From a virus: a DNA stretch of 64,000 nucleotides. This document shows, piece after piece, positions 1-64,000 of the stretch; the first letter of the stretch is position 1, and each line of letters starts with the position of its first letter. The notes under the pieces are model-generated. The model ran no database searches, had not been told where the DNA came from, and saw nothing but the letters and a program-made list of their open reading frames with translations. The stretch lies in IMG/VR virus record IMGVR_UViG_3300034095_000254, one strand, 5' to 3'. The position numbers and the translations under genes were made by a program.

Positions 1-346
1 TACCCAGTATCAATTTATCAATAATAAATGGAGTAAATATCTTTTCAGATAGGTAACCAAGCATCCAGTTATAGTAAACATCTTCCATGGCACGACCATT
101 GTTTCTCATACGAGGAAGAATATTGTGATTCTTAATCTTCATAAAAGTATCAATGATGTCTTGGTCTATGTTACCTTCATATGGAACAGATAACTGCTGA
201 TTGATTTTAGTAAAGATATTATTCAAACGAGAATTCTGTTGTTGAAGCACAGACCAGTTTGGTTCTTTAATATCTTTTGCAGAGAGATACTTTTGAAACT
301 CATCCTTGCGAGTGAATCCCATTGCCTTACGATATTCTTTACTCAT
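1..346 (-). CDS. Partial CDS (runs off the window); unknown protein, possibly a restriction-endonuclease-like nuclease
   Basis: Not in the ORF track. ATG at 346 overlaps the TGA of the GNAT gene (ATGA). Open frame MSKEYRKAMGFTRKDEFQKYLSAKDI...LPRMRNNGRAMEDVYYNWMLGYLSEKIF to the window edge. The nuclease resemblance is from memory only. Confidence 0.55.
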   Translation of the reverse strand, partial: MSKEYRKAMGFTRKDEFQKYLSAKDIKEPNWSVLQQQNSRLNNIFTKINQQLSVPYEGNIDQDIIDTFMKIKNHNILPRMRNNGRAMEDVYYNWMLGYLSEKIFTPFIIDKLILG

Positions 347-984
347 ACTAAAAACTCTTCTAACGAGGGTTGTTCAAGTAGTGCGTCTCTTAACCATGCC
401 TTACCAACTGCATTAATTGCTGCTTGGCTCTTTGCTCTTTTCTTATCACCCCACTTGTATGCTTCCAAACCCTCAGCACGGAATTGATCTCTGGCTTTGT
501 ATGGTGGTAGTGCTTGTAGTGGATTCACGATGGCAAAGTCACGATAAGCAATCTGCTCTGCTCTAGTTGGAAACAGTGGTTGGTCTGAACGAAGTGAACC
601 TGTTGGATCAACTGCCCACCAAATCAAACCATTCTTGTAGTGCCATGTAACTGAAGAAGGAGTGCAAGACATCTTTAGTCGAGTCATCTTTCTTTCTTTA
701 ACTGCATAATCAATCCATGCATCCCAACACTTTGATGCATAACCCTTACCTTCATTTCCTTCAAGTGTAACAATCTCGTAGAGATTACTGTAACCATCTC
801 GATTAAATGTGGCAAAGATTAAACAAACAACATCACCATTCACTTCAAGAGCCATTGGTGGTGCTTTGTCATAGTTATGAAAGCGATACCATAATGAATG
901 TGCAGCCGATAAGAATTTTGTATTCTTACCAGCTGGACTAGTTTTAATTAACTCTTCAACTCTCGTTGAATTAACAAAGTTCAT
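343..984 (-). CDS. GNAT-family acetyltransferase with putative C-terminal sliding-clamp-binding peptide
   Basis: GNAT motif A-like IVTLEGNEGKGYAS. Likely start MNFVNS at 984, overlapping the upstream stop. Ends PSLEEFLV*. Confidence 0.7.
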   Translation of the reverse strand: MNFVNSTRVEELIKTSPAGKNTKFLSAAHSLWYRFHNYDKAPPMALEVNGDVVCLIFATFNRDGYSNLYEIVTLEGNEGKGYASKCWDAWIDYAVKERKMTRLKMSCTPSSVTWHYKNGLIWWAVDPTGSLRSDQPLFPTRAEQIAYRDFAIVNPLQALPPYKARDQFRAEGLEAYKWGDKKRAKSQAAINAVGKAWLRDALLEQPSLEEFLV

Positions 985-1663
985 ATTGTAAGTCCACCGC
1001 ATCCTCAATAACTTCTTTTTCAATTGTCATTGCAAGTTGGTCATCAAATGTAATGTAATGGTTCATCAAAGTGTTAATAGGGAATCCTGGAACTTCTGCT
1101 CGTTTTGGTACATCAGCAGTAGAAGTAATTATACACCCATTTGATATAGAAGTCAAGTATAATGGTCGTTTACCATTGCGATAGAATCTAATAACTTTAT
1201 CAACATGCAACTCTATAACGGCAAGACTAGAATCTTTCCAACGAATCAATGGGCTGATGCAATCTTCTGCTGTGTGTAAGATTAGTTCTGTATCGTTTTT
1301 AGTTTCGCAATCATAACCATATAACTCTTTCCACTTCTCAGGTAACTCTTGAGTGATAACACCATTGTGGACTACGGAAAGATTCTCATTGGCAATTGGT
1401 TGATTGAATTCTAAGTCACTGGTGCTGTAACGACAGTGACCAATCATATAAAGACTTCCATCTTCATTGACATAACTTGGAAAGTTAAATGGAAATTCAT
1501 CGGCAGGAACTGGTCGCTTCTCAGTGATAATCTTTCCATGTTTAACATAGGAGATTCCAGTGGCATGCATTCCTCGAATCTTGGACTCAAGGAACACACG
1601 ATGAAGCATTAAGAAATCCTCGGCACGAGGTTCTTTAATAATTGCGCCAATGACTGAACACAT
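971..1663 (-). CDS. Stand-alone class II (Ntn) glutamine amidotransferase domain protein
   Basis: N-terminal Met-Cys nucleophile, RGxxATG, GHCRYST, HNGVI and NDTE motifs. No synthetase domain (230 aa). Confidence 0.85.
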   Translation of the reverse strand: MCSVIGAIIKEPRAEDFLMLHRVFLESKIRGMHATGISYVKHGKIITEKRPVPADEFPFNFPSYVNEDGSLYMIGHCRYSTSDLEFNQPIANENLSVVHNGVITQELPEKWKELYGYDCETKNDTELILHTAEDCISPLIRWKDSSLAVIELHVDKVIRFYRNGKRPLYLTSISNGCIITSTADVPKRAEVPGFPINTLMNHYITFDDQLAMTIEKEVIEDAVDLQYELC

Positions 1664-3024
1664 TAAAAGAATCCTTCAAGTGAGTTTGCCTTTTGTGACT
1701 CTGGATGATACTTCAACAGAGTTTCTTTACCAAGTTTTGATTCAAGGTATTCATACCACTCTTCAGACTCCCACATTGCAGAACTCACACCATTCCAAAG
1801 ATGTCGTTGTGAACCATCTTCATACTTTTGGTCTGGATGTTCTTTGTTAAGTCTTCGTTGTTCAACAAATTCATAACGACAATCTTCATACTCTTTAGAT
1901 CCCAACTCAGCCATCTTCTCACGGAAGTAAACAACCAATGAGATTCTCTCTGCTTCTTCGTCCATCAATTCAATTTGAGTATTGCCATGCATCACTTCAT
2001 GATTGTTAATGAGTAGCAAATCTCCAGGTCTTGGATTGACAGCAACACGATACTCTGGTGCTACAAGATAGCATCCTTTGTAGTTACCATTATTACTCAA
2101 TGTCAATAGATTGGATAGACCTTCAGTGAAGTCACCAGCATCGAAGTGACATGCAGTTCTGAAAGATTTATTTACAGTGACAGTAGTAAATGGAGTTCCA
2201 GGAACTAAGAAAGCAGGATCCAGTTTCTTTGCAGCTTCCATCTGATTGTTATATCGCCATGGCAACAAGTCTTTGAAACCTTGTGCAAGTTGCTGAAGGA
2301 ATGGATATGCCATGGCAAACTTTGCTGGTTCACGAGCAGTGTAAGATGTCGCACGACCATAAGGAATGCGAGGATAACGATCGAACCATCCAGCAATACC
2401 AGACATTACACCATTGGCATAGGTAGTTGCGCAGACATACGCTTTCTCTACTCGTCTTGCCTCAATGACCATTTCAGATGCATCTAGTTTACGAACTTTC
2501 TCCACCCACTCGTTGAACACAAATCCATCTTTCTTGACTGCTTGAATACCCCAAACATTATTTCGTGTGGATGGTTTGTCAGTCTTACCTTCGTGCTTGG
2601 CTTTAATAACATCAATTGGATCTCCATCCAACGATGCTTTAGGATCCAAGAAGTATTCAATAATTTCTGATTCGTATTCAGTGACCCATTCACGATTACC
2701 CAACTTCTCTGCTCTTGGACCTGCAGCCATACCTCTGTTCTGAGTTTCAGTTGCTGCTTCACGGAGACCAATATACGCTTGGTCTTGTTGTTCTTTACTG
2801 AAGTAGTTCTTACGGAACTTCAAAACAATTCGTCTTTCGTCTGCGCCTGTGTCGCATGATGAACATTCTTGGTCGCAATCTGCTTGTGTGGCTAGATCGC
2901 AATTGGCTGGCATGTAAACATCACAGTCCTCTTCAATGAGAAAATCATAATGTGACTCATCAGGGAATTGCCCCAACATATGAGTCATATCAAGTTTCTC
3001 TTTTGCTACAATTACTTTTACCAT
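1663..3024 (-). CDS. TET/JBP-family 2OG-Fe(II) dioxygenase (5-methylpyrimidine oxygenase)
   Basis: TVTVNKSFRTACHFDAGD (HxD), GDLLLINNHEVMHGNT (distal His) and RISLVVYFREKM (2OG-binding Arg) match the TET/JBP core. Ends NSLEGFF*. Confidence 0.85.
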   Translation of the reverse strand: MVKVIVAKEKLDMTHMLGQFPDESHYDFLIEEDCDVYMPANCDLATQADCDQECSSCDTGADERRIVLKFRKNYFSKEQQDQAYIGLREAATETQNRGMAAGPRAEKLGNREWVTEYESEIIEYFLDPKASLDGDPIDVIKAKHEGKTDKPSTRNNVWGIQAVKKDGFVFNEWVEKVRKLDASEMVIEARRVEKAYVCATTYANGVMSGIAGWFDRYPRIPYGRATSYTAREPAKFAMAYPFLQQLAQGFKDLLPWRYNNQMEAAKKLDPAFLVPGTPFTTVTVNKSFRTACHFDAGDFTEGLSNLLTLSNNGNYKGCYLVAPEYRVAVNPRPGDLLLINNHEVMHGNTQIELMDEEAERISLVVYFREKMAELGSKEYEDCRYEFVEQRRLNKEHPDQKYEDGSQRHLWNGVSSAMWESEEWYEYLESKLGKETLLKYHPESQKANSLEGFF

Positions 3025-3033
3025 AACTTTCTC

Positions 3034-4428
3034 CTAAAACTTAAATCCGTCAAAAGATTTTTCTGCTTTTTGTCTGCGACCAAAATTACTTTTATCAAAC
3101 ATGGGTTCATCGTCATCACTCTTTCCAGAGTCACTCAGCGTTTGTGCCGATGCCTCTACATCATAGAGTTTCATCTTCGCTCGATCAACTCCAATAACAA
3201 ATCTCTTATAGAATCCTGGATCGTTATAGCGATTCTTCAACTGTTTAACAATAATCTGATTCAATCCTTCCAACTCCTCATTGCTGACCAAAGCAAACAT
3301 AAAGTCAGCTGTCGCTGGCAATCCAAAAGATTCAGAGGTATCTTCAAGTCCTGGATCCGAGTTTGTGAATCCAGAACGAGTTGTTTGAGTGGCTGAGACA
3401 ATGGGAACATTATACTCAACTGCCAATCCTCTTAGTTCTTCTGCAATGCTCTTAATATATGTATAAGAGTTAATACTTCCACCTTGCTTCATTCGTTGAC
3501 TCGCACAAATATTGAGATAGTCAATGAAGATAATATCAGGTTTAAATTCTCGTTTCAACTTTAGTTCTTCCAGCAGTGCACGGAAATGACCAGAGTGAGC
3601 ACCAGCAGTTGGGTATTCTTTGACAATTAGTTTACCTTTAGTCTTAGCTGTAATCTTAGCAATACGACTTTCGTAGATATCCCTGTCAATAACTTTTAGT
3701 TCATCCATGGTTAGGTTAAGAAGATTCGCATCAATTCTTTCAGCGATTCGTTCTTCTGCCATTTCCATAGTTATGTATAATACATTTTTTCCTTGGGTTA
3801 GACAACCAGCACCCACATGGCACATAAACAAAGACTTACCAACACCAGTGCCAGCAAGACAAATGTTAAGCGTTTTCTTTGATAGTCCACCCTTAGTGAT
3901 TTTATTGAACATGTCAAGGTCGAATGCAACCTTCTCTTCCACCCTATGATAAAAATCATACCTCTCGTTGTGGTCATCAAGATAGTCATGCCCAATATGA
4001 TTATCAAATGAAACGGCAAGAGCATCAGAAAGAATAGATGGTATAGCATCTTTCGTTTGGTGCTTATCGTTTCCGTCAATGATTCTGATTGCCGAGAGAA
4101 CTCCATTATAAACTGCCCTATCTTTACAAAACTTTTCAGTATGTTCTAACATCCAGTCTTCATTGACTGGTTCCTGACTCAATGTGCCGATAAAGTCGCC
4201 AAGTTCAGACAACTCTTTATCATTGAGATCTTTCCTATTACTAATTTCAATCTGTAGGATTTCTTTGGATGCTGGCTTGTTATACTTCGTAAAGAAAGAA
4301 ACAATCTCGTCTGCCAAGATTACTTCTTTGCGCTCTGCAAAATATTCTTTCTTGATAAATGGAATTACTTTACGACAATACTTCTCATCAAATATCAGAT
4401 TGCTCAGAATCTTTTGTTCTATTCGCAT
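3034..4428 (-). CDS. 41: Replicative DnaB-like helicase gp41
   Basis: Walker A AGTGVGKS, YITMEMAEE, IFIDYLN, SATQTTRSG, KQLKNRY. Confidence 0.97.
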   Translation of the reverse strand: MRIEQKILSNLIFDEKYCRKVIPFIKKEYFAERKEVILADEIVSFFTKYNKPASKEILQIEISNRKDLNDKELSELGDFIGTLSQEPVNEDWMLEHTEKFCKDRAVYNGVLSAIRIIDGNDKHQTKDAIPSILSDALAVSFDNHIGHDYLDDHNERYDFYHRVEEKVAFDLDMFNKITKGGLSKKTLNICLAGTGVGKSLFMCHVGAGCLTQGKNVLYITMEMAEERIAERIDANLLNLTMDELKVIDRDIYESRIAKITAKTKGKLIVKEYPTAGAHSGHFRALLEELKLKREFKPDIIFIDYLNICASQRMKQGGSINSYTYIKSIAEELRGLAVEYNVPIVSATQTTRSGFTNSDPGLEDTSESFGLPATADFMFALVSNEELEGLNQIIVKQLKNRYNDPGFYKRFVIGVDRAKMKLYDVEASAQTLSDSGKSDDDEPMFDKSNFGRRQKAEKSFDGFKF

Positions 4429-4723
4429 CAATTTCTGTTCCGCCTGTATATGTTAAATTATTTTCTTCCACACCTTGATGCAGCAATTCTTGTAGTATAT
4501 CACCTATGTATGCTTCAAAAGGTTTGAAGTCTGTCATACCTTTATCAGCATTCTCAAGTATCTCATACTCAAACTTTAAATGCAAGGAGTCATTCTTTTC
4601 ATCTGGATCGAATGACACCTTTCCATATGTATAGATTATACCCTCAAACGCACCTTCAGTCAACTTAATTGCTTGAAGTCCACTGTGTTTGTGTTCAAGA
4701 ACTTGGTATCTAAAATTACTCAT
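4388..4723 (-). CDS. gp40-like head vertex assembly chaperone (by synteny)
   Basis: 111-aa ORF between uvsX and gp41, the T4 position of gp40. Confidence 0.55.
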   Translation of the reverse strand: MSNFRYQVLEHKHSGLQAIKLTEGAFEGIIYTYGKVSFDPDEKNDSLHLKFEYEILENADKGMTDFKPFEAYIGDILQELLHQGVEENNLTYTGGTEIDANRTKDSEQSDI

Positions 4724-5789
4724 CGAACTCTAACTCTTCCAATGCTTTGTCTAAGTCATCTTCTTGCATCATCTGTCCACCTTGACCGATTGAATACTTA
4801 CTCTTTACAAAATCATAGAATGATTTGCTTGTAAGAATTGATAACCAGAAGTCTTTGTTATCAGTTTCTTTGATACGATATTTCTTGGCTTCTACTTCAC
4901 CAGTCTCTGGATCGCACTTGGAATACCATCCGTTACTTGGTTTGACCACATGCTTGGATTCAAGAGCAAGGTCAAGTAGACCAGACCACTTACTGAGCCC
5001 ACCATCAAAAGATACAGAAACAGGAATTTTAGATTTCTCTTTAACATAACGACTCTTCTCTACATTGATAATAAAATTGTAACCTACAATCTCAGTGCCT
5101 TCTTTTTCTTGCTGACGACCAAGAATGTATACATTATCTGCTGAATACATTGCACCAGTACCACCACCAACGATTGCTTTCGGGAACATTCCGATCTCCA
5201 TATATGTATGGTTCACTACAACGAGTGGAATATCTTTCAAGTTCAAGTGTGGAGTTACCATACGGAACAATGACTTCATCTGTTTTGCTCTTGACATATC
5301 TGCAACAGACTTACCTTCCATGGCATCTTCAACTTCTTTCTTAGAAGCCAGATTACCAATGGAGTCAATGACAATAATCAAATGATCACCACGCTCTACA
5401 TTGGACAACTGTTGCATAATATCGAACTTCAATTGTTCCACATCAGTGAGTGGAGTATGAACAACTCGCTTTGTATCAATACCGAATGTATCGAAGTAAG
5501 ACTGCGGAGTACCGAACTCTGAATCATAGAACAACAACGCTGCATCTTCATACTTGTCCATGTAGGACTTAGCCATTAGCAATGAGAATGCTGTCTTGAA
5601 GTGTTTGCTTGGACCAGCCCACATTGTAATTCCTGGAGTAAGTCCACCATCAAGACGACCAGACAAAGCCACATTGATGATTGGAACAGAAGTAGGAATC
5701 ATATCCTTCTTCTTAAAGAACTTTGATTCTGATAGAATCGCAGAGTCTTTGATGGTACTATTCTTTTTAATCTTATCTAAAATGCTCAT
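4716..5789 (-). CDS. uvsX: UvsX RecA-like recombinase
   Basis: AGPSKHFKT, FYDSEFG, DSIGNLASKKE, VGGGTG. Confidence 0.97.
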   Translation of the reverse strand: MSILDKIKKNSTIKDSAILSESKFFKKKDMIPTSVPIINVALSGRLDGGLTPGITMWAGPSKHFKTAFSLLMAKSYMDKYEDAALLFYDSEFGTPQSYFDTFGIDTKRVVHTPLTDVEQLKFDIMQQLSNVERGDHLIIVIDSIGNLASKKEVEDAMEGKSVADMSRAKQMKSLFRMVTPHLNLKDIPLVVVNHTYMEIGMFPKAIVGGGTGAMYSADNVYILGRQQEKEGTEIVGYNFIINVEKSRYVKEKSKIPVSVSFDGGLSKWSGLLDLALESKHVVKPSNGWYSKCDPETGEVEAKKYRIKETDNKDFWLSILTSKSFYDFVKSKYSIGQGGQMMQEDDLDKALEELEFDE

Positions 5790-5790
5790 A

Positions 5791-6042
5791 TTAACCTTTC
5801 AGGAATTCTAACAGTTTTTCTTCGGTGACCATACCCACTTGTCGTCTGATTTCTTTTCCAGTGTCATCAACTAAAACCATAGTTGGAACAGAACGAACTT
5901 TATATTCTTGAGCCATCATCATCTCATTATCAATATCATATTCTTCAATTGGAATATCAATCTTATCTTTTGCGCCATTGATGACCATTGAGAGTCCTTT
6001 GCATGGACCACACCAATCGGCATAAAATTTTAACAGCTTCAT
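5791..6042 (-). CDS. Thioredoxin
   Basis: WCGPC active site, SVPT cis-Pro motif, AGGAG RBS. Confidence 0.93.
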   Translation of the reverse strand: MKLLKFYADWCGPCKGLSMVINGAKDKIDIPIEEYDIDNEMMMAQEYKVRSVPTMVLVDDTGKEIRRQVGMVTEEKLLEFLKG

Positions 6043-6053
6043 TTATATCTCCT

Positions 6054-6082
6054 ATTATACAGTAACTTTTGTTGCAAGGCAA
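6054..6082 (-). promoter_or_regulatory. Sigma70-like promoter upstream of thioredoxin/uvsX/gp41
   Basis: Minus strand TTGCCT-N17-TATAAT. Confidence 0.7.
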
Positions 6083-6634
6083 CTATGGATTGTTCTTGGA
6101 ATGTGGAACATCAAACACAAATGTAATTCTAACAACATCACCAACATTCTTAGTTCCATGTAGTAGTTTATTGTTGAACCAAATCAAATCACCAGCATCA
6201 ACTTTTACAGATTCTCCACCAACAGTGTAAACATATGAACCTTGTATTGCAAGATGGTATCTGTCTCTTGTAAGATAATAATCTCCGATGTCGATATGTT
6301 GCCCAACTTCTCCACCAACTGGCAACGAAAGGAATCCGCATCTATCAAATTTCTTAAAGTTTCTTTTTAAGAATCCTACAATCTCTGTGTGTCTGCTATA
6401 CGCTGGTGTTTCTACGGATGATTGACTATCACCCACATATTGATTTAGGTCTTTTACAGTACCAATTTTTAATTGAAGGACACCTGCTTGTACTGCAGGG
6501 AATCCATACTCATTAACTAAATCGTGCACACCTTCAATATCTTTTTGAGCACCCCAGTCCTCTGGGTATTGTTGCAACTGTTTCAGTATCTTAGAAACAT
6601 TGATACCTTTTTTGATAACTCTAATGTTAGCCAA
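6083..6634 (-). CDS. Asp/Asn beta-hydroxylase-like 2OG-Fe(II)/cupin oxygenase
   Basis: GQHID (HxD), RYHLAI, WFNNKLLHGTKN, RITFVFD. Confidence 0.8.
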   Translation of the reverse strand: MANIRVIKKGINVSKILKQLQQYPEDWGAQKDIEGVHDLVNEYGFPAVQAGVLQLKIGTVKDLNQYVGDSQSSVETPAYSRHTEIVGFLKRNFKKFDRCGFLSLPVGGEVGQHIDIGDYYLTRDRYHLAIQGSYVYTVGGESVKVDAGDLIWFNNKLLHGTKNVGDVVRITFVFDVPHSKNNP

Positions 6635-9122
6635 AGAAATCCTCCAATGAACTTTCTTCTTGAGTCTTCCAACCTAGTGGTTCAATAACAATCTGTAATG
6701 CATCGAGGAATACCTTCTCAAACATCTTGTCATAATCTATGTATGATTCTAATTTAAACTCTTTTGGCAGAACCTGTGGGAATGCAATCACATCTTCCTG
6801 TAGAGGATTCGGAGTGCGCACATACACAAACTTAATCTTATCACCATCACGGATTGGTTGATACTTCTTATCGATGCCGAATCGCTTGCAGTGGTGATTG
6901 AACAACAACGCACCACGAACATGAATTGGTGTACCCTTTGTATAAATTGGAGAGCCAGTGTACTGCTTCAATCCATTTATACCTCTCGGGAAAGCAATCT
7001 CTTGAATCGGTAATTTGTCAAACTCTTTTCTAAACTCCATAACATATGTATGTAGATCTTTTTCACCCCCAGCGAGGATAACTTGAAGTGAATCACGCAA
7101 CTTTGTACGAATAACCGCAGGTGTAGACGACTTGACCATCTCCAGACCCATAACTTTGATCTTAGGTTTCGCAAACTGAACTCCTTCTGAGTTGTGAACA
7201 TTAATGATATATCTTTTCTTGGCAGTCCAGATGGCTTTGTCCGCAAGAACTTCTCGCTTCATGACCATCTTCTGACTGTATGCATTCATGTAATCTGATA
7301 GTTCGGTGTAACCTTGATCAATGAATGGTTGAAATACTTCTTCGCAAATCTTATCCATGTACTTGATCTTCTGCTCAGTGTTCTTACCTTCGCAAACTTT
7401 CTCGATGAGATGTTCAAGTGTAAGATAGATTGAGTCAGTGTCAATGGCAATGACAAAGTCTTTACCTTCTGTCTTGAGAGTTTTGTTGAGGAATGCATTC
7501 AACTTGTTTGCCATCCAACGAATGGATAGTTGACCAGAAGTCGTAATACCCTCTGCCATTCTAATATCAAAGTAACGGAAGTACTGATTGCCCATCGCAC
7601 CATAAGCAGAGTTAAGAGCAATCTTCATAGCCATCTGCAGGTTGTTAAGACGAGAGATATCTTTTAGCAGGTGAACCTTTGTCTTATCGTTTTGGTATTC
7701 CTGTTCAATCTTTAACATCTGTTTCTTAAACTTGGAACGATTGATATACATCTCTTCCATCAACTCAGGCATGAACCCTTTGATGTCTTTGCGATATGTC
7801 CAACCATTTGCAGTCATGGCAAGGTCTCTTCGTTTAAGATAGTCAGTATCAATCTCTTTGTTGAGTAACTTGTCAACAGTGACTGACAACTTCTCGCTCG
7901 TTAGAGTTTCTGGACTGATGTTGTATTGCATGATCAAGTGAGGATACAAACTGTTCAAGTCAAAGGAAACAACCCACTTGTGCATACCAATCATTGGATC
8001 TTTTACATAAGCACCTTCGAACTGGGAATCTTTTCCAGAGTAAGTCTTAGCTGGAATGACAATACCTTTCTTACGAAGGTGATTGTAGATGATAGTGTCC
8101 CACATACGAACCTGAGAGTAAACATCTTCAGGATTAATCTTAGCATTGTATGCCATGGTTAGGTGCAACTCAAGCAGACGCATCTTGTCTTCGAGTTTGT
8201 CAACTAACTCCACATCGTGAATGTTATATTCAACAAAGTCTGTCCAGTAATTTGTGTAGAAGTCTTTAAAGTCAACTCCAGGATTCTCTTTCTTGGCATC
8301 ATCTAGTTCTTCACCAGCAATGTAATCCAAACGATATGACTCTTGCTTTGTATATGTATATTTCTTGTAAAGTTCAAGATAGTCTAACTGAGAGATACCC
8401 ATGATGTCATAGTGAATCTGTTCATTACCTTTAATGAAAGTCTTTCGTTGATTGACATAACCCCATGGACTAATCTTGTTGGCAAATGTATCACCCAACT
8501 CTCGCTGAATGCGATGAATCAAGTAAACATTATCAAAGAAGTCTGTGTTCCAACCAGTGATGACATCTGGGTAGTTACCTTGCCACCAAATCATAAACTC
8601 TTTGAGCATGTGTTGTTCGTCACGACAATTGACCATCGTAACATCAGAACGAGGAGACTTATACTCACCATACTTTGTTTGAGCAAAGGTAACAACCTTC
8701 TTTGATTGAAGATCCTTGATAGTGATTAGAAGAACTTCTTCGTTGGCAGACTTGATATCTGGGAATCCATTCTCAGTTTCAGTCTCAATGTCAATTGTGA
8801 ATACTTTAATCTGTTCCATATCCCAGTTGACATCGTCTTCGTAAGTGTCACTGATATATTGATATGCGTAGTTGGTGTTACCGTAAACTGGGAATCCTTC
8901 AACACCTTCGTATCGTTTTAGGAAGTCACGAGTCTCACGGATACCTCCAGGTTTTATTTCATCAACGAATGTATCTTCAAGAGTCTTCCATTTTGATGGA
9001 ACCTTAGAAGTGACAAAAAGCGTAGGATAGAAATCTACCTTACGCTGATATGCCCTGCCGTTTTGATATCCCCTAACGAGGATCTTGTCGCCCACTGGGT
9101 GGACGCTGGTATAAAATTCCAT
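6627..9122 (-). CDS. 43: Family B DNA polymerase gp43
   Basis: DIETE exonuclease I motif, SFDLNSLYP, KIALNSAYG, DTDS, KKRY. C-terminal clamp-binding peptide SSLEDFFG. Confidence 0.98.
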   Translation of the reverse strand: MEFYTSVHPVGDKILVRGYQNGRAYQRKVDFYPTLFVTSKVPSKWKTLEDTFVDEIKPGGIRETRDFLKRYEGVEGFPVYGNTNYAYQYISDTYEDDVNWDMEQIKVFTIDIETETENGFPDIKSANEEVLLITIKDLQSKKVVTFAQTKYGEYKSPRSDVTMVNCRDEQHMLKEFMIWWQGNYPDVITGWNTDFFDNVYLIHRIQRELGDTFANKISPWGYVNQRKTFIKGNEQIHYDIMGISQLDYLELYKKYTYTKQESYRLDYIAGEELDDAKKENPGVDFKDFYTNYWTDFVEYNIHDVELVDKLEDKMRLLELHLTMAYNAKINPEDVYSQVRMWDTIIYNHLRKKGIVIPAKTYSGKDSQFEGAYVKDPMIGMHKWVVSFDLNSLYPHLIMQYNISPETLTSEKLSVTVDKLLNKEIDTDYLKRRDLAMTANGWTYRKDIKGFMPELMEEMYINRSKFKKQMLKIEQEYQNDKTKVHLLKDISRLNNLQMAMKIALNSAYGAMGNQYFRYFDIRMAEGITTSGQLSIRWMANKLNAFLNKTLKTEGKDFVIAIDTDSIYLTLEHLIEKVCEGKNTEQKIKYMDKICEEVFQPFIDQGYTELSDYMNAYSQKMVMKREVLADKAIWTAKKRYIINVHNSEGVQFAKPKIKVMGLEMVKSSTPAVIRTKLRDSLQVILAGGEKDLHTYVMEFRKEFDKLPIQEIAFPRGINGLKQYTGSPIYTKGTPIHVRGALLFNHHCKRFGIDKKYQPIRDGDKIKFVYVRTPNPLQEDVIAFPQVLPKEFKLESYIDYDKMFEKVFLDALQIVIEPLGWKTQEESSLEDFFG

Positions 9123-9691
9123 TAAACTTGTTTTCCATACATTAGTTGCATTGCATCAAGTGCACAGTCGTGGACAGGATGATGTTTGATAACTTCGTGT
9201 CGTTTGAACAGAGGATGATCCACTTCTACATAACCATTCGTGGTTCCAAACATAATGTCAACTGCAGTTCTCACATCTCTCCATACATTATACCCTGTAA
9301 TCTCTTGCAAGTCAAATTTAACAGCAAGCGAATCAATAGCCATCTGGTCTAATGAACCTCGTGCCCACATAGTTTGTTTATCCGCATTTGGGAATTGCTT
9401 CATGTAATCATAGAACTTTTGCATTCCATTTTCCACAGTCATGTCCTCACGGGATGGATCAAGAGAAGTCTTACGAACATATTCGTGTTGACCTTTCCAC
9501 CACTCAAGTGTAGATTTAGATGCAGTACGACCAACACCCATCTGTTCCTTGACATCGAACTTTACAAAACATGCATTGTCCAATAAGTCTTGATAGGTTG
9601 GTCGTTTCTCTGGATCAAAGTGAACCATAGCTGCAGAAAGAACCACACAATTGGATTCCACTCCCAGCGTTTCTACATCGAACATAAACAT
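9122..9691 (-). CDS. dexA: DexA-like DEDD 3'-5' exonuclease
   Basis: FDVETLG, WARG..D, RDVRT, HHPVHDCALD. Confidence 0.85.
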   Translation of the reverse strand: MFMFDVETLGVESNCVVLSAAMVHFDPEKRPTYQDLLDNACFVKFDVKEQMGVGRTASKSTLEWWKGQHEYVRKTSLDPSREDMTVENGMQKFYDYMKQFPNADKQTMWARGSLDQMAIDSLAVKFDLQEITGYNVWRDVRTAVDIMFGTTNGYVEVDHPLFKRHEVIKHHPVHDCALDAMQLMYGKQV

Positions 9692-10002
9692 TATAGCACT
9701 CTTCCTTCACCTTCTTTGGTGAAGAATGATTTGATCTTTTGCTCTTTAGTCCATTCAGCAGTATAATCATTATCAATATCACAAAGAGTAATTGCTTCTT
9801 CTTCAGTAAGAACACGATGTGATGTAATCACTTCTGGAAGTGCCAATTGAGAAAACTCTTTTGCGTCTTCACAAGTAACATCATCCATTGCCCACTCTGG
9901 ATTAGTTGCTGGTGCTTCCACCATATATCGCATACGATATGATTGAATGGCTTCGACCAAAACCCATACCGAACCTTCTTTTAATTTACTCATCATTATC
10001 AC
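9691..10002 (-). CDS. Hypothetical phage protein
   Basis: Co-oriented ORF overlapping both neighbours. Confidence 0.75.
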   Translation of the reverse strand: MIMMSKLKEGSVWVLVEAIQSYRMRYMVEAPATNPEWAMDDVTCEDAKEFSQLALPEVITSHRVLTEEEAITLCDIDNDYTAEWTKEQKIKSFFTKEGEGRVL

Positions 10003-10351
10003 CTTTCATTGCCAGTGCTTTGTTTAAAGATTTCTGCGCATGACGCAGACCAAATTCCATCTCATTCTTTTGTTGTCTTACCTTTTCTAACTCACGAGAA
10101 ATTTTCAGATAAGTGTCATACAAATCGTTGGTATTTTTCTGAAGTGCCTCAACATATGTAGCTACTTTATGAATAGTTACCCATGTACCATCAGCCAGTT
10201 TTGTATGACCATCACGAACACGAAATTCATCAGTCCATCTTTCGTTTAGTTTGTAACTTGGCATTGGTTCAAACAGAAACAATTCTTGTTCTCCTAATTT
10301 CTTTAGGAGTGGATTGAATTGGTTGTCAATAGATTCTTTACCGTAAAACAT
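9986..10351 (-). CDS. Hypothetical protein with C-terminal coiled coil
   Basis: Coupled ORF with heptad-like C-terminus. Confidence 0.75.
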   Translation of the reverse strand: MFYGKESIDNQFNPLLKKLGEQELFLFEPMPSYKLNERWTDEFRVRDGHTKLADGTWVTIHKVATYVEALQKNTNDLYDTYLKISRELEKVRQQKNEMEFGLRHAQKSLNKALAMKGDNDE

Positions 10352-10881
10352 TATTCATTCTCCTCATACTCATATTCTTCAGTACGACCAGACATTTCTG
10401 CATGGATATCGCAAAGAGTTGTATGCCAACCATCAGTATATGTTTTACCTGCAGCACCGCATGATTCGCATGTACGATAACTCATAGACTCTGCGAAAGA
10501 AATGTATTGATAATGTTTGTCAGTTGCAGCTTGAACATAGAATCGAAGTCCACCGAACTTCTCTTTTACTTGAACAGCAACTGGAACCTTCAGTGTTTCT
10601 TCATCTAGTTTTACTTTGGCTTCGTCAATCTTTTCTTGGGTGATAATATCTTTACTACCTTCCCAGCGTGGTTGATCAACTTTATCTTTGATAGATTCAT
10701 AACGACTTTGTGCTTGGCGATAATCACTAGTCAATAGACCACAAAGAACATCGATGATGTTATACCAACCATCACCACATTCAAGTCCCCAGCACATGGC
10801 TGTGGTGCGCATATCTGCATTACGATCTTTGAAGATCAGCGGATACTTTGCACAGAGTGCTTCGTCTAATTCTTTTCTCAT
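10351..10881 (-). CDS. Conserved phage hypothetical protein (QVKEKFGGLRFY family) with C-terminal Zn-ribbon-like motif
   Basis: GDGW, KEKFGGLRFY, CESCG...LCDIH. Confidence 0.75.
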   Translation of the reverse strand: MRKELDEALCAKYPLIFKDRNADMRTTAMCWGLECGDGWYNIIDVLCGLLTSDYRQAQSRYESIKDKVDQPRWEGSKDIITQEKIDEAKVKLDEETLKVPVAVQVKEKFGGLRFYVQAATDKHYQYISFAESMSYRTCESCGAAGKTYTDGWHTTLCDIHAEMSGRTEEYEYEENE

Positions 10882-11033
10882 GATAATTCTCTATCCATTT
10901 GTAACTGCCAGTGTTTGTATAATTCTTCGTATGCTCGAAGAACTTCGTCAGGTACTTTGTTACCATTCTTTATTTCTTCTTCAATGGCACGACCTAGTGT
11001 TCGAGCCAATCTAATTTCTTCGAAGTCTAACAT
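10878..11033 (-). CDS. Small hypothetical protein (51 aa)
   Basis: Not in track. MLDFEEIRLARTLGRAIEEE...MDRELS*, GGAG RBS, ATGA overlap with the downstream gene. Confidence 0.75.
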   Translation of the reverse strand: MLDFEEIRLARTLGRAIEEEIKNGNKVPDEVLRAYEELYKHWQLQMDRELS

Positions 11034-11035
11034 AA

Positions 11036-11407
11036 TTAATCTCCATACCAAGTTCTATGATTTTCAGCTACATGTTCAAGTCCATCGTATTCGCCAATGT
11101 GCCATTCAACATCATCTGGAATATCCAAGATTGCTAGTTCTGATGCCCAACCCCATGAATCTTTACCCAACTCTTCAATCACTGCGATCAAATCTGGATC
11201 ATTGCGTTGTTCATAGAACTCATACTCACTTAGGTATGTCGCATCAGATTGTGGACTACCAGCTTTGTAATAGTCTGAATCATTTCCACGAATTGGATAC
11301 TTGGCTGGCACTTTATCGAATGCGATACCTTTGCGTTCAAGTAACTTCTCGAATGCGATATTTGAGATACCGAATCCACCAAAACATCTATTAATTACTA
11401 CTTTCAT
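11036..11407 (-). CDS. Conserved phage hypothetical protein
   Basis: MKVVINRCFGGFG...RNDPDLIAVIEELG...EYDGLE, a pattern familiar from many phages. Confidence 0.8.
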   Translation of the reverse strand: MKVVINRCFGGFGISNIAFEKLLERKGIAFDKVPAKYPIRGNDSDYYKAGSPQSDATYLSEYEFYEQRNDPDLIAVIEELGKDSWGWASELAILDIPDDVEWHIGEYDGLEHVAENHRTWYGD

Positions 11408-12708
11408 TTTATTACCTTTGAGTTGTCTGCAACATCTTTGTCGTCACGCAGTTCAATAAACACTGGAAGAAACAAAGATTCTTCTCCACTTTTGTTCTTG
11501 ATCCTAGCATTATACTTCACTGCCACGATTTTGTCAACTAAATTTTCTTTCCAATATTGCTTTCGTTGTGCATCATTGAAACCAGATCCTACATTTACCT
11601 TTACAATTCCATCTGCGGATTCACAGATAATTGCACCAAGCATACCTACTGCTTTACCCTTACCTTCTTCGACTGCAACAATCTTAAGATCGCATTCTAA
11701 TTCACCTTTGAATTTAATCTGAGTCTTGCTTCGTTTGTCTTCCCATTCACCACTACCATCTTTAAGGATGATACCTTCATATCCATCTGCAAGATAACCT
11801 TGGAAAATGTCTTGTGCTTCTTCTAATGTTTGCACGATGGTTGATGTCACAGACCAAATCTTTTTGCCTGCAGATTCTTGTTTATCTACAATTGCTTGTA
11901 AAGTGGCGAATCGTTTTGAATATGGAGTCAAACAATATCCATCAACGAATGCTACATAAGGAATCAAATCCCAAACAGTTGCATGAACCTTTGCTGCATC
12001 TTCTGCAGAGATTGTACCCTTGTTTGCTTTGTTGAGGATACCATTACCAGTCTGACGATCAGCGAACTGCATTGTCATGTCATCCATAACCAACAACTCA
12101 CCATCAAATACACAATCAATATTACCAGCAAGTGCAGCGAACTCTGCTTCTAGATTACCCAACAACAGAATCTGTTTACCGTTTCGACTACGGAATTCTA
12201 CCTTACCATCACGGACAATCGCATTGAATCGCATACCATCCATCTTCATTTGAGCATAGGCTGGGAACTTAATCTTGTCAACCAACTTCTGTTCGAATGG
12301 ACTGCATAACATACATGGGTATTCAGGAATCAAACCAGACCAAACTTTGTTGGCAGTCGATACATCAACACCACACTTCAGATCTTTGGAGATGATTCTC
12401 TCCAGTACCTTAGCATCGTCAGCCGATACGGATGAGAGAAGCATACGGAGATATTCAATTGCTGCATTACCAGTAACGACTCTTTCCTTCAAGTCATACA
12501 ATGCCAACATGGCTTGAGTGAGACTTGTTTGTTTTGAGTCAGTGGTATACTCAGGAATCTTTCGTTGATAGAATTGAGTAAAAGGATCCAGTGCTAGCCG
12601 AATAACCTCACGCAGTGTTTCGTTATCGCTCTGTGCGTTTAATTGGTCGATCTTGAAATTGCGTGAGGCATTTTCAGCAAGACTGTTTAGAAATTCATTT
12701 ATGTTCAT
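11404..12708 (-). CDS. 30: ATP-dependent DNA ligase gp30
   Basis: KMDGMR adenylation motif, FDGEL, EGIILK, VGSGF, FLPVF. Confidence 0.97.
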   Translation of the reverse strand: MNINEFLNSLAENASRNFKIDQLNAQSDNETLREVIRLALDPFTQFYQRKIPEYTTDSKQTSLTQAMLALYDLKERVVTGNAAIEYLRMLLSSVSADDAKVLERIISKDLKCGVDVSTANKVWSGLIPEYPCMLCSPFEQKLVDKIKFPAYAQMKMDGMRFNAIVRDGKVEFRSRNGKQILLLGNLEAEFAALAGNIDCVFDGELLVMDDMTMQFADRQTGNGILNKANKGTISAEDAAKVHATVWDLIPYVAFVDGYCLTPYSKRFATLQAIVDKQESAGKKIWSVTSTIVQTLEEAQDIFQGYLADGYEGIILKDGSGEWEDKRSKTQIKFKGELECDLKIVAVEEGKGKAVGMLGAIICESADGIVKVNVGSGFNDAQRKQYWKENLVDKIVAVKYNARIKNKSGEESLFLPVFIELRDDKDVADNSKVIK

Positions 12709-13054
12709 TCATCACTCCATCAATATGTTTACACTTACCATGATATTTAAAACCGATACAACTACAGACCATACCATTTTCTGATTCTTCTACGGTATAT
12801 ACATGGTCTTTGCTACCTTTAATTTCCCAAATTTTATTCGTGGACTTCTGTCCTTCGAAGTGTAGGTTTCGTTTGAGAACTTTGAATTTACGATATCGAG
12901 TATCAAACCGCATTGGCTTGCTGAACATCTTAAAGTTTTGTGGATTGTTCCACATGAAGTAACCAAAGATTTTGTCCATCGATTCATTCATAACATATGT
13001 ATGATTCGGTTGAAAGTCTATATCCCAAACAGTTATTTCTCTAACAAGAATCAT
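12695..13054 (-). CDS. SWIM zinc-finger protein
   Basis: YTV...CSC IGF...CKH. Confidence 0.75.
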   Translation of the reverse strand: MILVREITVWDIDFQPNHTYVMNESMDKIFGYFMWNNPQNFKMFSKPMRFDTRYRKFKVLKRNLHFEGQKSTNKIWEIKGSKDHVYTVEESENGMVCSCIGFKYHGKCKHIDGVMNEHK

Positions 13055-13428
13055 GCTGCTTCCCGAAAGTAACCATAGGGCAGACCATTGAGGTAACAGA
13101 AGTATTCCCAGTCACCATTTGCATGTCCAGCGTCCATGATCCAGCGAAGTGCAGTAGTACGATCCTTCGCACCCATACAGATTGTATTAGTGACATGCTG
13201 TTCAAACTTCACCACTGCTTCTGCCTCACGCTCTTTGCGATCAGCTTCTTCACGCTCGATGACTCGACCGAGAGTTTCGAATTCAACCATGAATTCTTCC
13301 TCAGTCCAATTAGTGGTATCGATACCACGAGGACGAACACCATACGCATCCTTGTACATGTCCCAGAACTGGCACTGCATTTGTTCCAACACAGACATTT
13401 CTTCCCAAGATTTGAGTTCGTTCGACAT
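13051..13428 (-). CDS. Hypothetical early protein
   Basis: Start MSNELK after AAGGAA RBS, downstream of a promoter; DMYKDAYGVRPR motif. Confidence 0.75.
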   Translation of the reverse strand: MSNELKSWEEMSVLEQMQCQFWDMYKDAYGVRPRGIDTTNWTEEEFMVEFETLGRVIEREEADRKEREAEAVVKFEQHVTNTICMGAKDRTTALRWIMDAGHANGDWEYFCYLNGLPYGYFREAA

Positions 13429-13458
13429 TTGAAGTTCCTTTTCAATCATCATACAACT

Positions 13459-13487
13459 ATTATACATCAATTCTGAATTAAAGACAA
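13459..13487 (-). promoter_or_regulatory. Sigma70-like early promoter
   Basis: TTGTCT-N17-TATAAT. Confidence 0.8.
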
Positions 13488-13490
13488 CAC

Positions 13491-13697
13491 TTAGATGCAA
13501 CTCTTACGAGGGAATCCAGTTGCAAATCCAGAAGTCCCAGTGGATGCAGATCTTGTAACTTTACCAGACATGCGTTGCTTTGGTGCTTTGCGTGGTTTTA
13601 CAACTTCAATGCTTCCACCTTTTTTCAAAAACAACTTTACTTGTTTTTCGGTTTCAGCACGCAACTCAGATTTTGATTTAAAGAATGTATTCATCAT
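13491..13697 (-). CDS. Small basic hypothetical protein
   Basis: GAGG RBS; Lys/Arg-rich. Confidence 0.7.
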   Translation of the reverse strand: MMNTFFKSKSELRAETEKQVKLFLKKGGSIEVVKPRKAPKQRMSGKVTRSASTGTSGFATGFPRKSCI

Positions 13698-13712
13698 ATA
13701 TTTTCCTCTCAA

Positions 13713-14051
13713 TTAAAGCGAAACTGGACGGAAGCCCATTGTATCAACATAAACACTAACACCATCTTCACGAACAAGAATATCACCAACAGACACAGAG
13801 TGCATTGGAGCAAATCGTTCGATCTGATCTTCAAAACCAACATTGCTGGCAGTAAACACACCATCAAAAGAATTGGCAGTAATAACAGCAACTTTTTTGT
13901 ACATATCTTTTGCAGCTTTGATTGCTTCAACAGTTGGACGGAAAGTTGTATTCAAATACAGATTATAAAACTCTGGATAATCTTTGGAAGAATTCACCAA
14001 GTCAGATTGTTCACGAGTCAGGTTAATTTGTAACACTTCATATTTCATCAT
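13713..14051 (-). CDS. YodL-like domain protein
   Basis: C-terminal HSVSVGDIL...YVDTMGF resembles the YodL-like signature; AAGGAAG RBS. Confidence 0.6.
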   Translation of the reverse strand: MMKYEVLQINLTREQSDLVNSSKDYPEFYNLYLNTTFRPTVEAIKAAKDMYKKVAVITANSFDGVFTASNVGFEDQIERFAPMHSVSVGDILVREDGVSVYVDTMGFRPVSL

Positions 14052-14081
14052 TTTCACTTCCTTTTCAATTTTCATACTACT

Positions 14082-14110
14082 ATTATACAGTAATTTGCAA
14101 TTAAAGACAA
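14082..14110 (-). promoter_or_regulatory. Sigma70-like early promoter
   Basis: TTGTCT-N17-TATAAT. Confidence 0.8.
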
Positions 14111-14126
14111 CAACTTTATGGAGTAA

Positions 14127-14203
14127 CCCTACGAGTCTGAGGGGATTAGATACCCTTGTAGATACAGGGGTTTAGAATGCGGAAAACCCTCTACGAGAGA
14201 GGG
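14127..14203. repeat. Three tandem CCCT-N9-AGGG inverted repeats
   Basis: Copies at 14127-14143, 14153-14169 and 14187-14203. Confidence 0.8.
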
Positions 14204-14237
14204 TTTAGAGGGAGGTCTAGGGGAAGCCTAGAGAGGG

Positions 14238-14534
14238 TTACAGACCGACTAAAGCAGACGCTGGAGCGATCTCTATCCCTGAACCGAATAATCGGTTGTA
14301 TTCGTTGACCATTTTCTTGGATGGTTCACCTTCGGTGGCAACGCATTGACTGAACAATTTTACCTTTCCTTCGGTATAAGGCATGTATGGCATTAAAGCC
14401 AGACCGACTCCATCTTTTGTTTGTTGCATGAGGATAGTTGCTGGTGCTTCTACATAATATCCAAGTGCAGTTACTTCTACTTTACCAATCAGTTCTTCAC
14501 CACTAATCAATTTAAATACTTTAATCTCTGTCAT
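14238..14534 (-). CDS. Conserved T4-like hypothetical protein (Sm-like fold)
   Basis: IKVFKLISGEELIG N-terminus, C-terminal FGSGI. Confidence 0.7.
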   Translation of the reverse strand: MTEIKVFKLISGEELIGKVEVTALGYYVEAPATILMQQTKDGVGLALMPYMPYTEGKVKLFSQCVATEGEPSKKMVNEYNRLFGSGIEIAPASALVGL

Positions 14535-14535
14535 G

Positions 14536-14739
14536 TCAATCCTCTATAACAAGTTGTTCAATAAAATCTGCTGCATAGTTTTGATCAGTAAAGAAATGAA
14601 TAATAGTTCTTTCATAATCATAGTAATGCTGTGCAACTACCATCACCTGTTTATTTTTGTAAACAGATATTTTTAATATCCAGTCACCACGACGAACTGT
14701 GACGAAAGATATCATGTTTGGTGATAGTTTGGCTTTCAT
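14536..14739 (-). CDS. Hypothetical protein
   Basis: 67-aa ORF in operon context. Confidence 0.65.
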   Translation of the reverse strand: MKAKLSPNMISFVTVRRGDWILKISVYKNKQVMVVAQHYYDYERTIIHFFTDQNYAADFIEQLVIED

Positions 14740-14748
14740 ACAAGTATT

Positions 14749-14772
14749 TAGGGAGAGCCGAAACTCTCCCTA
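14749..14772 (-). terminator. Stem-loop (terminator or processing site) downstream of hsp20 mini-ORFs
   Basis: TAGGGAGAG-tttcgg-CTCTCCCTA, overlapping a CTAAATA late-promoter-like box. Confidence 0.65.
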
Positions 14773-14781
14773 CTTGTACGA

Positions 14782-14856
14782 TTACTTGGTTGGTTTAGGT
14801 GCTTTACCGTTTACCCAATCCCAATCGTCATCTGTCATTGGGATCCAATTGTTCAT
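14782..14856 (-). CDS. 24-aa mini-protein MNNWIPMTDDDWDWVNGKAPKPTK
   Basis: ATGA-coupled to the preceding mini-ORF; followed by a hairpin. Confidence 0.45.
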   Translation of the reverse strand: MNNWIPMTDDDWDWVNGKAPKPTK

Positions 14857-14948
14857 TTTACTTTACCAGCTTTGTAAGTTCTGAATGCTTGGATACCCTC
14901 AGCAATACCAAGGATGATATTCTTACAATTGTTCAGCAGCTTTTTCAT
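14853..14948 (-). CDS. 31-aa mini-protein MKKLLNNCKNIILGIAEGIQAFRTYKAGKVK
   Basis: GAGG RBS inside the hsp20 3' end; ATGA overlap with the next ORF. Confidence 0.5.
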   Translation of the reverse strand: MKKLLNNCKNIILGIAEGIQAFRTYKAGKVK

Positions 14949-15429
14949 ATGCGTCCTCTTGTAAGAATGACTTCTGTCCCTTAGTCTTCACTGGAACTTT
15001 CTTTGCTTTCTGTGTTTCTGGGATTAATTGATCGAGAGCGATCTTTAATACACCATTGAACAACTCAGCATCTTTAACTTCATACTGATCACCGATTGCC
15101 CATGCACGAGTAAACGCACGCATGCCAATACCTTTGAACAGATAATCAGTGTCCTCTGGTTCTGTTGACTCAGAGTTACCCTTAACGATTAGTTTACCAC
15201 CATCAATGGTAATGTCGATTTCGTTTTGTGCGAAACCTGCCACAGCGATTTCAATCGTGTAGGTATTACCGTTCTTGCGAACATTGAATGGAGGATAGTT
15301 AGGGATGTTTTTGGTTAGTTCGTCATGAAGATTTTGCATCTTCGAGAACTGGTCATCGAAACCTACGAACACCTTATCAAAGTCTTTGAAGTGTTCACCA
15401 AAAAATGTGGGGATGAATTGTCGTACCAT
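14923..15429 (-). CDS. Small heat-shock protein (Hsp20/IbpA-like)
   Basis: NYPPFNV, IEIAVAGF, RAFTRAW, NGVLKI alpha-crystallin motifs. Confidence 0.95.
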   Translation of the reverse strand: MVRQFIPTFFGEHFKDFDKVFVGFDDQFSKMQNLHDELTKNIPNYPPFNVRKNGNTYTIEIAVAGFAQNEIDITIDGGKLIVKGNSESTEPEDTDYLFKGIGMRAFTRAWAIGDQYEVKDAELFNGVLKIALDQLIPETQKAKKVPVKTKGQKSFLQEDAYEKAAEQL

Positions 15430-15570
15430 TGTGTTTCTCCTATTAAGCGAGTTTAATTAAAATTGATACCCCGAAGGCATATCATTAATGCTGGTTACAA
15501 TTCCAGCGACATCGTGCGTCATGCCTGCTTTATACGATTCGTAACTTAGTGGTCCTAAGGTGAATTCTTA
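15430..15570 (-). promoter_or_regulatory. Structured 5' leader of hsp20 ending in a ROSE-like RNA thermometer hairpin
   Basis: Successive hairpins CTTAG/CTAAG, TACG/CGTA, GACG/TGTC, GCTGG/CCAGC and GATATGCC-TTCG-GGGTATC, then CTCGCT-taat-AGGAG (U(U/C)GCU motif facing the SD). Confidence 0.6.
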
Positions 15571-15642
15571 TTACTTATTCATTACATACATTGTAACTTC
15601 AAAGCCAAATCTCATTTCTGTTGCTGATGGTTTTGTCCACAT
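15571..15642 (-). CDS. pqqA: PQQ precursor peptide PqqA (23 aa)
   Basis: Not in track. AGGAG RBS then MWTKPSATEMRFGFEVTMYVMNK*, with the canonical W-x-K-P...GFEVTxY (E-x3-Y) signature. Confidence 0.95.
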   Translation of the reverse strand: MWTKPSATEMRFGFEVTMYVMNK

Positions 15643-15740
15643 AATAATCTCCTAATTGTTTGTCCATTGTTGGACTTATTACTTAGGATTGAGAGGACAA
15701 AAACCAGCTAATGAAAATCATTAGTTATACCTAATGGTAT

Positions 15741-15926
15741 TTATGCTTTTTCTGCAGGTGTTTCAGCTGGTGCATTTTTTGCAGCTTCTGCTTCTAATGC
15801 TACAACCTGTGGTTCACCTTGCTGTTTAATTTTGTTAATAACTGCAACTACTTCCTCAAATGGGTGCTTACCCAATACACGAAGAATCATATTACAATCG
15901 TCTATACTCAATTCAAGTTTGATCAT
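15741..15926 (-). CDS. Hypothetical protein
   Basis: ATGA overlap with regA. Confidence 0.75.
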   Translation of the reverse strand: MIKLELSIDDCNMILRVLGKHPFEEVVAVINKIKQQGEPQVVALEAEAAKNAPAETPAEKA

Positions 15927-16342
15927 TTTGCTTTTTTTCCTATGTTATATTTGGGAACAAGTTCCCACTCATTTTTCTCTTTAAAAGAGACTACTTTAAT
16001 TTGAGACAAAGATGCCTTATTGTCTGCTTGCGTATTATTTAGAATCTTTAATAGATCCCAATCTTGTAGCAAACCAGCAATAGCATTTCTGCGCTCGATA
16101 TCGCCACTCGTGATATTAGATTCTTTACCATCAAGAGCAAACAATTCTTTGAAATGCACTATGAAGTATCTACCTTGCTTATGTAAAATGTGGCAAGATT
16201 GATACAACTTGTTTTCTTTTCTGGAAGCGATCCCGATGCGGGTAAGTGTCTCACGAACCTTTAGAAAGTTATCTGGTTCTGGCAGTATCACTTCAAGCAT
16301 GGACTCAGCTGTCCAGTCGTAATAAATCAATTCGACAGTCAT
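15923..16342 (-). CDS. regA: Translational repressor RegA
   Basis: FLKVRETLTRIGIAS, LYQSCHILHKQGRYFIVHFKELFALDG. Confidence 0.97.
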   Translation of the reverse strand: MTVELIYYDWTAESMLEVILPEPDNFLKVRETLTRIGIASRKENKLYQSCHILHKQGRYFIVHFKELFALDGKESNITSGDIERRNAIAGLLQDWDLLKILNNTQADNKASLSQIKVVSFKEKNEWELVPKYNIGKKAK

Positions 16343-16722
16343 TATTTTCCACCTTTGTATAATTTTTCTTTTATCATAACTAAATGATCTTCCGTCAATA
16401 TACTTAGGGCATCAACTGCCTTAGAATCGGAATAACCAAAGTATTCTTTAACTAATCGAAGAGACTCTGTTTCGGCATCTTTTTTGTGCCATTTGGAGAA
16501 TCTTTTCTTCTTAGAGATACTATTTAGTAAAAAAGAAAACTGCCAGTCCACTGGAATAGATGAGTTGCGATTCATCTCGTTTGCATATAGGACTGTATCT
16601 GGAAAATAACCCAAACCCCTGTTAATGATAAAAGGAACATAGTCCTTCTTAGCCATCGGGTCTTCTGCTAAGAGATCTTTCTTTGTGGAATTGATTGCAT
16701 TAATAAAGTCAAATGGTGTCAT
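16342..16722 (-). CDS. 62: Clamp loader small subunit gp62
   Basis: YVPFIINRGL, ANEMN, KKKRFSKW, ends KGGK; synteny. Confidence 0.92.
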   Translation of the reverse strand: MTPFDFINAINSTKKDLLAEDPMAKKDYVPFIINRGLGYFPDTVLYANEMNRNSSIPVDWQFSFLLNSISKKKRFSKWHKKDAETESLRLVKEYFGYSDSKAVDALSILTEDHLVMIKEKLYKGGK

Positions 16723-17048
16723 GATATAAATCCAACTTCTTTCAGTGTAGACTCGTGACAAGCAAATCGTTTTCCAGGAAATCTTTCTACAAGGACTTTC
16801 TCTACATCTTCCTTTGAAGATCCCTGTGCCATAAATTGTTTAGTATCTTTGTCGTAAACATATAACATATCATTATGTTTTTCGATAATGATATGGATCT
16901 GTTCTTCTTCTTGTTCTTCAAATTGTTGTATGGTCTTAAAGTGTTTTTCAATTTGCTTCTTGGCATGTTTTTCTCTAGCGTTCCAGCCAGATACTGCACC
17001 CATTATCCATACAACAAATGTGAATACTACTAGTAGTATAAGTTCCAT
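16719..17048 (-). CDS. Hypothetical membrane-anchored protein inserted between gp44 and gp62
   Basis: N-terminal hydrophobic helix; GAGG RBS. Confidence 0.7.
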   Translation of the reverse strand: MELILLVVFTFVVWIMGAVSGWNAREKHAKKQIEKHFKTIQQFEEQEEEQIHIIIEKHNDMLYVYDKDTKQFMAQGSSKEDVEKVLVERFPGKRFACHESTLKEVGFIS

Positions 17049-17055
17049 GTTAGCC

Positions 17056-18006
17056 TCATTTGAATTTACACTGAGCCATAATCTCAGTGAGTGCTGCCAT
17101 TATATTTAGTTCATGGTCAGCTACAAATGCTGCTTTATATTGATAGTCTGCAAGAATAAGAACTAATTGTGGAACACTGTTTGGTTCAATCGTAGTTGCA
17201 GCACTATCGTATAGTTCACGGAATAGTGATGTGGTATCTGAGTCAGAGTTTTTCGAAACCCACTTACGGACTTCTGTAAAGTCTTTCTCTTTAAGTAGTT
17301 TAATTAAACCCTTAAATGATTCCTCAGACATATTGACAAGGATGCCAGAATCAATCTTACCAGAAACAGAGTATCGTTGGAGTTCATTTAGAATCCTACG
17401 GTAATCTGGAAAATGTTTAGTGATTAGTTCGGCAACAACTTTAGGATCGAATTCAATCTGCTCTTGTTTGAGGATTGACACTGCTCGCTTAAAGAAGGTT
17501 GCAGCGATCTCCTGCTTGTCTTTGGAATCAATCTTAAACTCCACTACAGCACAACGACTGTGGATAGGTTCAATGATACGATTCTTAAAGTTACAAGTTA
17601 GAATGAATCGGCAGTTGTTGGCAAACTCTTCAATGAATCCACGAAGTGCTGGCTGAGTTGAATTAGCATTAAGGTAATCCGCTTCATCGAGGATGACAAC
17701 TTTCTTGGCATCAGTCAATGATATAGTGGAAGCGAATCCCTTAATCTTAGTGCGCAGAGTATCAATACCCGATTCTTCGGATCCGTTGATCATCATAAAC
17801 TCTGCACCAATTTCATTACATAGTGCTTTGGCAATTGTAGTTTTACCCACACCAGCAGAACCAGTGAACAAGAAGTTAGGTAGTTCACCTTGTTCTACAT
17901 ACTGGCGGAAAGTCTCTTTCAATGCCTGTGGTAAAACACAATCATCAATCTTCTGTGGACGATACTTTTCTACCCACAAAAACATTTCATCACGACTATC
18001 AATCAT
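17056..18006 (-). CDS. 44: Clamp loader large subunit gp44
   Basis: WVEKYRP, GSAGVGKTT, ILDEAD, SRC. Confidence 0.97.
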   Translation of the reverse strand: MIDSRDEMFLWVEKYRPQKIDDCVLPQALKETFRQYVEQGELPNFLFTGSAGVGKTTIAKALCNEIGAEFMMINGSEESGIDTLRTKIKGFASTISLTDAKKVVILDEADYLNANSTQPALRGFIEEFANNCRFILTCNFKNRIIEPIHSRCAVVEFKIDSKDKQEIAATFFKRAVSILKQEQIEFDPKVVAELITKHFPDYRRILNELQRYSVSGKIDSGILVNMSEESFKGLIKLLKEKDFTEVRKWVSKNSDSDTTSLFRELYDSAATTIEPNSVPQLVLILADYQYKAAFVADHELNIMAALTEIMAQCKFK

Positions 18007-18032
18007 ATATCACTCCAAACATAATAAAAACA

Positions 18033-18053
18033 GAGAGGGAATTATACCCTCTC
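18033..18053 (-). terminator. Intrinsic terminator-like hairpin after gp45
   Basis: GAGAGGG-tataatt-CCCTCTC followed by TGTTTTT on the minus strand. Confidence 0.65.
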
Positions 18054-18058
18054 ATCAA

Positions 18059-18718
18059 TTAAAACTCAAATGTAGAATCTGCTTCTACTGCGACATAGTA
18101 AACTAAGTCAGTGTTTGGTGCTTTGAAACGAGAAATCTTCTTGCTGGAGATTGACACTTGGTAATCACCTGGAAGCATCTTTAAGTTTTCTACTTTCAGA
18201 TTAACTTTAAATACTTTATCAGTGTCACCAATTGCTTCACTGTAAGAGTTACCAGTGGCATTCTTCTTATCACCAACGACAGCAGTAACCTTACTGCCAT
18301 CACCAACGATAGATACATCGGCTGCACGAAGGACTGAAGAAGTTTTCTTAATCATATCCAACATCGTTGCAGACATGTTAAAGTTAATCTCTGCATCAGG
18401 GAAGGTAATTGCTTTCTGTGGTGCTACCAAAACAGATGGATCTGCAGCAAAGAACTTGATGTTCATGTTACCTTGTTTGATTGAGACATACTTGTCTTGG
18501 AATTCCAATTCAGGATCGTCAAAGAGAGACATCGCACCCAGAAACTCATTCAAGTCATAGATGGCAAAGTCAGGGAATGCCTCAGTAGTTGTTGCGTCAG
18601 CCATCACATTCTTCTGTGCACTGATAGTTGCTAGTTTGTTACCTTGCTTCAAGAGAAGATTGCTGTTGATGCCAGCAAAGTTCTTGATTAGGTTTACGGT
18701 TTCTTTACTTAATTTCAT
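18059..18718 (-). CDS. 45: Sliding clamp gp45
   Basis: MKLSKETVNLIKNFAGIN, FAIYDLNEFL, ENLKMLPGDY, YYVAVE. Confidence 0.96.
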   Translation of the reverse strand: MKLSKETVNLIKNFAGINSNLLLKQGNKLATISAQKNVMADATTTEAFPDFAIYDLNEFLGAMSLFDDPELEFQDKYVSIKQGNMNIKFFAADPSVLVAPQKAITFPDAEINFNMSATMLDMIKKTSSVLRAADVSIVGDGSKVTAVVGDKKNATGNSYSEAIGDTDKVFKVNLKVENLKMLPGDYQVSISSKKISRFKAPNTDLVYYVAVEADSTFEF

Positions 18719-18881
18719 TATATTTTCCTTCTTCATTATTAACATGGGTTTTCAAATCGATACATTCTTGTTGATGAGGACATTCATCTACAATTCCGTT
18801 TGCTTTGTAGTGTTCAACCAGTCCACAATACTTTTGGTTTTCATGACCATCCAATGGACAACGAACAAATATATGAGTCAT
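18705..18881 (-). CDS. 58-aa Cys/His-rich hypothetical protein
   Basis: Not in track. AGGAG RBS, MTHIFVRCPLDGHENQKYCGLVEHYKANGIVDECPHQQECIDLK... Confidence 0.6.
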   Translation of the reverse strand: MTHIFVRCPLDGHENQKYCGLVEHYKANGIVDECPHQQECIDLKTHVNNEEGKYNEIK

Positions 18882-18925
18882 ATCGTATCTCCTTTTTCTA
18901 ATTGATACACTACTATGTATAATAC

Positions 18926-18954
18926 ATTATACCTCATTATGAGGTATTTGGCAA
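18926..18954 (-). promoter_or_regulatory. Sigma70-like promoter overlapped by two palindromes
   Basis: TTGCCA-N17-TATAAT; ATACCTCAT-T-ATGAGGTAT at 18929-18947 and ATGTAT-A-ATACAT at 18915-18927. Confidence 0.75.
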
Positions 18955-18956
18955 AT

Positions 18957-19280
18957 TTATTTTGAGTATTTAACATCGTGTTCATACAAGAACATTAGGC
19001 AACACATTGCATGCGCCAAGTGATTCTTGCCAGTCTCGGGATCGTTTTGCTCTCCCTCTTTCCATGCCCAAAGATGTCTTTGCATTGCGTCAAAGTATCT
19101 TCGTTTTGAGTCTGGAACATTCTTCCAATTATCTGGTTCGTATTTCTCCGCACCAAATGTTAGAATTTCTACAGTCGCTTTTAATGCGAGTGGTGGAAGT
19201 AAACCATATTGTAGTTTACCTCCATCGAATTTACGACCACCAGTCGTAGCTGTTTGTGATAATTTAACTTTATCGTTCAA
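18957..19280 (-). CDS. dATP/dGTP diphosphohydrolase (DUF5664-type)
   Basis: GRKFDGGK...LLPP, GAEKYEPDNW, AMQRHL, DPETGKNHLAHAMCC; TTG start after GAGGTG. Confidence 0.85.
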   Translation of the reverse strand: MNDKVKLSQTATTGGRKFDGGKLQYGLLPPLALKATVEILTFGAEKYEPDNWKNVPDSKRRYFDAMQRHLWAWKEGEQNDPETGKNHLAHAMCCLMFLYEHDVKYSK

Positions 19281-19284
19281 GACA

Positions 19285-19503
19285 TCACCTCAAAATAAAT
19301 AAGTGGACAATAACAAAGAAGTCTACAATCACTAAGAAAGTATATTGTAGCTTTAATCTAAAATCATTCATATCAATCGATAAGAATAGTAGTATAAAAT
19401 GTGAACTTAAAAATGCCCAGATCCAAACTGGAGTATCAAGTAAGATTAAAAATGCACCACCAAGTATATAAAGCCATGTAGTAATCCAACGGATTGAAAG
19501 CAA
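19285..19503 (-). CDS. Small hydrophobic membrane protein
   Basis: About three hydrophobic segments; AT-rich; start uncertain. Confidence 0.5.
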   Translation of the reverse strand: MLSIRWITTWLYILGGAFLILLDTPVWIWAFLSSHFILLFLSIDMNDFRLKLQYTFLVIVDFFVIVHLFILR

Positions 19504-19528
19504 TTATACTACCTCAAATGAATGTGAC

Positions 19529-19556
19529 AAATGAGCACTCCGAAGAATGCCCATTT
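19529..19556 (-). terminator. UUCG-tetraloop hairpin
   Basis: AAATGGGCATTC-TTCG-GAGTGCTCATTT. Confidence 0.7.
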
Positions 19557-19569
19557 ATAACTCACTTAA

Positions 19570-19830
19570 TTAAGCTGTACGAGTAAATACAGATGAACCA
19601 GCATAGCGGTTTGCAATGGCAACCATCGCACGAGTTGGACGACCGATGCGGTATTTAACCACTTCAGAACCATTCACAACTGCTGGGTTAGAGTAAACAC
19701 AATAACCTTGCTCACGCAAGTTACGAATTGTGCTTGCTGGATGTGCAATACCGAAAGAGGACTTGATCTGCTTAGCAGTGAAAGTCTTACCCTTGTTCAG
19801 ATGCGTCAATAGCAATTCTTGTTTAGACAT
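19570..19830 (-). CDS. Winged helix-turn-helix DNA-binding protein
   Basis: LLTHLNKGKTFTAKQI...ASTIRNLREQGY; GGAG RBS. Confidence 0.7.
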   Translation of the reverse strand: MSKQELLLTHLNKGKTFTAKQIKSSFGIAHPASTIRNLREQGYCVYSNPAVVNGSEVVKYRIGRPTRAMVAIANRYAGSSVFTRTA

Positions 19831-19860
19831 AATATCTCCATAATTAACAACCATCAAATG

Positions 19861-19898
19861 AAAAAAATCATCTGGGGCGATGGCAGTACCCCAGATGA
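19861..19898 (-). terminator. Intrinsic terminator
   Basis: TCATCTGGGG-N11-CCCCAGATGA followed by TTTTTTT. Confidence 0.8.
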
Positions 19899-19912
19899 CA
19901 GGTAAACTCTAA

Positions 19913-20401
19913 TTAAACTGTGATGCCATTCTCACGAAGGATCGCATTGAAGTCTTCGGTGTCATCACCGAACTCAACGGATTCATCAACAATCTTTTGA
20001 AGACGAGATACTTCTATCTTATCTTCTTTCGCAACTGCAGTAGTTGCAGGTGCTTTGACTTTAACAGTCTTGGCTTTAGCAAGTTTCGCAACTTTGGCTT
20101 TAGCCTTTGCTACTTTTGGAGTATTCTTCTCAGCCAATTCTTTGGCATAAGCAGACAACTCGACATCAGTAGGAATCGGCAACTGGTATACACCACGCTC
20201 GACTTTATTCTTATTGAACAACCAGTTAGGGTATCCAATCTTTTCACCCTTCGCACCAGTACGCTGATCACGAATAGTGTAATAGATTGCAGCACATTCC
20301 TTCAGAGTAATCTGAGGATCTTTCTTATACTGCTTGTTGGACTCAAGAACAGCCACAACAAAACGCTTTTGGGACAACGACAAGTTTGCAAATTTCAACA
20401 T
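19913..20401 (-). CDS. Hypothetical early protein with Lys/Ala-rich (histone-like) segment
   Basis: KVAKAKAKVAKLAKAKTVKVKA; directly after a promoter. Confidence 0.75.
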   Translation of the reverse strand: MLKFANLSLSQKRFVVAVLESNKQYKKDPQITLKECAAIYYTIRDQRTGAKGEKIGYPNWLFNKNKVERGVYQLPIPTDVELSAYAKELAEKNTPKVAKAKAKVAKLAKAKTVKVKAPATTAVAKEDKIEVSRLQKIVDESVEFGDDTEDFNAILRENGITV

Positions 20402-20452
20402 AATATATTTCCTTTTCAAAGTTTCACAAAAAATTTCTAACTAACAGATACT

Positions 20453-20481
20453 ATTATACTACAATTCCGAATTAAAGGCAA
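20453..20481 (-). promoter_or_regulatory. Sigma70-like early promoter
   Basis: TTGCCT-N17-TATAAT; CCCT-N9-AGGG at 20498-20514. Confidence 0.8.
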
Positions 20482-20531
20482 GTTCTTTTTGCAATAACCC
20501 TACGAGTTGCAGGGGATTGCAAGACTTACAT

Positions 20532-21698
20532 TTAGAAGGGAATCTCGTCTTCCACCTTTGGAGTCTCTACAGTTTCTGTAGCAACTACTTCAGGTTGTGG
20601 GTTTGCAACTTTATCGAACAAGTCGATGAATGCAGCTTTGGTTGCTGCATCGAAACGATTGCAACACAACTCAACTGCTTTCTGCTGATTCTTAAAAATT
20701 GCATAGGCACGAACAATGTGGATCATACGACGAGTCGTAATAGTTTCATCCACACCACCATCCTCGAAAGTGCGACGAATTGCTTCAGCCCACTTCACGA
20801 GTGTCTCTGCAAACTCGGCATCTAAACAGCCATAAGTTTCCATGAGATTCTTAATAATCTTAACTTCGATTTTTGCAGTTGGGTATTCCTGTTCGAATGT
20901 AACAGCGAATCGCTCCAAGAATGCTTCGTTCAAAACATTGGTACCAATATAGCGACCATCGTCTGAACCCTTACCCTTAGTGTTTGCAGTTGCAAAGATG
21001 TTGAATCCTTCAGCTGGAACAATCATCTCATTCTTGAGTTTGAAGTAGTATGGTTTACCCTCAAGGATCGGTTGCAAACAAAGCAGAGTGTTTGCTGAAC
21101 CTGCATCGATCTCATCAAGCAACAACGCAGTACCGCTACGCATTGCAATCAATACTGGACCTTCTACGATCTCCACATTACCATCTTCCAAAGTCTTGGA
21201 ACCGATAAGTTGTTCTTCGTCAGTCATCATGTTAAGGTTAACACGAATCAATGGACGCTTGTGCTTGGCACAAATCTGTTCGACCATCGTTGACTTGCCA
21301 TTCCCAGTTGGACCAGAAATGTAGGCTGGGTAAAAGATACCAGACTTGATAATGTTTTCCAAGTCATTGTAGTTACCGAATGGTACAAAGTTGCTATCTT
21401 TCTTTGGAATCAACGCTGAGATATCAGAGTAGTCCACCTTAAAGGATTCTTGTTTCACAGGTTGTGCTTTCAATGCAGTGTTTCCAATAATAGGGGTTGC
21501 ACCACCTTCAATAGCGTACAAACCACGACCAACTTTATTCTTCATGAGCCACAAAGGATACTTCTCTGTCTTCATTGCTTCCATAACATCCAAAAGTTCT
21601 GGACGACTAACAGTGCCTTTGGTGGCAGTGTCAGGGTACATTTCTTTCATCTTCAATTCAAACGATTCACGGAACTGGGTATCAGTTTTTGCCATCAC
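20532..21698 (-). CDS. CobS/MoxR-like AAA+ ATPase
   Basis: GPTGNGKS, LLDEID, ATANTKGKG, NEAFLERF. Confidence 0.9.
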   Translation of the reverse strand: MMAKTDTQFRESFELKMKEMYPDTATKGTVSRPELLDVMEAMKTEKYPLWLMKNKVGRGLYAIEGGATPIIGNTALKAQPVKQESFKVDYSDISALIPKKDSNFVPFGNYNDLENIIKSGIFYPAYISGPTGNGKSTMVEQICAKHKRPLIRVNLNMMTDEEQLIGSKTLEDGNVEIVEGPVLIAMRSGTALLLDEIDAGSANTLLCLQPILEGKPYYFKLKNEMIVPAEGFNIFATANTKGKGSDDGRYIGTNVLNEAFLERFAVTFEQEYPTAKIEVKIIKNLMETYGCLDAEFAETLVKWAEAIRRTFEDGGVDETITTRRMIHIVRAYAIFKNQQKAVELCCNRFDAATKAAFIDLFDKVANPQPEVVATETVETPKVEDEIPF

Positions 21699-21743
21699 AT
21701 TTTCTCCATAATAAAATTACACTTTCACAAATTCATAACAACT

Positions 21744-21772
21744 ATTATACTGTAATTAACAATAAAAGTCAA
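21744..21772 (-). promoter_or_regulatory. Sigma70-like early promoter
   Basis: TTGACT-N17-TATAAT; CCCT-N9-AGGG at 21784-21800. Confidence 0.8.
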
Positions 21773-21802
21773 CACTTATTTAACCCTGTGGTTGTAAGGG
21801 TC

Positions 21803-23986
21803 TTAGGCTACTAATCCAACGAATCGATTGAGTAGGACTCGGGAAGTCTTCTTTACATTCAAGAATTTACCGAAATTCTTTGCAATCGCTCTTGCATTTG
21901 CATCGGCTTTTACATCCATCTCACCCTCTTGGATCTTGGTTGAAGACTGTGGAATCAAGAACAACTCATCACGACCAGTGTTTTTCACTGACGCAAAACC
22001 TTGTGCTCTGAATTCTTTCTTCCAGCTATCAATCAATGCGTAGATGTCTCCATTAAAATCAGGTAAGTTTGAGTTTGCAACACAACGCAAATCACGACCA
22101 CGATTCTGACAGATGTGGAATCCGACCGAAGAAATATTGTAACGATCTTTGATCATTCTAAGAATCATCTCAGTTTGATTACCAGACAGGCGACCAATTT
22201 CATAAGTCTTTTGTGTGGCTTCATCTTTGATAAAGTTCTTGATTTTAATTCGTTTGTAAACACCATCAACGATCTCTGTACGAGAGTCATCGAAACGACC
22301 AGATGTGTAGGTATTCAATGAACCACCTTCACCATCGGTAAGAGTAATGAAAGTTGTTTTCTCGATATTGTTGTTCTTAATAAATGTACCCAAAGTTTTG
22401 TAGCAATATACCAATGCTTCATTCAATGGAGTACCACCAGTATTGTAACCTTCATTCCAATGGAAACGATAGTCAAGAACACGACGAGCCATTGAATTGA
22501 ATTCGCTGGTAGTCATTTTGTTGTTGAAGAATTCTAACAAGTGGAACCTGTCGGCAGAATCAATCAAATTGTTTTCTTCTCGTCGTGCAGATCTCCAAGC
22601 ACGATATGCTTCATGTTCTGCTACAGTTTCAGTTTTCTTGTCGTTATAGTCAGTCGTAAATGCATACACACGATATGGAATCTGAACACGATTACAAAAC
22701 ATAGCCAAGTTGATAACTTGTTTCATGGTATCTTTCAATACTTCATTCATCGAACCAGACCAGTCAACAAGAAGAATCATGCCGTGATTTTTACCTTGTG
22801 GTAGAGAAGTCACACGCTTGAACAAATCGTCTTGCAGTTTGTATGCATAAACTTTCTTCATGTCCAATGAACCAATCTTTGATACCATTGCACGCTTGTG
22901 AAGTTGAGCAGACTTTTTCATCTCGAATTCTTTCACGAGATAATTCACAGTACGAATAGATTCGGTTTTGAATTGCACAAAATCTGAATCCTCTGCATTG
23001 TGGAAAGCATTTCGTTCTTCATCACTCATATTGCGAGTGCGGTAGTCAATCATGTCTGGACTATCAAGTAACCACTTCTCAGGTGATTTAGTTTCATTAA
23101 GAATTTGTTTGTAACCGATGACTGGATCTTTAAAGTAATCTGTATCAAACTTCCAGTATTTGTATTCGGTAGAATCATCAGCAAGGTCTTCCAATTTGTT
23201 TTGGAATGCTCTTTCTGTTTTTGATTCTAAATCGTCACCAATTTCTGACTTGTCGTCATTTTGTAGTGTAGATGATTTATTATTCTTGGCTGGTTTTAGA
23301 TCTTCGTCTTCACCATCTTGTTCTTCAAAGTCTTCTTCGCCATCGATGTCAAAGTCACCATAGTTTGGATCGTCGTCTTCATCACCTTCATCTTCTTCTT
23401 GTTCTTGGAATTTGGCATTCTGTTTACGCTCTTCGGCTACTTGTTTAGAGTATGCATAAATCTCATTTGCCAGTGCAACAATTTCATCGACTGTTTCTGT
23501 TCGTTCAGCACGATTCACAAATGCCTTTTCATCAGGTGTGAATGTTACACCACACTGGAATCCTGCTTTAAAGTAAAGATTGATTTTGTCAATGAGTAGC
23601 AGTTCGTCAAAGTCTTGAACTTGTTTCGTGCCAAAGAAGTCACGATCATTGAGTTGCTTATATCCTTCGTTCATGCGTTTGCGCAATCCTGGATATTTGC
23701 GTTTGATAAGTTTCTCGATACGAACATCTTCTAGGACATTCATGTATGAGTGTAACTTAGGAGTTTCCCTTAGTGGTGCAAGATAGTCATCGTTGGTGTA
23801 AAGGGCATGACCCACTTCGTGACCAATCAACATATCTTCAATTTCGGGAGTCATATCTTTCCACATCGGAAGAGTAAGAATACGACTCTTGATGTCAAAA
23901 GATGCAGTGCGAGTTCTGGCACGAATAACTGAAAGGTTTTCAGTTGCCAGCAGTCTTGCGGATAGATCAGATGCTTTCATTTCCAT
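21803..23986 (-). CDS. CobT-like protein: N-terminal HExxH metallopeptidase domain, acidic linker, C-terminal VWA domain
   Basis: HEVGH...NVLEDVRIE; DWSGSM MIDAS, GGTPL, LTDGEG; adjacent to the AAA partner. Confidence 0.88.
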   Translation of the reverse strand: MEMKASDLSARLLATENLSVIRARTRTASFDIKSRILTLPMWKDMTPEIEDMLIGHEVGHALYTNDDYLAPLRETPKLHSYMNVLEDVRIEKLIKRKYPGLRKRMNEGYKQLNDRDFFGTKQVQDFDELLLIDKINLYFKAGFQCGVTFTPDEKAFVNRAERTETVDEIVALANEIYAYSKQVAEERKQNAKFQEQEEDEGDEDDDPNYGDFDIDGEEDFEEQDGEDEDLKPAKNNKSSTLQNDDKSEIGDDLESKTERAFQNKLEDLADDSTEYKYWKFDTDYFKDPVIGYKQILNETKSPEKWLLDSPDMIDYRTRNMSDEERNAFHNAEDSDFVQFKTESIRTVNYLVKEFEMKKSAQLHKRAMVSKIGSLDMKKVYAYKLQDDLFKRVTSLPQGKNHGMILLVDWSGSMNEVLKDTMKQVINLAMFCNRVQIPYRVYAFTTDYNDKKTETVAEHEAYRAWRSARREENNLIDSADRFHLLEFFNNKMTTSEFNSMARRVLDYRFHWNEGYNTGGTPLNEALVYCYKTLGTFIKNNNIEKTTFITLTDGEGGSLNTYTSGRFDDSRTEIVDGVYKRIKIKNFIKDEATQKTYEIGRLSGNQTEMILRMIKDRYNISSVGFHICQNRGRDLRCVANSNLPDFNGDIYALIDSWKKEFRAQGFASVKNTGRDELFLIPQSSTKIQEGEMDVKADANARAIAKNFGKFLNVKKTSRVLLNRFVGLVA

Positions 23987-23993
23987 AATATAT

Positions 23994-24167
23994 TTATTCC
24001 CCAAACGCTAATTCAAATTCGAATTCAGTCAACAGTGCTTCAATCTTAGCACGATTAGCCAATTTTACAGGAAGGATGCCTTCAAATACACATTCTTCTT
24101 CGATACCATAACCATGACACAAACATGCTAACTCAAAGTCATCAAAACCAGCCCATTGATTTTCCAT
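23994..24167 (-). CDS. Small hypothetical early protein
   Basis: GGAG RBS, MENQW... Confidence 0.65.
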   Translation of the reverse strand: MENQWAGFDDFELACLCHGYGIEEECVFEGILPVKLANRAKIEALLTEFEFELAFGE

Positions 24168-24191
24168 AGTTTTCTCCATAATATAACGACT

Positions 24192-24220
24192 ATTATACAC
24201 CAGTCGATGATTAAAGACAA
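24192..24220 (-). promoter_or_regulatory. Sigma70-like early promoter
   Basis: TTGTCT-N17-TATAAT. Confidence 0.8.
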
Positions 24221-24242
24221 CACTTATTTTCAAAAAAGAAAA

Positions 24243-24270
24243 ACCCTGTAAATTCAACAACTTACAGGGT
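24243..24270 (-). terminator. Hairpin/terminator
   Basis: ACCCTGTAA...TTACAGGGT followed by a T-tract on the minus strand. Confidence 0.65.
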
Positions 24271-24298
24271 CTGGGATAGTCTTACTTGCAGTAGGGTT

Positions 24299-24922
24299 TT
24301 ACAAATATAAGGCTGTTAGAGTTTCTTCAGCACCCAAAGATCCTTTTGCAAAAACATTAAATGCGAGACTAATCCTAGTCTCTACTGATGTAGTTTGTTC
24401 AACCATATGAGTTAAACTTGAAGGGAATATCATTAGCTTTCCAGTTGTGACTGGAAACCACCAACTAGTAGAATTTGACAAATTATATCCAGATCTATTA
24501 AAGTCTAGTTGTCTAAAATTATGATCGTTGTAAAAATAAATTTTATCCTTTTCTGGATCTGCATTAAAATAAAACACACCAGAAATAATACTATTCGAAT
24601 GATTGTGTTTATGGTGAAACTCCCCAGGACTAGTGTAGTTTAACCAAGATTGTGTTACATAAAATTCTACATCTTTGGTAGTCATTAATATGTTTTCAAC
24701 ATAATGTTGCACACCTGTTTCTATGAATTCTTTAATAGAAGACAATTCTGCACAATCTCTCAGTAGGTATCGGTCATTACTAACTACATTACCCATGTTT
24801 CTATGACATTTACCTTCTGTGCCATGTAATTTTGCCAATGTTATTTCTTGTTCAGTTATATCCCTACCAAGATCCCAATCTACAATTGTAGTTGGGAAAA
24901 TGTGTTGTACTTTCATTTGCAT
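24299..24922 (-). CDS. Putative 2OG-Fe(II) oxygenase (TIGR02466-like)
   Basis: SWLN, HHKHNHSNSIISGVFY, GKLMIFPSSLTHMV, RISLAFN. Confidence 0.85.
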   Translation of the reverse strand: MQMKVQHIFPTTIVDWDLGRDITEQEITLAKLHGTEGKCHRNMGNVVSNDRYLLRDCAELSSIKEFIETGVQHYVENILMTTKDVEFYVTQSWLNYTSPGEFHHKHNHSNSIISGVFYFNADPEKDKIYFYNDHNFRQLDFNRSGYNLSNSTSWWFPVTTGKLMIFPSSLTHMVEQTTSVETRISLAFNVFAKGSLGAEETLTALYL

Positions 24923-24926
24923 TTTA

Positions 24927-26645
24927 TTATCCCTTTGCGATTACGCTAAAATCATTTCTCTTTTCAAACTTAATAACGGATCTGAACTTATCAAACAACT
25001 GATCACCCTTGTGAGAAATAACGAAGATATTTGTATTGTCTCCAAACTGGTTCATTAGGTTCAAAAAGTAATCTGTTCCTGCTGTGTCTAAAGATGAGTC
25101 AAAGATTTCATCCAGTAATAGTAAGTTTGTATTGACAGAGTTCTTCATCTTTGCAATCTGTCTCCATGTAAATAGGATTGCCAAGTCAATACGCATCTTC
25201 TCACCTTCAGAGAATGATGCATATGTAAAGTCATCTCGGAATCTAGACTTAACAGATTCATTGAATGCTTCGTCTAACTCAAAGTGAATATAAGCATCCA
25301 TTGCTTGAAGGTATTTATTAATCAATTTATTCATGATAGGAAGATACTCACGAATGATTGCTGTCTTGATACCAGTGTCCTTCAATAGGATATTGGCAAC
25401 ATCTTCAAGATTTCTTTGCTCTTGGAGTTGAGTCTTCTGACCAATCTTACCAATGGCTTCTTTGGCAAGTTCTTTTAACTTCCCCTTCTCTTCATCGAGG
25501 TTAGTTGTGTCAGATTTAACCCTTTGGGTCTCAGCTTCAAGTTCTTTGATTTGTTTGTTGAGTAAGGTGACAGTAGAGTTCCTTGTAGATAACTCAATGT
25601 TCTTGTCGGTAATTTGCTCAACCACTTTGTTAATTTGCGATAGTTTCTCATTGAGATTGGAGAGTATGGTTTCGAGTTCACCAATCTTTGTGTTATTGTC
25701 CAGCAGTTTCGAATTAAGATCCTTGATAATACCTTCTTTGTATTCCTCTGGGATATCTTGGCTACACGATGGACAAACATCGTGTTCGCTAAAAAACTCT
25801 GTGTTGTGTTCGCAAGTTTCGATTTTCTGGAGCAACTTACTTCTAATGGACTTGGCTTTGTCGATGTCTTCAGCAATAGTTTCCTTGTCATTGATGCTTG
25901 CCTTAAGAGTATCGATCTCCGAAACGATAGATTGGATCTCGCCCTCTGCCTGTAGAATTTCACTAGAGTTAGCAGAAATCTTTGTTCCGATACTTTCGAT
26001 GGCACTAGTCTTTGCTTCAGAAATAGTTTTGATGAGTTGTGTTTGCGAATCAACTTTTGTCTTCGCAGTAGAGATTTCATTTTCGATTGTTGTAATAGCA
26101 TCTTTAGTTTCCTGTACCTTTTCTTTCAACAACGAATTCATTGTAGAGAAAATACGAATGTCAAGAATGTCTTCAATAACTTCTCTTCGTTGGGTTGTTG
26201 GTAACTGCATGAATGGAACAAACGATGCAGAACCAAGGATAACAACTTGTGTGAATGTCTTGTAGTTTAATTTAAGAACCTGTTGCTCAAGAATCTTTTG
26301 ATAGTCTCTTGATGCAGCATCTTGATTGATCATCTCACCATCTTGCCAGATCTCAAATATATTGGGTTTGATACCACGAATGATTTTGTATTCTTTACCA
26401 TTGATATCAAATTCAATCTCAACAACGCAACCTTTACCATTGATGGAGTTTACAAGTTGACCTTTGTTGATGTTACGGAATGGTTTACCAAATAACGAAA
26501 AGCACAATGCATCTAAGATTGTGCTCTTACCTTCACCATTCTTACCAATGATAAGAGTGGTTTGTGATTTGTTTAGTAATACTTTGTTCGGTGAATTACC
26601 AGTGGATAAAAAGTTCTTCCATTGTACAGACTTAAATTCTATCAT
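24927..26645 (-). CDS. 46: Recombination endonuclease subunit gp46 (Rad50/SbcC-like)
   Basis: GKNGEGKS, CPSC zinc hook, FSEGEKMRIDLA, LDEIFD, ISH. Confidence 0.97.
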   Translation of the reverse strand: MIEFKSVQWKNFLSTGNSPNKVLLNKSQTTLIIGKNGEGKSTILDALCFSLFGKPFRNINKGQLVNSINGKGCVVEIEFDINGKEYKIIRGIKPNIFEIWQDGEMINQDAASRDYQKILEQQVLKLNYKTFTQVVILGSASFVPFMQLPTTQRREVIEDILDIRIFSTMNSLLKEKVQETKDAITTIENEISTAKTKVDSQTQLIKTISEAKTSAIESIGTKISANSSEILQAEGEIQSIVSEIDTLKASINDKETIAEDIDKAKSIRSKLLQKIETCEHNTEFFSEHDVCPSCSQDIPEEYKEGIIKDLNSKLLDNNTKIGELETILSNLNEKLSQINKVVEQITDKNIELSTRNSTVTLLNKQIKELEAETQRVKSDTTNLDEEKGKLKELAKEAIGKIGQKTQLQEQRNLEDVANILLKDTGIKTAIIREYLPIMNKLINKYLQAMDAYIHFELDEAFNESVKSRFRDDFTYASFSEGEKMRIDLAILFTWRQIAKMKNSVNTNLLLLDEIFDSSLDTAGTDYFLNLMNQFGDNTNIFVISHKGDQLFDKFRSVIKFEKRNDFSVIAKG

Positions 26646-26950
26646 TCAGCTTTCCATTTCATACCCATAGACTTATAAATAAACTTCATTATAAAATTGG
26701 GTTTCTTTTTAGAGATAATAGTAATTGGACATTGATCAACATTAATAGTAAAGGATGGACTAACTAAATTAGTAGACAAGGTAGTCCATGTAGTAGCACC
26801 AGTTCCACCATTTATTAGAAACTGTCCTGAAGTACCAAGGACTTCAGTAGTCCGATAAATCATTGGTTTACCACAATCTTCATAATCTAACTCAAGTGGA
26901 ATCTGTTCTGTCAGTGGAAAGAAATACTGTATATTAAGTTGTTGCATCAT
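26642..26950 (-). CDS. Hypothetical protein
   Basis: ATGA-coupled between gp47 and gp46. Confidence 0.7.
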   Translation of the reverse strand: MMQQLNIQYFFPLTEQIPLELDYEDCGKPMIYRTTEVLGTSGQFLINGGTGATTWTTLSTNLVSPSFTINVDQCPITIISKKKPNFIMKFIYKSMGMKWKAE

Positions 26951-28002
26951 ACTACCTCGATGTTGACTGCCTCAGTGTAAAGTGTTCTCATGTAAGTCTT
27001 AATTTGCTCTTTGTCAACATCAGTTTCGATTGAATCGACATAGTGTGAGAGAACAGACAATGTATCTTCAAGATTAATTTCTTCGCCAATCTCACCATCT
27101 TGAAACTCTGACATGTCTTCAATAATCTTGATTTCATGACAACCCTTATTATACAACTTCTGAATGAATTTGTCAAATTTATAAAAGTCAGTTTTGTTTA
27201 CAACTACTAACTTTACATACTTCTGTTCAAGTTCAATTAAATCGAGATCGATGGGGTCTTGTTCTTTATCGTTGTATTCGATTCGTTCAAACATTCGATA
27301 AGGATTGCAAAAGAATTCGAGTTCTCTTGTATCGAGATCAAACAGGTGGAATCCTCTGGGATCATTATAGTCCTGCCATGTAAGTTCGTACGGATTTCCG
27401 AGATAATGAATATGCTTATCACTACTCCTATGATGATAGTGCCCAGAAAAAACCAAATCAAACTTTTGAAAAGTTTCTTTAGCCAAGCCATCGTTTGATT
27501 CCATTCCTCTATGCATTGCAAAGCCAGCGATCTCAAAGTGACCCATACAGATCTCGGCTTTAGTGTTTGTAATATGATCCAATGATTCTTGATAGTTCTC
27601 TGGACAAATCCATGGCATCATACAGATGGATGTTCCATCAATAACTATTGTTTCTGGTTTGGAGATAACATCAATGTTACCGTATTCAACTAGAAGTAAA
27701 TCTGGAGAGTTTACTTCATTAGTGTTTTTATAGTATGTGTCGTGATTACCAGCCAACATATGCACCCGAATACCACGCTCTTCCAATTTGTCGAAGAACA
27801 TTTTCTTTGCTCTGTCAAGCGCATAGAAGTTGACATACTTCCGTCTATCAAAAGTATCGCCAAGAACAAGAACAGTGTCAATAGAATTTGCATCAAGAGC
27901 AGGAAAGAAAGTATTGTCATAGAATTTTTCGAAGAAGTCTAGAAAAGCAATACTATCATTACGAGCACCGAAGTGTTGATCAGTAATAATGGCTACTTTC
28001 AT
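26947..28002 (-). CDS. 47: Recombination endonuclease subunit gp47 (Mre11/SbcD-like)
   Basis: TDQHFG, GDTFD, GNHD, GHFE, SGHYH. Confidence 0.97.
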   Translation of the reverse strand: MKVAIITDQHFGARNDSIAFLDFFEKFYDNTFFPALDANSIDTVLVLGDTFDRRKYVNFYALDRAKKMFFDKLEERGIRVHMLAGNHDTYYKNTNEVNSPDLLLVEYGNIDVISKPETIVIDGTSICMMPWICPENYQESLDHITNTKAEICMGHFEIAGFAMHRGMESNDGLAKETFQKFDLVFSGHYHHRSSDKHIHYLGNPYELTWQDYNDPRGFHLFDLDTRELEFFCNPYRMFERIEYNDKEQDPIDLDLIELEQKYVKLVVVNKTDFYKFDKFIQKLYNKGCHEIKIIEDMSEFQDGEIGEEINLEDTLSVLSHYVDSIETDVDKEQIKTYMRTLYTEAVNIEVV

Positions 28003-28130
28003 GCGTAGTTAAACCCAATCAATCTATCACCAAGGGTTGATGCAAAAACATTCGCTTCTAGATCAGTCTTGAACCATTTAAACAAATGAACGCTCGATGT
28101 TGCTGGAGTTGCGTATGTAACTTTTATCAT
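27999..28130 (-). CDS. Small hypothetical protein (43 aa)
   Basis: Not in track. MIKVTYATPATSSVHLFKWFKTDLEANVFASTLGDRLIGFNYA*, coupled to both neighbours. Confidence 0.65.
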   Translation of the reverse strand: MIKVTYATPATSSVHLFKWFKTDLEANVFASTLGDRLIGFNYA

Positions 28131-29314
28131 TAGATAAATCCTACCTTTCTATTTGAACTAGATTTTTTAGTATTATCAGATTGTTGATTGAACACCTCTG
28201 CAATAGAGTATGCATCTTTGATGTCTGGCAGGGTAACATTCAATTTCTTAGCCAACTTCTTAGCATCACCATGTGACAGTGTATCGAATGTAAGGATATC
28301 AAAACATCTTCCTGGACGAACTAATGCTGAGTCAATATCACGGATGCTTGGAAGATTGGTGGAGAAGATCATCTTCTTACCTTTGGTTGTAACAAGACCA
28401 TCACCAACATTCAAGAAACGATGCATCATTGTATTACCATCGCTACGAGACTTTAAGAATGCATCGCTGTCTTCAAGAACCATAACTTCTGCGTCATCCT
28501 CGATGAACTTTGCGAAGAAACCATCTTTCTCAAGGATGCCAGCATCGTAGGTTACGATTGCGGAACAGTTGCGATGTGCAAGCAGACCACGAATGAATGT
28601 AGTCTTGCCAGTTCCTGGAGGTCCAATTAGTAGGAGAATGTTGGCAGAAGATTCCATGTAACGATCGTAGTAATCATTAAGGGATTCGCCATTAAGGAAT
28701 GGATACATCTCTTCAGTTGGGAGACGATCACGATTCAATGGAACATTGACGGAGTTACCATCAGCACCATAGATCCATTCGATATAAGATGTAACAACAT
28801 CAAAGTTAGACTCAACAATCTCAACCATGTCTTCTGCATATTCAGCATCACCGAATGCTCGAACAGTGGTTGAGTTAGAGTTTACATCAAACTTAATGAA
28901 GTTGTTAGTATTTTCCTCAACGATAAATCCAGTTGAAGAATTACTTTGAACGAACAGGCAATCGCTGTATTGTTCTTCTGCCCACTTTGACCATCGTTGA
29001 CGATCGCAAAGGACAGTTGTTTCTCGTTGTACTGTTGATAGGTTTGCATCAACACGACGCTTCATAATTTCGACTGTGATTAAGTCTTCGAAATCAGAAA
29101 CACCCAAAAATATTTTCTTATCATCCATAATTTTACTCAGATCAAATTGGTTATCAAAAGCATCCCATGTATATTTTCTAAGAAGTTTCTTACTTTGTTT
29201 TCTTCTTTTTCGTTTTGTGCTTCTTGCTAGTGCAGGAAAAGACCTTGTTACAATATTATGTCCTGCTTGCAATTCACGAATCCACTTGTGTAAGTCCTGT
29301 GTCATTTTCATCAT
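28130..29314 (-). CDS. AAA+ ATPase (BCS1-like) with basic N-terminal extension
   Basis: GPPGTGKT, VLEDSD, FLNVGDG, STN, DSALVRPGR. Confidence 0.88.
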   Translation of the reverse strand: MMKMTQDLHKWIRELQAGHNIVTRSFPALARSTKRKRRKQSKKLLRKYTWDAFDNQFDLSKIMDDKKIFLGVSDFEDLITVEIMKRRVDANLSTVQRETTVLCDRQRWSKWAEEQYSDCLFVQSNSSTGFIVEENTNNFIKFDVNSNSTTVRAFGDAEYAEDMVEIVESNFDVVTSYIEWIYGADGNSVNVPLNRDRLPTEEMYPFLNGESLNDYYDRYMESSANILLLIGPPGTGKTTFIRGLLAHRNCSAIVTYDAGILEKDGFFAKFIEDDAEVMVLEDSDAFLKSRSDGNTMMHRFLNVGDGLVTTKGKKMIFSTNLPSIRDIDSALVRPGRCFDILTFDTLSHGDAKKLAKKLNVTLPDIKDAYSIAEVFNQQSDNTKKSSSNRKVGFI

Positions 29315-29837
29315 CCAAAAAACTATTCAATGTATTATCAACTTTTCGTTTTGCTGCCTTTTCTTTTTTGCGATCCATCCATGAATCATCAAAGGTGCTA
29401 TTGTTCTGAACGAAATCCATGTAGGCATTATGATAGTCTTTATCATCACCCTCTTGAACTTCAAACATCTCAAATGGCATATCTTGAATTAACTTACCTT
29501 TAATATAACTTTGTTTCTTTTCCTTGGCAATCCTTCGCAGAAATGCATAGTAGATAATCTGCGTAAAATATGCAAATGGATTATTAGACTTGGTGGGATC
29601 GAAGTTATCAATATACTGTAAACAGTTTTCAATTCCATCGGAAATCATTTCCTCACGGTATGAATAATTGATAAAGTTGGGTTTATAGGAAAGATGGTTT
29701 GCTATCTTTAGAATGCATTCACCAATATAGTTGCTAACGACTGGTTTGGGTAAACCTTTTTCTTCAGCTTCTTTTTTCTTGGCTCGCATCTCTACTATAG
29801 CTGCAAGAAAGTCAGCGTTATTTACATAATGTGCCAT
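29274..29837 (-). CDS. 55: Late-transcription sigma factor gp55
   Basis: HYVNNADFL, YIGECILKIA, EMISDGIENC, NPFAYFTQI. Confidence 0.96.
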   Translation of the reverse strand: MAHYVNNADFLAAIVEMRAKKKEAEEKGLPKPVVSNYIGECILKIANHLSYKPNFINYSYREEMISDGIENCLQYIDNFDPTKSNNPFAYFTQIIYYAFLRRIAKEKKQSYIKGKLIQDMPFEMFEVQEGDDKDYHNAYMDFVQNNSTFDDSWMDRKKEKAAKRKVDNTLNSFLDDENDTGLTQVDS

Positions 29838-29873
29838 ACATACTCGTTCCTCATTTAATTCAAGTTATTCATA

Positions 29874-29902
29874 AGTATACATCAAACATGATAAAAAGAC
29901 AA
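29874..29902 (-). promoter_or_regulatory. Sigma70-like promoter for gp55-gp47-gp46
   Basis: TTGTCT-N17-TATACT. Confidence 0.75.
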
Positions 29903-29937
29903 ATCTTATTTATGCAAGACCTGTAGATAAAATATAT

Positions 29938-29966
29938 TTGCCTTTTTAATTGACTTGAGGCATAAT
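29938..29966 (+). promoter_or_regulatory. Divergent plus-strand sigma70-like promoter (antisense)
   Basis: TTGCCT-N17-CATAAT, same family as the minus-strand promoters. Confidence 0.6.
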
Positions 29967-29992
29967 CACTGTGTTAGGGTTGATCGTGACTA

Positions 29993-30454
29993 CTAGTTAA
30001 TAGTATCGTTACCTTCGATAAAGACTCTATGTCTTTCCTCTTCTCTTTCATCTTTTGGAGTTTTTGCTAACTCCTCAAGCATTAAGATTCTTCTCTTTGC
30101 TTCCTCCAAATCAATATCATCTTCCCAGAGCAGTTCTTCTTTTTTATCTTTAGATATAAACGAAAGTTTCTCATGCTCTGCAACAATGCGTTGATAGTGA
30201 GGGATGAATACATGATGCAACTTCTTCACAAACATAATGTCTCGCTTGGCAATTACAAAACTTCTGTCATCGGAGAATTGACATAAAGGTTGTGCCGTTA
30301 TATGTTCACGATTGGCATCTAAAATGGGAATGGTTCTAATACACATTGGCGATTCAAGCAACACATGCTCATCATCCTCTTCTTTGAGGACAGCCATTAC
30401 TTGCTCACCTGATGTAAGTTTCATTACAATATAGAACTCGTTCTCGTCTAACAT
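29993..30454 (-). CDS. Conserved hypothetical protein downstream of uvsW (Sm-like fold)
   Basis: VMKLTSGEQVMA; typical T4-like position. Confidence 0.75.
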   Translation of the reverse strand: MLDENEFYIVMKLTSGEQVMAVLKEEDDEHVLLESPMCIRTIPILDANREHITAQPLCQFSDDRSFVIAKRDIMFVKKLHHVFIPHYQRIVAEHEKLSFISKDKKEELLWEDDIDLEEAKRRILMLEELAKTPKDEREEERHRVFIEGNDTIN

Positions 30455-31929
30455 AGATCCACCTCTATTATTTTAACTTTAAATTCTTCTTCAGCATAGA
30501 TTTTATATCTTTCAGCTGCATGATTTAGAGTATGGTTTTTCCAAGACTTCCAATGCAAATCATCGGCAAGGTCAAACAAATTACATTTTGTCTTGCCATC
30601 TTTCAATCTCAATCCACGACCAATACTTTGCAAGTTACGGATCTTGCTCTTTGATGGTGATGCAAAAATAACATTCTCGAGAGACGGTATGTTGATGCCA
30701 GTAGAGAATGTACCGAAACTAGCAATAATAATAGCATCGCTTTCACCCTCTGTAATATGACGAATTGATTCACGATCGGTTGTATCAGTTCCTCCGTAAA
30801 CAAAGAACACTTTGCGGTTCTCATGAACCTTATCTTTTATTAATTCGTATAAAACCTTTCCATGTTTTTCAACAAACTGGAAAAGCACTAAGGTATTACC
30901 CTCAGATTTTACTGCAAGATTACGAATAAATTTATTTCGTTTTTCATTGCTTACAAGAAAATCCATCTCTTCTTGATAAGTTTTATTCTTTTGTACCTTA
31001 CGAATTTCTTCGTTGTACTTCAACATCACACACATTATATTTAGTTCTGTGAGTCTTCCTGAATCCATCAACGCTTTGGTTGTAGTAACCTTATGCACTG
31101 GACCAAACATACCTTCAAGAACTAAACGATGAACCTTCTTGTTATCAAGTGTTCCTGTTGTTCCAATTCTGTAACGAATCTTGTCCATCTTTTCCATAAC
31201 TGTTGTTAGGGATTTTGCTTTGAACTGATGTGCTTCATCTCCGAAGATTACATCGAACTGAGCAAACCAAGATTTAGGTTGTAGGTATACAGACTGCCAA
31301 GTTGTAATCAATACATCTTTGGTGAAGTCTTTAGAGAACCCTGCATATAATTTTTGGCAAGCACCAGCAACATTGAAACCATTGGTAGAGGAGTAGTCCT
31401 CAAAGTCAGTATACAACTGCTCAACCAGTGAAGTCGTTGGAACTATAATGATACATTTACGATCGTGTGCAATGTGCCAACGCATCGTGGTGTAAATTAT
31501 AAATGACTTTCCTGACGCAGTGGGAGATAATAGGAGTGTCCGCTCTTTATCGAGAGCAGTCTTCACTGCTTCAATTTGATAGTCTCGGATTTCGATTGGT
31601 TTACCACGACCATGTGGATCGAGTGACTTGGCATAGTCTTCTACAATCTGATGTGTGATATTGTTTTGGTGGAATACAGGAGTTACATATTCAATGCCAT
31701 ACCCATTGCGAGTGGCAAACTCTTCAACATATGATACTAGACCAACATAAAGAGTTTTTCTAACTTGATCGTATAGACGAACTTTTCCATCCCAGAGTCT
31801 TGCTCTGAACTGAGGTGTAAATCTTGCACCTGGATATTCATAGGTAAAGAAGTCAGCGAGTTCTTGTTCAATAGAACCATCGCTAAAAACTCTAACATAA
31901 ACTTCGTCTAACTTCTCAATTTTTATCAT
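30448..31929 (-). CDS. uvsW: UvsW SF2 helicase
   Basis: RDYQ, SPTASGKS, GDEAH, GTTGT, FSTGINIP, QSIGRGLR. Confidence 0.97.
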   Translation of the reverse strand: MIKIEKLDEVYVRVFSDGSIEQELADFFTYEYPGARFTPQFRARLWDGKVRLYDQVRKTLYVGLVSYVEEFATRNGYGIEYVTPVFHQNNITHQIVEDYAKSLDPHGRGKPIEIRDYQIEAVKTALDKERTLLLSPTASGKSFIIYTTMRWHIAHDRKCIIIVPTTSLVEQLYTDFEDYSSTNGFNVAGACQKLYAGFSKDFTKDVLITTWQSVYLQPKSWFAQFDVIFGDEAHQFKAKSLTTVMEKMDKIRYRIGTTGTLDNKKVHRLVLEGMFGPVHKVTTTKALMDSGRLTELNIMCVMLKYNEEIRKVQKNKTYQEEMDFLVSNEKRNKFIRNLAVKSEGNTLVLFQFVEKHGKVLYELIKDKVHENRKVFFVYGGTDTTDRESIRHITEGESDAIIIASFGTFSTGINIPSLENVIFASPSKSKIRNLQSIGRGLRLKDGKTKCNLFDLADDLHWKSWKNHTLNHAAERYKIYAEEEFKVKIIEVDLC

Positions 31930-32366
31930 TACATACCAGCTAAGAATTTCTTCCATTCAACTGCAGTTTTAATCTGCCAGTCTCTGGCTTTGATTTGACC
32001 AAGAACGGATTCAAGAAAATATATCATTGTCTCAAGATAATCAATCTTGACTCTTAATGTATTTAGTTCGGTGTCACCTGAGAGGAATTCATCCATCTCA
32101 TTCTTTAATGGCTTAACACCTTGCCATTGTTCCCATGCAAGATTAGTTAATTCATCACGAGATAGTTCACCACGATATAGGCGAAACTTATTCTTGCGTA
32201 ATAGATTGTAATCTGATTGGAGTTTGGTGTGTTTTAGTTTGACATTGACAAGTAGTTTTAAATACTTGGCATGTAACTTGGGAGTAGCTGTGGTTGTTTC
32301 ACCGAGATAGTTATCATCTATCTGGCAATCTAAATCCCACGCTTCTTGCAATTGTTCAATATTCAT
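31929..32366 (-). CDS. uvsY: UvsY recombination mediator
   Basis: W..DCQID, PKLHAKY, RDWQIKTAVEWKKFLAG. Confidence 0.92.
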   Translation of the reverse strand: MNIEQLQEAWDLDCQIDDNYLGETTTATPKLHAKYLKLLVNVKLKHTKLQSDYNLLRKNKFRLYRGELSRDELTNLAWEQWQGVKPLKNEMDEFLSGDTELNTLRVKIDYLETMIYFLESVLGQIKARDWQIKTAVEWKKFLAGM

Positions 32367-32391
32367 AATATCCTCACATTTATATACTGCC

Positions 32392-32420
32392 ATTATACCG
32401 CAGTATTACAAAAAAATCAA
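32392..32420 (-). promoter_or_regulatory. Sigma70-like promoter for uvsY/uvsW
   Basis: TTGATT-N17-TATAAT. Confidence 0.7.
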
Positions 32421-32427
32421 GTTTGTC

Positions 32428-32961
32428 TTACAAGAATTTGTAGTATCCGTAGCGGAATGTTGCATTCCCTACTAGGTATTGCACATCTGTATTTGTAGAT
32501 GCAAACATCAACGAGTCAATAGTGATTGGAAACATATCTGTAAATTGCACAACTTGAGCAGTTTCATTATTACCATTCAAGATTTGCAGAGTACCATCAG
32601 AGTAGTTTTTTGCCAACTCAGAATAATTAAATGCATCAGTAGCACTAAATGTGGTATACTGATCATAAGACTCTGGGAAACCTAAAGCGACAATCCAGTT
32701 GTAGATTGCTTTGTAGTTTGCCATATCAGAATCAACAAGGAACTGAACAGTCAATTGATCATATGTTAACATTTCTCCAGGAACTGGCACTGTAGAAAAT
32801 GGTGTTGCTTGTTCAGGAGCACCAAGAGTAATACCTGGAATATTTACCTGCTGACAAAAGAATGACAGGTTAGGTAATTTGGTAATGTTGAACATGAATC
32901 CATTAGGTGATAATGGAGTGATGTTACTTGGGAAAGGACAGGTAATAGTTGTAGTAGCCAT
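32428..32961 (-). CDS. 3: Tail completion/sheath stabiliser gp3
   Basis: LSPNGF, FFCQQVNIPG, FLVDSDMANY..IYNW; synteny after gp23. Confidence 0.88.
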   Translation of the reverse strand: MATTTITCPFPSNITPLSPNGFMFNITKLPNLSFFCQQVNIPGITLGAPEQATPFSTVPVPGEMLTYDQLTVQFLVDSDMANYKAIYNWIVALGFPESYDQYTTFSATDAFNYSELAKNYSDGTLQILNGNNETAQVVQFTDMFPITIDSLMFASTNTDVQYLVGNATFRYGYYKFL

Positions 32962-32979
32962 AACATTATTTATCCAAAT

Positions 32980-33009
32980 AAAAAAGAGGGTTCCCGAAAG
33001 AACCCTCTT
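32980..33009 (-). terminator. Intrinsic terminator after major capsid gene
   Basis: AAGAGGGTTC-tttcgg-GAACCCTCTT followed by a T-tract. Confidence 0.85.
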
Positions 33010-33053
33010 AAAGTACCGCTTCTATGTCGGCTTCTTAAAAACCGACTAGTTGC

Positions 33054-34361
33054 TTACATCAAGTTAGCAACTTTAACACGACGATAGTAGTAGTTCACAT
33101 TCGCAGTTAAGTTGTCAGTGCCTTCAGTGCCGTCATCCAAGTTAACGAATGGGTTAGCAACTAGACCGTAACGAGTCTTGAAGCCAATTTTTGGCTGGAA
33201 GCTGTTAGGATCAACTGCACGAACCATTTGCAATGGAACATATGGGCAATAGAATAAGCCAGCATCAAAAGCAGAAGCACCTTTGTAGCCAACAACGAAG
33301 AACTGAGTATTTGACACATTGCTTGTGTATGGGTCAACATAAACTTTGTACTTACCGTTTAGAATACCAGCGAAAGTAGTAGAAGTATCATCGATAGTCA
33401 AATCATTCTTACCAGTTAAACCAGAAGAATAATCTAACACACCAGCCATTGCTAGGGCAGAAGCCACATCAGCTGAAGTGATGATAACATTACCACGACC
33501 ACGACGAGTTTGTTGACCAATAGCATTGGCTTCACGCTCGATTTGGAACATTAGACCTTTGAATTTCTCAACAGACCAACGACCATTTGAGTCAGTATCT
33601 AAGTCGAAAGTACCAGCAGTAGTTACACCAACTGCAGCACCAGCTTTAGCTGTCTTGTAGATTGTACGGATAACTTCACGGTTGATTTCAGCAAGGATCT
33701 CTGTAGAGAGAATGTTGCTTAATTCGCCTTCAGCGTCAAGACCATGAACAGACTTCATGTCTTGTGCTAATTCGATAGAGTATTCTGCCTTCAAAGCACG
33801 AGTCTTTGCAGTTACAGAAGTCTTTTCGATAGAGAAAGCCATAGCACCGAAAGAACCATCACCAACACCACCTTGACCTAAACGCTCGCCATCGGAAGTT
33901 GCTAGACCAGTACCAGTAGTTTCAGAACCACCGAAGTCATATGCACCAGAGTGAGTACCTGTACCAGCGAAGTCAGAATCAGCTTCGTTGAACAATGCTT
34001 CGTCACCACCTTGAGTGCTGTAACGAGACTTCATTGCGAAGATTAGACCAGTTGGCTGAGTCATTGGTTGTACACCGCAAACATCATAAGCGATCATTTG
34101 TGGCATTGCACGACGAACCAAGCTGATAATTACTGGATCAAACTTAGCGAAACCGCCAGTGTCACCATAAGAACCAACAGCGTTAGCTGGAGCAGCTTCG
34201 TTCAATTCGCCCATGGCTTCACGACCACGACGCATTTCGATTTCTTGGTTTTCTAGAAGAACCGCAGTTACTTCTTTACGATAGTTGTCACGAATCTTTG
34301 GGGCACTTTCGTGCTCAAGAATCGGAGCCCATTTTTTTACTAAATCTTGACGATTAATCAT
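33054..34361 (-). CDS. 23: Major capsid protein gp23
   Basis: KWAPIL, VCGVQPMTQPTGLIFAM, RALKAEYS, QPKIGFKTRYG. Confidence 0.98.
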   Translation of the reverse strand: MINRQDLVKKWAPILEHESAPKIRDNYRKEVTAVLLENQEIEMRRGREAMGELNEAAPANAVGSYGDTGGFAKFDPVIISLVRRAMPQMIAYDVCGVQPMTQPTGLIFAMKSRYSTQGGDEALFNEADSDFAGTGTHSGAYDFGGSETTGTGLATSDGERLGQGGVGDGSFGAMAFSIEKTSVTAKTRALKAEYSIELAQDMKSVHGLDAEGELSNILSTEILAEINREVIRTIYKTAKAGAAVGVTTAGTFDLDTDSNGRWSVEKFKGLMFQIEREANAIGQQTRRGRGNVIITSADVASALAMAGVLDYSSGLTGKNDLTIDDTSTTFAGILNGKYKVYVDPYTSNVSNTQFFVVGYKGASAFDAGLFYCPYVPLQMVRAVDPNSFQPKIGFKTRYGLVANPFVNLDDGTEGTDNLTANVNYYYRRVKVANLM

Positions 34362-34376
34362 TTTGGATTTCCTTAT

Positions 34377-35399
34377 TTATTTTAATTTGTTGAGCTGAGC
34401 AGCATAAGCAGACATAGATGGATCTAATTTCTTAGAAACTCCTTCAGTCAACGCTTCTACTGGAGCATCAGTAACTACAGATTTAATTTCTGTAGAACCT
34501 TTAGTTGTGAAATAATTTTCACGGATAGTCTTTACTTTGGTTTCAAAACTAGCTTGGTCTTCGTAAGATAGTTCTTCAACAAGAGACATAAACTTTTCAG
34601 TTTCTGTATCTGTCAAACCTTCACTTACAGTCTTAACGATATCAGCACGATTGCTTTCAGCAAGAGTCTTGCTTAGTTCAATATTAGCTGCAACTTGTTC
34701 ATTAAGTTTTTCTTCCAATTCATCGATCTTAGATTCCATTTCGCCAAGCACATCGAATTTCTCTTCAGGAATATCAATATAGTGCTCTTCAAATAAATTC
34801 TTCAGACCGCCAATGAAACCTTCAAGAATATCTGATTTCATACCACGCTCTAGGGCAATTTCATTCTGTGTCATCCACTGCTCGGCAATATAACCGAGGT
34901 ATCCATCAACTTGCTCAACAATTCCCTCTGTATTCTTCGCAACAGCTTCCGCTAGTTTGCTTTCGAATTCTTCTTCAATACGAGCAACTTCGTTCTTAAC
35001 ACGATTAAGAACTGCTGCTTCAAAAATAGTTTCTGCTTTCTGACGGAATTCCTCAGAAAGTTCTTCGCCAGCCATCAATGCGTCAACATCTTCTTTAACG
35101 CTTGTACCTGTACGAATGACTGCTTGATCGCCAGCTTCAGCTTTAGCTGTAACTGGATTTGATTTCTTAGAAGTACCACCCTCAGCTTCTTTCTCGTCAT
35201 CAACATTGTTGCGAGAATTATCTGGGTTAGGTGTTTCACCACCATTTGGTACATTGTTAGATGCGTCACGGATTGGGGTTTGATTCCCAGCCTGTGCACC
35301 ATCTTTACCTGAGTCCATACCACCTTCTGTGCCGTGTACTTTGAATTCGTCTAACTTAGACTCACGCAAAATTTCAGCGATTTTTTGTTCGATTGACAT
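34377..35399 (-). CDS. 22: Prohead core scaffold gp22
   Basis: ELSEEFRQKAETIFEAAV, YIAEQW; synteny. Confidence 0.93.
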   Translation of the reverse strand: MSIEQKIAEILRESKLDEFKVHGTEGGMDSGKDGAQAGNQTPIRDASNNVPNGGETPNPDNSRNNVDDEKEAEGGTSKKSNPVTAKAEAGDQAVIRTGTSVKEDVDALMAGEELSEEFRQKAETIFEAAVLNRVKNEVARIEEEFESKLAEAVAKNTEGIVEQVDGYLGYIAEQWMTQNEIALERGMKSDILEGFIGGLKNLFEEHYIDIPEEKFDVLGEMESKIDELEEKLNEQVAANIELSKTLAESNRADIVKTVSEGLTDTETEKFMSLVEELSYEDQASFETKVKTIRENYFTTKGSTEIKSVVTDAPVEALTEGVSKKLDPSMSAYAAQLNKLK

Positions 35400-35443
35400 C
35401 GTTTTCTCCTGTAACTGGATAGTTCTATTAGATTATTTATTAT

Positions 35444-36097
35444 TTATCTGATTTTACTCAGAAACTTTTGGAAAGCATAAATCTTTGCTTCCTGTAAATT
35501 GCGTGAAGAAGCCTTGCGAATAGAACGCTGTGCTTCCTCAATATGTTGTTCCACAAACTTTCCATCAACAAAGACCCACTCTTTTGACTCCATAATACCT
35601 CTTACGAACGCATCTGGAGCAGACGGATCGGCAACGATGTCAGCTGCAGTGGACAGCATAAAATCGTCTTGAACAATTTGAACACCTTCGTTATTTGTTT
35701 GAAGGGAACCCAGTGCTCTGCTAGATACTCCAAGGTTTGCACCACCATCTAAAAGACCTCGTGCAATCATACCCATTGGTGTTTCTAGAATCTTTGCTTT
35801 GCCGATGTAGTTAGTACCTTCTTTGCGTAAACTAACAATCATATGTGATACACGATCCAAATTAATGGAAGGAGTATCTGGATGACCAAGTTCGCCATAG
35901 GCACGATTCTTGTCGACAGATTCTTTAATGTAACGATTAACTTCATTATCCATAATTGATTCTGGATACATACGACCATTACGGTTTTTCAGTTCAGATT
36001 GAAGAAAGATTCCTTCAATAAAATATTCTTTACCTTTGCCGAGTTTTGACTCAACAATAAGGTTTGTGGTATCTAAAACTTCTCTAATTAGTCTCAT
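35444..36097 (-). CDS. 21: Prohead protease gp21
   Basis: NRNGRMY, GELGHP, GVSSRALG, DIVADPSAPDA. Confidence 0.97.
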   Translation of the reverse strand: MRLIREVLDTTNLIVESKLGKGKEYFIEGIFLQSELKNRNGRMYPESIMDNEVNRYIKESVDKNRAYGELGHPDTPSINLDRVSHMIVSLRKEGTNYIGKAKILETPMGMIARGLLDGGANLGVSSRALGSLQTNNEGVQIVQDDFMLSTAADIVADPSAPDAFVRGIMESKEWVFVDGKFVEQHIEEAQRSIRKASSRNLQEAKIYAFQKFLSKIR

Positions 36098-36099
36098 GA

Positions 36100-36528
36100 T
36101 TAACTTCCTACCACAGCTGGGTTATCGTAAGCACCATAAGTAGCTTCTTCAACTTTAGTAGACCAACCAGCAGTTTTACGAAGGACTAAAATACCAGTAA
36201 CATCTTTTGCAGCACCATTAGTAATAACGATGTCAAAAGTATTGTCATTAGTCAGTGGAATACCCCATGCATTTAATTCTGCATAAGGAGCATTCTCAGG
36301 TGCAGATGCAATAACAATTTTACTGTTACGCAAAATATTAACCTTTGAAGCCAACTCGCCTGTTACTTGCCATTTGACAATATTGACTGCAGGTGTATCA
36401 GCATTTCTTGCTTGAGTAGATGCAGTTAAGTTGGCAATAGTAATAGTGCCAGACTCTGCAGCGGAAGATGCGAAATGAATCACAGTTTCCTGATTTGTAT
36501 TCTTAAGGGTTGTGATAGTCATTGCCAT
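36100..36528 (-). CDS. Hypothetical virion/head protein
   Basis: Located in the head operon. Confidence 0.7.
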   Translation of the reverse strand: MAMTITTLKNTNQETVIHFASSAAESGTITIANLTASTQARNADTPAVNIVKWQVTGELASKVNILRNSKIVIASAPENAPYAELNAWGIPLTNDNTFDIVITNGAAKDVTGILVLRKTAGWSTKVEEATYGAYDNPAVVGS

Positions 36529-36529
36529 C

Positions 36530-37078
36530 TTATTGTTCCTCTAATTTTGTAAGCACATGAAAGAAGTTCTCTTTCGACTCTCTCATGTACTCAATAATTT
36601 CTGTTTGCTTATGTAATAAGTTATTTAGGCGCAATTGAGTACGCTCGTCAATAGTTACAATTGCTTCATCATTAAGAACATAATGCAATTTACCCTCAAC
36701 CAATCTGTCCAGTTTATTAAGAGAACGAATACTGTGAACAACTGGGTCTACACTAAACATGTGAGAAGAAGCAAGTTTTATATAATTTTCGATTAATGTA
36801 TCGGTAACTTTAATATCGTGATATTCTTTAATAATATTTGCGACAGTATGTTCTGATAGTTCTTCGTATAAGTCTTTTGATACTTGTTCTTCTAATTGAT
36901 GCGAAATATAGTCTTGTTTAATGTATTGTCTTGCTTCTTCTAAACTCGTAAATTCTGTTTCAATACCATTTATCAAAACCTTACCTTCTTCAGTTCTTTC
37001 GATTAACTGAAGATAGGATCTGACACTTTCAACGATATCAGATCGCTTTAGAGATTTTGTAAATTCGTGGTAACGCAT
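36530..37078 (-). CDS. Hypothetical prohead core-region protein
   Basis: Between portal and protease (gp67/68 region). Confidence 0.7.
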   Translation of the reverse strand: MRYHEFTKSLKRSDIVESVRSYLQLIERTEEGKVLINGIETEFTSLEEARQYIKQDYISHQLEEQVSKDLYEELSEHTVANIIKEYHDIKVTDTLIENYIKLASSHMFSVDPVVHSIRSLNKLDRLVEGKLHYVLNDEAIVTIDERTQLRLNNLLHKQTEIIEYMRESKENFFHVLTKLEEQ

Positions 37079-37260
37079 TATTCTTCTGCAGCAGATTCTT
37101 GCTCTGTGGCTTGCGCAAACATACTTTGTGCAACTGATTGGCGCATGCCATCTAATCTAGTAGATAACTTTTCTGCCATTGCATCTGTAAAAGCATTTTC
37201 TGTTTCAAGGGCATCGCCAGCTCTAATTGCTTGGACTAAATTTTGTACTGTTTCACTCAT
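37078..37260 (-). CDS. gp67-like small prohead core protein
   Basis: Small acidic helical protein right after the portal; AGGAG RBS. Confidence 0.6.
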   Translation of the reverse strand: MSETVQNLVQAIRAGDALETENAFTDAMAEKLSTRLDGMRQSVAQSMFAQATEQESAAEE

Positions 37261-37272
37261 AATATTCTCCTA

Positions 37273-38964
37273 TTAATTTGGCCAAGTACCAGTTTTTAAT
37301 TTGGTAACTTTACCTTTGCTCTGTTGTGTATCTTCTTGTTCTGCTTCAGCATCAGCTTCTTGATCTTGAGCACTTTGATCTTGCTGAGGTTGTTGCTGTT
37401 GCGCTTGCGCAGCTTGTTGGGCTTGTTGTTGCTGTGCTTGTGCTTCCATTGTAGGTTGCTGCATTGCTAACTGAACCTGCCCTTGTAACTGTGCTTGCTG
37501 CACTAAAATTTCTTGTTCTTTATCCATTTGTTTCTGGATATCTTTAATTTCTTTATCATCCAAACGAAGAATGTTTTTCTTAACCCAGTCTTGTGAATAA
37601 TATTTACCAACATATGGATCTACAGTTTGTAGCAATCCCATTCTGGCTTGCATAATTTCACTGTCACGGAGTTCAGCGTAGTTATTATCTTCAATGTAAT
37701 CGTATTTAATATTAACACGAAGATCATCCCATTCATCTGGGCGGATAATACCTTTGCAGATTAACTGAACACGAAGTGCGTGGCTAAACAATGCATTAAA
37801 TTTCTTACGAAGTCTAACGATAAATTTGTTAAACTTAACTTCATCACGAGTAATCTCTTGTGAACGACCAATACTGAAACCAGAAGACTGTTGTAATCTG
37901 CTAATTGGTACATTCAATGAGTGAAACAGTTTACCTTGGAAGTATTCAATATCTTGAATCTCACCTAAGTTTTGTCCACCTGGAAGTGTAGTAATCTCAG
38001 TACCTTTACCACCTTCACGACGAGGCATCCAAAAATCTTCCATCATAGAAAGATGTTTACGATCGTCACGAGTTTCGCCAGTTGTTGCATCATAAACAAT
38101 CTTGTTACGGAACTTATTCATAATGTCCGTAACATACTGCTCTGCTTTCAACTTAGGTAAATTACCTACATCAACATAAAAAATTCTTCGTTCAGGCGCA
38201 CGGCTGATACGATAGATGACAAGGGAATCCTCGATCATCTTTAATTGATTTACTGGTTTAATTGCCTTATGAAGATAAGACATTGCCATACCAGTATTTG
38301 GATCTACATATCCTGATGGAACATAAACCACTGAATCAAGAGCCAGTTTAACACCATGTGTTGTTTGCTCTGTAATTCCTTTGTCATTGTAAAGATAGTA
38401 TTCTTCTACTTCCTTTACAACTTCAACACCTTGTGGTGTTCTTTCTTTTTTGATATTTTTAATACGACGAATCTTACGAGGATCGATGTATCTTAATTCT
38501 TGAATACCATCTTTAACTCTTGTTTCATCGATAAGGATTTGATAATATAACCTTCCGTCAATATACCACGCACGGAAAGTTTCATGTGCTCGTTCATCGA
38601 ACTTTAATATACGGAGTACATTATCAAACTCTTCACGAATTTTAGTTTTAATATTGTCTGAAACTTTAACTTCGTCAAGAACAATCTCAACGGATTTGTG
38701 TGTTTCATCAGCCACAATGGCTTCATTAACAATATCTTCGATCGCACCATCACAATCACTATACTGTGCCACCTCACGGTAGCGACGGATCAAATCATTT
38801 TCATTCTTGATAACACCTTCAAGATCCATGACCATACCGTAGTATCCACCAGCATTTACACCAGTGTTTACTACGGTTGCGCCTGTCTCATTAGGGCTAG
38901 GGGGAACTACACTCGGTAGTTGATCCCCTTCCTTACGCTTTATCTCAAATCCAAATAATTGCAT
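37273..38964 (-). CDS. 20: Portal protein gp20
   Basis: LFGF, YLHKAIKPVNQL, RAPERRIFYVDVGNLPK, WMPRREGGKGTEI. Confidence 0.98.
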   Translation of the reverse strand: MQLFGFEIKRKEGDQLPSVVPPSPNETGATVVNTGVNAGGYYGMVMDLEGVIKNENDLIRRYREVAQYSDCDGAIEDIVNEAIVADETHKSVEIVLDEVKVSDNIKTKIREEFDNVLRILKFDERAHETFRAWYIDGRLYYQILIDETRVKDGIQELRYIDPRKIRRIKNIKKERTPQGVEVVKEVEEYYLYNDKGITEQTTHGVKLALDSVVYVPSGYVDPNTGMAMSYLHKAIKPVNQLKMIEDSLVIYRISRAPERRIFYVDVGNLPKLKAEQYVTDIMNKFRNKIVYDATTGETRDDRKHLSMMEDFWMPRREGGKGTEITTLPGGQNLGEIQDIEYFQGKLFHSLNVPISRLQQSSGFSIGRSQEITRDEVKFNKFIVRLRKKFNALFSHALRVQLICKGIIRPDEWDDLRVNIKYDYIEDNNYAELRDSEIMQARMGLLQTVDPYVGKYYSQDWVKKNILRLDDKEIKDIQKQMDKEQEILVQQAQLQGQVQLAMQQPTMEAQAQQQQAQQAAQAQQQQPQQDQSAQDQEADAEAEQEDTQQSKGKVTKLKTGTWPN

Positions 38965-38987
38965 TATGTAATAACCTCAGTTAATTA

Positions 38988-39575
38988 TTAAAGTGGGAAA
39001 CTACCAACTGGAGTATCAATAGAAACATTGACACCGAAGCCAGCAGCTGCACCAGTAGCAGATGTAAAGAAGTTGTATTGGAACTCTACATCAAACTGTT
39101 CAATTGCATTTTGTTGCTCGTAATCTAAACCGATTGCAGAAATTGTTGTTGGGAATGCATCAACAAACTTGTAACTCTTGATAATTGCACCATTGCGATC
39201 TAATTGGTGAACAGATAAGTCAACTTGGTAGTCAGTAGGATTAGTACGACCATTAGTTGTATTATAATTCTGGATACCAGATTGCCATTGCTCTAGTGCA
39301 TTACGGATACCAAAAGTTGTATCGTTGTAAACTGTTACAGTCCATGGTTGGAATGTTCTCTCACCAGCAAAGTTAACTGGGCGACCACGATACAAGACTG
39401 GTAGAGTCTCGATAGTGGAAGCAGGTAATTGAGCAGCTTTACATAAAAACTGCGCTCTTTGTCCTGCAACTACACCCAATGTAACATATGAAGGGAAGGT
39501 TAATTCAACACGGAATTGATTCGGGCGAGCACCGCCACCAATCATCTGCGCTTTGAAATCAGCAATATTTGCCAT
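38988..39575 (-). CDS. 19: Tail tube protein gp19
   Basis: GGGARPNQF, FLCKAAQLP, AGERTFQPWTVT. Confidence 0.95.
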   Translation of the reverse strand: MANIADFKAQMIGGGARPNQFRVELTFPSYVTLGVVAGQRAQFLCKAAQLPASTIETLPVLYRGRPVNFAGERTFQPWTVTVYNDTTFGIRNALEQWQSGIQNYNTTNGRTNPTDYQVDLSVHQLDRNGAIIKSYKFVDAFPTTISAIGLDYEQQNAIEQFDVEFQYNFFTSATGAAAGFGVNVSIDTPVGSFPL

Positions 39576-39611
39576 TTAATTCTCCTTATGTTCTTATCTA
39601 TTTATCTTGAA

Positions 39612-42059
39612 TTACGCACCGATTTCTGAGAAGTTAATCGCAGAACGAGCAGCAACGAAATTGAGAGTGATAAAGTTGATAGAACGATTTGGCTTAACGA
39701 AGATATCAGCAACGAATTCGTTACGATCGATAACTTCACCTGTGTTGTTAGATTCATCGCACTTAACAACGAAATCAGTAATACCACGACGACCTTGGAC
39801 ATCACGGAGGAATGGCTCGACTAAGTTCTTAAACTGTGCACGAGTAAATCCATCGTTGAATTCAAACAACTGGAATTTTGCAGCAGTGGCAATCGCTTTT
39901 TCCATAACAATGAATAGGCGACGAACATTAATACGATCAAACGCACTTGGTTTAGCCAAGAGAGTCTTATCACCAAACAAGACAGTACCTTCACCTGGGA
40001 ATGTAACAACAGGGTTGACACCAGACTTGTACAGCATATCTCTTTGTGTTTTGCTTGGATTGAATGCCAATTTAACAACATTCTTAATTTGACCACGATT
40101 TAGACCACCTGGAGAGAACCAAGGATCATTAGTGTAGTCAGTACGAGCGCAAAGACCACCAACATCACCATTCAATGGTACATAACGGTATTGGTCGTTG
40201 TAACGATCATATTGATACTTATAACCAGAGTCAAGAACTGCATAAGAAGTAGATGGCAATGCATCACGGTATGCAATAATTGCATTCTGTTCAGTAGAAG
40301 TAGAACCAATGATTGGATCGGCAGTAGAAGTACTCTGTGGAGATACAAACGCTACGCAATCTAAACGAGTTTCGCAGATGTTATTAATAATGTATGTTGC
40401 TGTTGCAGCAGTTGCTTTACCAGCTAGAATTAAACTAACATCATACTGTTCAGCATTAGCAAACAATGCAAACGCAGATTGTAACTCACCATCAGTTGGT
40501 ACGAAATCATCAGTACCACCAGCTAGAGAAATTGACAGTGGTGCAGTTAATAGTTTGAAACTTGCAGATGCTGCAGCAGCACCCCAAGAAGTAGTACCAG
40601 TAACAGCAGTAGGATGATCCATCCACCAGATGTACTCTGAACGAGCATTCAATACATTTTTGTAGTAGTTATTAGTGCCATCAGTTTTCTTAGCATCAGA
40701 TGCTTTAGAAACATAAGCAAATTTTTCTATGATAGTACCTTGAGTACCAGAGATTGCGCCATCTTCATCGATAATGATAATGTGCATTTCGTCTTGAGTT
40801 CCACCAACGCTAGTAGCGTATGTAGAAGTTCCTGGAGCAGAATCAAATTCAGCTTTGTATGTCCAAGTACTAAAACCAGCAGAGTCACACACAGCAACTT
40901 TTAAAGAGTTACCAAGAGTTCCTGGATATTTTGCTGCAAAAGAACCAACAATACCAGCACCATTCACATAACCACTATTGTATGTTTCACCATTGATAAT
41001 CTTTAAACCAGCAACAGTAATTGTTCTATTTAAAGTAGCAGTAGTTCCAGATGGAGGTGCAGCAACAGTAATAGTTGGTTCAACTGAGTAACCAGATCCT
41101 GGAGTAGTAATTGTTGCAGCAGTGATAGTAGAAGAAGCCACAGTTACTGCACCAGCAACAGCATTACCTGCTGAGAATGTAGCGGTTACAGTACCTTTGT
41201 ATCCAGAACCACCAGCAGTCACAGTAACAGAAGCCACTGATTGATTTGATGTTACTGAGTATGTTAGACCAGTTGGAGTACCAGAAGTAGTAACAATAGC
41301 CACATCAGCAGTAGTAGTTAAAGTAAATCCTGTTACAGAAGAACCAGAACCAGTAATAGCTGAGACTTTGTATGTAGTACCAGTTGCATAACTAGTAATA
41401 GTACCAGTACCACCAAGAGTACCAGTAATATTAATTGTGCTACCAACTACCAATGTAGCTGCAGTACAAGTAAATTGCCCACCAGTGCCAGAAATTGCAA
41501 CACCAGATAATGTTGCTGGTGATAATACTGCAGTGAATGTTGCGCTAGTTCCACCAGATGGAGCAGAAATTGTAACTGACGGAGCAGTAGCATAACCAGA
41601 TCCACCATCAGAAACTGCAACGGCAGAAATCGCACCACCAGAAAGAGTTACTGTAACAGCAGCTTGTGAGCCACCATCAATATCAGGAGCACCAACTGTA
41701 ACAGCAGGTGCTGCAGCAGTAGAAGAGTAACCAGAACCAGCAGCGTTTACAGTGACAGTACCAAGACCGCCAGTTGTAGTTGCAACCGCATTCAAAGATC
41801 CAGCGTCTGCACGAACTAGTAATAGATTATTTGTATAAGATAGGAAGTTCGCAGCTGTGAAGAAAGATTGAAAATTGCTATCGTTTGGCTTACCGAAGCG
41901 ACGAACTAAATCGTTCTCCGAGCTAACTGTCACAGGCTCCAATACTGGACCCCATGGAAATACTCCAGCAAAAGCACCAATTGATGATGATACTGCTGGA
42001 ACGATAGAAGTGAAATCTTTTTCTACGACTGCAACGCCTGGAGATAATTGGAACGGCAT
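39612..42059 (-). CDS. 18: Tail sheath protein gp18 with a large inserted Gly/Thr-rich domain
   Basis: LSPGVAVVEKD, PWFSPGG..RG, FDRINVRRLF, FIKPNRSINFI-like C-terminus. Confidence 0.96.
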   Translation of the reverse strand: MPFQLSPGVAVVEKDFTSIVPAVSSSIGAFAGVFPWGPVLEPVTVSSENDLVRRFGKPNDSNFQSFFTAANFLSYTNNLLLVRADAGSLNAVATTTGGLGTVTVNAAGSGYSSTAAAPAVTVGAPDIDGGSQAAVTVTLSGGAISAVAVSDGGSGYATAPSVTISAPSGGTSATFTAVLSPATLSGVAISGTGGQFTCTAATLVVGSTINITGTLGGTGTITSYATGTTYKVSAITGSGSSVTGFTLTTTADVAIVTTSGTPTGLTYSVTSNQSVASVTVTAGGSGYKGTVTATFSAGNAVAGAVTVASSTITAATITTPGSGYSVEPTITVAAPPSGTTATLNRTITVAGLKIINGETYNSGYVNGAGIVGSFAAKYPGTLGNSLKVAVCDSAGFSTWTYKAEFDSAPGTSTYATSVGGTQDEMHIIIIDEDGAISGTQGTIIEKFAYVSKASDAKKTDGTNNYYKNVLNARSEYIWWMDHPTAVTGTTSWGAAAASASFKLLTAPLSISLAGGTDDFVPTDGELQSAFALFANAEQYDVSLILAGKATAATATYIINNICETRLDCVAFVSPQSTSTADPIIGSTSTEQNAIIAYRDALPSTSYAVLDSGYKYQYDRYNDQYRYVPLNGDVGGLCARTDYTNDPWFSPGGLNRGQIKNVVKLAFNPSKTQRDMLYKSGVNPVVTFPGEGTVLFGDKTLLAKPSAFDRINVRRLFIVMEKAIATAAKFQLFEFNDGFTRAQFKNLVEPFLRDVQGRRGITDFVVKCDESNNTGEVIDRNEFVADIFVKPNRSINFITLNFVAARSAINFSEIGA

Positions 42060-42131
42060 TGTGTTTCTCCTTGTTAATAAGTTTACCTAGACAATTTCAT
42101 GTCTACATTTTATTTAGTTTTTACACGATTT

Positions 42132-43709
42132 CTAGAAGTTTAATGGAGCCTTTTCAGGTTTCCCGTCTTCATAGAATCCGAATGGTGTTAATTCTTCTTC
42201 AATCGCCTGCATTTGCTTAGCGTACATTATGTTTCGTAGATTAACATTATTTAGGTCTTTAAAATAACTGTTAGTTGTAAGCCATCCGAACAGTACCAGA
42301 GGCATTACTAAGTCATCATGATAACCTTCGTCAGCTTCATATGAACCCTTCTTCTCAATAAAAGTCGAGATTTCAGAGATCGTATCAGCATCATTTATAA
42401 TAAGTTTGTTTTCCTCAACGAGTGCTTTAAAGTTATGACACCCAATTCGTTTGATCTTTTTATCGGTATTGACACCCAACTGTGTTTTACCTCCACCAAA
42501 ACCACCTGAGACAGTTTGCCCCAAAGCGTGTCTTGTAACCATCAATATATTTTCGTATTCCATCTCAGAGTATAGGATGTGAGCCACCTGTTCTGAAATG
42601 TTAATTTCCAATAATACCCATGCTTGGTTGTAGTCTGTACCGATCTTGTAAATTACATTTGGATACAACAACGGACTAATTTCATTATTACGATACTTCG
42701 CAACGATTCTGTAGGGAACCTCCGTAATATCAATAACTTGGAATGCTGAATAATCCCCACCAACACCTTTAGCCACATCGCAGACCATACAATAAGTATG
42801 ACCAGCCTGTGGGTTTACATACACATCTAACCCATCTTTCTGATAGACGATAACATCAGGACTCATTCTAGAAATAGCATCTGCTCTAACTAGAGTGAGA
42901 GAAGAACCCAAGAAGTTACAAAGAACCTCTTGAGTAAATTTAAGTTCACCAAGCTGTGCCTTTTGTTCTGCAGCCCATGCTTCATCACGACCTGGAATTT
43001 CCCAGTATGGTATGAATAGATTAACGAATCCATTTCTACCCTTTTCAGCGTCTGTCCAAAACTTCCAGAAGTGATTGTAACCCAGCGGAGTTGATGACAG
43101 TAGAATCTTTGTAGTCTGACCAGCAGAAATCGTAGGGTAAACTGAAGTAAAGAATTCTTCTGCCACATTGTTTGGAATAATCGCTGCTTCGTCAACATAC
43201 AACATGTTTACGGATTTACCACGAATACCAGATTTACCTGTTGCAGCAGTAAATACCTTTGAACCATTTTCTAGTTCAATGTCACCTTTGTTCCAAGTAG
43301 TGACACCTTGTTGCATCCACTTTGGTAGCAACTCATACATTGTTTGATAACGATCTAAAACCTCACGAGCAGCAGTTGCTTTGTTCGCAAGAATAGCCAC
43401 AGTTTTGTTGGCTTGGAAAATCGTGTACCAAAGAATGTAAGCTGCAGAGGTAGTTGTCTTACCTTGCTGACGACCTTCCATAAGAATCACACGACGATTA
43501 TTATGAATTACATTTACTTTGTTCTTTTGGCAATCATAGAGTTTAAACAGTTTTAAACCATGATCCAGTGTAACAATATAACAGTAGGTTTCGATAAAGT
43601 ATATCGGATCTGCTGCACACTTCATGTACTCCTTTACATCATCAGGTGTAAAGTCAACAGTAACACCAGCAGCTTTTAAGTTCGAATTCGAATTATATAC
43701 TTGAGCCAT
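42132..43709 (-). CDS. 17: Terminase large subunit gp17
   Basis: GRQQGKTT, YVDEAA, SSTPLG, DVAKGVGGDYS, HDDLVM. Confidence 0.97.
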   Translation of the reverse strand: MAQVYNSNSNLKAAGVTVDFTPDDVKEYMKCAADPIYFIETYCYIVTLDHGLKLFKLYDCQKNKVNVIHNNRRVILMEGRQQGKTTTSAAYILWYTIFQANKTVAILANKATAAREVLDRYQTMYELLPKWMQQGVTTWNKGDIELENGSKVFTAATGKSGIRGKSVNMLYVDEAAIIPNNVAEEFFTSVYPTISAGQTTKILLSSTPLGYNHFWKFWTDAEKGRNGFVNLFIPYWEIPGRDEAWAAEQKAQLGELKFTQEVLCNFLGSSLTLVRADAISRMSPDVIVYQKDGLDVYVNPQAGHTYCMVCDVAKGVGGDYSAFQVIDITEVPYRIVAKYRNNEISPLLYPNVIYKIGTDYNQAWVLLEINISEQVAHILYSEMEYENILMVTRHALGQTVSGGFGGGKTQLGVNTDKKIKRIGCHNFKALVEENKLIINDADTISEISTFIEKKGSYEADEGYHDDLVMPLVLFGWLTTNSYFKDLNNVNLRNIMYAKQMQAIEEELTPFGFYEDGKPEKAPLNF

Positions 43710-43711
43710 AA

Positions 43712-44458
43712 TTAAAATCCGTCCAGCCAACTCTCCGTATTAATAGTTGCATCAGTGACATCACCTTCTGCAGTATAAACTCTATTTGGATTAGTAAAGT
43801 CTTCGTTGTCACCAACATTAGCATAGACAGTATCAATAACATTTCTACCAGAGATTGGTCCAAATAGATTCATCTTCATTTGAAAGTTAAGACTATGTGT
43901 CACAAATCTTCGCATTTGAAAATCACCATCGTAGTCGTCTTGAACTGATACGCTATTTAAAACAATAGGCACATCAATTTTAACACTCATGTCTGGCACG
44001 ACATTAATTGATAATGTATACTCAGGTGTAAATGTTGGAAGGATTTGCTCGATGATTTGTAGACCATCCTCTTGAGTTTTTGTGAGGATGTACAAAGAAA
44101 GATCTAAGTTGTATGGAACAGGAGTGTACATGGTTGATACTGCACCAGTACCATCACCGCACTTCAACTGTTGCATACGATTTACTTTTCTTTGTGGATC
44201 GTAGTTATATCCAATAATCTCAAATGACATTCTTGGAAGAGTAGTATAAACATGATTTTCTAAAGTTGGATCTTGTTCTAAACGAACAATCCATTTTTCT
44301 TTTGGAGCGTAAGCAAGAGGCACTTGCAATCTTTGGATAACAGTACCAGTTACAGAATCACCTTCACGACGATCGATATAGATGTCACTGAATAAAGAGC
44401 CGAATCCTACGATGCACTTGCGAATGATTCCGTGGTAGTATACATTACTGTTTAACAT
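43712..44458 (-). CDS. 15: Tail sheath stabiliser/terminator gp15
   Basis: VPLAYAPKEK, LPRMSFE, QIIEQILPTFTP. Confidence 0.95.
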   Translation of the reverse strand: MLNSNVYYHGIIRKCIVGFGSLFSDIYIDRREGDSVTGTVIQRLQVPLAYAPKEKWIVRLEQDPTLENHVYTTLPRMSFEIIGYNYDPQRKVNRMQQLKCGDGTGAVSTMYTPVPYNLDLSLYILTKTQEDGLQIIEQILPTFTPEYTLSINVVPDMSVKIDVPIVLNSVSVQDDYDGDFQMRRFVTHSLNFQMKMNLFGPISGRNVIDTVYANVGDNEDFTNPNRVYTAEGDVTDATINTESWLDGF

Positions 44459-45384
44459 TATGGGTTATTCTCTGTGTCAATTTCACCGAATGGATTTGTT
44501 ACACTAAACAATACATCCTGTGCTTCTGTTTTAAATTTATTATTATCACCAAACGAATTTGGCGAGTCAATATTGATATCAATAGAAGCAGTTGCTAAAG
44601 CACCAGCACCACCACCACCAGAAATAGTAATAGCTGGTGCTGTTTGATATCCAGATCCTGGATTCGTCACAGTAATACTAACAATTTTATTGGCATTAGC
44701 ACCAGTTCCACGAACAGCTGTTGCAGCAGCATTAATACCAGAGGCACTGGTAAACGATACTGTGGGCACAGAAGTATATCCAGAACCAGTTGCAGTCATT
44801 GTAATAGAAGTGACTTCACCTGCAGGAGATCTTGTGGTATTTGTAGTGAATGTTTTAAGAGTTTCAAACGCATCAATCTCTGAGATACCAGTATCAATCT
44901 TCTCAGAAGCATATTGGAACAATTCAACTTGTAACTTAAACACATATAGTTTACCAAGTTGATAGAATGGATCTTGATGTTTTACAAACTTAATTTCAAA
45001 CAAACCCTTAGTCAATGGAAAGTAAATTAAATCACCTTCACATGGACGAGTAGGAATAATTGTTTGACCATAACGACCAACTAACTGATCCCATCTACGA
45101 CGAGCAACTACTAGTGTAGCTGACTGTTCCATCATAAGACCAAACTTTTGAATAAACGCACCTTGACCATCAAGAGAGTCTACATTCTCAAAGTACATTT
45201 CAATTGGAAACGACGATGTAAATTTAGATAAACGATCTTCACCAAGAATCTCATCCTTAGAAACTAATGTTCTAGGAATGTACATGAACTCATTACCGTA
45301 AATCTTAAGAGATTCGATAATGAGATCTTCAATTAGGTACTGCTCATTCTTTGTACCATGAGTAAAATAAACATTAGTAGGCAT
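44458..45384 (-). CDS. 14: Neck protein gp14 with GSGY-repeat insertion
   Basis: LIIESLKIYG, YIPR, EGDLIYFP, PFYQLG, NPFGE. Confidence 0.93.
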   Translation of the reverse strand: MPTNVYFTHGTKNEQYLIEDLIIESLKIYGNEFMYIPRTLVSKDEILGEDRLSKFTSSFPIEMYFENVDSLDGQGAFIQKFGLMMEQSATLVVARRRWDQLVGRYGQTIIPTRPCEGDLIYFPLTKGLFEIKFVKHQDPFYQLGKLYVFKLQVELFQYASEKIDTGISEIDAFETLKTFTTNTTRSPAGEVTSITMTATGSGYTSVPTVSFTSASGINAAATAVRGTGANANKIVSITVTNPGSGYQTAPAITISGGGGAGALATASIDINIDSPNSFGDNNKFKTEAQDVLFSVTNPFGEIDTENNP

Positions 45385-45387
45385 CTA

Positions 45388-46347
45388 TTATCCCATGAAG
45401 AAATCTAGGGGTGCTGACTTATTCTGTAGTTCGTCTTCTAGTTCTTTAATTTCTGAGGTAGATTCGTCATATAATTTATCACCATCCAGAGTTACACCAC
45501 CTGGAAGTTGAATTCCAGAGAATTTCTTAATGTTAGTTGCCCACTGCTTTTTAAACAATGCAGTGACATAATGTTTCAACCATGGCTCGTTATAGATCTT
45601 AGACCATGTTGTTGGATCCATTGGACGATATGCTTGAACGATAATATAATCGCCAAGAATAAAATCAGTCGCCCAATTTGCGTCTAGGTATAAACGACCA
45701 TTCAAACGATTAAATCTAAATCTTTGATGACCATTTAATTCAAAGTCCAGCAATGCCAAATGTGACATAACTGTTTTGTAGTAGATTAATGAAGTAGATG
45801 TTAAATCATACAAGTCATTTAATCTTAATTGATACTGCAAGTCGAAGATATTCTTTGAAGAAGATGCTTGTCCTGCAGATATAATTTGAGTGACACCCCA
45901 AACATAGTCTGGAATTTCAATGTAACGATTATCGTATTCACGAAGTGTTATAGAAGATAGCGTTGCATTATGTCCTGCTGAACCAGTAATAGATTCACCT
46001 GCAGTAAATGTACCAACAACATTTCTAACTAAAAGTAGAGTACCTGAAGACGATCTTTGGGATTCTCGGCAAACTTCAGCAGTAGCACCACTCGTTGCGC
46101 CAGTGATAAGTTCAGTAAGATCAAAATTAGTTGCAACAGAAGCAGAAAGAGTTATTTCAGAAGCACGAATCAATTGTTTAAGATAAATCTGCTCCACACC
46201 TTCATAGTGATATAGTTTCCAGTAGTCTAATGCTTCATCAATTCGATCTTCGATTTGATCATCGTCCACATTAATCTCGAGCACTGGTGCACCCAATGCT
46301 CTTAATGCATATTCTTTTAATCCAGTTCTTGTAGAGACAGCAGCCAT
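45388..46347 (-). CDS. 13: Neck protein gp13
   Basis: YALRALGAPVLEINVDDDQIEDR, LPGGVTLDG, FFMG. Confidence 0.95.
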   Translation of the reverse strand: MAAVSTRTGLKEYALRALGAPVLEINVDDDQIEDRIDEALDYWKLYHYEGVEQIYLKQLIRASEITLSASVATNFDLTELITGATSGATAEVCRESQRSSSGTLLLVRNVVGTFTAGESITGSAGHNATLSSITLREYDNRYIEIPDYVWGVTQIISAGQASSSKNIFDLQYQLRLNDLYDLTSTSLIYYKTVMSHLALLDFELNGHQRFRFNRLNGRLYLDANWATDFILGDYIIVQAYRPMDPTTWSKIYNEPWLKHYVTALFKKQWATNIKKFSGIQLPGGVTLDGDKLYDESTSEIKELEDELQNKSAPLDFFMG

Positions 46348-46348
46348 T

Positions 46349-49249
46349 TTAGTTACCTAACTTTGCTTTAAGTTCTTCGATTTGTTTTTGTTGCTCTTTA
46401 ATCGCTTCAACTAACAATGGAACAATTCGCTCGTAGTGTAGAGTCATATACTGCGGATCGATTGGAGCAGGTACAACAACTTCTGGTAGAACTGCTTGAA
46501 CTTGCTGAGCAGATAAACCGACATGTTGTTCAGATGCATCGTAACCCAATGCTACTGCAGTTTCATTTGCATGGTAATGGAAACCATCAAGAGCAAGAAC
46601 TTTCTCAAGAGCATTCTGAATATTGCCAGTACGAGTTTTTAAACGATCGTCAGAGTAGAAAGAAGTGATTGCGTTTGTAGCACGAATCTCGCCAGTAGTA
46701 CCAGATGCAGCAGTTCCAACTCCAAGAGAAGCACTTTGCGCTCCAGCACTAAGAACTACAGAAGTACCAGTTGCTGCGCCAATTACTGGAGTGACTAGAG
46801 TTGGAGTATTTGCAAATACTAATGCACCAGTACCTGTCTCATCTGTAATAGCAGAAATAAGGTTAGCAGAAGATGGTGTAGCCAAGAAAGTAGCAACACC
46901 AGTACCTAATCCAGAAACACCAGTAGAAATTGGTAGATCAGTACAGCTGGTAAGAGTACCAGAACTAGGTGTTCCAAGAACTGGAGTAGTTAGCGTTGGG
47001 CTAGTTAATGTTTTATTAGTAAATGTTTCAGTACCAGCAAGAGTTGCTAGAGTGCCAGTTGTTGGTAGAGTTACAGCAGTTGTGGCAGTGGCAGTTAGTG
47101 TAGTACTAAATGCACCAGCAGTTGCTAGAGTAGAACCATTAACTAAGGTCAATGTTCCAGTTGTAGTAGATACTGTTAAACCATTAATACTAGTAGCAGT
47201 TGCAGCACCAAGAGTAGGAGTTACTAATGTTGGAGAAGTTGATAGAACCATACTTCCAGTACCAGTAACAGAGTTAGATAATGCTACACCACCATATGTA
47301 AGTGCTGATGAAAGAGTTGTCGCTCCAGTAACACCAAGAGTACCAGCAACAGTAGCATTATCGTCTACAGTTAAACCACCAATTTGTAAATCTGCGTGAT
47401 CGTACGATGCATGAGTGGTATCAATAGCAGATCCTGGCTCAATTGTAAGCCCTTTGAAGATTTTAAATTTTCCACCATCAGTAGCATCACGGAACATACC
47501 TGCATGGCGATATGTTCCATCATTATAATTACCAGCCCATCCTAAATCTGGATTAGTAACAGTTGAACCTTCATTAAGATAAATTAAGTTATCTTCAATA
47601 GCAAGGTTTGTTGCATTAATAGTAGTTGTTGTGCCATTAACAGTAAAATCACCATCAATAACAATATTACCATCAACTTCTATGTTTGTTCCAACATGAA
47701 GTTTCTTAGCAACAGAAAGACCACCACTTAATACAACTGCAGCAGTACCAAGAGCAGTTGCGTCTGTTGTATCTGTTAATGAAACTATACCAGAAACACC
47801 CAATGTTCCAGCAATAGCAGTATTACCAGTAGTATCAGCAACTGTAAATTTGTCGGTGTCCATTGTAAGACCACCATTAAGAGTAGTCGCACCTGTTACA
47901 GTTAATGTAGTACCAACAGTAGCTGCGTTAGAGATAGCAGTTGTAGCATTTCTAATTGTTGTAGTTCCAGATCCATTGGCACCAATTGTTATTGATGTAC
48001 CAGCACCAAAAGCATTAACAGTAGTGGCAGTTGCATTGAATACATTCTGAGTAGTTTGTGTTCCAACTAAAGTTCCAGTATAATCTTTAAGGTTTGTTCT
48101 ATTCCACTGACCAATTTGAGTGGCTGCAGTTCCTGCGCTATCTTCAGCGTAGAAATCTAAGTCGCCATTTGATGCGCCAGCAGATGTTTCTGCTTGAATG
48201 AAAGTAAACCCATCAACAGACTTAACACCACCAAGAGATGACCATGCACTAGATGAATAACCCTCAAATGTAGATTGAGTGGTATTGTAACGAATCATAC
48301 CATTTGCTGCTACATATGGTCGTTGAGCAGTAGTTCCAGTTGGTACTTGTAAGAAACCAAAAGTAGTAATAGAAGTAATAGTACCAGCAGTTGGTATTGT
48401 TCCACCAGTGACTGTTACAGTAATGCTTGTTCCAGAGACAATGCTTGCCACTAATACGCTAGTAGGAGAACCTCCAAAAAGAGATCCAGTACCAGCAGTT
48501 GCTGTAATATTTTGCCCAACCATAATACCAGTAGTTGATGATATACCAGTAATTGTTGCTGTCCATGGACCAGTACCAGTTATAGTAGAACCAACTGTTC
48601 CACCACCATGACTTCCATTACCCATTGTTATAGATCTAACCCCAGCAAACGAAGTTGATGTATCACCAACTTGCACAGCAGTTGAACCAATAGTTAAAGC
48701 AGAAGTAACCCAAGCAGGAGCAGTAGAAGCACCAGTAGAACGAAGAATAAATCCTGAATCTCCTGGAGCAATAAAGTCAGTGTCATTTGTATCTGCTTGA
48801 TAAACTAGATAACCAGCAGAACCACCTGCAATATTAGTGGCAGTAGTAGCAGTAGTGGCAGTACCAGTAGAAAGAGAAGAAGCACTAACCCAAGTTGGAC
48901 CACTTGTTCCACCAGAAGTTAAAACTTGACCAGAAGTACCAGCCAATGATAGAGCCATTGCTGAACCAGTAGAGTAAACAACAGCACCTGCAACACCAGT
49001 AAGAGCAGCACCAGTTCCACCATAACCTAAACCAATAGCAGTACCATTCCACACGGAACTGGTAGACATTGTTTTATTGGTAAATGTTTGAGTAGCTGTA
49101 AGAGTTGGAACTTGTTTACCACCTGCAGTTGTACCATCATGTATTCGAATAGTGTATACATCGGTATCAATTGTAAGTTCACCCTGTGCGCCAGTGAACG
49201 CATTATTTTGTGAGGTAGTTCCTCGTCTAAACTGTACTTGGGTTGCCAT
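46349..49249 (-). CDS. Tail fibre protein with C-terminal intramolecular chaperone (peptidase S74)
   Basis: MATQVQFRRGT N-terminus; Thr/Gly-rich repeats; SDDRLK...GLSAQQV...YERIVPLLVEAIKE. Confidence 0.88.
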   Translation of the reverse strand: MATQVQFRRGTTSQNNAFTGAQGELTIDTDVYTIRIHDGTTAGGKQVPTLTATQTFTNKTMSTSSVWNGTAIGLGYGGTGAALTGVAGAVVYSTGSAMALSLAGTSGQVLTSGGTSGPTWVSASSLSTGTATTATTATNIAGGSAGYLVYQADTNDTDFIAPGDSGFILRSTGASTAPAWVTSALTIGSTAVQVGDTSTSFAGVRSITMGNGSHGGGTVGSTITGTGPWTATITGISSTTGIMVGQNITATAGTGSLFGGSPTSVLVASIVSGTSITVTVTGGTIPTAGTITSITTFGFLQVPTGTTAQRPYVAANGMIRYNTTQSTFEGYSSSAWSSLGGVKSVDGFTFIQAETSAGASNGDLDFYAEDSAGTAATQIGQWNRTNLKDYTGTLVGTQTTQNVFNATATTVNAFGAGTSITIGANGSGTTTIRNATTAISNAATVGTTLTVTGATTLNGGLTMDTDKFTVADTTGNTAIAGTLGVSGIVSLTDTTDATALGTAAVVLSGGLSVAKKLHVGTNIEVDGNIVIDGDFTVNGTTTTINATNLAIEDNLIYLNEGSTVTNPDLGWAGNYNDGTYRHAGMFRDATDGGKFKIFKGLTIEPGSAIDTTHASYDHADLQIGGLTVDDNATVAGTLGVTGATTLSSALTYGGVALSNSVTGTGSMVLSTSPTLVTPTLGAATATSINGLTVSTTTGTLTLVNGSTLATAGAFSTTLTATATTAVTLPTTGTLATLAGTETFTNKTLTSPTLTTPVLGTPSSGTLTSCTDLPISTGVSGLGTGVATFLATPSSANLISAITDETGTGALVFANTPTLVTPVIGAATGTSVVLSAGAQSASLGVGTAASGTTGEIRATNAITSFYSDDRLKTRTGNIQNALEKVLALDGFHYHANETAVALGYDASEQHVGLSAQQVQAVLPEVVVPAPIDPQYMTLHYERIVPLLVEAIKEQQKQIEELKAKLGN

Positions 49250-49275
49250 TTAAAAATTCCTCTATTTTTGTATAT

Positions 49276-52146
49276 TTATGCTTGTGCTTCTGACCAGAAT
49301 AAGTTCACATTGACAGTTGCTGTAGATGAAGATAGATTTTTAACTACGATTGCTAACACATCTGGACCATCTGGGAAGTTACCATATCCACCAATTGCTG
49401 AGTTTGATAGTTCTTTCAAACTAGACAAATCAATTTCAGCAAAACCATTCGGCTGACCCAGTGTTGAGAAAATCTGTTCACCTGGAGTTGCAGTAGTTGT
49501 AACAGTAGTTGATACCTGAGCAAAGGAAGGTTGAGATCCTAATGCTGTTGTATTAACAGACTGCCATGTTAAATCTGTGGAAGAATCAATATTTCCTGGA
49601 TTTAAAATGCCATAAACCTGTACTGCTTGGTCAGATTGAACTTGTAATTTTTGTAGTAATAACTGAGAACGATTTAATAAATCTCTATCTCCGAGAGTTC
49701 CAGAAATTGAATTTGATACCGATGGTGCCAATCTAATGAAGAAAACAGATTTAGACTGAGTAGAAGTTAATGAATTACTCAATGCTGGATACGAGAAGTA
49801 GTAACCACGATCTGTATCGAAACCACCATCCATAATATAAGATGAACCCCAGTGGTTTAGAGTAGGTGCAGCAGTACAACTAATAAGAATAACAGAAGTA
49901 TGTCCATTACCTGCTGCATGACTTGCTGCAGCACCACCAGTAAATGTTCTATTAACACCACCAAGGAATTGTATAAAAGACGCACTACGAGTGCAACCAG
50001 TTAAAGTGTTTGCGCCAGTATTAACTCCAGTAAATGTTATACATTCATTTTCAATCAGAACAGTACCACCATTAACTGGGAATCTAGAAACATTAGTTAC
50101 TGGAATAGTAGTGACAGAATCATTAATAGAAGAAGCCAGTTCTCCGATTACGGATTCATTAATAGTTTGATAACGAACTGCAGTATTACCTGAACGCATG
50201 TATGCTTCATCGTTAATGTTATTTTGTTTCATGCGATGTGCAAGAATCATATTACCATCTGAACCACGACACATAAAGTCAATAAAACCAGCACCATACC
50301 ATGAGAACGAAATTCCCATCATTTGCATTTTATTCAGATTAATATTGTAACCTGAAATACCAGTTCCATCTAAAGCGTCAATATTAAATTGAGATTGTGG
50401 AATACGATAGTCAATAACAGTGGCTAACTTAATACCAGTTGAACCATTAACACCACGATAGGCAGGATTAATTGTCATGTTGTTATCGTCTGCAATAGAA
50501 CCTACCATGTAAGTCATGCCACGAATAACGATTCGATCACCAGCCTTTAACTGTTGGGTGAAACGACCAGATGTAGCAACAACTGCTTGAGATCCTGGAG
50601 TAACAGTGCAGAAACCAGAAATTTGATATGTGGCAGATCGTTTAACAACTGCCAATTCTTTTCCATCGAATTCCCAGAACAATCCGTTTTGATCATCGAA
50701 TGCACCCATACGAACAGATGCTCCGTGCCAAGTTTTAAGAGTGACACGAGGTAAATTTGTAACAACTGCAGAAGCTGCACCAAGAGTAACTGCTGCAACT
50801 ACAGTAAATGTATTCTCGCTGGTAACAGTATTAATACCATATGTTCCATTATATCCTGATGTAACGACACCAGAAATTTCAACAGTGGCACCAACTTGAA
50901 GACCATGGTCTAATTCAGTTGTAACAGTAATAAGAGAACCTGCACCAGTTGCTGCAGCAGAAATTTGGTCAAGGTTCATAACAGGGTTAAACAAAACACC
51001 TGAAGTCCAAAGTACACCTTTACCTGATTGGTAACGCATGTATTTTTTAGTTTGACGAGAAATTGATGCTCCATGTGAAGGTAAAAAGTTACCTAACTGA
51101 ACACCACCATCGAATGGTCTGTGGATAACGAATGCGTCAGAACGAGTATACATTGTCGTGGTAATTGAGCTGTTTGCAACTGCTCCACCAACACGAGCAG
51201 TAAATGTAAATGTTGTTGCGGATGGAACTGACTCCGCAAAGAAGTTACCTGTTAGTAATCCATGATTAGATCCCGCAGAAGATGCAATACCAACTAATGG
51301 AGCACCTGGAACTAAACCATGATTGGCAGAACAAGTGACAGTAATTACTGAAGGATTGGCTGCATTTGAAGAAACAGAAGTAATTGGTAAATCAGAACCT
51401 TCATAGAAACCACCACGACGACCATATGTTGAACCACCATAAATTGATAGTGCGTTTGTTCCTACGATACCTTTAGCAAAATATGTAAATGTAGTGCTGG
51501 TAGGTACAGAAGCAATAACGAAAGCACCTTCTGCTCGAGCATAGTTAGCAGTACCAGTTAAACCAAACAGAATAACTGGATCTGCCACGGACAATCCGTG
51601 TGGTGCAGAAGTAGTTACAGTAATTGTTGAAGGTGATGCACCATTAGTAGTAACATCAGAAAGGAATAAGTCCAATCCTGGCTTTTCATAAATTCCTGGA
51701 ATGTTTCTAATCTCGGCATAGTTCTGCCATTTAGTAGGCTGCAATCCATATTCAAAGTCAGCATCAATTAGCGACTGAGGATTGGCAACACGCATTCTTT
51801 CAATAGCGTCAACACCCATAAAATATGGACGAACAATATTACCGATGTTTTTTGGTGCGTCAGTATAGATAGCAATCTTGTCATTGGCTGACATTGTTGA
51901 AGTATCATATGTAAATGTTACAGTAGTAACACCTTGTTGTTCTGTGTAGAAACCAGCATCTTCAGAAGCACTATAAACAACAGTACCCCCACGAGTTGGG
52001 TCACCAATAGCGTAAATATTATTTTGCGAAGTTTTATTTGCAACAATCAATAGTTGAGTTGCATCAACCTTTCCAGGAAATTTTACATATCCTGAATTAG
52101 CAACATTCGGAGAGAAAATATATTTTTCAACTAATTGGCGAGCCAT
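49276..52146 (-). CDS. Large virion structural protein with repeated TVTT..HGL beta domains
   Basis: Three TVT(T/C)xxxHGL repeats; SLIDADFEYGLQPTKW; RYQSGKG. Confidence 0.75.
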   Translation of the reverse strand: MARQLVEKYIFSPNVANSGYVKFPGKVDATQLLIVANKTSQNNIYAIGDPTRGGTVVYSASEDAGFYTEQQGVTTVTFTYDTSTMSANDKIAIYTDAPKNIGNIVRPYFMGVDAIERMRVANPQSLIDADFEYGLQPTKWQNYAEIRNIPGIYEKPGLDLFLSDVTTNGASPSTITVTTSAPHGLSVADPVILFGLTGTANYARAEGAFVIASVPTSTTFTYFAKGIVGTNALSIYGGSTYGRRGGFYEGSDLPITSVSSNAANPSVITVTCSANHGLVPGAPLVGIASSAGSNHGLLTGNFFAESVPSATTFTFTARVGGAVANSSITTTMYTRSDAFVIHRPFDGGVQLGNFLPSHGASISRQTKKYMRYQSGKGVLWTSGVLFNPVMNLDQISAAATGAGSLITVTTELDHGLQVGATVEISGVVTSGYNGTYGINTVTSENTFTVVAAVTLGAASAVVTNLPRVTLKTWHGASVRMGAFDDQNGLFWEFDGKELAVVKRSATYQISGFCTVTPGSQAVVATSGRFTQQLKAGDRIVIRGMTYMVGSIADDNNMTINPAYRGVNGSTGIKLATVIDYRIPQSQFNIDALDGTGISGYNINLNKMQMMGISFSWYGAGFIDFMCRGSDGNMILAHRMKQNNINDEAYMRSGNTAVRYQTINESVIGELASSINDSVTTIPVTNVSRFPVNGGTVLIENECITFTGVNTGANTLTGCTRSASFIQFLGGVNRTFTGGAAASHAAGNGHTSVILISCTAAPTLNHWGSSYIMDGGFDTDRGYYFSYPALSNSLTSTQSKSVFFIRLAPSVSNSISGTLGDRDLLNRSQLLLQKLQVQSDQAVQVYGILNPGNIDSSTDLTWQSVNTTALGSQPSFAQVSTTVTTTATPGEQIFSTLGQPNGFAEIDLSSLKELSNSAIGGYGNFPDGPDVLAIVVKNLSSSTATVNVNLFWSEAQA

Positions 52147-52155
52147 TTTATTCCT

Positions 52156-52779
52156 TTAGAATCCAAAAATAATCGAGTAGCCGATATAGTCAGCTTTAAC
52201 CGATTGATCAATATTTGATAACGAAACGATACCATCAAGTTTTAATTGACCCATATCGTAGATAAGAGAAGCAACATCAGTGATTGACCCAAGATCTTCT
52301 GTTGCAGAAAGAATTAAATCTGTAACAGACCCTAGATCTGATTGTGCATTTGTTGCAAATACAGCAGAAGCAATAACTGCATCAGATGCAGCATTAATCC
52401 AAGCAGAGCCAGAAAATTTAAGAACTTGTCCTGTTGTGGCAGAACTAATAGTCACATCTGTTAAACTGTCTAGTGTGGAAACATCTTTAGTTATCCACTG
52501 AAGACCAGATCCTGTTGATGCCAGAACTTGTCCATTAGTACCTACACCACCACCAGCAGTTAGTGTGCCAGTAATTACAGGAGATGCTAGGGTTTTATTT
52601 GAGAGGGTTTGTGTGCCAGCTAATGTGGCAACAGTAACAATGGAAGCAGTTCCACTGTCTTTTTTGAAGAATAGGTTACCATCGTATGTGTTGAGTGCTA
52701 ACTCTCCAAGCGCAAGATCGCCTGTGGTTGGATTTCTGCCTGTAACGGCACTTCGTTTGAGAACGACTGTGTTAGCCAT
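52156..52779 (-). CDS. Short tail-fibre-like structural protein
   Basis: LKRS...GELALN N-terminus; TQTLSNKTL, LTDVTI, GQVL repeats. Confidence 0.7.
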   Translation of the reverse strand: MANTVVLKRSAVTGRNPTTGDLALGELALNTYDGNLFFKKDSGTASIVTVATLAGTQTLSNKTLASPVITGTLTAGGGVGTNGQVLASTGSGLQWITKDVSTLDSLTDVTISSATTGQVLKFSGSAWINAASDAVIASAVFATNAQSDLGSVTDLILSATEDLGSITDVASLIYDMGQLKLDGIVSLSNIDQSVKADYIGYSIIFGF

Positions 52780-52858
52780 AATAACCTATTCTATGTAGAA
52801 TTAAAACAACCAGTATATACTGGGGTGGGAATTACACCCACCAAGTATTTAGTTCACT

Positions 52859-55606
52859 TTAATAAGTGCCACCATCAATCTGGAATCCATCCAGAGTTGA
52901 AGTTCCTGCACCAGCACCAGTAATATTAATACCAACAAACATTGACTTAGCAACAGATAAACCACCAGACAATACAGCTGCAGCAGTACCAAGAGCAGAA
53001 GCATCAGTAGTAGCAGTAAAGGTTACTGCACCAGAAGCTGCAAGAGTTGTAAACGCACCAGTATTTGCAGTAGAAGCACCGATTGGAGTATTGTTAATAC
53101 TACCAGTAGTAATTACTGCACCAGTGATTGTTTTATTAGTTAGTGTATCAGTAGTGGCACGACCAACTAAAGTATCAGTTGAAGATGGTAGTGTTAATGT
53201 ACCACTATTAACGATTGTTGCAATAACTGGAGCAGTTAGAGTCTTGTTAGTAAATGTTTCAGTACCAGCCAGTGTAGCAAGAGTGCCAGTTACTGGAAGT
53301 GTTAATGTAGTATTTGCAGTTGTAGTTAGTGTAGTAGTATGTGCACCAGAAGTAGTAAGATTACCACCAATAGTGATTGTCTTACCAGTGTTAGCAACAC
53401 CAGTACCACCATATGCGCCATCAATTACTGAACCTTGCCAAGTACCAGTACCGATAGTACCAAGAGTAGTGATGGTTGATTGACCAACATAAGTTGATGC
53501 AATATCTACCGCATCTGCACTAATAGTAATTCTGTTAGTAGTACCAACAACATTTAGTGTATTACCAGTCTTTGTTAAACCATCACCAGCGATAACAGAA
53601 CCAGCACCAGAGAATTGAACAAAGGTAATTGCAGTAGTACCAACAGTAATAGCACCAACATTGGTACATACATAACCATTGTTTCCACCAACAGTACCTT
53701 CTTCAACGAAAGTAAATGCACCTGGAGTAATTTCACTGTCTTCATCAGCATCAACTGTACGAGTTAATACCCAATTTGCAGAAGCAGTACCAACAGTGGT
53801 AACTTTATAGAAACCATTTTGCAGAGCAGTTGTTTGGTCTTTAACAAGAACACGCTCGCCAACAACTAGAACTCTACTATCAATAGTAATTGCAGCTTGA
53901 GTACCAGAGTTAGTAAGAGTCGCACCAACACCAGAAGTTCCATTATTATAAGTTGCAGTTAGGTTAGCAGTTGTAGTAACGATAACTGAATCTTTAACAT
54001 CAAGACCAGTTTTTACAGCATCAACATAGTTCTTAGTTGCTGCATCGCTAGACTGAGTAGGTTCAGCAACAGAAGTAATTCTCTTATTGGCAACATCAAC
54101 AGAACCTGTTCCAGTTGGAACTAGATTAACACTGTTATTACCAGATGCAGCACCAACAGTCATATTGCCAGAAGTGGCAGTAACGCTAGTTGCTAAAGCA
54201 GCACCAAGAGTTGGAGTTACTAGAGTTGGGCTACTAGCAAATACTAAAGCACCAGAACCAGTCTCATCAGAGATAACACCAGCAAGTTCTGAAGAAGAAG
54301 TTGCGGCAAATGCACTTAGTTTGTTTGCTACATAAGCAACAGTACCACCTGCACTGAATGCCACAGAAGAAGTATCTGTACCAGTGAATGTTAAAGTATT
54401 GCTTGCAGTAAGAGTTTTACCATCAGCGATAGTTAAAGTAGAACCAGTGGCTGGAGTAGTAAGAGTAACTTTGTTAATACTTGTGGCAGTGGCAACACCT
54501 AATACTGGAGTAACAAGAGTTGGAGTATTAGAGAATACAACAACACCAGTACCAGTTTCATCGGAGATGGCAGTTGCCAACTGAGCAGAAGTAGTAGTTA
54601 GTGTATTGTTTGCTAAGTTGATAGACTTGTTAGTAAGTGTATCAGTAGTGGCACGACCAACTAGCGTATCTGTTGCAGCAGGTAGAGTTAAAGAGTTTGA
54701 CCCAGCAATCGCAGTTGCAAGGACAGTGATTGTACCAGAAGTAGAACCATTAAATGTAGCACCTGTTGCGCCAATAGTTGGGCTGTTAATTGCTGGGCTA
54801 GTTAGAGTCTTATTTGTAAGAGTCTGAGTGCCATCAAGAGTAGCAACAGTGTTATCAATACTAAAGTCAACTGTATTAGTTGCTGAAGTTACTGTTGAAG
54901 TAATACCAGTTCCACCAGCAAAGGTGATAGTATCAGTCGCAAGAGCGATAGTATCTGTACCAGTGTCACCAGCGATGCCAAGAGAAGTAGTAATTGAAGC
55001 AGTAGAAGCTGCAGTCAAACGACCTTGTGCGTCAACAGTGAAAGTAGGAATTGCAGTGGCAGAACCGTAACTACCTGCAGTAACTGCAGTATTAATTAAA
55101 GCAATTGTAGAAGTATTACCACCATCTGAGTTAGTAACACTAATTTGACTTGCAGTACCAGTTACCGCACCACCAACTGTATCATAGATAAACTCTGCGA
55201 GACTGTCTGTAGTTCCGTTAATATAAACATTATTAAGAACTAATTTACCAGTGCCATTTGGTGTAAGAGTAATGTTACCGTTGGTATCAGTAGAAGAGAT
55301 TGTGTTACCATTTAAGTCGAGATTATCAACTTTAAGGTTATCTAATTTACTTGATGCATCAACAATAAGACCAGATGACGCAGTTAGCGTACCTGGAGTA
55401 TGATCTAACATATCGGTAAAATACTTACCACCGATAACAAAGTGATTTACAGCATTACCTGAGGTTTCTGCACCTACACCAATGTAAAGTCTGTCACCAC
55501 CATTTGAACCATTATCTGTTAAGGCTGAATACGCTAATTCACCAGTGCCCAGCGTTGCTGGATTACCTGTTACTGACGAACGCTTTATGCGAATAATAGA
55601 TGCCAT
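52859..55606 (-). CDS. Long tail fibre protein
   Basis: IRIKRS..GELAY; TLTNKTL repeats; DAATKNYVD; GERVLVKDQT..QNGFY fibre domain. Confidence 0.85.
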   Translation of the reverse strand: MASIIRIKRSSVTGNPATLGTGELAYSALTDNGSNGGDRLYIGVGAETSGNAVNHFVIGGKYFTDMLDHTPGTLTASSGLIVDASSKLDNLKVDNLDLNGNTISSTDTNGNITLTPNGTGKLVLNNVYINGTTDSLAEFIYDTVGGAVTGTASQISVTNSDGGNTSTIALINTAVTAGSYGSATAIPTFTVDAQGRLTAASTASITTSLGIAGDTGTDTIALATDTITFAGGTGITSTVTSATNTVDFSIDNTVATLDGTQTLTNKTLTSPAINSPTIGATGATFNGSTSGTITVLATAIAGSNSLTLPAATDTLVGRATTDTLTNKSINLANNTLTTTSAQLATAISDETGTGVVVFSNTPTLVTPVLGVATATSINKVTLTTPATGSTLTIADGKTLTASNTLTFTGTDTSSVAFSAGGTVAYVANKLSAFAATSSSELAGVISDETGSGALVFASSPTLVTPTLGAALATSVTATSGNMTVGAASGNNSVNLVPTGTGSVDVANKRITSVAEPTQSSDAATKNYVDAVKTGLDVKDSVIVTTTANLTATYNNGTSGVGATLTNSGTQAAITIDSRVLVVGERVLVKDQTTALQNGFYKVTTVGTASANWVLTRTVDADEDSEITPGAFTFVEEGTVGGNNGYVCTNVGAITVGTTAITFVQFSGAGSVIAGDGLTKTGNTLNVVGTTNRITISADAVDIASTYVGQSTITTLGTIGTGTWQGSVIDGAYGGTGVANTGKTITIGGNLTTSGAHTTTLTTTANTTLTLPVTGTLATLAGTETFTNKTLTAPVIATIVNSGTLTLPSSTDTLVGRATTDTLTNKTITGAVITTGSINNTPIGASTANTGAFTTLAASGAVTFTATTDASALGTAAAVLSGGLSVAKSMFVGINITGAGAGTSTLDGFQIDGGTY

Positions 55607-55620
55607 CTTTTATTTCTCCG

Positions 55621-55869
55621 TTAAAATTCTCCACCTTCCATGTTTTGCGCATCGAGGGTGGTGGTGGATGTCCACTTGTTTGTTGTTGTTTTAAATACTA
55701 GGACTGATCCATTAATTTTAGTAGTTGTATCGACATCTGCGATATTAGAAACTGATTCTACTACGGCTGGATTAGCCAAATTGGTTGAAGTGTTGAGTAC
55801 ATATGTACCCTCCGACACCGCAACTGTTAATGCTTCATCAGGTGTTACGACTGCTGTAATTTCTGCCAT
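55621..55869 (-). CDS. Small structural protein
   Basis: Start MAEITA; ends EGGEF, similar to the DGGTY end of the neighbouring fibre. Confidence 0.65.
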   Translation of the reverse strand: MAEITAVVTPDEALTVAVSEGTYVLNTSTNLANPAVVESVSNIADVDTTTKINGSVLVFKTTTNKWTSTTTLDAQNMEGGEF

Positions 55870-55871
55870 AA

Positions 55872-56207
55872 TTATATTTGAGTGATTTGTGCGTTTACTG
55901 TAACGATCCCTTCTACCACTCTGGTTTTTGTACCAGAAGGAGAAGTAATCTCGACATCGTACAACCATCTTCCCGCAGGAATGGCTTCGGATTGACCACT
56001 TGTTAATTGTAGTCGGATTTTTCCAGTTGCAGCGTCGTAAATACTAGCTGTAAATGCATATACTGTACTAGACGAATAAGACTTCCTCATCTGGGAAGCC
56101 ACAGTGTAGCTGGTCAAAGCAAGTGCCTGACCATTAGAAGCAGTTACAGTGATGATATTACTGTATGTCGCTCCAGCGTCCACATAAAGATTGCTAATAG
56201 TTGCCAT
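55872..56207 (-). CDS. Conserved virion protein (BppU-like/baseplate-associated)
   Basis: NLYVDAGA, ASQMRKSY, GRWLYDVEI, RVVEGIVTV. Confidence 0.7.
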   Translation of the reverse strand: MATISNLYVDAGATYSNIITVTASNGQALALTSYTVASQMRKSYSSSTVYAFTASIYDAATGKIRLQLTSGQSEAIPAGRWLYDVEITSPSGTKTRVVEGIVTVNAQITQI

Positions 56208-56235
56208 TCTGGAATCCGATTAATTGTATACTTCT

Positions 56236-56243
56236 TATTTATA
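56236..56243 (-). promoter_or_regulatory. T4-type late promoter TATAAATA
   Basis: Exact T4 gp55 consensus just upstream of a structural operon. ATAAATA/CTAAATA variants also precede gp18 (~42111), gp19 (~39599), gp3 (~32967), the 49249 fibre (~49273), 52779 (~52846) and 60318 (~60347). Confidence 0.75.
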
Positions 56244-56260
56244 ATACCAGAGACTGCAAC

Positions 56261-56284
56261 AAAAAACCCTCCAAATGGAGGGTT
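56261..56284 (-). terminator. Intrinsic terminator
   Basis: AACCCTCC-attt-GGAGGGTT followed by TTTT. Confidence 0.8.
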
Positions 56285-56293
56285 GTTCTAAAC

Positions 56294-56635
56294 TTATTTT
56301 GGATACTTTTCTTTGATTTTCTTTCTAGTTTGAAACCAGTGAGAATTTTGATCAATTACCTTACCAGAATTAATCTCATGCCAAAGAGCATCAATTTGTT
56401 CTTCTGCAGAGCCATATTCTTCTTTACGGTCTCTTGCATATTGTGTTTTATTGTACTCTGCTTTATCCAATTCGATTTGGGTTTCTACCTCTTCCCATGC
56501 TGGTGGAGATGCTCCACTTTTATCATCCCATTCAATAAAATTTCTATTGTATAATGTAAATATAGAATTAGGTCTTAGCTTCTTAACAGCTTCTCCAACT
56601 CCATACATAAAATTAATCTCAGTTTGTGTTGCCAT
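56294..56635 (-). CDS. XkdW-like tail-fibre assembly/accessory protein
   Basis: AVKKLRPN..F, EW, YARDRKEEY...EQIDALW, IKEKYPK. Confidence 0.65.
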   Translation of the reverse strand: MATQTEINFMYGVGEAVKKLRPNSIFTLYNRNFIEWDDKSGASPPAWEEVETQIELDKAEYNKTQYARDRKEEYGSAEEQIDALWHEINSGKVIDQNSHWFQTRKKIKEKYPK

Positions 56636-56663
56636 AGTCTTTCTCCATTATTTAAAATAATAA

Positions 56664-57023
56664 TTAAGGTTTTAAAACCCAGTTTACAGTTTCTTCGTTC
56701 CACAAATACACTTTAGTATCAGTCGCATCGCTTGGCATAGGAATTGGTGGTTCCCATAAACAAGTGTCTTCGTTTAATACCCAAGAAGAATATAATTTAG
56801 GTGGAATAAAAGCATCTCTTTCATCGTCGTAGCTATACCCCTTACCTGCATAATTTTTTCTTAATGCAGTTCCACCTAATTTGTGTACACCACCCTGTGT
56901 ATTAATACTTGTTTGAATCCAGCGACCTGGAGAATTATCAATATAACTATCAATCCATTCTTGGTCTGCTGAAACTACATTCGTTACTATATTATTTTCG
57001 TTTACTTTTGCGTAATGTCCCAT
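56664..57023 (-). CDS. Fibre-associated small protein, paralogue B
   Basis: MGHYAKV, WIQTS, LRKNYAG, RDAFIPPK, WVLNEDTCLWEPP. Confidence 0.75.
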   Translation of the reverse strand: MGHYAKVNENNIVTNVVSADQEWIDSYIDNSPGRWIQTSINTQGGVHKLGGTALRKNYAGKGYSYDDERDAFIPPKLYSSWVLNEDTCLWEPPIPMPSDATDTKVYLWNEETVNWVLKP

Positions 57024-57034
57024 ATTATTCTCCA

Positions 57035-57973
57035 TTAAGCAGCAAGATATTTGATAATAACACAACCAGTGCTACCTGCAGCACTTGGATTACCTGCGCC
57101 ACCTCCACTACCTCTAAATGATGCCCCTGCTTGGCCAGCAACAGGGCTAGTGTATGGACCACCACCATTACCACCAACACCAGAGCCACCAGTTCCGTTT
57201 ACACCTGGAGATCCAGTAGCAGTACCACCTGCACCACCGCCAGCATAGAACAGTGGACTTCCAGAAATAGAGTATGCTAATCCTGCACCGCCATTACCAC
57301 CACCACTTGGTGTTCCAGCTTGCCCAGCAGCACCTGCTCCTCCGCCACCACCGCCAGATTCTGGTGAAAGATCAAATCCGTTACCACCTGCGTTACCTTG
57401 TCCTGGAGTTCCTGCGCCACCTGATTGTGTTTGGTCACCACCGCCACCGCCACCAGAGCCACCAGCGTTTCCATTCTGGACATAACCACCCCCACGACCA
57501 CCACCAACTGCAGTGTATCCATTAAAAGTTGTATTATTACCAGAGGCATTTGCAGCACCACCACCTCCAACCACAATTCCATATGATGCAGTTCCAAGTG
57601 TCATAGATGATGAATAAATTAATCCACCTGCTCCTCCACCACCACCCCAAGCATTATTTGGTCCACCTTGTGCACCGCCACCACCACCGCCAGCTACCAT
57701 TAATACTTCACATCCTTTTGTACCAGACAGAACTTGGAAAGTTCCATTATCAGTAAATGTATGAATATTATATGAACCAGAAGTTGTAATTGTACCACCA
57801 GTAGCAACGAACGCACCGATACCAATCCATGTAGAGACTGAGGTATCATAGTATTCAATATAACCAGTTGAACTGTTGGCACGAAGCATTCCAGCAGTTG
57901 GGGTTCCAGGTCGTTGTGCTGTGGTTCCAACTGGAAGTGTTAGTGCGTGTTCACCTAAAATTGTACTTGGCAT
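57035..57973 (-). CDS. Glycine-rich virion protein, paralogue B
   Basis: LPVGTTAQRP..GMLR; VLMVAGGGGGG; GxG-rich; G(C/I)VIIKY end. Confidence 0.8.
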   Translation of the reverse strand: MPSTILGEHALTLPVGTTAQRPGTPTAGMLRANSSTGYIEYYDTSVSTWIGIGAFVATGGTITTSGSYNIHTFTDNGTFQVLSGTKGCEVLMVAGGGGGGAQGGPNNAWGGGGGAGGLIYSSSMTLGTASYGIVVGGGGAANASGNNTTFNGYTAVGGGRGGGYVQNGNAGGSGGGGGGDQTQSGGAGTPGQGNAGGNGFDLSPESGGGGGGAGAAGQAGTPSGGGNGGAGLAYSISGSPLFYAGGGAGGTATGSPGVNGTGGSGVGGNGGGPYTSPVAGQAGASFRGSGGGAGNPSAAGSTGCVIIKYLAA

Positions 57974-58010
57974 TTGTTATCCTCTAAAATCTTTATTATT
58001 TATTAATGTT

Positions 58011-58424
58011 CTATAATGCTTTATTTTTTTCATCCCAGCTGGTAGTTTCTTCATTCCAAACATAGAAATATCTATGAGTGGTATCAAACCATCCTTCTGG
58101 ACATGCAATTGGTGGTTCCCAGAGACATGTGTCTTCATTGAGAATCCAAGACGCATATGGTTTTGGTGGAATAAAAGCATCTCGCACAAAATCATATGTA
58201 AAACCAATACCTGCGTAATTCTTTCTTAGTGCTTTTGTTTGATCTTCAGATGGAATCTGTCCACCTTCAGGTAATTGAGTATAATGTATACCACCCCTTG
58301 TATTATAAGATGTTTGAATCATCCATCCTGGAGTATCATCAATAAATGTGTCAATAAATTCTTGGTCTGCCACAAGAACTTTGTCTACAATACCATGTTC
58401 GTTTACTTTTGCAAAGTGTGCCAT
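58011..58424 (-). CDS. Fibre-associated small protein, paralogue A
   Basis: MAHFAKV, IQTSYNT, LRKNYAGIG, RDAFIPPKP, WILNEDTCLWEPP. Confidence 0.8.
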   Translation of the reverse strand: MAHFAKVNEHGIVDKVLVADQEFIDTFIDDTPGWMIQTSYNTRGGIHYTQLPEGGQIPSEDQTKALRKNYAGIGFTYDFVRDAFIPPKPYASWILNEDTCLWEPPIACPEGWFDTTHRYFYVWNEETTSWDEKNKAL

Positions 58425-58435
58425 ATTAGTTTCCG

Positions 58436-59419
58436 TTAAGTTGCAGCCACATATTTAATAATGACAATACCAGAACCACCACCAGAAGAATTACCTCCAC
58501 CACCGCCACCACCAGTATTTGCAATTCCAGAAACAGATGGTGCACTAGTATTGGTGTATCCAGCAGTACCCTTACCGCCACCGCCAGTACCGCCACCACC
58601 TCCAGATGTTGGAGATTGATTAGTACCGCCACCACCTCCACCGCCACCTCCGTAGTAAGTTGAAGTACCTGATATAGAATACGCTAGACCAACTCCACCA
58701 GCACCACCACCACTTGGTGTTCCACCTTGCCCAGCTGCACCTGCGCCACCGCCACCGCCAGCAGATTCTGGTGCTGGATTTAAACCATCACCTCCTGAAT
58801 TACCTTGTCCTGGAGTACCAGATCCACCAGCACCTTGTGGCATAGCATAGTCGCCACCACCGCCACCACCAGAACCGCCTGATCTACCTACTGATGCAGC
58901 AACACCTTGTCCACCACCGCCACCGCCAACTGCAGTGTATCCATTGAATGTAGTGGCAGTACCATCGCTACCACTACCACTACCCACACCAGTTGCGCCA
59001 CCACCAACACTCACTGTGTATGTGCCAGTTGAAATTGTCATGGATGATGAATAGAGCACTCCACCTGCACCACCACCGCCAGCCCAAGCACCAGTGTTTG
59101 GATATGGATTACTACCCCACATTCCGCCACCACCACCGCCAGCTACCATTAATACTTCACATCCTTTAGATCCAGAAAGAACTTGGAAACTGCCTGTGGT
59201 TAAAAATGTATGAGTAGTAAATCCTCCGCTTGTTACAACGGATCCGCCTATTGCCGTAAATGCTCCAATACCTAACCAGCTTGAAGATCCAGTATCATAA
59301 TATTCAATATAACCAGTAGTAGAATTTACTCTGATCATTCCAGCAGTGCCAGTTGGTCGCTGAGCAGTAGTTCCGACTGGGAAAGTTAATGCGTGTTCAC
59401 CTAAAATTGTACTTGCCAT
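58436..59419 (-). CDS. Glycine-rich virion protein, paralogue A
   Basis: Same architecture as 57035-57973. Confidence 0.8.
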   Translation of the reverse strand: MASTILGEHALTFPVGTTAQRPTGTAGMIRVNSTTGYIEYYDTGSSSWLGIGAFTAIGGSVVTSGGFTTHTFLTTGSFQVLSGSKGCEVLMVAGGGGGGMWGSNPYPNTGAWAGGGGAGGVLYSSSMTISTGTYTVSVGGGATGVGSGSGSDGTATTFNGYTAVGGGGGGQGVAASVGRSGGSGGGGGGDYAMPQGAGGSGTPGQGNSGGDGLNPAPESAGGGGGAGAAGQGGTPSGGGAGGVGLAYSISGTSTYYGGGGGGGGGTNQSPTSGGGGGTGGGGKGTAGYTNTSAPSVSGIANTGGGGGGGNSSGGGSGIVIIKYVAAT

Positions 59420-60318
59420 TATTTACTCTCCAACATTTTTACTTTATCATTTAATTCTTTGATTGCTTCGATTAAAAGAGGAACCAATTTTTCATATTGC
59501 ACTGTTTGATAGTTCTCACCAGAACGAGAGATTTCTGTATTTTCAAACAGCATAATATCAAATGGAGCAGGTTTAACTGCTTCTGGGAGAACTACCTTCA
59601 CATCACCTGCAAGAACACCTACTTGTTTTTCTTTACTAGAATATCCAAATGACTCTGCTAATTGATTTGCATTAAAAGTGACTCCACGAAGAGTCATAAT
59701 TTTATCTAGCGCATTTGGAATAATTTCGATATTCTCTTTTAATCTTTCATCTGAATACCACGAAACAATATCATTAGTGGCACGAATAGATCCAGCAGTT
59801 CCAGAAGCTGCAGTTCCAATACCCAGTGAACCAAATTGTGGATTTGAGGAAGTTGCTAAGTCTTGTGGACCATTAAGAGTAATAACCCCAGAGGTATTAG
59901 TTACTGTAATTCTGTTTGCAGTGCCAGTCAGTGTAGTACTAGTATAAGCACCAGCTGAAGTACCAACCAGTAAACTACCACTAGTAGGTGCAGTAGTAAT
60001 ACCAGTTCCACCAGAAGCGACAGGTAAAGTTCCAGTGGTTAAAGCAGAAGTGCTCGTAGCATAAACTGCTCCACCATTAGTAAAACTCGTTAGCCCAGTA
60101 CCACCTTTAGTCGTGGCAATAGTTGTGGCACTCCAAGTACCAGTCGTAACTGTTCCTAAAGTAACAAGATTAGAGTTACCTGTAAAAGATGCTTCTAATT
60201 TATCAGTGTTTAGATTGATAAAGTTAGTATCAATTTCAGCATTTGTTAGAGGGAGATCTTTCCTAGTGACACCACCTGTGCCAGTAGTTCCCGTTTCTCT
60301 AGTTGTAATCGAAGCCAT
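59419..60318 (-). CDS. Short fibre protein with C-terminal S74 intramolecular chaperone
   Basis: PLTNAEIDTNF N-terminus; YSDERLKENI, YEKLVPLLIEAIKEL. Confidence 0.85.
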   Translation of the reverse strand: MASITTRETGTTGTGGVTRKDLPLTNAEIDTNFINLNTDKLEASFTGNSNLVTLGTVTTGTWSATTIATTKGGTGLTSFTNGGAVYATSTSALTTGTLPVASGGTGITTAPTSGSLLVGTSAGAYTSTTLTGTANRITVTNTSGVITLNGPQDLATSSNPQFGSLGIGTAASGTAGSIRATNDIVSWYSDERLKENIEIIPNALDKIMTLRGVTFNANQLAESFGYSSKEKQVGVLAGDVKVVLPEAVKPAPFDIMLFENTEISRSGENYQTVQYEKLVPLLIEAIKELNDKVKMLESK

Positions 60319-60353
60319 TTATTGTTGTTCCTATGGGTTTTACAATTTATTTA

Positions 60354-61067
60354 TTATTTAGGAGTATTACAATACTGTTCGTAAGTTTGCATATATTCTC
60401 CACTATACTTATTTATAGATGCCTCTAAAATACCTCTAGTTTGAGATTTCCTAGAATCGACATAAAAACGAACCATAATCATGGGTTCATCGCTATAATT
60501 AAAAGCATTATGATAATGATAGCTGTTTAAACAGTATACTTTTCCAGACTCATACGACTCTTCAAATACCTTAATCGGTTTGGTATAGTCTGACCCCCTA
60601 TAATCCATGTAGGTTATAAGACTAAATTTAGATCCTTTAGGCATTACGATTGGAAGATTCCAAACGGATATCCACTCAGGTTGTCCTGCTTCTTTAGCAT
60701 GGCTATGCCACCCTGCAGATCCACCCTTAGAAAACACTTCAATCCTAGCCAATAACTCTCCACCACCAACAGACTGCAAAACGCTATCCAAATACGGACA
60801 TAATTTTATGGCATCTGTTTTAACAAAATTACCATCCCAAGATTCAGCTGGATTAGACTTAACATTACCATCGATACTATACAATGCTATGGAATCCCAT
60901 TTATTCAATTCATCAAGTTCCATAGTTTTATCAAAGGATAATGAACTTCGATATCCTTCTAACTTGTAGGGTAGGTTTTCTATTTCCTGCAGAATTAGAT
61001 TATGGTCAAATTCAATACCTAAAGGTAGGTGTGCGATTTCATTTAACTTATCCAATGTACTCTCCAT
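60354..61067 (-). CDS. AspH-like cupin/non-haem iron oxygenase, paralogue 2
   Basis: LARIE, GWHSH, LNSYHYHNAFN, MVRF; start uncertain (61067-61100). Confidence 0.7.
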   Translation of the reverse strand: MESTLDKLNEIAHLPLGIEFDHNLILQEIENLPYKLEGYRSSLSFDKTMELDELNKWDSIALYSIDGNVKSNPAESWDGNFVKTDAIKLCPYLDSVLQSVGGGELLARIEVFSKGGSAGWHSHAKEAGQPEWISVWNLPIVMPKGSKFSLITYMDYRGSDYTKPIKVFEESYESGKVYCLNSYHYHNAFNYSDEPMIMVRFYVDSRKSQTRGILEASINKYSGEYMQTYEQYCNTPK

Positions 61068-61761
61068 CATAAGCATTGACCGCATCTTGAACCAAATCAT
61101 AAACTAACTCATCTCTAAGATCTGCAAAGAAACGAATAGTCAATCGAACCCCATCCTCATCAAAATTAAACACATTGTGATAATGGTAAGCATTAAAGAC
61201 AACTGGAGTTCCAGGGATATAGGTAGACTCATATACCTTTGGGTTATTAATCCCAAAATCCATACCTCTATACTCTTCATTTGCAATCACAGAATATTTA
61301 AACTTATTCGGCATAGTTATAGGTAACTGAATAATCATCATCGTGTCAGGATGTGATAACTCAAATACATGGTTATGCCACCCCATCACAGTTCCTGGAT
61401 GAATCTCTTCAATCCTTGCCAATGCTTTACCACCACCCAGTTTTTCAACTATGTCATAGGTGTATGGGAGATATTCAGACAAACCAGTTTTTTGGAAGTG
61501 TCCCCAGATTCTTTCTAACTCACCTGGACCAGCACCCTCTAAACGATCGCAGAAAATCTCACCATTGTAACTAAACAAAGATAGATTGTTCCACTTACTT
61601 TTCTCGTGGCCATGATTCTCCTGCATTGTTGCAGCATAAGGCATCAATGGAAATGGACACTCACCGATTTCTTGTTCAATCCGTGCAGCATCATAAGTAA
61701 AATTCAACGGTAGATGAGGAATTCTATTTACTTGTTCAACTAACTTTTCTATATTTCTCAT
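61048..61761 (-). CDS. AspH-like cupin/non-haem iron oxygenase, paralogue 1
   Basis: LARIE, GWHNH, FNAYHYHNVFN, RLTIRF. Confidence 0.7.
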   Translation of the reverse strand: MRNIEKLVEQVNRIPHLPLNFTYDAARIEQEIGECPFPLMPYAATMQENHGHEKSKWNNLSLFSYNGEIFCDRLEGAGPGELERIWGHFQKTGLSEYLPYTYDIVEKLGGGKALARIEEIHPGTVMGWHNHVFELSHPDTMMIIQLPITMPNKFKYSVIANEEYRGMDFGINNPKVYESTYIPGTPVVFNAYHYHNVFNFDEDGVRLTIRFFADLRDELVYDLVQDAVNAYDGEYIG

Positions 61762-63640
61762 TAATAAAGTTTTCGTAATATGTTCTTATCTGGTAGGTTT
61801 TATCGTACTTTGGAGAGATCGAATCTCTATATTTATCCAGTGAATCTTTAAACTGTTTAATAATATCATCTGGAACATCAAGTCCCAAGTCTTCACTAAC
61901 AGAACATAAAAACTCAATGTATTCTTGTTCAAATACATAAACGCAAGATTTGTATATGTAGGAAAAATCCACAGATATACCAGTGAAGGGTAAGTTAAAT
62001 TGTTTGTAATCTACAACTTCATTTCTATTGCCATCCATTAGATACTGCATCTGGTCGTTTAAGTTTTTCATTGCCAAAACATAATCGTTGGTAGATGGAG
62101 AAACTATCTTCTCATAAATCTTTCTAAAGATTAGCGAAGGTGTTTTTAACTTACCATTTTCCATATTATGTTTTACAATTAAGTCTGTAAATCCTATCAT
62201 GGAAACATTTTCAAGAATCCAATAATTCATGAAGAAAAATTCAGTAAAGTCTTTTCTTGTAAACCCATTTGCTTCTACCACAAACTCTACATCAGAAATA
62301 AAATTTGGATCAGCAGATATATGGTAATCACCAAAGGTATTGACATCATCGAATGCATAACTATTCATTCTTGATTTACCAATACAGATTTTTTCTGTTT
62401 TGATATTATGTTGTTTAATATAGCTGGGAGAGTAAGCAGGAGAGTCTGGTAAAAATAACCAAAGATATCTCTCTAAATTGTAACCATACTCATACTGAAT
62501 ATCAACCTCAGCATAAAAGTCGTCTCTGGTATATCCAGGTAATCCCATCATAAACTCAAAGTCAGAACGAATACCATATGTATCAAAAAGATACTGAGCA
62601 AACTCAAAATCTTTCTCACGAGGAATATCGGTTCGTTTGATATTCTTGAGGACTTCGTTATTTAAAGTTTGCAAACTAAGTTTGTATCGTTCAACTACTT
62701 TGGCTCTAGCAAGTGGCTCGATAGTTGCCCATCGTCTTTCTTGTTTAGACTTAGTCATACCATATATTTCTACATGGTTTGGTAAACCTGAGTATCCTTT
62801 AATTGTTTCAATATATTTGGAAACATCCTCATCTTCCAGATATATTCCGTAGTTTGCATCAAGGATTTGAATCTGCTCAATACCAATCTGTGGTATCCAA
62901 TCTAAATCTTCTTTGATCATATCCAAAGGTTTACGGATAACCTTACCACCGATCCCACCACCCCACTCGCAGAACACACATTGGTATGGGCAACCACGAG
63001 TCAACTCAATTGGCATAACCAGTGGGACATTTCTTTCCATGGCAATATTTTTACATTCAAACAGAATGTCTTCATTACCAGAAATTAAACTTGAGGGGAA
63101 GTCGAAGTCAATTTTATTTCTAGTTTTACCACGACCAGTTTTATAAACTGCAAAAGAAACTTCTTTCCAATTAATATCACCTTCTACAGATTGGTCAAGA
63201 ATGTCAGTAATAAACCACTCTCCATAACTTGTTGGTTCGCAGATAGCGTCTACAAATTTATGTTTAATAAACCAATCAAGATTATTGTAGGTGATATTAA
63301 GATGTGGTCCACCAAGTAGAATAATACGATTTGGATTTCGTTTCTTCAATTCTTTAGCCACAGCCATAATAGCCATATGACTCCAAAGATAACTGGAGAA
63401 TGCATAAATCTCTGAGTCTTGTTTATCGTAGTAATCTACAATTTGTTCAAATGACCACCCTTCTAAATTAAGGATTGGTTTTTCCCAAATAACTCTATCT
63501 GGATATTTACCATGTTTCGTGTAGTAGTTCTTAAAGTTCAACCAATTGATTGGCAACCTTTGAATTGGAACACGAAGGTCAATATTAAGAAACGAGATTC
63601 TTATGGATTTTTTGAGTTGCTTCAACATAATCTGTTTCAC
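61736..63640 (-). CDS. Cobalamin-binding-domain (class B) radical SAM enzyme
   Basis: N-terminal B12-binding-like FSSYLWS...LLGGPH; ELTRGCPYQCVFCEW (CxxxCxxC); DANYG, SLQT, GLPG. Confidence 0.88.
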   Translation of the reverse strand: MKQIMLKQLKKSIRISFLNIDLRVPIQRLPINWLNFKNYYTKHGKYPDRVIWEKPILNLEGWSFEQIVDYYDKQDSEIYAFSSYLWSHMAIMAVAKELKKRNPNRIILLGGPHLNITYNNLDWFIKHKFVDAICEPTSYGEWFITDILDQSVEGDINWKEVSFAVYKTGRGKTRNKIDFDFPSSLISGNEDILFECKNIAMERNVPLVMPIELTRGCPYQCVFCEWGGGIGGKVIRKPLDMIKEDLDWIPQIGIEQIQILDANYGIYLEDEDVSKYIETIKGYSGLPNHVEIYGMTKSKQERRWATIEPLARAKVVERYKLSLQTLNNEVLKNIKRTDIPREKDFEFAQYLFDTYGIRSDFEFMMGLPGYTRDDFYAEVDIQYEYGYNLERYLWLFLPDSPAYSPSYIKQHNIKTEKICIGKSRMNSYAFDDVNTFGDYHISADPNFISDVEFVVEANGFTRKDFTEFFFMNYWILENVSMIGFTDLIVKHNMENGKLKTPSLIFRKIYEKIVSPSTNDYVLAMKNLNDQMQYLMDGNRNEVVDYKQFNLPFTGISVDFSYIYKSCVYVFEQEYIEFLCSVSEDLGLDVPDDIIKQFKDSLDKYRDSISPKYDKTYQIRTYYENFINEKYRKVS

Positions 63641-64000
63641 TGTTTATTTTAATAATTCTTGGAGCCAACTGTTTCATATGAACACAGTGCTCTTCAACCA
63701 TATCATGGTGTTTTAAATCTTTAATTGTTTTCTTACACCCATTACAAATTGCAAACATTGGGCAACCAATACATTCATCCTTTAACGAATACAACTCTGG
63801 AGCATTTTGTAGTGGTGTAATAAAGCCACCTTCTTTAACTTCCTTTACAAAGTTAATAGGGTATTCTTTATCATCACCCATCGCTCCACAAGAATAGTAA
63901 TCACCCTCTGGATTTAACGCTCTGATATGATCATCGCAGTTTCTTGCCTGAGGACAAACATTGGCAATATTGTTCAGACGAGTCATCATCTGTTTAGTAT
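63585..64000 (-). CDS. Partial radical SAM protein, C-terminal SPASM domain
   Basis: C-x5-C...NPEGDYYSC...CIGCPMFAICNGC...C SPASM Cys pattern; frame stays open to the window edge. Confidence 0.8.
   Translation of the reverse strand, partial: TKQMMTRLNNIANVCPQARNCDDHIRALNPEGDYYSCGAMGDDKEYPINFVKEVKEGGFITPLQNAPELYSLKDECIGCPMFAICNGCKKTIKDLKHHDMVEEHCVHMKQLAPRIIKINSETDYVEATQKIHKNLVS

Follow-up and report, generated by a model that had tools for sequence, protein, structure and literature searches.

In the parts of PMC8989533 that deal with PaMx11, its pathway to 5-AcNmdU is assigned to an amino acid:DNA transferase (AADT, gp46), a FAD lyase (gp47), a GNAT (gp48) and a kinase (gp49), and in vitro these enzymes yielded 5-acetylaminomethyl-dU. 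There a thymidylate-synthase-family gene serves for pre-replicative hmU, and the nitrogen comes from glycine that is trimmed by the flavin enzyme. AADTs tested so far use glycine, serine or putrescine, with ammonia use known for none. Metavirome clusters have also been described in which TET_JBP/5mYOX genes stand with 5-HMUDK, AADT and a glutamine amidotransferase (GATase) or amidoligase (PMC8989533, Fig. 2 sequences 22-25 and global-occurrence section; PMC13229309, clade C1). In the main-text sections on these clusters we found no GATase role, product test or AADT-GATase complex, and the exact gene order may appear in the figures. In phage 5mC clusters TET is joined by a C5-methylase and a glycosyltransferase (PMC8256090).

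The locus described here lies at the start of a 64,000-nucleotide stretch of viral DNA (IMG/VR record IMGVR_UViG_3300034095_000254; hereafter the window). Similar to PaMx11 it combines kinase, AADT and GNAT, and both the predicted intermediate, 5-aminomethyl-dU, and the predicted end product are the same. However, here a dioxygenase would make hmU in DNA and an Ntn glutaminase would stand in the flavin enzyme's place, and the cassette holds no gene for the FAD-dependent glycinyl-thymine lyase that PaMx11 has between AADT and GNAT. With the metavirome clusters it shares the gene families, the lack of a C5-methylase and the inferred first step, but whereas O'Toole et al., in the passages concerned, tie GATase clusters to ParB-dependent enzymes, ParB was not found in complete relatives of the window. 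The TET/JBP first step on DNA is also that of the 5mC clusters, from which the cassette differs in having no C5-methylase and in its predicted use of amine chemistry rather than sugar transfer. An earlier first-pass annotation of this DNA had presented the route as new; this was overstated, since TET_JBP, kinase, AADT and glutamine amidotransferase or amidoligase clusters stand in the cited parts of those two papers. The gene combination and its likely product are already published; what we propose in addition is a glutamine-splitting enzyme as the putative source of nitrogen.

Gene order and content of the cassette

Three ORFs on the minus strand, where the first-pass annotation had placed them, follow a gp41-type replicative helicase (3034..4428, minus strand; DnaB_C on the matching gene of contig L087). 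The first, a TET/JBP (5-methylpyrimidine) dioxygenase of 453 aa (1663..3024), starts 9 nt after the gp41 stop, its own stop overlaps the start of a 230-aa class II (Ntn) glutamine amidotransferase domain (971..1663) as TAATG, and a 14-nt overlap leads into a 213-aa GNAT acyltransferase with a C-terminal helical extension (343..984; alternative ATG at 1002). The tight coupling downstream of the helicase that had been claimed is therefore correct, and so is the co-conservation of the three genes: the order gp41-TET-Ntn-GNAT is kept for Ntn at 63/64 and for GNAT at 57/58 close IMG/VR loci with enough flank, which are mutually related rather than independent. One close locus, L067, has neither Ntn nor GNAT. 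Beyond GNAT the window holds the start (2..346, minus strand) of a nuclease-like protein of 225 aa that is an optional insert between GNAT and AADT, outside the conserved core and present at 8/62 loci; no Pfam family matched it, and its Atlas look-alikes include clusters named restriction endonuclease.

Contig L087, which is 99.95% identical to the window, runs on past the window edge, and it is from this contig that we read an AADT (PF18724, E 1.6e-23) and a P-loop 5-hmU DNA kinase (PF18751), both above cut-off. Among informative close relatives AADT was present in 47/47 and the kinase in 31/31, and a distant lineage, with TETs 40-50% identical, has the same five genes in the order Ntn-GNAT-AADT-TET-kinase. 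The unit therefore comprises five enzymes and not the three first proposed, AADT and kinase lying just past the edge. Identity to PaMx11 is low (20% for AADT to gp46, 25% for the kinase to gp49). The AADT of the cassette shares its catalytic residues E242 and C246 with PaMx11 gp46 and a ViI-like AADT. Kinase/AADT thymidine hypermodification systems are marked by a 5-hmU DNA kinase and by an AADT of clade 2 in which the catalytic Glu and Cys are present, and the cassette has both.

The dioxygenase matches Pfam Tet_JBP (PF12851) at E 1.1e-27 (96.7 bits against a cut-off of 34.9), and its model (pLDDT 88) has TET2, CcTet and NgTET1 as top fold matches with FTO/AlkB behind, which places it within TET/JBP as the first reading had it. 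Its HxD...H iron triad (H293, D295, H346) and the 2-oxoglutarate-binding Arg (R360) are invariant in 42 homologues. An SNF2 repair protein label on TET homologues was rejected. The dioxygenase pattern has 359 matches in IMG/VR, and the cassette is common among aquatic T4-like phages. Related TETs occur in the cultured phages DLP6, Cr30, C48C1 and S-CBWM1, but neither Ntn nor GNAT was found adjoining TET in these four, and hence none is a ready test system. By inspection of a TET tree that we read for this purpose only (deep support is weak and there are two long branches), partner sets are intermixed among TETs; near kin of the window TET pair with TAGT glycosyltransferases in some clusters, and related TETs with a glycosyltransferase instead of AADT are without the Ntn gene.

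A sigma-70-type promoter motif, TTGACT-N17-TATAAT (1128..1156, minus strand), lies inside the Ntn gene, upstream of GNAT-AADT-kinase. The exact motif has 4 matches in the window against 0.01 expected and holds the same position in 52 distinct near-lineage Ntn genes, where the codons it imposes are Leu TTG in 58/58 and Ile ATA in 58/58 (elsewhere in the gene 21% and 5.6%); a general promoter scan stayed at chance level, the exact motif and codon test being the informative measures. The three genes had been assigned to the uvsX-40-41 transcript, but the conserved predicted promoter means that GNAT is probably not confined to the upstream transcript.

The Ntn protein and its link to AADT

GATase_6 (PF13522) matches the Ntn protein at E 4e-10, with the Cys as residue 2, and C2, R30, G36, R78, T81, N100, G101 and D124 are invariant and align with the GlmS glutamine site. 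PurF and GlmS are its nearest solved structures, and similar to these it keeps the N-terminal Cys, R-loop, Q-loop, oxyanion NG and Asp anchor; unlike them it is a stand-alone gene whose proposed synthase partner is a DNA-modifying enzyme. Its NCBIfam matches are to amidotransferases, all sub-threshold. A role as metabolic PurF or GlmS was rejected, the synthase domain being absent. The earlier calls of the TET/JBP, Ntn and GNAT domains thus hold, the first two by Pfam (Tet_JBP, GATase_6) and GNAT by fold.

The first-pass annotation had made the Ntn protein a partner of the dioxygenase, but natural fusions, co-occurrence and a predicted complex link it to AADT, and as judged from sequence and modelling it goes with AADT and not with the dioxygenase. 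Viruses carry natural Ntn-AADT, Ntn-GNAT and Ntn-amidoligase fusions; one Ntn-AADT fusion neighbours HMUD2 kinases and a thymidylate-synthase-family gene on a contig with no TET, and in one cluster Ntn adjoins AADT with no tailoring gene between. The predicted Ntn-AADT complex, obtained from custom-built alignments, scored 0.90 against 0.00 for the best control, on a measure whose mark was reached by 58/80 solved pairs and 2/110 mismatched pairs; its runs had contact agreement of at least 89% and partner pLDDT of at least 89, and we found no AADT structure in the PDB for the predictor to recall. On the Ntn side the predicted interface includes residues 1, 28-33, 79-81 and 101-107, and it matches the GlmS R-loop (Arg26) and Q-loop (Trp74), which in GlmS provide the coupling between sites and serve as gates of the ammonia channel (PMC7000685); docking would thus be via the glutamine-site loops. 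On the AADT side, interface conservation is above background in Ntn-linked AADTs (59% vs 35% in the fusion) and not above background in six AADTs from clusters without Ntn, a comparison weakened by the Ntn-linked AADTs being closer kin as well. We propose that the Ntn protein is a glutaminase subunit of AADT.

Taken together these data are consistent with a post-replicative thymine cassette of five enzymes that would lead from T over 5-hmU, phospho-hmU and 5-aminomethyl-U to 5-acetamidomethyl-U. The TET/JBP enzyme, firmly placed in its family, would oxidise T, its deduced substrate, in new DNA to 5-hmU, and the P-loop kinase, equally firm in family and with a reaction known from M6, ViI and PaMx11, would phosphorylate it. 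The AADT cysteine would then attack C6 and expel the phosphate, leaving an exocyclic methylene, a mechanism known from homologues that fits the observed Glu242 and Cys246; AADT and kinase would in this way supply activation and C-N bond formation. Considering the catalytic residues, fusions, co-occurrence and predicted complex, we infer that AADT-bound Ntn hydrolyses glutamine and passes ammonia to the methylene to give 5-aminomethyl-dU, which the GNAT would acetylate to 5-acetamidomethyl-dU. We are highly confident that the cassette modifies thymine in phage DNA, and give slightly better than even chances to its doing so by this ammonia route to 5-acetamidomethyl-dU. The original reading as DNA hypermodification is supported, and the pathway probably ends, as that reading had it, in an N-acyl-aminomethyl pyrimidine. 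A literature search returned no paper in which aminomethyl-uracil in phage DNA arises from ammonia.

Alternatively, AADT might install a gamma-glutamyl compound from which Ntn removes the glutamyl group on the DNA, the GNAT acetylating the freed amine. Donors would be glutamine via its amide, glutathione or gamma-Glu-Cys via the thiol, or a gamma-glutamyl diamine, and the product could be an undescribed base, for example an N-acetyl-cysteinyl adduct. In favour of this reading, the Ntn site holds a glutamyl moiety regardless of the amide that is hydrolysed, and thiols are captured in vitro by the methylene that AADT forms. Many relatives also carry an amidoligase together with the Ntn gene, in one case fused to it, a pairing like that of EgtA/EgtC, which are a ligase and an Ntn hydrolase. 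However, the Ntn protein had no match to GATase_4 or EgtC structures, PurF and GlmS being best, its active-site loops are set against the AADT protein in the predicted interface, and it is without a clamp-type C-terminal tail. Moreover, no amidoligase was found in two complete relatives of the window variant by protein query, on which this absence rests, a Pfam search having missed one genome known to carry it. We therefore consider such a protecting role unlikely.

The proposed acyl transfer and the probable starting base

The GNAT is proposed to be a DNA aminomethyl-U N-acetyltransferase by analogy with PaMx11. Its fold is confident (pLDDT 94), but Acetyltransf_1 is weak (E 0.003, below the Pfam cut-off), the fold matches are generic with polyamine and protein acetyltransferases at the top, and the C-terminal extension of some 70 residues has no assigned role; likeness to PaMx11 gp48 is weak (19% identity, E 0.007, probability 5%), and orthology is not claimed. 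Among cultured phages of the collection searched, none has this GNAT. In other clusters an amidoligase occupies the GNAT slot, as one would predict if the same amine can be acylated in more than one way. The same core might run to 5-aminomethyl-dU while the GNAT transfers an acyl group other than acetyl, or has a protein or small molecule as its substrate; the final base would then not be the acetamide. Against this the GNAT ends in a clamp-peptide-like tail, SLEEFLV (346..366, minus strand), kept in 84/85 homologues, it is fused to an Ntn domain in P0392 and P0393, it has a fixed place beside AADT in two gene orders, and PaMx11 gives a precedent, so that we think such a role less probable still.

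The starting base had been left open between T and 5mC. Judging genome-wide absences on complete relatives of the window's genome, we found no match to a C5-methylase (PF00145) in three of them and no ThyA-like (dUMP) hydroxymethylase in two, which encode ThyX, while a search for ParB (PF02195) in five relatives, two of them complete and three partial, gave no match, although a very divergent ParB could escape it. Since C5-methylase, dUMP hydroxymethylase and ParB are missing from these complete relatives, the substrate is probably thymine, and the 453-aa enzyme probably a thymine dioxygenase making 5-hmU in DNA. As read on relatives, the absence of a C5-methylase together with linked T-hypermodification genes is the trait of phage T-dioxygenases of clades C1/C2, and the ParB homologue that lies near ParB-dependent T-dioxygenases was not seen. 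The window's own genome is covered in part only, and for some contigs with a C5-methylase gene Burke et al. suggested 5hmC as a substrate of the kinase, but with no PF00145 match in the complete relatives and with every tested kinase and AADT acting on 5-hmU, we regard 5-methylcytosine from a host or distant methylase, leading to an aminomethyl-cytosine derivative, as very improbable. The three-enzyme route of the first-pass annotation, in which the dioxygenase would go to the formyl or carboxy level for Ntn to aminate or amidate and GNAT to acetylate, draws on the adjacency of the three genes and on iterative oxidation by phage 5mYOXs in vitro, but is hardly credible given that every locus with sufficient flank has AADT and kinase, that Ntn occurs with AADT without TET and TET without Ntn when AADT is absent, and that a solitary Ntn domain comes with neither synthase domain nor reductase nor ATP-dependent activator for such a step.

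Clamp-type tails and what the cassette may mean

Besides the GNAT, the TET protein ends in SLEGFF (1666..1683, minus strand; strict pattern matched by 113/130 homologues), similar to the T4 polymerase clamp-interacting peptide SLDFLF (PMC12746103) and to the tail SLEDFFG of the family B DNA polymerase gp43 (6630..6650, minus strand), our reference for the motif. Among the 85 minus-strand ORFs of the window such tails occur only on gp43, TET and GNAT plus one loose match, and AADT likewise ends in a polymerase-like clamp-type tail. Conserved C-terminal peptides of this SLxxLF/FF type are the mark of T4 gp45 clamp-interacting proteins, and to judge from these peptides the three enzymes dioxygenase, AADT and GNAT probably travel with the gp45 clamp behind the fork; the precedent, a DNA-modifying enzyme of T4 said to bind gp45, is contested. 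Some ParB-less phage 5mYOXs were inactive in E. coli, a point against the proposed pathway that a clamp requirement could explain.

At present we can only tentatively suggest the wider picture, in which AADT and Ntn would form a two-subunit glutamine amidotransferase with a DNA base as acceptor, an acceptor for which we found no description for this enzyme class in the searchable literature. The cassette would act at the replication clamp, where gp45 would take for this dioxygenase the part that ParB plays in the ParB-dependent subclass, and the amine would be a branch point finished by GNAT or, in relatives, by amidoligases, giving several undescribed bases. The likely purpose of the cassette is protection from host nucleases. 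With the ammonia route, the GATase genes recorded next to phage thymine-modifying enzymes in two papers, and left unexplained in the parts concerned, acquire a role that can be tested. If this is true, normal DNA, once replicated, could be converted into DNA that bears amines, with T, O2, ATP and glutamine as the inputs; 5-aminomethyl- and 5-acetamidomethyl-uracil would then be reached by a second route, which would also offer a useful handle for labelling.

A probable five-gene modification unit

The window comes from the genome of a T4-like phage, and almost every gene in it is read from the minus strand. Directly after the gp41 helicase gene it carries three coupled ORFs, just as the first-pass annotation had described: a TET/JBP dioxygenase (TET; 3024-1663, minus strand, 453 aa) beginning 9 bases past the gp41 stop, a class II glutamine amidotransferase (Ntn) domain protein (1663-971, minus strand, 230 aa) and a GNAT acyltransferase (984-343, minus strand, 213 aa). 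Its domain calls are likewise borne out. The TET ORF matches TET/JBP in Pfam (E 1.1e-27), structure comparison of its predicted model returns TET2, CcTet and NgTET1 as top matches, and residues H293, D295, H346 and R360 are invariant in an alignment of homologues. In the Ntn protein, C2, R30, G36, R78, T81, N100, G101 and D124 are invariant across 42 homologues and line up with the glutamine site of GlmS, and among solved structures its closest relatives are PurF and GlmS rather than EgtC. The third ORF is called by fold, its predicted model being a confident GNAT with a helical C-terminal extension and its Pfam score falling under the cut-off.

However, although the three genes proposed as a hypermodification pathway are real, the unit is not limited to them. 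The ENA contig L087, 99.95% identical to window 1-13000, continues beyond the window edge: a 225-aa ORF cut by that edge is completed there, and it is followed by genes for an amino acid:DNA transferase (AADT; PF18724), a 126-aa protein and a P-loop 5-hmU DNA kinase (PF18751). The proposed modification unit therefore comprises five genes, TET, Ntn, GNAT, AADT and kinase. Among 80 IMG/VR loci with TETs 73-99% identical, which are kin rather than independent and were scored only where the flank was long enough, the neighbourhood is conserved, with Ntn present in 63/64, GNAT in 57/58, AADT in 47/47 and kinase in 31/31. The same five genes recur in a distant lineage (TET 40-50% identical) in the order Ntn-GNAT-AADT-TET-kinase.

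The 225-aa ORF between GNAT and AADT (window 2-346, minus strand; L087 12679-13356) is an optional insert found in 8 of 62 loci; it is nuclease-like and may be a homing endonuclease or a host-DNA nuclease. A few related loci carry a 2OG-Fe(II) oxygenase (PF13759) between TET and Ntn (L028 1670-2287, L052 7365-7961, L064 7362-7958), which may be a passenger or an additional tailoring enzyme. A radical SAM gene (PF04055) lies between AADT and kinase in L077 (9725-11155), and L062 has two ORFs resembling it in the same position (9848-11212 and 11716-13173). Long TET fusions also occur, to a kinase, to a TAGT glycosyltransferase or as a tandem double-TET (P0273, P0291, P0322, P0263, P0264).

The Ntn protein and the proposed chemistry

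Four lines (fusions, co-occurrence, a predicted complex and interface residues) link the Ntn protein with the AADT rather than with the dioxygenase. It is naturally fused to AADT (P0394, P0395), GNAT (P0392, P0393) and an amidoligase (P0391), and one Ntn-AADT fusion adjoins HMUD2 kinases and a thymidylate-synthase-family gene on a contig without TET. Related TETs whose partner is a TAGT glycosyltransferase lack an Ntn gene, and on the TET tree these sets of partners are interspersed. The predicted Ntn-AADT complex scores 0.90 against 0.00 for the best control, beyond a mark reached by 58/80 solved complexes and 2/110 mismatched pairs (counts that are approximate here, where our own alignments were used). 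Runs share at least 89% of contacts with partner pLDDT of at least 89, and the model supports binding; a search of the PDB found no AADT structure. The Ntn side of the predicted interface includes residues 1, 28-33, 79-81 and 101-107, corresponding to two loops of GlmS, the R-loop (Arg26) and the Q-loop (Trp74), through which both sites are coupled and the channel for ammonia is opened (PMC7000685). In Ntn-linked AADTs the AADT side of the interface is conserved above the remainder of the protein (59% vs 35% in the fusion), and in six AADTs from Ntn-less clusters it is not, a comparison that kinship confounds. Two loci (L092 4571-5344, L207 4238-5011) have a 257-aa gene with TET, AADT and kinase and no Ntn; their AADT is without the predicted docking motifs.

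AADT catalysis relies on a Cys and a Glu: phosphate is expelled, leaving an exocyclic methylene that can be trapped by amines, alcohols or thiols, and here E242 and C246 are invariant. From the observed families and residues we infer each reaction step: the Ntn subunit would hydrolyse glutamine and hand ammonia to the AADT-made methylene, giving 5-aminomethyl-dU, which GNAT would then acetylate. We lean slightly towards this ammonia route with its acetylated product; the main rival, in which a gamma-glutamyl group is taken off an adduct on DNA, seems to us improbable. Among relatives the slot between Ntn and AADT holds a GNAT, an amidoligase with a shorter GNAT, a second amidoligase with an LMW-phosphatase-like gene, or nothing, which fits alternative ways of capping one amine. 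The second amidoligase type occupies GNAT's slot in L188 (5685-7075, followed by the PF01451 LMW-phosphatase-like gene), L180, L184, L192, L193, L195 and L201.

Clamp-peptide-like tails and putative promoters

Among 85 minus-strand ORFs, the polymerase ends in SLEDFFG, the dioxygenase in SLEGFF and GNAT in SLEEFLV, with one further loose match, and these three tails resemble the T4 clamp-interacting peptide SLDFLF. In homologue comparison, 113/130 TETs and 84/85 GNATs retain the tail. Most AADTs carry a GLExF variant at the C-terminus, and no such tail was found in the Ntn protein or kinase. This putative clamp peptide is the best evidence for GNAT acting on DNA; the precedent of T4 alpha-glucosyltransferase for clamp binding is disputed. 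An Asp/Asn beta-hydroxylase-like cupin gene (6083-6634, minus strand), conserved in relatives, overlaps the polymerase stop.

The genes had been placed in the uvsX-40-41 transcript, and GNAT is probably also expressed from a predicted sigma-70-type promoter inside the Ntn gene (1156-1128, minus strand). Its elements are held by codon choice (TTG in 58/58 and ATA in 58/58 genes), so that GNAT, AADT and kinase probably share a separate transcript. Further near-consensus members of this promoter family lie at 4635-4663, 9287-9315 and 21744-21772, with about a dozen TTG-type variants, and several members fall within coding regions. A 23-aa ORF (15571-15642, minus strand) with a strong ribosome-binding site looks like PqqA, presumably resembling that of Methylophilaceae, and this likeness hints at a methylotroph host.

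Substrate and known systems

The substrate had been left as T or 5mC, and relatives favour T. No C5 cytosine methylase was found in three complete relatives; two of them have no ThyA-family gene, and hence no dUMP hydroxymethylase, and encode ThyX, so that relatives of this phage appear to make ordinary T. Kinases and AADTs have 5-hmU as their known substrate (PMC8989533). The TET dioxygenase would be, judging from relatives, the sole visible source of this base, and we think it very probable that the cassette hypermodifies thymine.

The cassette belongs to the kinase/AADT class. According to Lee et al. 2021 (PMC8989533), metavirome contigs combine kinase, AADT, amidoligase and glutamine amidotransferase domains, one group has TET_JBP where others have dUMP hydroxymethylase, and PaMx11 enzymes make 5-acetylaminomethyl-dU in vitro from glycine. 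The proposed working mode here is like that of PaMx11, but the flavin lyase is missing from the cassette; GATases were linked with a ParB-dependent subclass, whereas ParB was not found in two complete relatives. O'Toole et al. 2026 (PMC13229309) show T-dioxygenase activity of phage enzymes whose neighbours include GATases, kinases, AADTs and GNATs. Caulobacter phage Cr30 (L082, cultured) holds a member of this TET family, an AADT and a TAGT-like gene inside 5 kb (6001-11164), annotated as SNF2 or hypothetical.

The first-pass interpretation is partly supported: its reading of hypermodification fits, but its novelty was overstated, since both this combination of genes and the probable product had been published before. 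The literature searched, in its available parts, yielded no published role for the GATase in such clusters, and we propose that here a glutaminase subunit may dock on a DNA-modifying transferase.

Follow-up and report, generated by a model that had tools for sequence, protein, structure and literature searches.

The C-termini of two enzymes in a thymine-modification operon of this T4-like phage resemble the C-terminus of the phage's own DNA polymerase, and sequence and modelling make it likely that both tails bind the gp45 sliding clamp. It is probable that the operon's modification of thymine takes place in finished DNA, with the enzymes docked on gp45 via these tails. The sequence pattern across relatives likewise indicates that DNA modification would be performed from the clamp.

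Tail peptides in the window

The window is the whole stretch of 64,000 nucleotides that was analysed. The features needed here are as follows.

1-346, minus strand: 5' part of an optional nuclease-like gene, between the GNAT and amino acid:DNA transferase genes
343-984, minus strand: GNAT-fold acetyltransferase, 213 aa, fixed cassette member; translation starts at the ATG at 984
346-369, minus strand: clamp-binding-type peptide at the GNAT C-terminus
971-1663, minus strand: stand-alone class II glutamine amidotransferase (N-terminal Cys), no tail; PF13522, E 4e-10
1663-3024, minus strand: TET/JBP (5mYOX) dioxygenase, long T4-type form, 453 aa; PF12851, E 1e-27
1666-1686, minus strand: clamp-binding-type peptide at the dioxygenase C-terminus
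6627-9122, minus strand: gp43 DNA polymerase, tail at 6630-6653
16342-18006: clamp-loader genes, after gp45
18059-18718, minus strand: gp45 sliding clamp, proposed receptor; matches T4/RB69 clamps with E 4e-28
29274-29837, minus strand: gp55 late sigma factor (phrog_234), motif at 29316-29336

The first-pass annotation had read clamp-type peptides in gp43, gp55, the TET/JBP protein and the GNAT, and all four are present as described, on the minus strand. It had also stated that T4 gp43, gp55 and gp33 dock on gp45 through a C-terminal peptide; gp43 and gp55 carry one here, but gp33 of this lineage does not, nor was a tail found in the ligase, amidotransferase or kinase of this lineage. The pattern [ST]L[DEN]xF[FL] has four matches in the window's approximately 19,000 residues, in precisely these four proteins and at most 20 residues from a C-terminus; in gp55 the motif lies 13 residues before the end and is followed by an acidic end. 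The narrower pattern [ST]L[DE]xF[FL] ends 3 of the 74 ORFs, against 0.003 expected from shuffles, and matches none of 18,523 internal positions. Because the pattern had been picked after the tails were seen, we reran the search using the polymerase tail of the respective genome as the sole query. In two complete relatives, with 229 and 250 ORFs, the dioxygenase and the GNAT then ranked second and third. Both enzyme tails are short hydrophobic motifs of the L-x-x-F-[FL] type that resemble the polymerase C-terminus. They lie outside the folded core, and pLDDT in the last block drops to 62 for the GNAT and 46 for the dioxygenase.

A cassette for thymine hypermodification

The cassette comprises the dioxygenase, the amidotransferase, the GNAT, an amino acid:DNA transferase and a kinase, a set for thymine hypermodification. 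The dioxygenase has a TET2/NgTET1-like fold by structure comparison, with the HxD-H iron triad (H293-x-D295, H346) and the 2OG-binding R360 intact. Judged from sequence, it most likely converts thymine to 5-hydroxymethyluracil in DNA; thymine is the presumed substrate because a kinase and AADT are present and no C5-methyltransferase was found, the two complete relatives having no C5-methyltransferase or thymidylate-synthase-family gene. In relatives, the nuclease-like gene is followed by the transferase (with a G-L-E-x-F tail) and then the kinase, which here would lie past the window edge; we assign both to this phage from relatives with 92-93% DNA identity over positions 1-3100. PF02195 (ParB) was not found in genomes G002, G003 and G010 and was found in G005 and G012. 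This T4-like cassette thus lacks the adjacent ParB activator that defines the ParB-dependent T-dioxygenase subclass.

Pfam alone places the GNAT below threshold (E 0.003). The assignment comes from structure, with an AlphaFold2 pLDDT of 93.5, GNAT matches in Foldseek and 0.99 to GNAT clusters in the ESM Atlas; motif A (G-x-G-x-A) was also found. No homologues were found in cultured phages (tblastn), GTDB genomes or PDB sequences. Orthology to PaMx11 gp48 was undetected by hhalign (probability 0.1, E 0.51, with shallow profiles).

Conservation and loss of the tails

The C-terminal motif is retained in 120 of 120 dioxygenase and 119 of 120 GNAT homologues. Conservation is at the protein level: serine is drawn from both codon families, leucine codons are mixed, and the linker before the tail varies. 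In the dioxygenase, the L and F of the tail are 99-100% conserved, against 34-64% for the preceding linker. The transferase is tailed in close relatives, and some T4-type transferases have no tail. Among the relatives compared, the kinase of the T4-like cassette is never tailed, and none of 73 relatives has a tailed amidotransferase.

Where the cassette is ParB-linked, on small phage contigs, neither the dioxygenase nor the GNAT nor the transferase has the tail. These contigs are 24-76% complete and have no gp45 in their sequenced part; GNAT orthologues in these contexts end before the tail. One tail-less GNAT nests among tailed GNATs, and its gene adjoins an integrase. A minority of long-form dioxygenases also have no tail, including that of Cr30, whose genome has gp45. 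The motif therefore tracks the presence of gp45 with the Cr30 dioxygenase as an exception and among tail-less contigs that are incomplete, and the independent changes are few: two in the GNAT tree and about six in the poorly resolved dioxygenase tree. The first-pass annotation had taken tail-less orthologues with intact catalytic domains as the observation that would speak against clamp binding. For the GNAT, tail-less orthologues sit in non-T4 contexts, which supports the proposed link between tail and gp45; for the dioxygenase, the tail-less long forms go against it.

Cultured Ackermannviridae-type phages have another polymerase tail sequence, and their modification enzymes carry a matching one. 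The enzyme tails correspond to that of the polymerase in Cr30, Det7 and D528. No tail was found in T4 alpha-GT, beta-GT or Dam.

Predicted docking on gp45 and alternative explanations

The predicted GNAT-gp45 complex places the tail on one gp45 subunit with a score of 0.64, against 0.02 for the best control, although the model may simply reproduce the solved complexes 1B8H/6DRT. The predicted interface involves GNAT residues 205-214 only. The score goes with contact agreement of at least 90% and a partner pLDDT of at least 58; by rough counts, the score mark was reached by 58 of 80 solved pairs versus 2 of 110 mismatched pairs. Together with conservation, absence without gp45 and the matching of enzyme and polymerase tails, the model gives good support to the earlier proposal that both tails are gp45-binding peptides, which remains a prediction.

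Could the tails instead dock on another phage protein, such as a scaffold, the clamp loader or a pathway enzyme, or simply be the structural end of each fold? The link between tail and gp45 comes from sequence and model, and the D528 tail, K-x-[KR]-[KR]-L-W, resembles no known gp45 motif. Nevertheless, the tail is common to gp43 and gp55, for which gp45 is, to our knowledge, the sole common partner, and a structural end is at odds with tails on unrelated folds, variable linker length, orthologues that fold without the tail and low pLDDT. We consider this reading very unlikely. It is hardly credible that the tails are a sequence artefact, in which the Shine-Dalgarno sequence of the next coupled gene and a U-rich spacer spell E-G/E-F-F. 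The coding sequence of both enzyme tails does overlap the start codon of the gene that follows, and it includes GAAGGA or GAAGAG. However, in the complete relatives the motif ends just 3 of 90 and 2 of 92 coupled genes, tail codons vary synonymously, and the gp43 tail is not translationally coupled. These observations reject the overlap as the cause of the motif; it may account for the variable-position residue only.

A different question is whether the tails bind gp45 while the GNAT acetylates a small molecule or a protein (a replisome or transcription factor), as PCNA-bound Eco1 does cohesin. The first-pass annotation had taken the tail as independent support for a DNA substrate. That argument fails, because gp55 has such a tail and clamp-bound protein-acetylating GNATs exist (Eco1), so that a clamp motif does not specify substrate. 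The closest folds to the GNAT are SpeG polyamine and protein N-acetyltransferases, and similarity to PaMx11 gp48, a DNA acetyltransferase, was not detected. On the other hand, the position of the GNAT between the amidotransferase and the amino acid:DNA transferase is the same in T4-like phages and in small phages unrelated to them, one GNAT-amidotransferase fusion occurs (P0391), and a GNAT that acts on aminomethyluracil in DNA is a known precedent. A non-DNA substrate is unlikely, and the fixed cassette is a better argument than the tail for DNA as the substrate.

A proposed mechanism

Under modification from the clamp, the dioxygenase would convert thymine to 5-hydroxymethyluracil in finished DNA, and the kinase would phosphorylate it. 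The amino acid:DNA transferase would add a nitrogen group, which the amidotransferase would supply or trim, and the GNAT would acetylate the resulting amine. On clamps that have been loaded onto replicated DNA, the last residues of the dioxygenase, the GNAT and, in close relatives, the transferase would occupy the hydrophobic pocket of gp45 protomers. We propose that docking would raise local concentration and processivity and therefore bias modification to newly made phage DNA. Binding in the cell, its timing, its selectivity and the chemistry are what we infer, the chemistry from M6/PaMx11.

Clamps remain on DNA behind the replication fork, and related modification enzymes function without a cognate clamp. 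Two reports count against the proposal: heterologous M6 transferase modified CBA120 DNA in trans, and glucosylation in T4 does not depend chiefly on contact with the clamp. We only infer that the enzymes' action is fork-coupled, that modification is restricted to phage DNA and that gp45 replaces ParB as activator. In the strongest form, which we regard as rather doubtful, loaded gp45 in T4-like phages would replace ParB as the required helper for the dioxygenase on double-stranded DNA and would carry the successive enzymes, such that only replisome-handled DNA is hypermodified. If true, gp45 in place of ParB would explain why some clade C1 dioxygenases that lack ParB were inactive when assayed in E. 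coli, and a polymerase-matched tail would serve as a general address label by which replisome-linked modification enzymes could be found.

Comparison with known systems

Clamp-binding motifs are known for T4/RB69 gp43, gp55 and gp33 and for T4 DNA ligase (PDB 1B8H, 6DRT; PMC6212786, PMC7892883). The tails described here are similar in being L-x-x-F-[FL]-type peptides on a flexible end, common to polymerase and late sigma factor and predicted to occupy one protomer. They differ in being predicted clamp motifs on base-modifying enzymes and in having the spacing of this phage's polymerase rather than T4's LDFLF, and the motif is missing from this lineage's gp33 and ligase.

T4 alpha-glucosyltransferase is described as associating with gp45 (Sommer 2004, as cited in PMC6024577), and the binding was confirmed in vitro (PMC13216743); the preprint of the T4 glucosyltransferase study had reported no gp45 binding, which the published version reverses for alpha-GT. 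It, too, is a post-replicative base-modifying enzyme associated with gp45, an association that is predicted here. By contrast, alpha-GT has no C-terminal motif and bound with a C-terminal His tag, it is one enzyme versus several pathway steps, and T4 cytosine is pre-marked by hydroxymethyl precursors. A dioxygenase that starts from ordinary thymine has no such pre-marked substrate by which post-replicative modification could be aimed at the phage's own DNA.

The ParB-dependent T-dioxygenase clusters of clade C1 (PMC13229309) and the AADT/kinase/GNAT systems of thymidine hypermodification (PMC8989533) share the dioxygenase, amidotransferase, transferase and P-loop kinase, with GNAT orthologues 45-50% identical. 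The present cassette differs in its T4-like complete relatives without ParB, its long dioxygenase and its clamp-type tails. In both papers gp45 and tails of this kind go unmentioned, and clamp motifs on these modification enzymes are unreported in the literature searched, from which subscription journals were mostly absent. The rationale for post-replicative hypermodification has been called a mystery, and the inactivity of ParB-less C1 enzymes is unexplained (PMC13229309). A clamp tether would be a concrete answer to how post-replicative modification finds phage DNA.

In DNMT1-PCNA (PMC9690074) and Eco1-PCNA, a clamp peptide recruits a modifying enzyme to replicated DNA; these are eukaryotic PIP boxes on unrelated enzymes, and the Eco1 substrate is a protein (cohesin). 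In terms of annotation, a C-terminus that matches the polymerase tail singles out modification enzymes among 220-270 ORFs. The gp45 client list would extend beyond replication and transcription to base chemistry in several steps, in parallel to DNMT1 on PCNA.

Genes of the window and a shared C-terminal peptide

All genes of the window, which is part of a T4-like phage, lie on the minus strand; the following matter here.

1663-3024, minus strand: TET/JBP dioxygenase (PF12851, E 1e-27), downstream of the gp41 helicase
971-1663, minus strand: class II glutamine amidotransferase, downstream of the gp41 helicase
343-984, minus strand: GNAT-like gene, downstream of the gp41 helicase
6627-9122, minus strand: gp43, DNA polymerase
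18059-18718, minus strand: gp45, sliding clamp
29274-29837, minus strand: gp55, late sigma factor

The first-pass annotation held that the dioxygenase and the GNAT share the clamp-binding peptide of the polymerase, and the four C-terminal peptides (gp43, TET/JBP, GNAT and gp55) are indeed present as it gave them. The motif [ST]L[DE]xF[FL] forms the C-terminal end of 3 of the 74 window ORFs, against an expectation of 0.003, and a looser pattern has four matches in ~19,000 residues, each near a C-terminus (gp55, gp43, dioxygenase and GNAT). Across 239 protein families, drawn from roughly 90 loci, the strict tail was confined to the dioxygenase (80/86), the GNAT (65/65), gp43 (31/32) and two TAGT glycosyltransferases. 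When all C-termini of two complete relatives were scored against the polymerase tail, the dioxygenase and the GNAT ranked second and third. The tails on modification enzymes are a real observation.

The tail was kept in 120 of 120 dioxygenase and 119 of 120 GNAT homologues, the single exception reading as if the same DNA had undergone a one-base frameshift. In the dioxygenase, its L and F positions were 99-100% conserved and the preceding linker 34-64%. Structure models of both enzymes lose confidence in the tail, with cores near 90-95. We rejected the explanation that the motif is a by-product of overlap with the next gene's ribosome-binding site, because homologues use different synonymous codons in the tail and the motif stands at just 2-3 of roughly 90 coupled gene ends.

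In four distant T4-like phages, TAGT glycosyltransferases encoded close to the dioxygenase bear the tail as well (L081:5057-5920; L082:12238-13164; L168:10797-11645; L169:2089-2898). The C-terminal motif of gp33, essential in T4, is absent from gp33 of the relatives G002 and G003 and of Cr30 and C48C1, in which late activation may differ from that of T4; it is partial in DLP6 (L213-L217). A minus-strand 23-aa ORF (window 15571-15642) resembles the PqqA precursor (E-x3-Y) and, if it is one, would point to a methylotroph host.

The cassette and its likely substrate

In relatives the cassette runs dioxygenase, amidotransferase, GNAT, amino acid:DNA transferase (PF18724), small gene, P-loop kinase (PF18751); such cassettes have been published previously (PMC8989533, PMC13229309). 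The window edge falls within an optional nuclease-like insert, and the transferase follows in loci of 92-93% DNA identity. This insert, a gene of 230-240 aa in the GNAT-transferase gap of a minority of loci (window 1-346; L002:2976-3704), matches no Pfam family, and among its neighbours in the ESM Atlas is a cluster labelled restriction endonuclease (0.96); possibly it is a mobile or modification-sensitive nuclease. In most close relatives the kinase has a conserved family-less gene on either side (L002:4716-5159, about 137 aa; 5782-6510, about 240 aa). A few close relatives carry a B12-dependent radical SAM gene 3' of the transferase (L061:6071-7594; L062; L077), which suggests that end products vary inside the clade.

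The dioxygenase has an intact iron triad and a TET2-like fold, and the GNAT assignment was upheld by structure. Because neither a C5-methyltransferase nor a thymidylate-synthase-family gene was found in the complete relatives, the dioxygenase most likely acts on thymine that is already part of DNA. The fixed cassette, an amidotransferase-GNAT fusion and the precedent of PaMx11 make aminated thymine in DNA the most likely acetylation target of the GNAT. Its tail says little on this point, since Eco1, a clamp-bound GNAT, acts on a protein substrate. The C-terminal end of the transferase reads G-L-E-x-F, and its G, L and F are the same in all 40 distinct sequences; this end resembles G-L-D in the motif of T4 ligase, and its type also occurs in gp55 of DLP6 and Cr30. 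The kinase never bears the tail in the cassettes of this lineage.

Structure model of the GNAT tail on gp45

With ESMFold2, the gp45 trimer and the last 35 GNAT residues scored 0.64, versus 0.02 for the best of three controls. Of 80 solved complexes, 58 also reached the mark passed here, against 2 of 110 mismatched pairs; this calibration is only rough for the present case. Contacts agreed by at least 90% between runs, and partner pLDDT was at least 58. The predicted interface comprises only GNAT residues 205-214, on one protomer, and clamp residues 32-39, 101-107, 193-195 and 208-214. The solved structures 6DRT and 1B8H likewise have a single peptide on the outer sheet of each protomer, so the model may have passed by reproducing them.

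Orthologues with and without the tail

Orthologues that retain the catalytic domains without the motif, which would count against the first-pass claim, do exist. The GNAT ones sit in non-T4 settings (small phages with ParB, or an integrase-side fusion), which speaks for the claim; Cr30's long dioxygenase and two other long forms lack the tail and go against it. Among distant dioxygenases, the tail was present in 20 of 32 with a long T4-type C-terminal region, versus 4 of 118 of the rest. Dioxygenases of the cultured T4-like DLP6 and C48C1 have it, and those of the non-T4 S-CBWM1, HTVC112P and P12024L do not; among the phages searched, gp45 was matched in the former set only.

GNAT orthologues of 48-69% identity that adjoin gp41, gp43, gp45 or gp46 bear the tail on linkers of differing length. 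In small phages with GNAT orthologues of 45-50% identity and the same five-gene cassette, ParB lies ahead of the cassette, and dioxygenase, GNAT and transferase all end with the core. We found gp45 in four contigs with tails but in none of four contigs of the ParB type (24-76% complete), and ParB was not found in three complete or near-complete T4-like relatives. The amidotransferase-GNAT fusion, nested among tailed sequences in the GNAT tree, has no tail and adjoins an integrase; it is known from a single contig (P0391, L218:720-2057), where a tail-less transferase precedes it. Independent tail changes are few: the GNAT tree shows two and the weakly resolved dioxygenase tree about six.

Polymerase-matched tails in other phages

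In Cr30, a D-L-S-x-L-F end is common to the polymerase and a TAGT glycosyltransferase. In Kuttervirus Det7, polymerase, transferase and the two 5-hmdU kinases all end in [NS]-L-[LM]-x-[LM]-[LMF]; in Vibrio phage D528 the corresponding four proteins end in K-x-[KR]-[KR]-L-W. These two sequences differ from each other and from the T4 motif.

L248:2120-3025, 3782-5017; L251:6004-7224: Det7 tailed enzymes (transferase and two 5-hmdU kinases)
L249:3157-3945, 3950-5161, 6010-7194: D528 tailed enzymes (transferase and two 5-hmdU kinases)

Every enzyme tail in Det7 and D528 best matches its own polymerase, and these enzymes are three of the top five per proteome. Both phages encode gp45; PaMx11 has neither gp45 nor a tail common to its proteins. 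Three very different end sequences, each common to a polymerase and modification enzymes, would be hard to explain otherwise than by a common receptor. A small Cys-containing protein without a Pfam family, encoded just upstream of DNA ligase, also has the polymerase-type tail in Det7 (L254:8862-9071) and D528 (L261:17591-17890); the ligases themselves end without it, and the small protein is a possible clamp adaptor.

Proposed mechanism and comparison with known systems

From the sequences and the model, we consider it quite probable that the tails are gp45-binding motifs recruiting successive DNA-acting enzymes to clamp-bearing DNA, either at the replication fork or on clamps that remain after it has passed. 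Clients would probably exchange on the clamp, because one molecule of full-length T4 ligase occludes a ring. That the clamp thereby confines modification to phage DNA is plausible, if somewhat doubtful: the M6 transferase modified CBA120 DNA in trans, which counts against strict confinement, and T4 alpha-GT co-purifies with gp45, yet expression outweighs clamp contact (PMC13216743). Clade C1 dioxygenases are activated on double-stranded DNA by ParB, and some without ParB were inactive in E. coli assays, the cause being left unexplained (PMC13229309). The mutual exclusivity of tails and ParB raises the idea that gp45 does ParB's job in tailed cassettes, which we regard as unlikely.

Taken singly, the clamp motif, the cassette and modifying enzymes bound to the clamp were already known, and in the literature we found no report of such tails on the dioxygenase, GNAT or transferase. 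The present analysis contributes the contrast among GNAT orthologues, the mutual exclusion of tails and ParB over several loci, the gp45-tail model and the observation that tails match the polymerase in cultured phages. The clamp-tail proposal is open to direct testing, most easily in Det7 and D528, because the ViI homologues of their transferase and kinases are already biochemically characterised.

Follow-up and report, generated by a model that had tools for sequence, protein, structure and literature searches.

Pyrroloquinoline quinone (PQQ) is made from PqqA, a ribosomally produced precursor peptide in which a Glu and a Tyr residue become the cofactor. In lakes and coastal seas, members of the Methylophilaceae (OM43, LD28/Methylopumilus, and Methylotenera) are major methanol oxidizers, and they need PQQ for their energy metabolism. 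The closest described viral systems are uncultured T4-like phages from Lake Baikal (population VP_266), assigned to Methylophilaceae hosts, in which PqqA was reported and read as an auxiliary gene for PQQ-dependent methanol oxidation (Coutinho et al. 2020, Microbiome 8:163; PMC7678222). The DNA analyzed here, a stretch of 64,000 nucleotides from IMG/VR virus record IMGVR_UViG_3300034095_000254 (hereafter, the window), likewise stems from an uncultured, T4-like, Methylophilaceae-assigned phage with a PqqA precursor gene. The Baikal populations were additionally reported to carry methanol dehydrogenase, radical SAM proteins, and SAM-cycle genes, whereas neither the window nor five of its relatives has xoxF; the GC content of the window (35 to 42%, mostly 38 to 39%) also differs from the 35% quoted for the Baikal phages. 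As viral pqqA was published in 2020, the window copy is a further example of it rather than a discovery. Our additions to that report are incremental: the boundaries of the pqqA cassette, purifying selection on the gene, allele exchange that is discordant with the flanking DNA, restriction to phages of methylotrophs in a collection of ∼50,000 phage records, and multicopy dosage of the gene in the hosts.

The phage gene also resembles the orphan pqqA genes on Methylophilaceae chromosomes, with which it shares its length, 22 of 23 residues, and the spacing of its ribosome binding site (RBS). These chromosomal genes are stand-alone units not linked to pqqBCDE, the majority with a terminator hairpin behind them. 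The phage copy differs from them by a serine at position 6, by a nucleotide identity of at most 65/72 among the matches listed, and by a phage-specific 5′ leader. Cultured Methylophilales phages (Venkman, MEP301, MEP401/402, P19250A, and Melnitz) encode PqqA at 77 to 100% peptide identity but in other neighborhoods. A search of the literature outside subscription journals turned up no paper that notes pqqA in any cultured phage of OM43 or LD28, and the paper describing Melnitz refers to PQQ as a medium supplement only. Finally, cyanophage psbA (encoding D1) offers a functional analogy only: the phage carries a continually resupplied component of energy metabolism and takes the rest from its host. 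The two genes have no sequence or structural relation, and the benefit of psbA is experimentally supported, whereas that of pqqA is a prediction.

All genes of the window lie on the minus strand, and together they identify it as a T4-like myophage. Functions in replication and recombination are represented by gp43, gp44/62/45, RegA, UvsX, UvsW, UvsY, gp46/47, and ligase, and structure and packaging by gp23 (460 bits), gp20 (595 bits), gp18, gp17, gp15, scaffold, and prohead protease. With these T4-like core genes around pqqA, a host-type metabolic gene is found in a bona fide phage genome. Among cultured phages, the capsid protein best matches those of Melnitz, which infects OM43 (62%), and of the pelagiphage HTVC008M (61.5%). 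Neither tRNA genes nor CRISPR evidence was found in the window, and a search of its whole length against Rfam at gathering thresholds gave no match. Several other genes deserve mention in their own right. A 107-aa protein (18957-19280, −) has the N-terminal domain of a dATP/dGTP diphosphohydrolase (PF18909, 120 bits), and positions 343-3024 encode a GNAT protein, a glutamine amidotransferase, and a dioxygenase of the Tet/JBP type; together, these hint at nucleotide-pool editing for modified DNA. A 73-aa protein (13491-13712, −) resembles the RNA polymerase-binding domain of SutA but just misses the cutoff (PF20661, 27.4 bits; cutoff, 29.3) and could possibly be a phage modulator of host RNA polymerase. 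At 20532-24004 (−), a CobS/MoxR-like AAA protein of 388 aa precedes a protein of 733 aa that matched no family, an arrangement reminiscent of the CobS/CobT-like proteins that marine T4-like phages commonly encode side by side.

The pqqA gene is a 23-codon open reading frame (ORF) running from ATG to TAA at 15571..15642 (−) and encodes MWTKPSATEMRFGFEVTMYVMNK. An earlier reading of this DNA from its letters alone had proposed a 23-aa ORF with a strong RBS; its translation matches exactly, and a Shine-Dalgarno (SD) motif, AGGAGA, is located at 15648..15653 (−), 5 nt upstream of the ATG. Among the matches listed, 113 of 119 viral pqqA copies are preceded by an SD-like motif, as are 119 of 123 copies from bacteria. 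The sequence-only reading had also identified the peptide as PqqA and suggested a check with a PqqA HMM, which bore the identification out. The Pfam model PF08042 matched the peptide at 43.3 bits (cutoff, 21.1; E value, 3e-11) over model positions 1 to 19 of 19, and the NCBIfam equivalog model TIGR02107 did so at 40 bits (cutoff, 20) over positions 1 to 21 of 21. Both scores are about twice the curated cutoffs, so the ORF is not a chance occurrence. The cross-link residues of the Glu-x3-Tyr motif are Glu15 and Tyr19 (E15-V-T-M-Y19, within the 23 aa). An overlapping 31-codon ORF on the other strand (15560..15655, +) was rejected as the real gene, as the PqqA profile scores support the minus-strand ORF. 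Such an opposite-strand frame has been called by annotators in place of pqqA, as a “hypothetical protein,” in Melnitz (MelnitzEXVC044M_152) and in MW202481 (UOF77531.1). A reading of the locus as an attP remnant was rejected as well, given a lytic T4-like phage and a complete ORF with its RBS.

In the window, pqqA lies between a 61-codon ORF with no assigned function (15741..15926, −) and hsp20 (14923..15429, −). The 61-codon ORF is located downstream of regA, the gene for the T4 translational repressor (15923..16342, −; PF01818, 160.5 bits), and is kept in relatives with and without pqqA. The downstream neighbor encodes an IbpA-like small heat shock protein (PF00011, 57.5 bits) that scores 95.7 bits against the IbpA model, under the cutoff of that model. 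Alignment and blastn comparison with relatives lacking pqqA showed the gene to be part of a cassette, a clean indel of ∼175 to 190 nt at 15571..15745 (−): two such loci, L250 and L251, align with the window on both flanks and lack the DNA corresponding to approximately positions 15571-15745. The right-hand edge of the cassette falls directly after the pqqA stop codon. To survey its presence without reference to pqqA itself, RegA was used as an anchor, which retrieved 80 related viral loci. Of the 43 assessable loci with RegA of at least 78% identity, 15 have the gene at a distance of 110 to 420 nt downstream of regA; it was at the regA site in none of 35 more distant RegA-anchored loci. No group I intron and no split pqqA halves were seen in the RegA-anchored loci. 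Among the matches listed, pqqA occupies three sites in the T4-like set: one follows regA, another lies between hsp20 and gp45, and the third follows gp23. The locus L251 is part of genome G007, which is 174,396 bp long, has terminal repeats, is rated 100% complete, and encodes a RegA 94% identical to that of the window. Neither PqqA nor xoxF was found anywhere in G007; pqqA is therefore an accessory gene, and either G007 has a nonmethylotroph host or the gene is dispensable. In comparisons of the window pqqA with unrelated viral copies and with bacterial copies (the bacterial side being loci L100-L121 only), homology is confined to the RBS region and the ORF, a unit of ∼90 nt.

The part of the cassette upstream of pqqA looks like a terminator-promoter-leader arrangement. 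An AT-rich hairpin (15708-15724) followed by CUGGUUUUU forms a terminator-like element at 15699..15724 (−), which probably ends the upstream operon; a GC-demanding terminator scan did not flag it. A (C/A)TAAGTA box at 15675..15686 (−), ∼40 nt before the ATG, is a candidate promoter element of the cassette; it gave no match to the sigma-70 consensus. The pqqA 5′ leader contains a short hairpin, GUCCA-ACAA-UGGAC, at 15662..15675 (−), kept in the window and in the related loci L248 and L249. By alignment, the trio of U-run hairpin, TAAGTA box, and leader hairpin is common to 8 or 9 of 13 cassette-bearing relatives. A scan for sigma-70 promoters and terminators performed no better than on shuffled sequences and yielded no convincing pqqA promoter. 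A weak candidate, the T4 late-promoter-like ATAAATA at 15738..15744 (−), overlaps the upstream ORF at its stop codon and was rejected as a late promoter for pqqA on account of its absence from L248 and L249. Across the window, ATAAATA occurs at 17 sites, a count within chance; all but 2 of them lie on the coding strand (15/17), and a large number are placed 10 to 30 nt upstream of structural genes (for example, at 34374, 35434, 39599, 49273, 57997, and 60348), a bias and placement that fit T4-type late promoters.

Directly downstream of the cassette is the structured leader of hsp20 (15430..15570, −), whose predicted fold is supported by compensatory changes at 12 of 22 pairs. Across ∼40 related viral loci, these 140 nt between pqqA and hsp20 are conserved above the level of the flanking genes, and four hairpins are predicted. 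The last hairpin pairs CUCGCU with the SD of hsp20, an arrangement resembling that of ROSE-type RNA thermometers. Searching the surroundings of pqqA and the hsp20 leader against Rfam at E values up to 10 gave nothing meaningful and no ROSE family.

Selection on pqqA was gauged from 12 distinct alleles found at the regA site of T4-like relatives. Pooled pS was 0.67 and pN 0.13, corresponding to a dN/dS of ∼0.09, a value somewhat flattered by the allele search pattern, which fixed 7 of the 23 positions (E15 and Y19 included). Synonymous change among the 12 alleles is near saturation: Arg11 is encoded by four different codons, and both codons are equally used for Phe14 and for Tyr19. The residues W2, P5, R11, G13, E15, T17, and Y19 are invariant. 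These patterns point to strong purifying selection on phage pqqA, and it is almost certainly a real gene that selection has kept; if alleles have been repeatedly reimported, the low dN/dS could in part reflect selection in the hosts.

The history of pqqA is not that of its flanks. Compared with the window, L248 is 90 to 97% identical in its flanking nucleotides and only ∼80% identical in pqqA (L248:2868-2936), with six residues changed. For L249, the flanks are 75 to 94% identical and pqqA is identical at 72 of 72 nt (L249:3698-3769). This discordance indicates that alleles have been exchanged among phages, and perhaps also with hosts, over a segment confined to ∼70 to 90 nt. The L248 core, EMRYGFEITMY, has a match in one bacterial genome only. 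Among the matches listed, the nearest bacterial copy is identical to the window pqqA at 65 of 72 nt, and viral copies reach 72 of 72. The exact peptide of the window was present at 11 viral loci (L122-L241) and at no bacterial locus (L002-L121) among those matches, in which Ser6 occurs in 36 of 120 viral and 3 of 127 bacterial copies, a 12-fold viral enrichment in sequences that are not independent. Position 6 of bacterial PqqA may be A, E, T, S, Q, or D.

The distribution of the gene was surveyed by a tblastn search with the peptide against 50,697 phage records, 12 of which gave a match. Venkman encodes an identical peptide (100%; 95% at the DNA level), followed by MW202481, a Manatee Spring virus (96% peptide identity), P19250A and MEP301 (91%), MEP401 and MEP402 (87%), and four Melnitz genomes (77%); the remaining two, doubtful “Acinetobacter phage” metagenome contigs, matched weakly. 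Clear pqqA matches in this collection are thus restricted to 10 records, nine of them from Methylophilales phages and the other from the spring virus. Querying the same 50,697 records with a Pseudomonadales-type PqqA returned the identical 12 records and no Pseudomonas or Klebsiella phage, which indicates that phages of other PQQ producers in that collection lack pqqA. The gene is unannotated in the records of Venkman, MEP301, MEP401, and P19250A.

More than 120 IMG/VR contigs also carry pqqA, in at least four types of neighborhood. When 120 motif-bearing contigs among the matches listed were classed by their neighbors, ∼24 were T4-like, ∼55 resembled Venkman, MEP301, or Manatee Spring virus, 12 resembled P19250A, and 28 resembled none of these. 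In Venkman, MEP301, and MW202481, pqqA is antisense to every neighbor and lies within the erf/exonuclease module; similarly, 36 of the 55 Venkman-like IMG/VR contigs among the matches listed have pqqA flanked on either side by an ORF of the opposite strand. In Melnitz, pqqA precedes tRNA-Leu and gp5, and in P19250A, it ends an operon.

The earlier reading had taken the peptide to be nearly identical to Methylophilaceae PqqA and had placed the host in that family, probably in the vicinity of Methylopumilus, Methylotenera, or OM43. Searching with a degenerate DNA pattern that encodes EMRFGFEVTMY, the peptide core, retrieved >120 stretches of bacterial genomes, nearly all labeled Methylophilaceae or carrying vaguer parent labels. 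The clear outliers among the matches listed are two loci of one Acidovorax metagenome-assembled genome, one Rhodocyclaceae locus, and one Pseudomonadales locus, the latter two with the general ...ANR tail instead of ...VMNK. The near-identity was borne out: with Ser6 in place of Ala6, the window peptide matches 22 of 23 residues of the second commonest Methylophilaceae allele (29 loci among the matches listed). With its core motif found almost only in the Methylophilaceae, PqqA makes the host call good at the family level, and a host within this family is well supported by these peptide matches, with which the capsid match to Melnitz agrees. The ...YVMNK allele type is common to Methylotenera, Methylophilus, “Ca. 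Methylopumilus,” and OM43, so that the host call reaches no further than the family. A search with hsp20 for a host signal returned a single, irrelevant match to a Bartonella plasmid.

Reliance of the phage on host PqqB-E, also suggested from the letters alone, agrees with the gene content on both sides. No pqqB-E, xoxF, or other PQQ-dependent dehydrogenase gene was found among the window ORFs, and the five relatives likewise showed no trace of pqqB-E; there is thus no sign of a coordinated viral module for PQQ and methanol dehydrogenase in the window or in these relatives. On the host side, PqqE scored above its cutoff in four of five Methylophilaceae genomes, the fifth being an incomplete single-cell assembly. 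The genomes of this family carry three to five dispersed pqqA copies, mostly distant from pqqE. Linkage of pqqA to a pqqBCDE operon was not found among the window ORFs, which is not disqualifying, since the majority of host copies are likewise remote from pqqE. Even the streamlined, 1.3-Mb genome of “Ca. Methylopumilus universalis” has three pqqA genes, each >100 kb from pqqE, and such multiplicity argues that precursor dosage matters.

In light of these findings, we consider it likely that the phage gene is functional and supplies the stoichiometrically consumed PQQ precursor, which host enzymes finish so that methanol dehydrogenase is kept supplied. During infection, the 23-residue peptide would be translated from its own strong RBS, host PqqD would bind the N-terminal part of the phage PqqA, and host PqqE would cross-link Glu15 to Tyr19, leaving a host protease, PqqB, and PqqC to complete PQQ. 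One peptide would be spent per PQQ, and host transcription is expected to fail in a T4-type infection; a phage copy would then secure the precursor throughout phage replication, and with it the cofactor of the XoxF-type methanol dehydrogenase. We infer expression of the peptide, its processing by host enzymes, and a benefit to the phage; carriage in unrelated phage types, purifying selection, specificity, the presence of the host pathway, and host gene dosage were counted in favor of the supply of precursor, along with the profile scores, the host assignment, and the Baikal precedent. PQQ is a recycled cofactor, and for this reason the phage may gain little from making more of it during a single latent period. 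Moreover, pqqA appears to be dispensable, being absent from G007 and present at the regA site in only 15 of 43 close relatives.

That patchiness among close relatives, together with a homologous unit of only ∼90 nt, is what would be expected if pqqA were a neutral passenger, picked up from host DNA not long ago and of no use to the phage. Such an origin is hard to reconcile with an ORF and RBS intact in nearly all copies, with a dN/dS of ∼0.09 at saturated synonymous sites and a fixed syntenic position, with independent retention in several unrelated phage lineages, and with the identities to the window gene among the matches listed (bacterial copies at most 65/72 nt, viral copies up to 72/72). 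Neutral carriage is already disfavored by these data, and we regard it as very unlikely. Still less credible, and in our estimate highly improbable, is that the peptide serves as a substrate for radical-SAM/SPASM enzymes of the phage itself, giving a product other than PQQ. The window does contain a B12 radical-SAM protein (61736-63640) and, at its end, a truncated ORF for the SPASM C terminus of another enzyme (63585-63989), but these are ∼46 kb from pqqA and have no PqqE match, and methylophages with genomes of 35 to 44 kb carry pqqA with no annotated radical-SAM gene within 3 to 4 kb on either side.

Two further explanations accept a functional peptide but assign it another effect. In one, the phage peptide acts as a decoy or regulator that forms unproductive complexes with host PqqD or PqqE, or is a competitor of the host's own PqqA, and thereby lowers or retunes PQQ synthesis and SAM use. 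The N-terminal part of the phage peptide does differ from host alleles, as seen in the viral bias for Ser6 (36/120 versus 3/127 among the matches listed) and, for the core, in the near-exclusive EMRYGFEITMY of L248, which matches one bacterial genome only. However, a pure binder would not need the cross-link residues, core, and tail, which are as conserved as the leader, and position 6 varies among bacteria too; we therefore judge interference of this kind unlikely. In the other, PQQ would be made for a purpose outside energy metabolism, for example to be released and to close PqqU-type TonB-dependent receptors, blocking other phages. PQQ is secreted by its producers, and it acts via a PqqU-type receptor against phage IsaakIselin in Escherichia coli (PMC12124388). 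There is no sign here that methylophages use a PQQ receptor, and the energy-related explanation is simpler, as phage pqqA is limited, in the phage records searched, to hosts with a PQQ-dependent central energy enzyme. A nonenergy purpose accordingly seems quite improbable. We assign a similarly slight chance to an extension of it, in which alleles kept and exchanged by phages (Ser6 and that of L248) would reprogram PQQ output beyond energy, for instance through PqqU closure that excludes competitors.

Supply of the PQQ precursor to the host pathway is hence the reading that we favor. At 23 codons, pqqA is missed by gene callers, and public phage records need to be reannotated for it; the gene seems to offer a dependable means of recognizing phages with methylotroph hosts. 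If phage pqqA sustains PQQ, viral infection would be tied to methanol turnover in the Methylophilaceae, much as psbA ties infection to photosynthesis in cyanophages.
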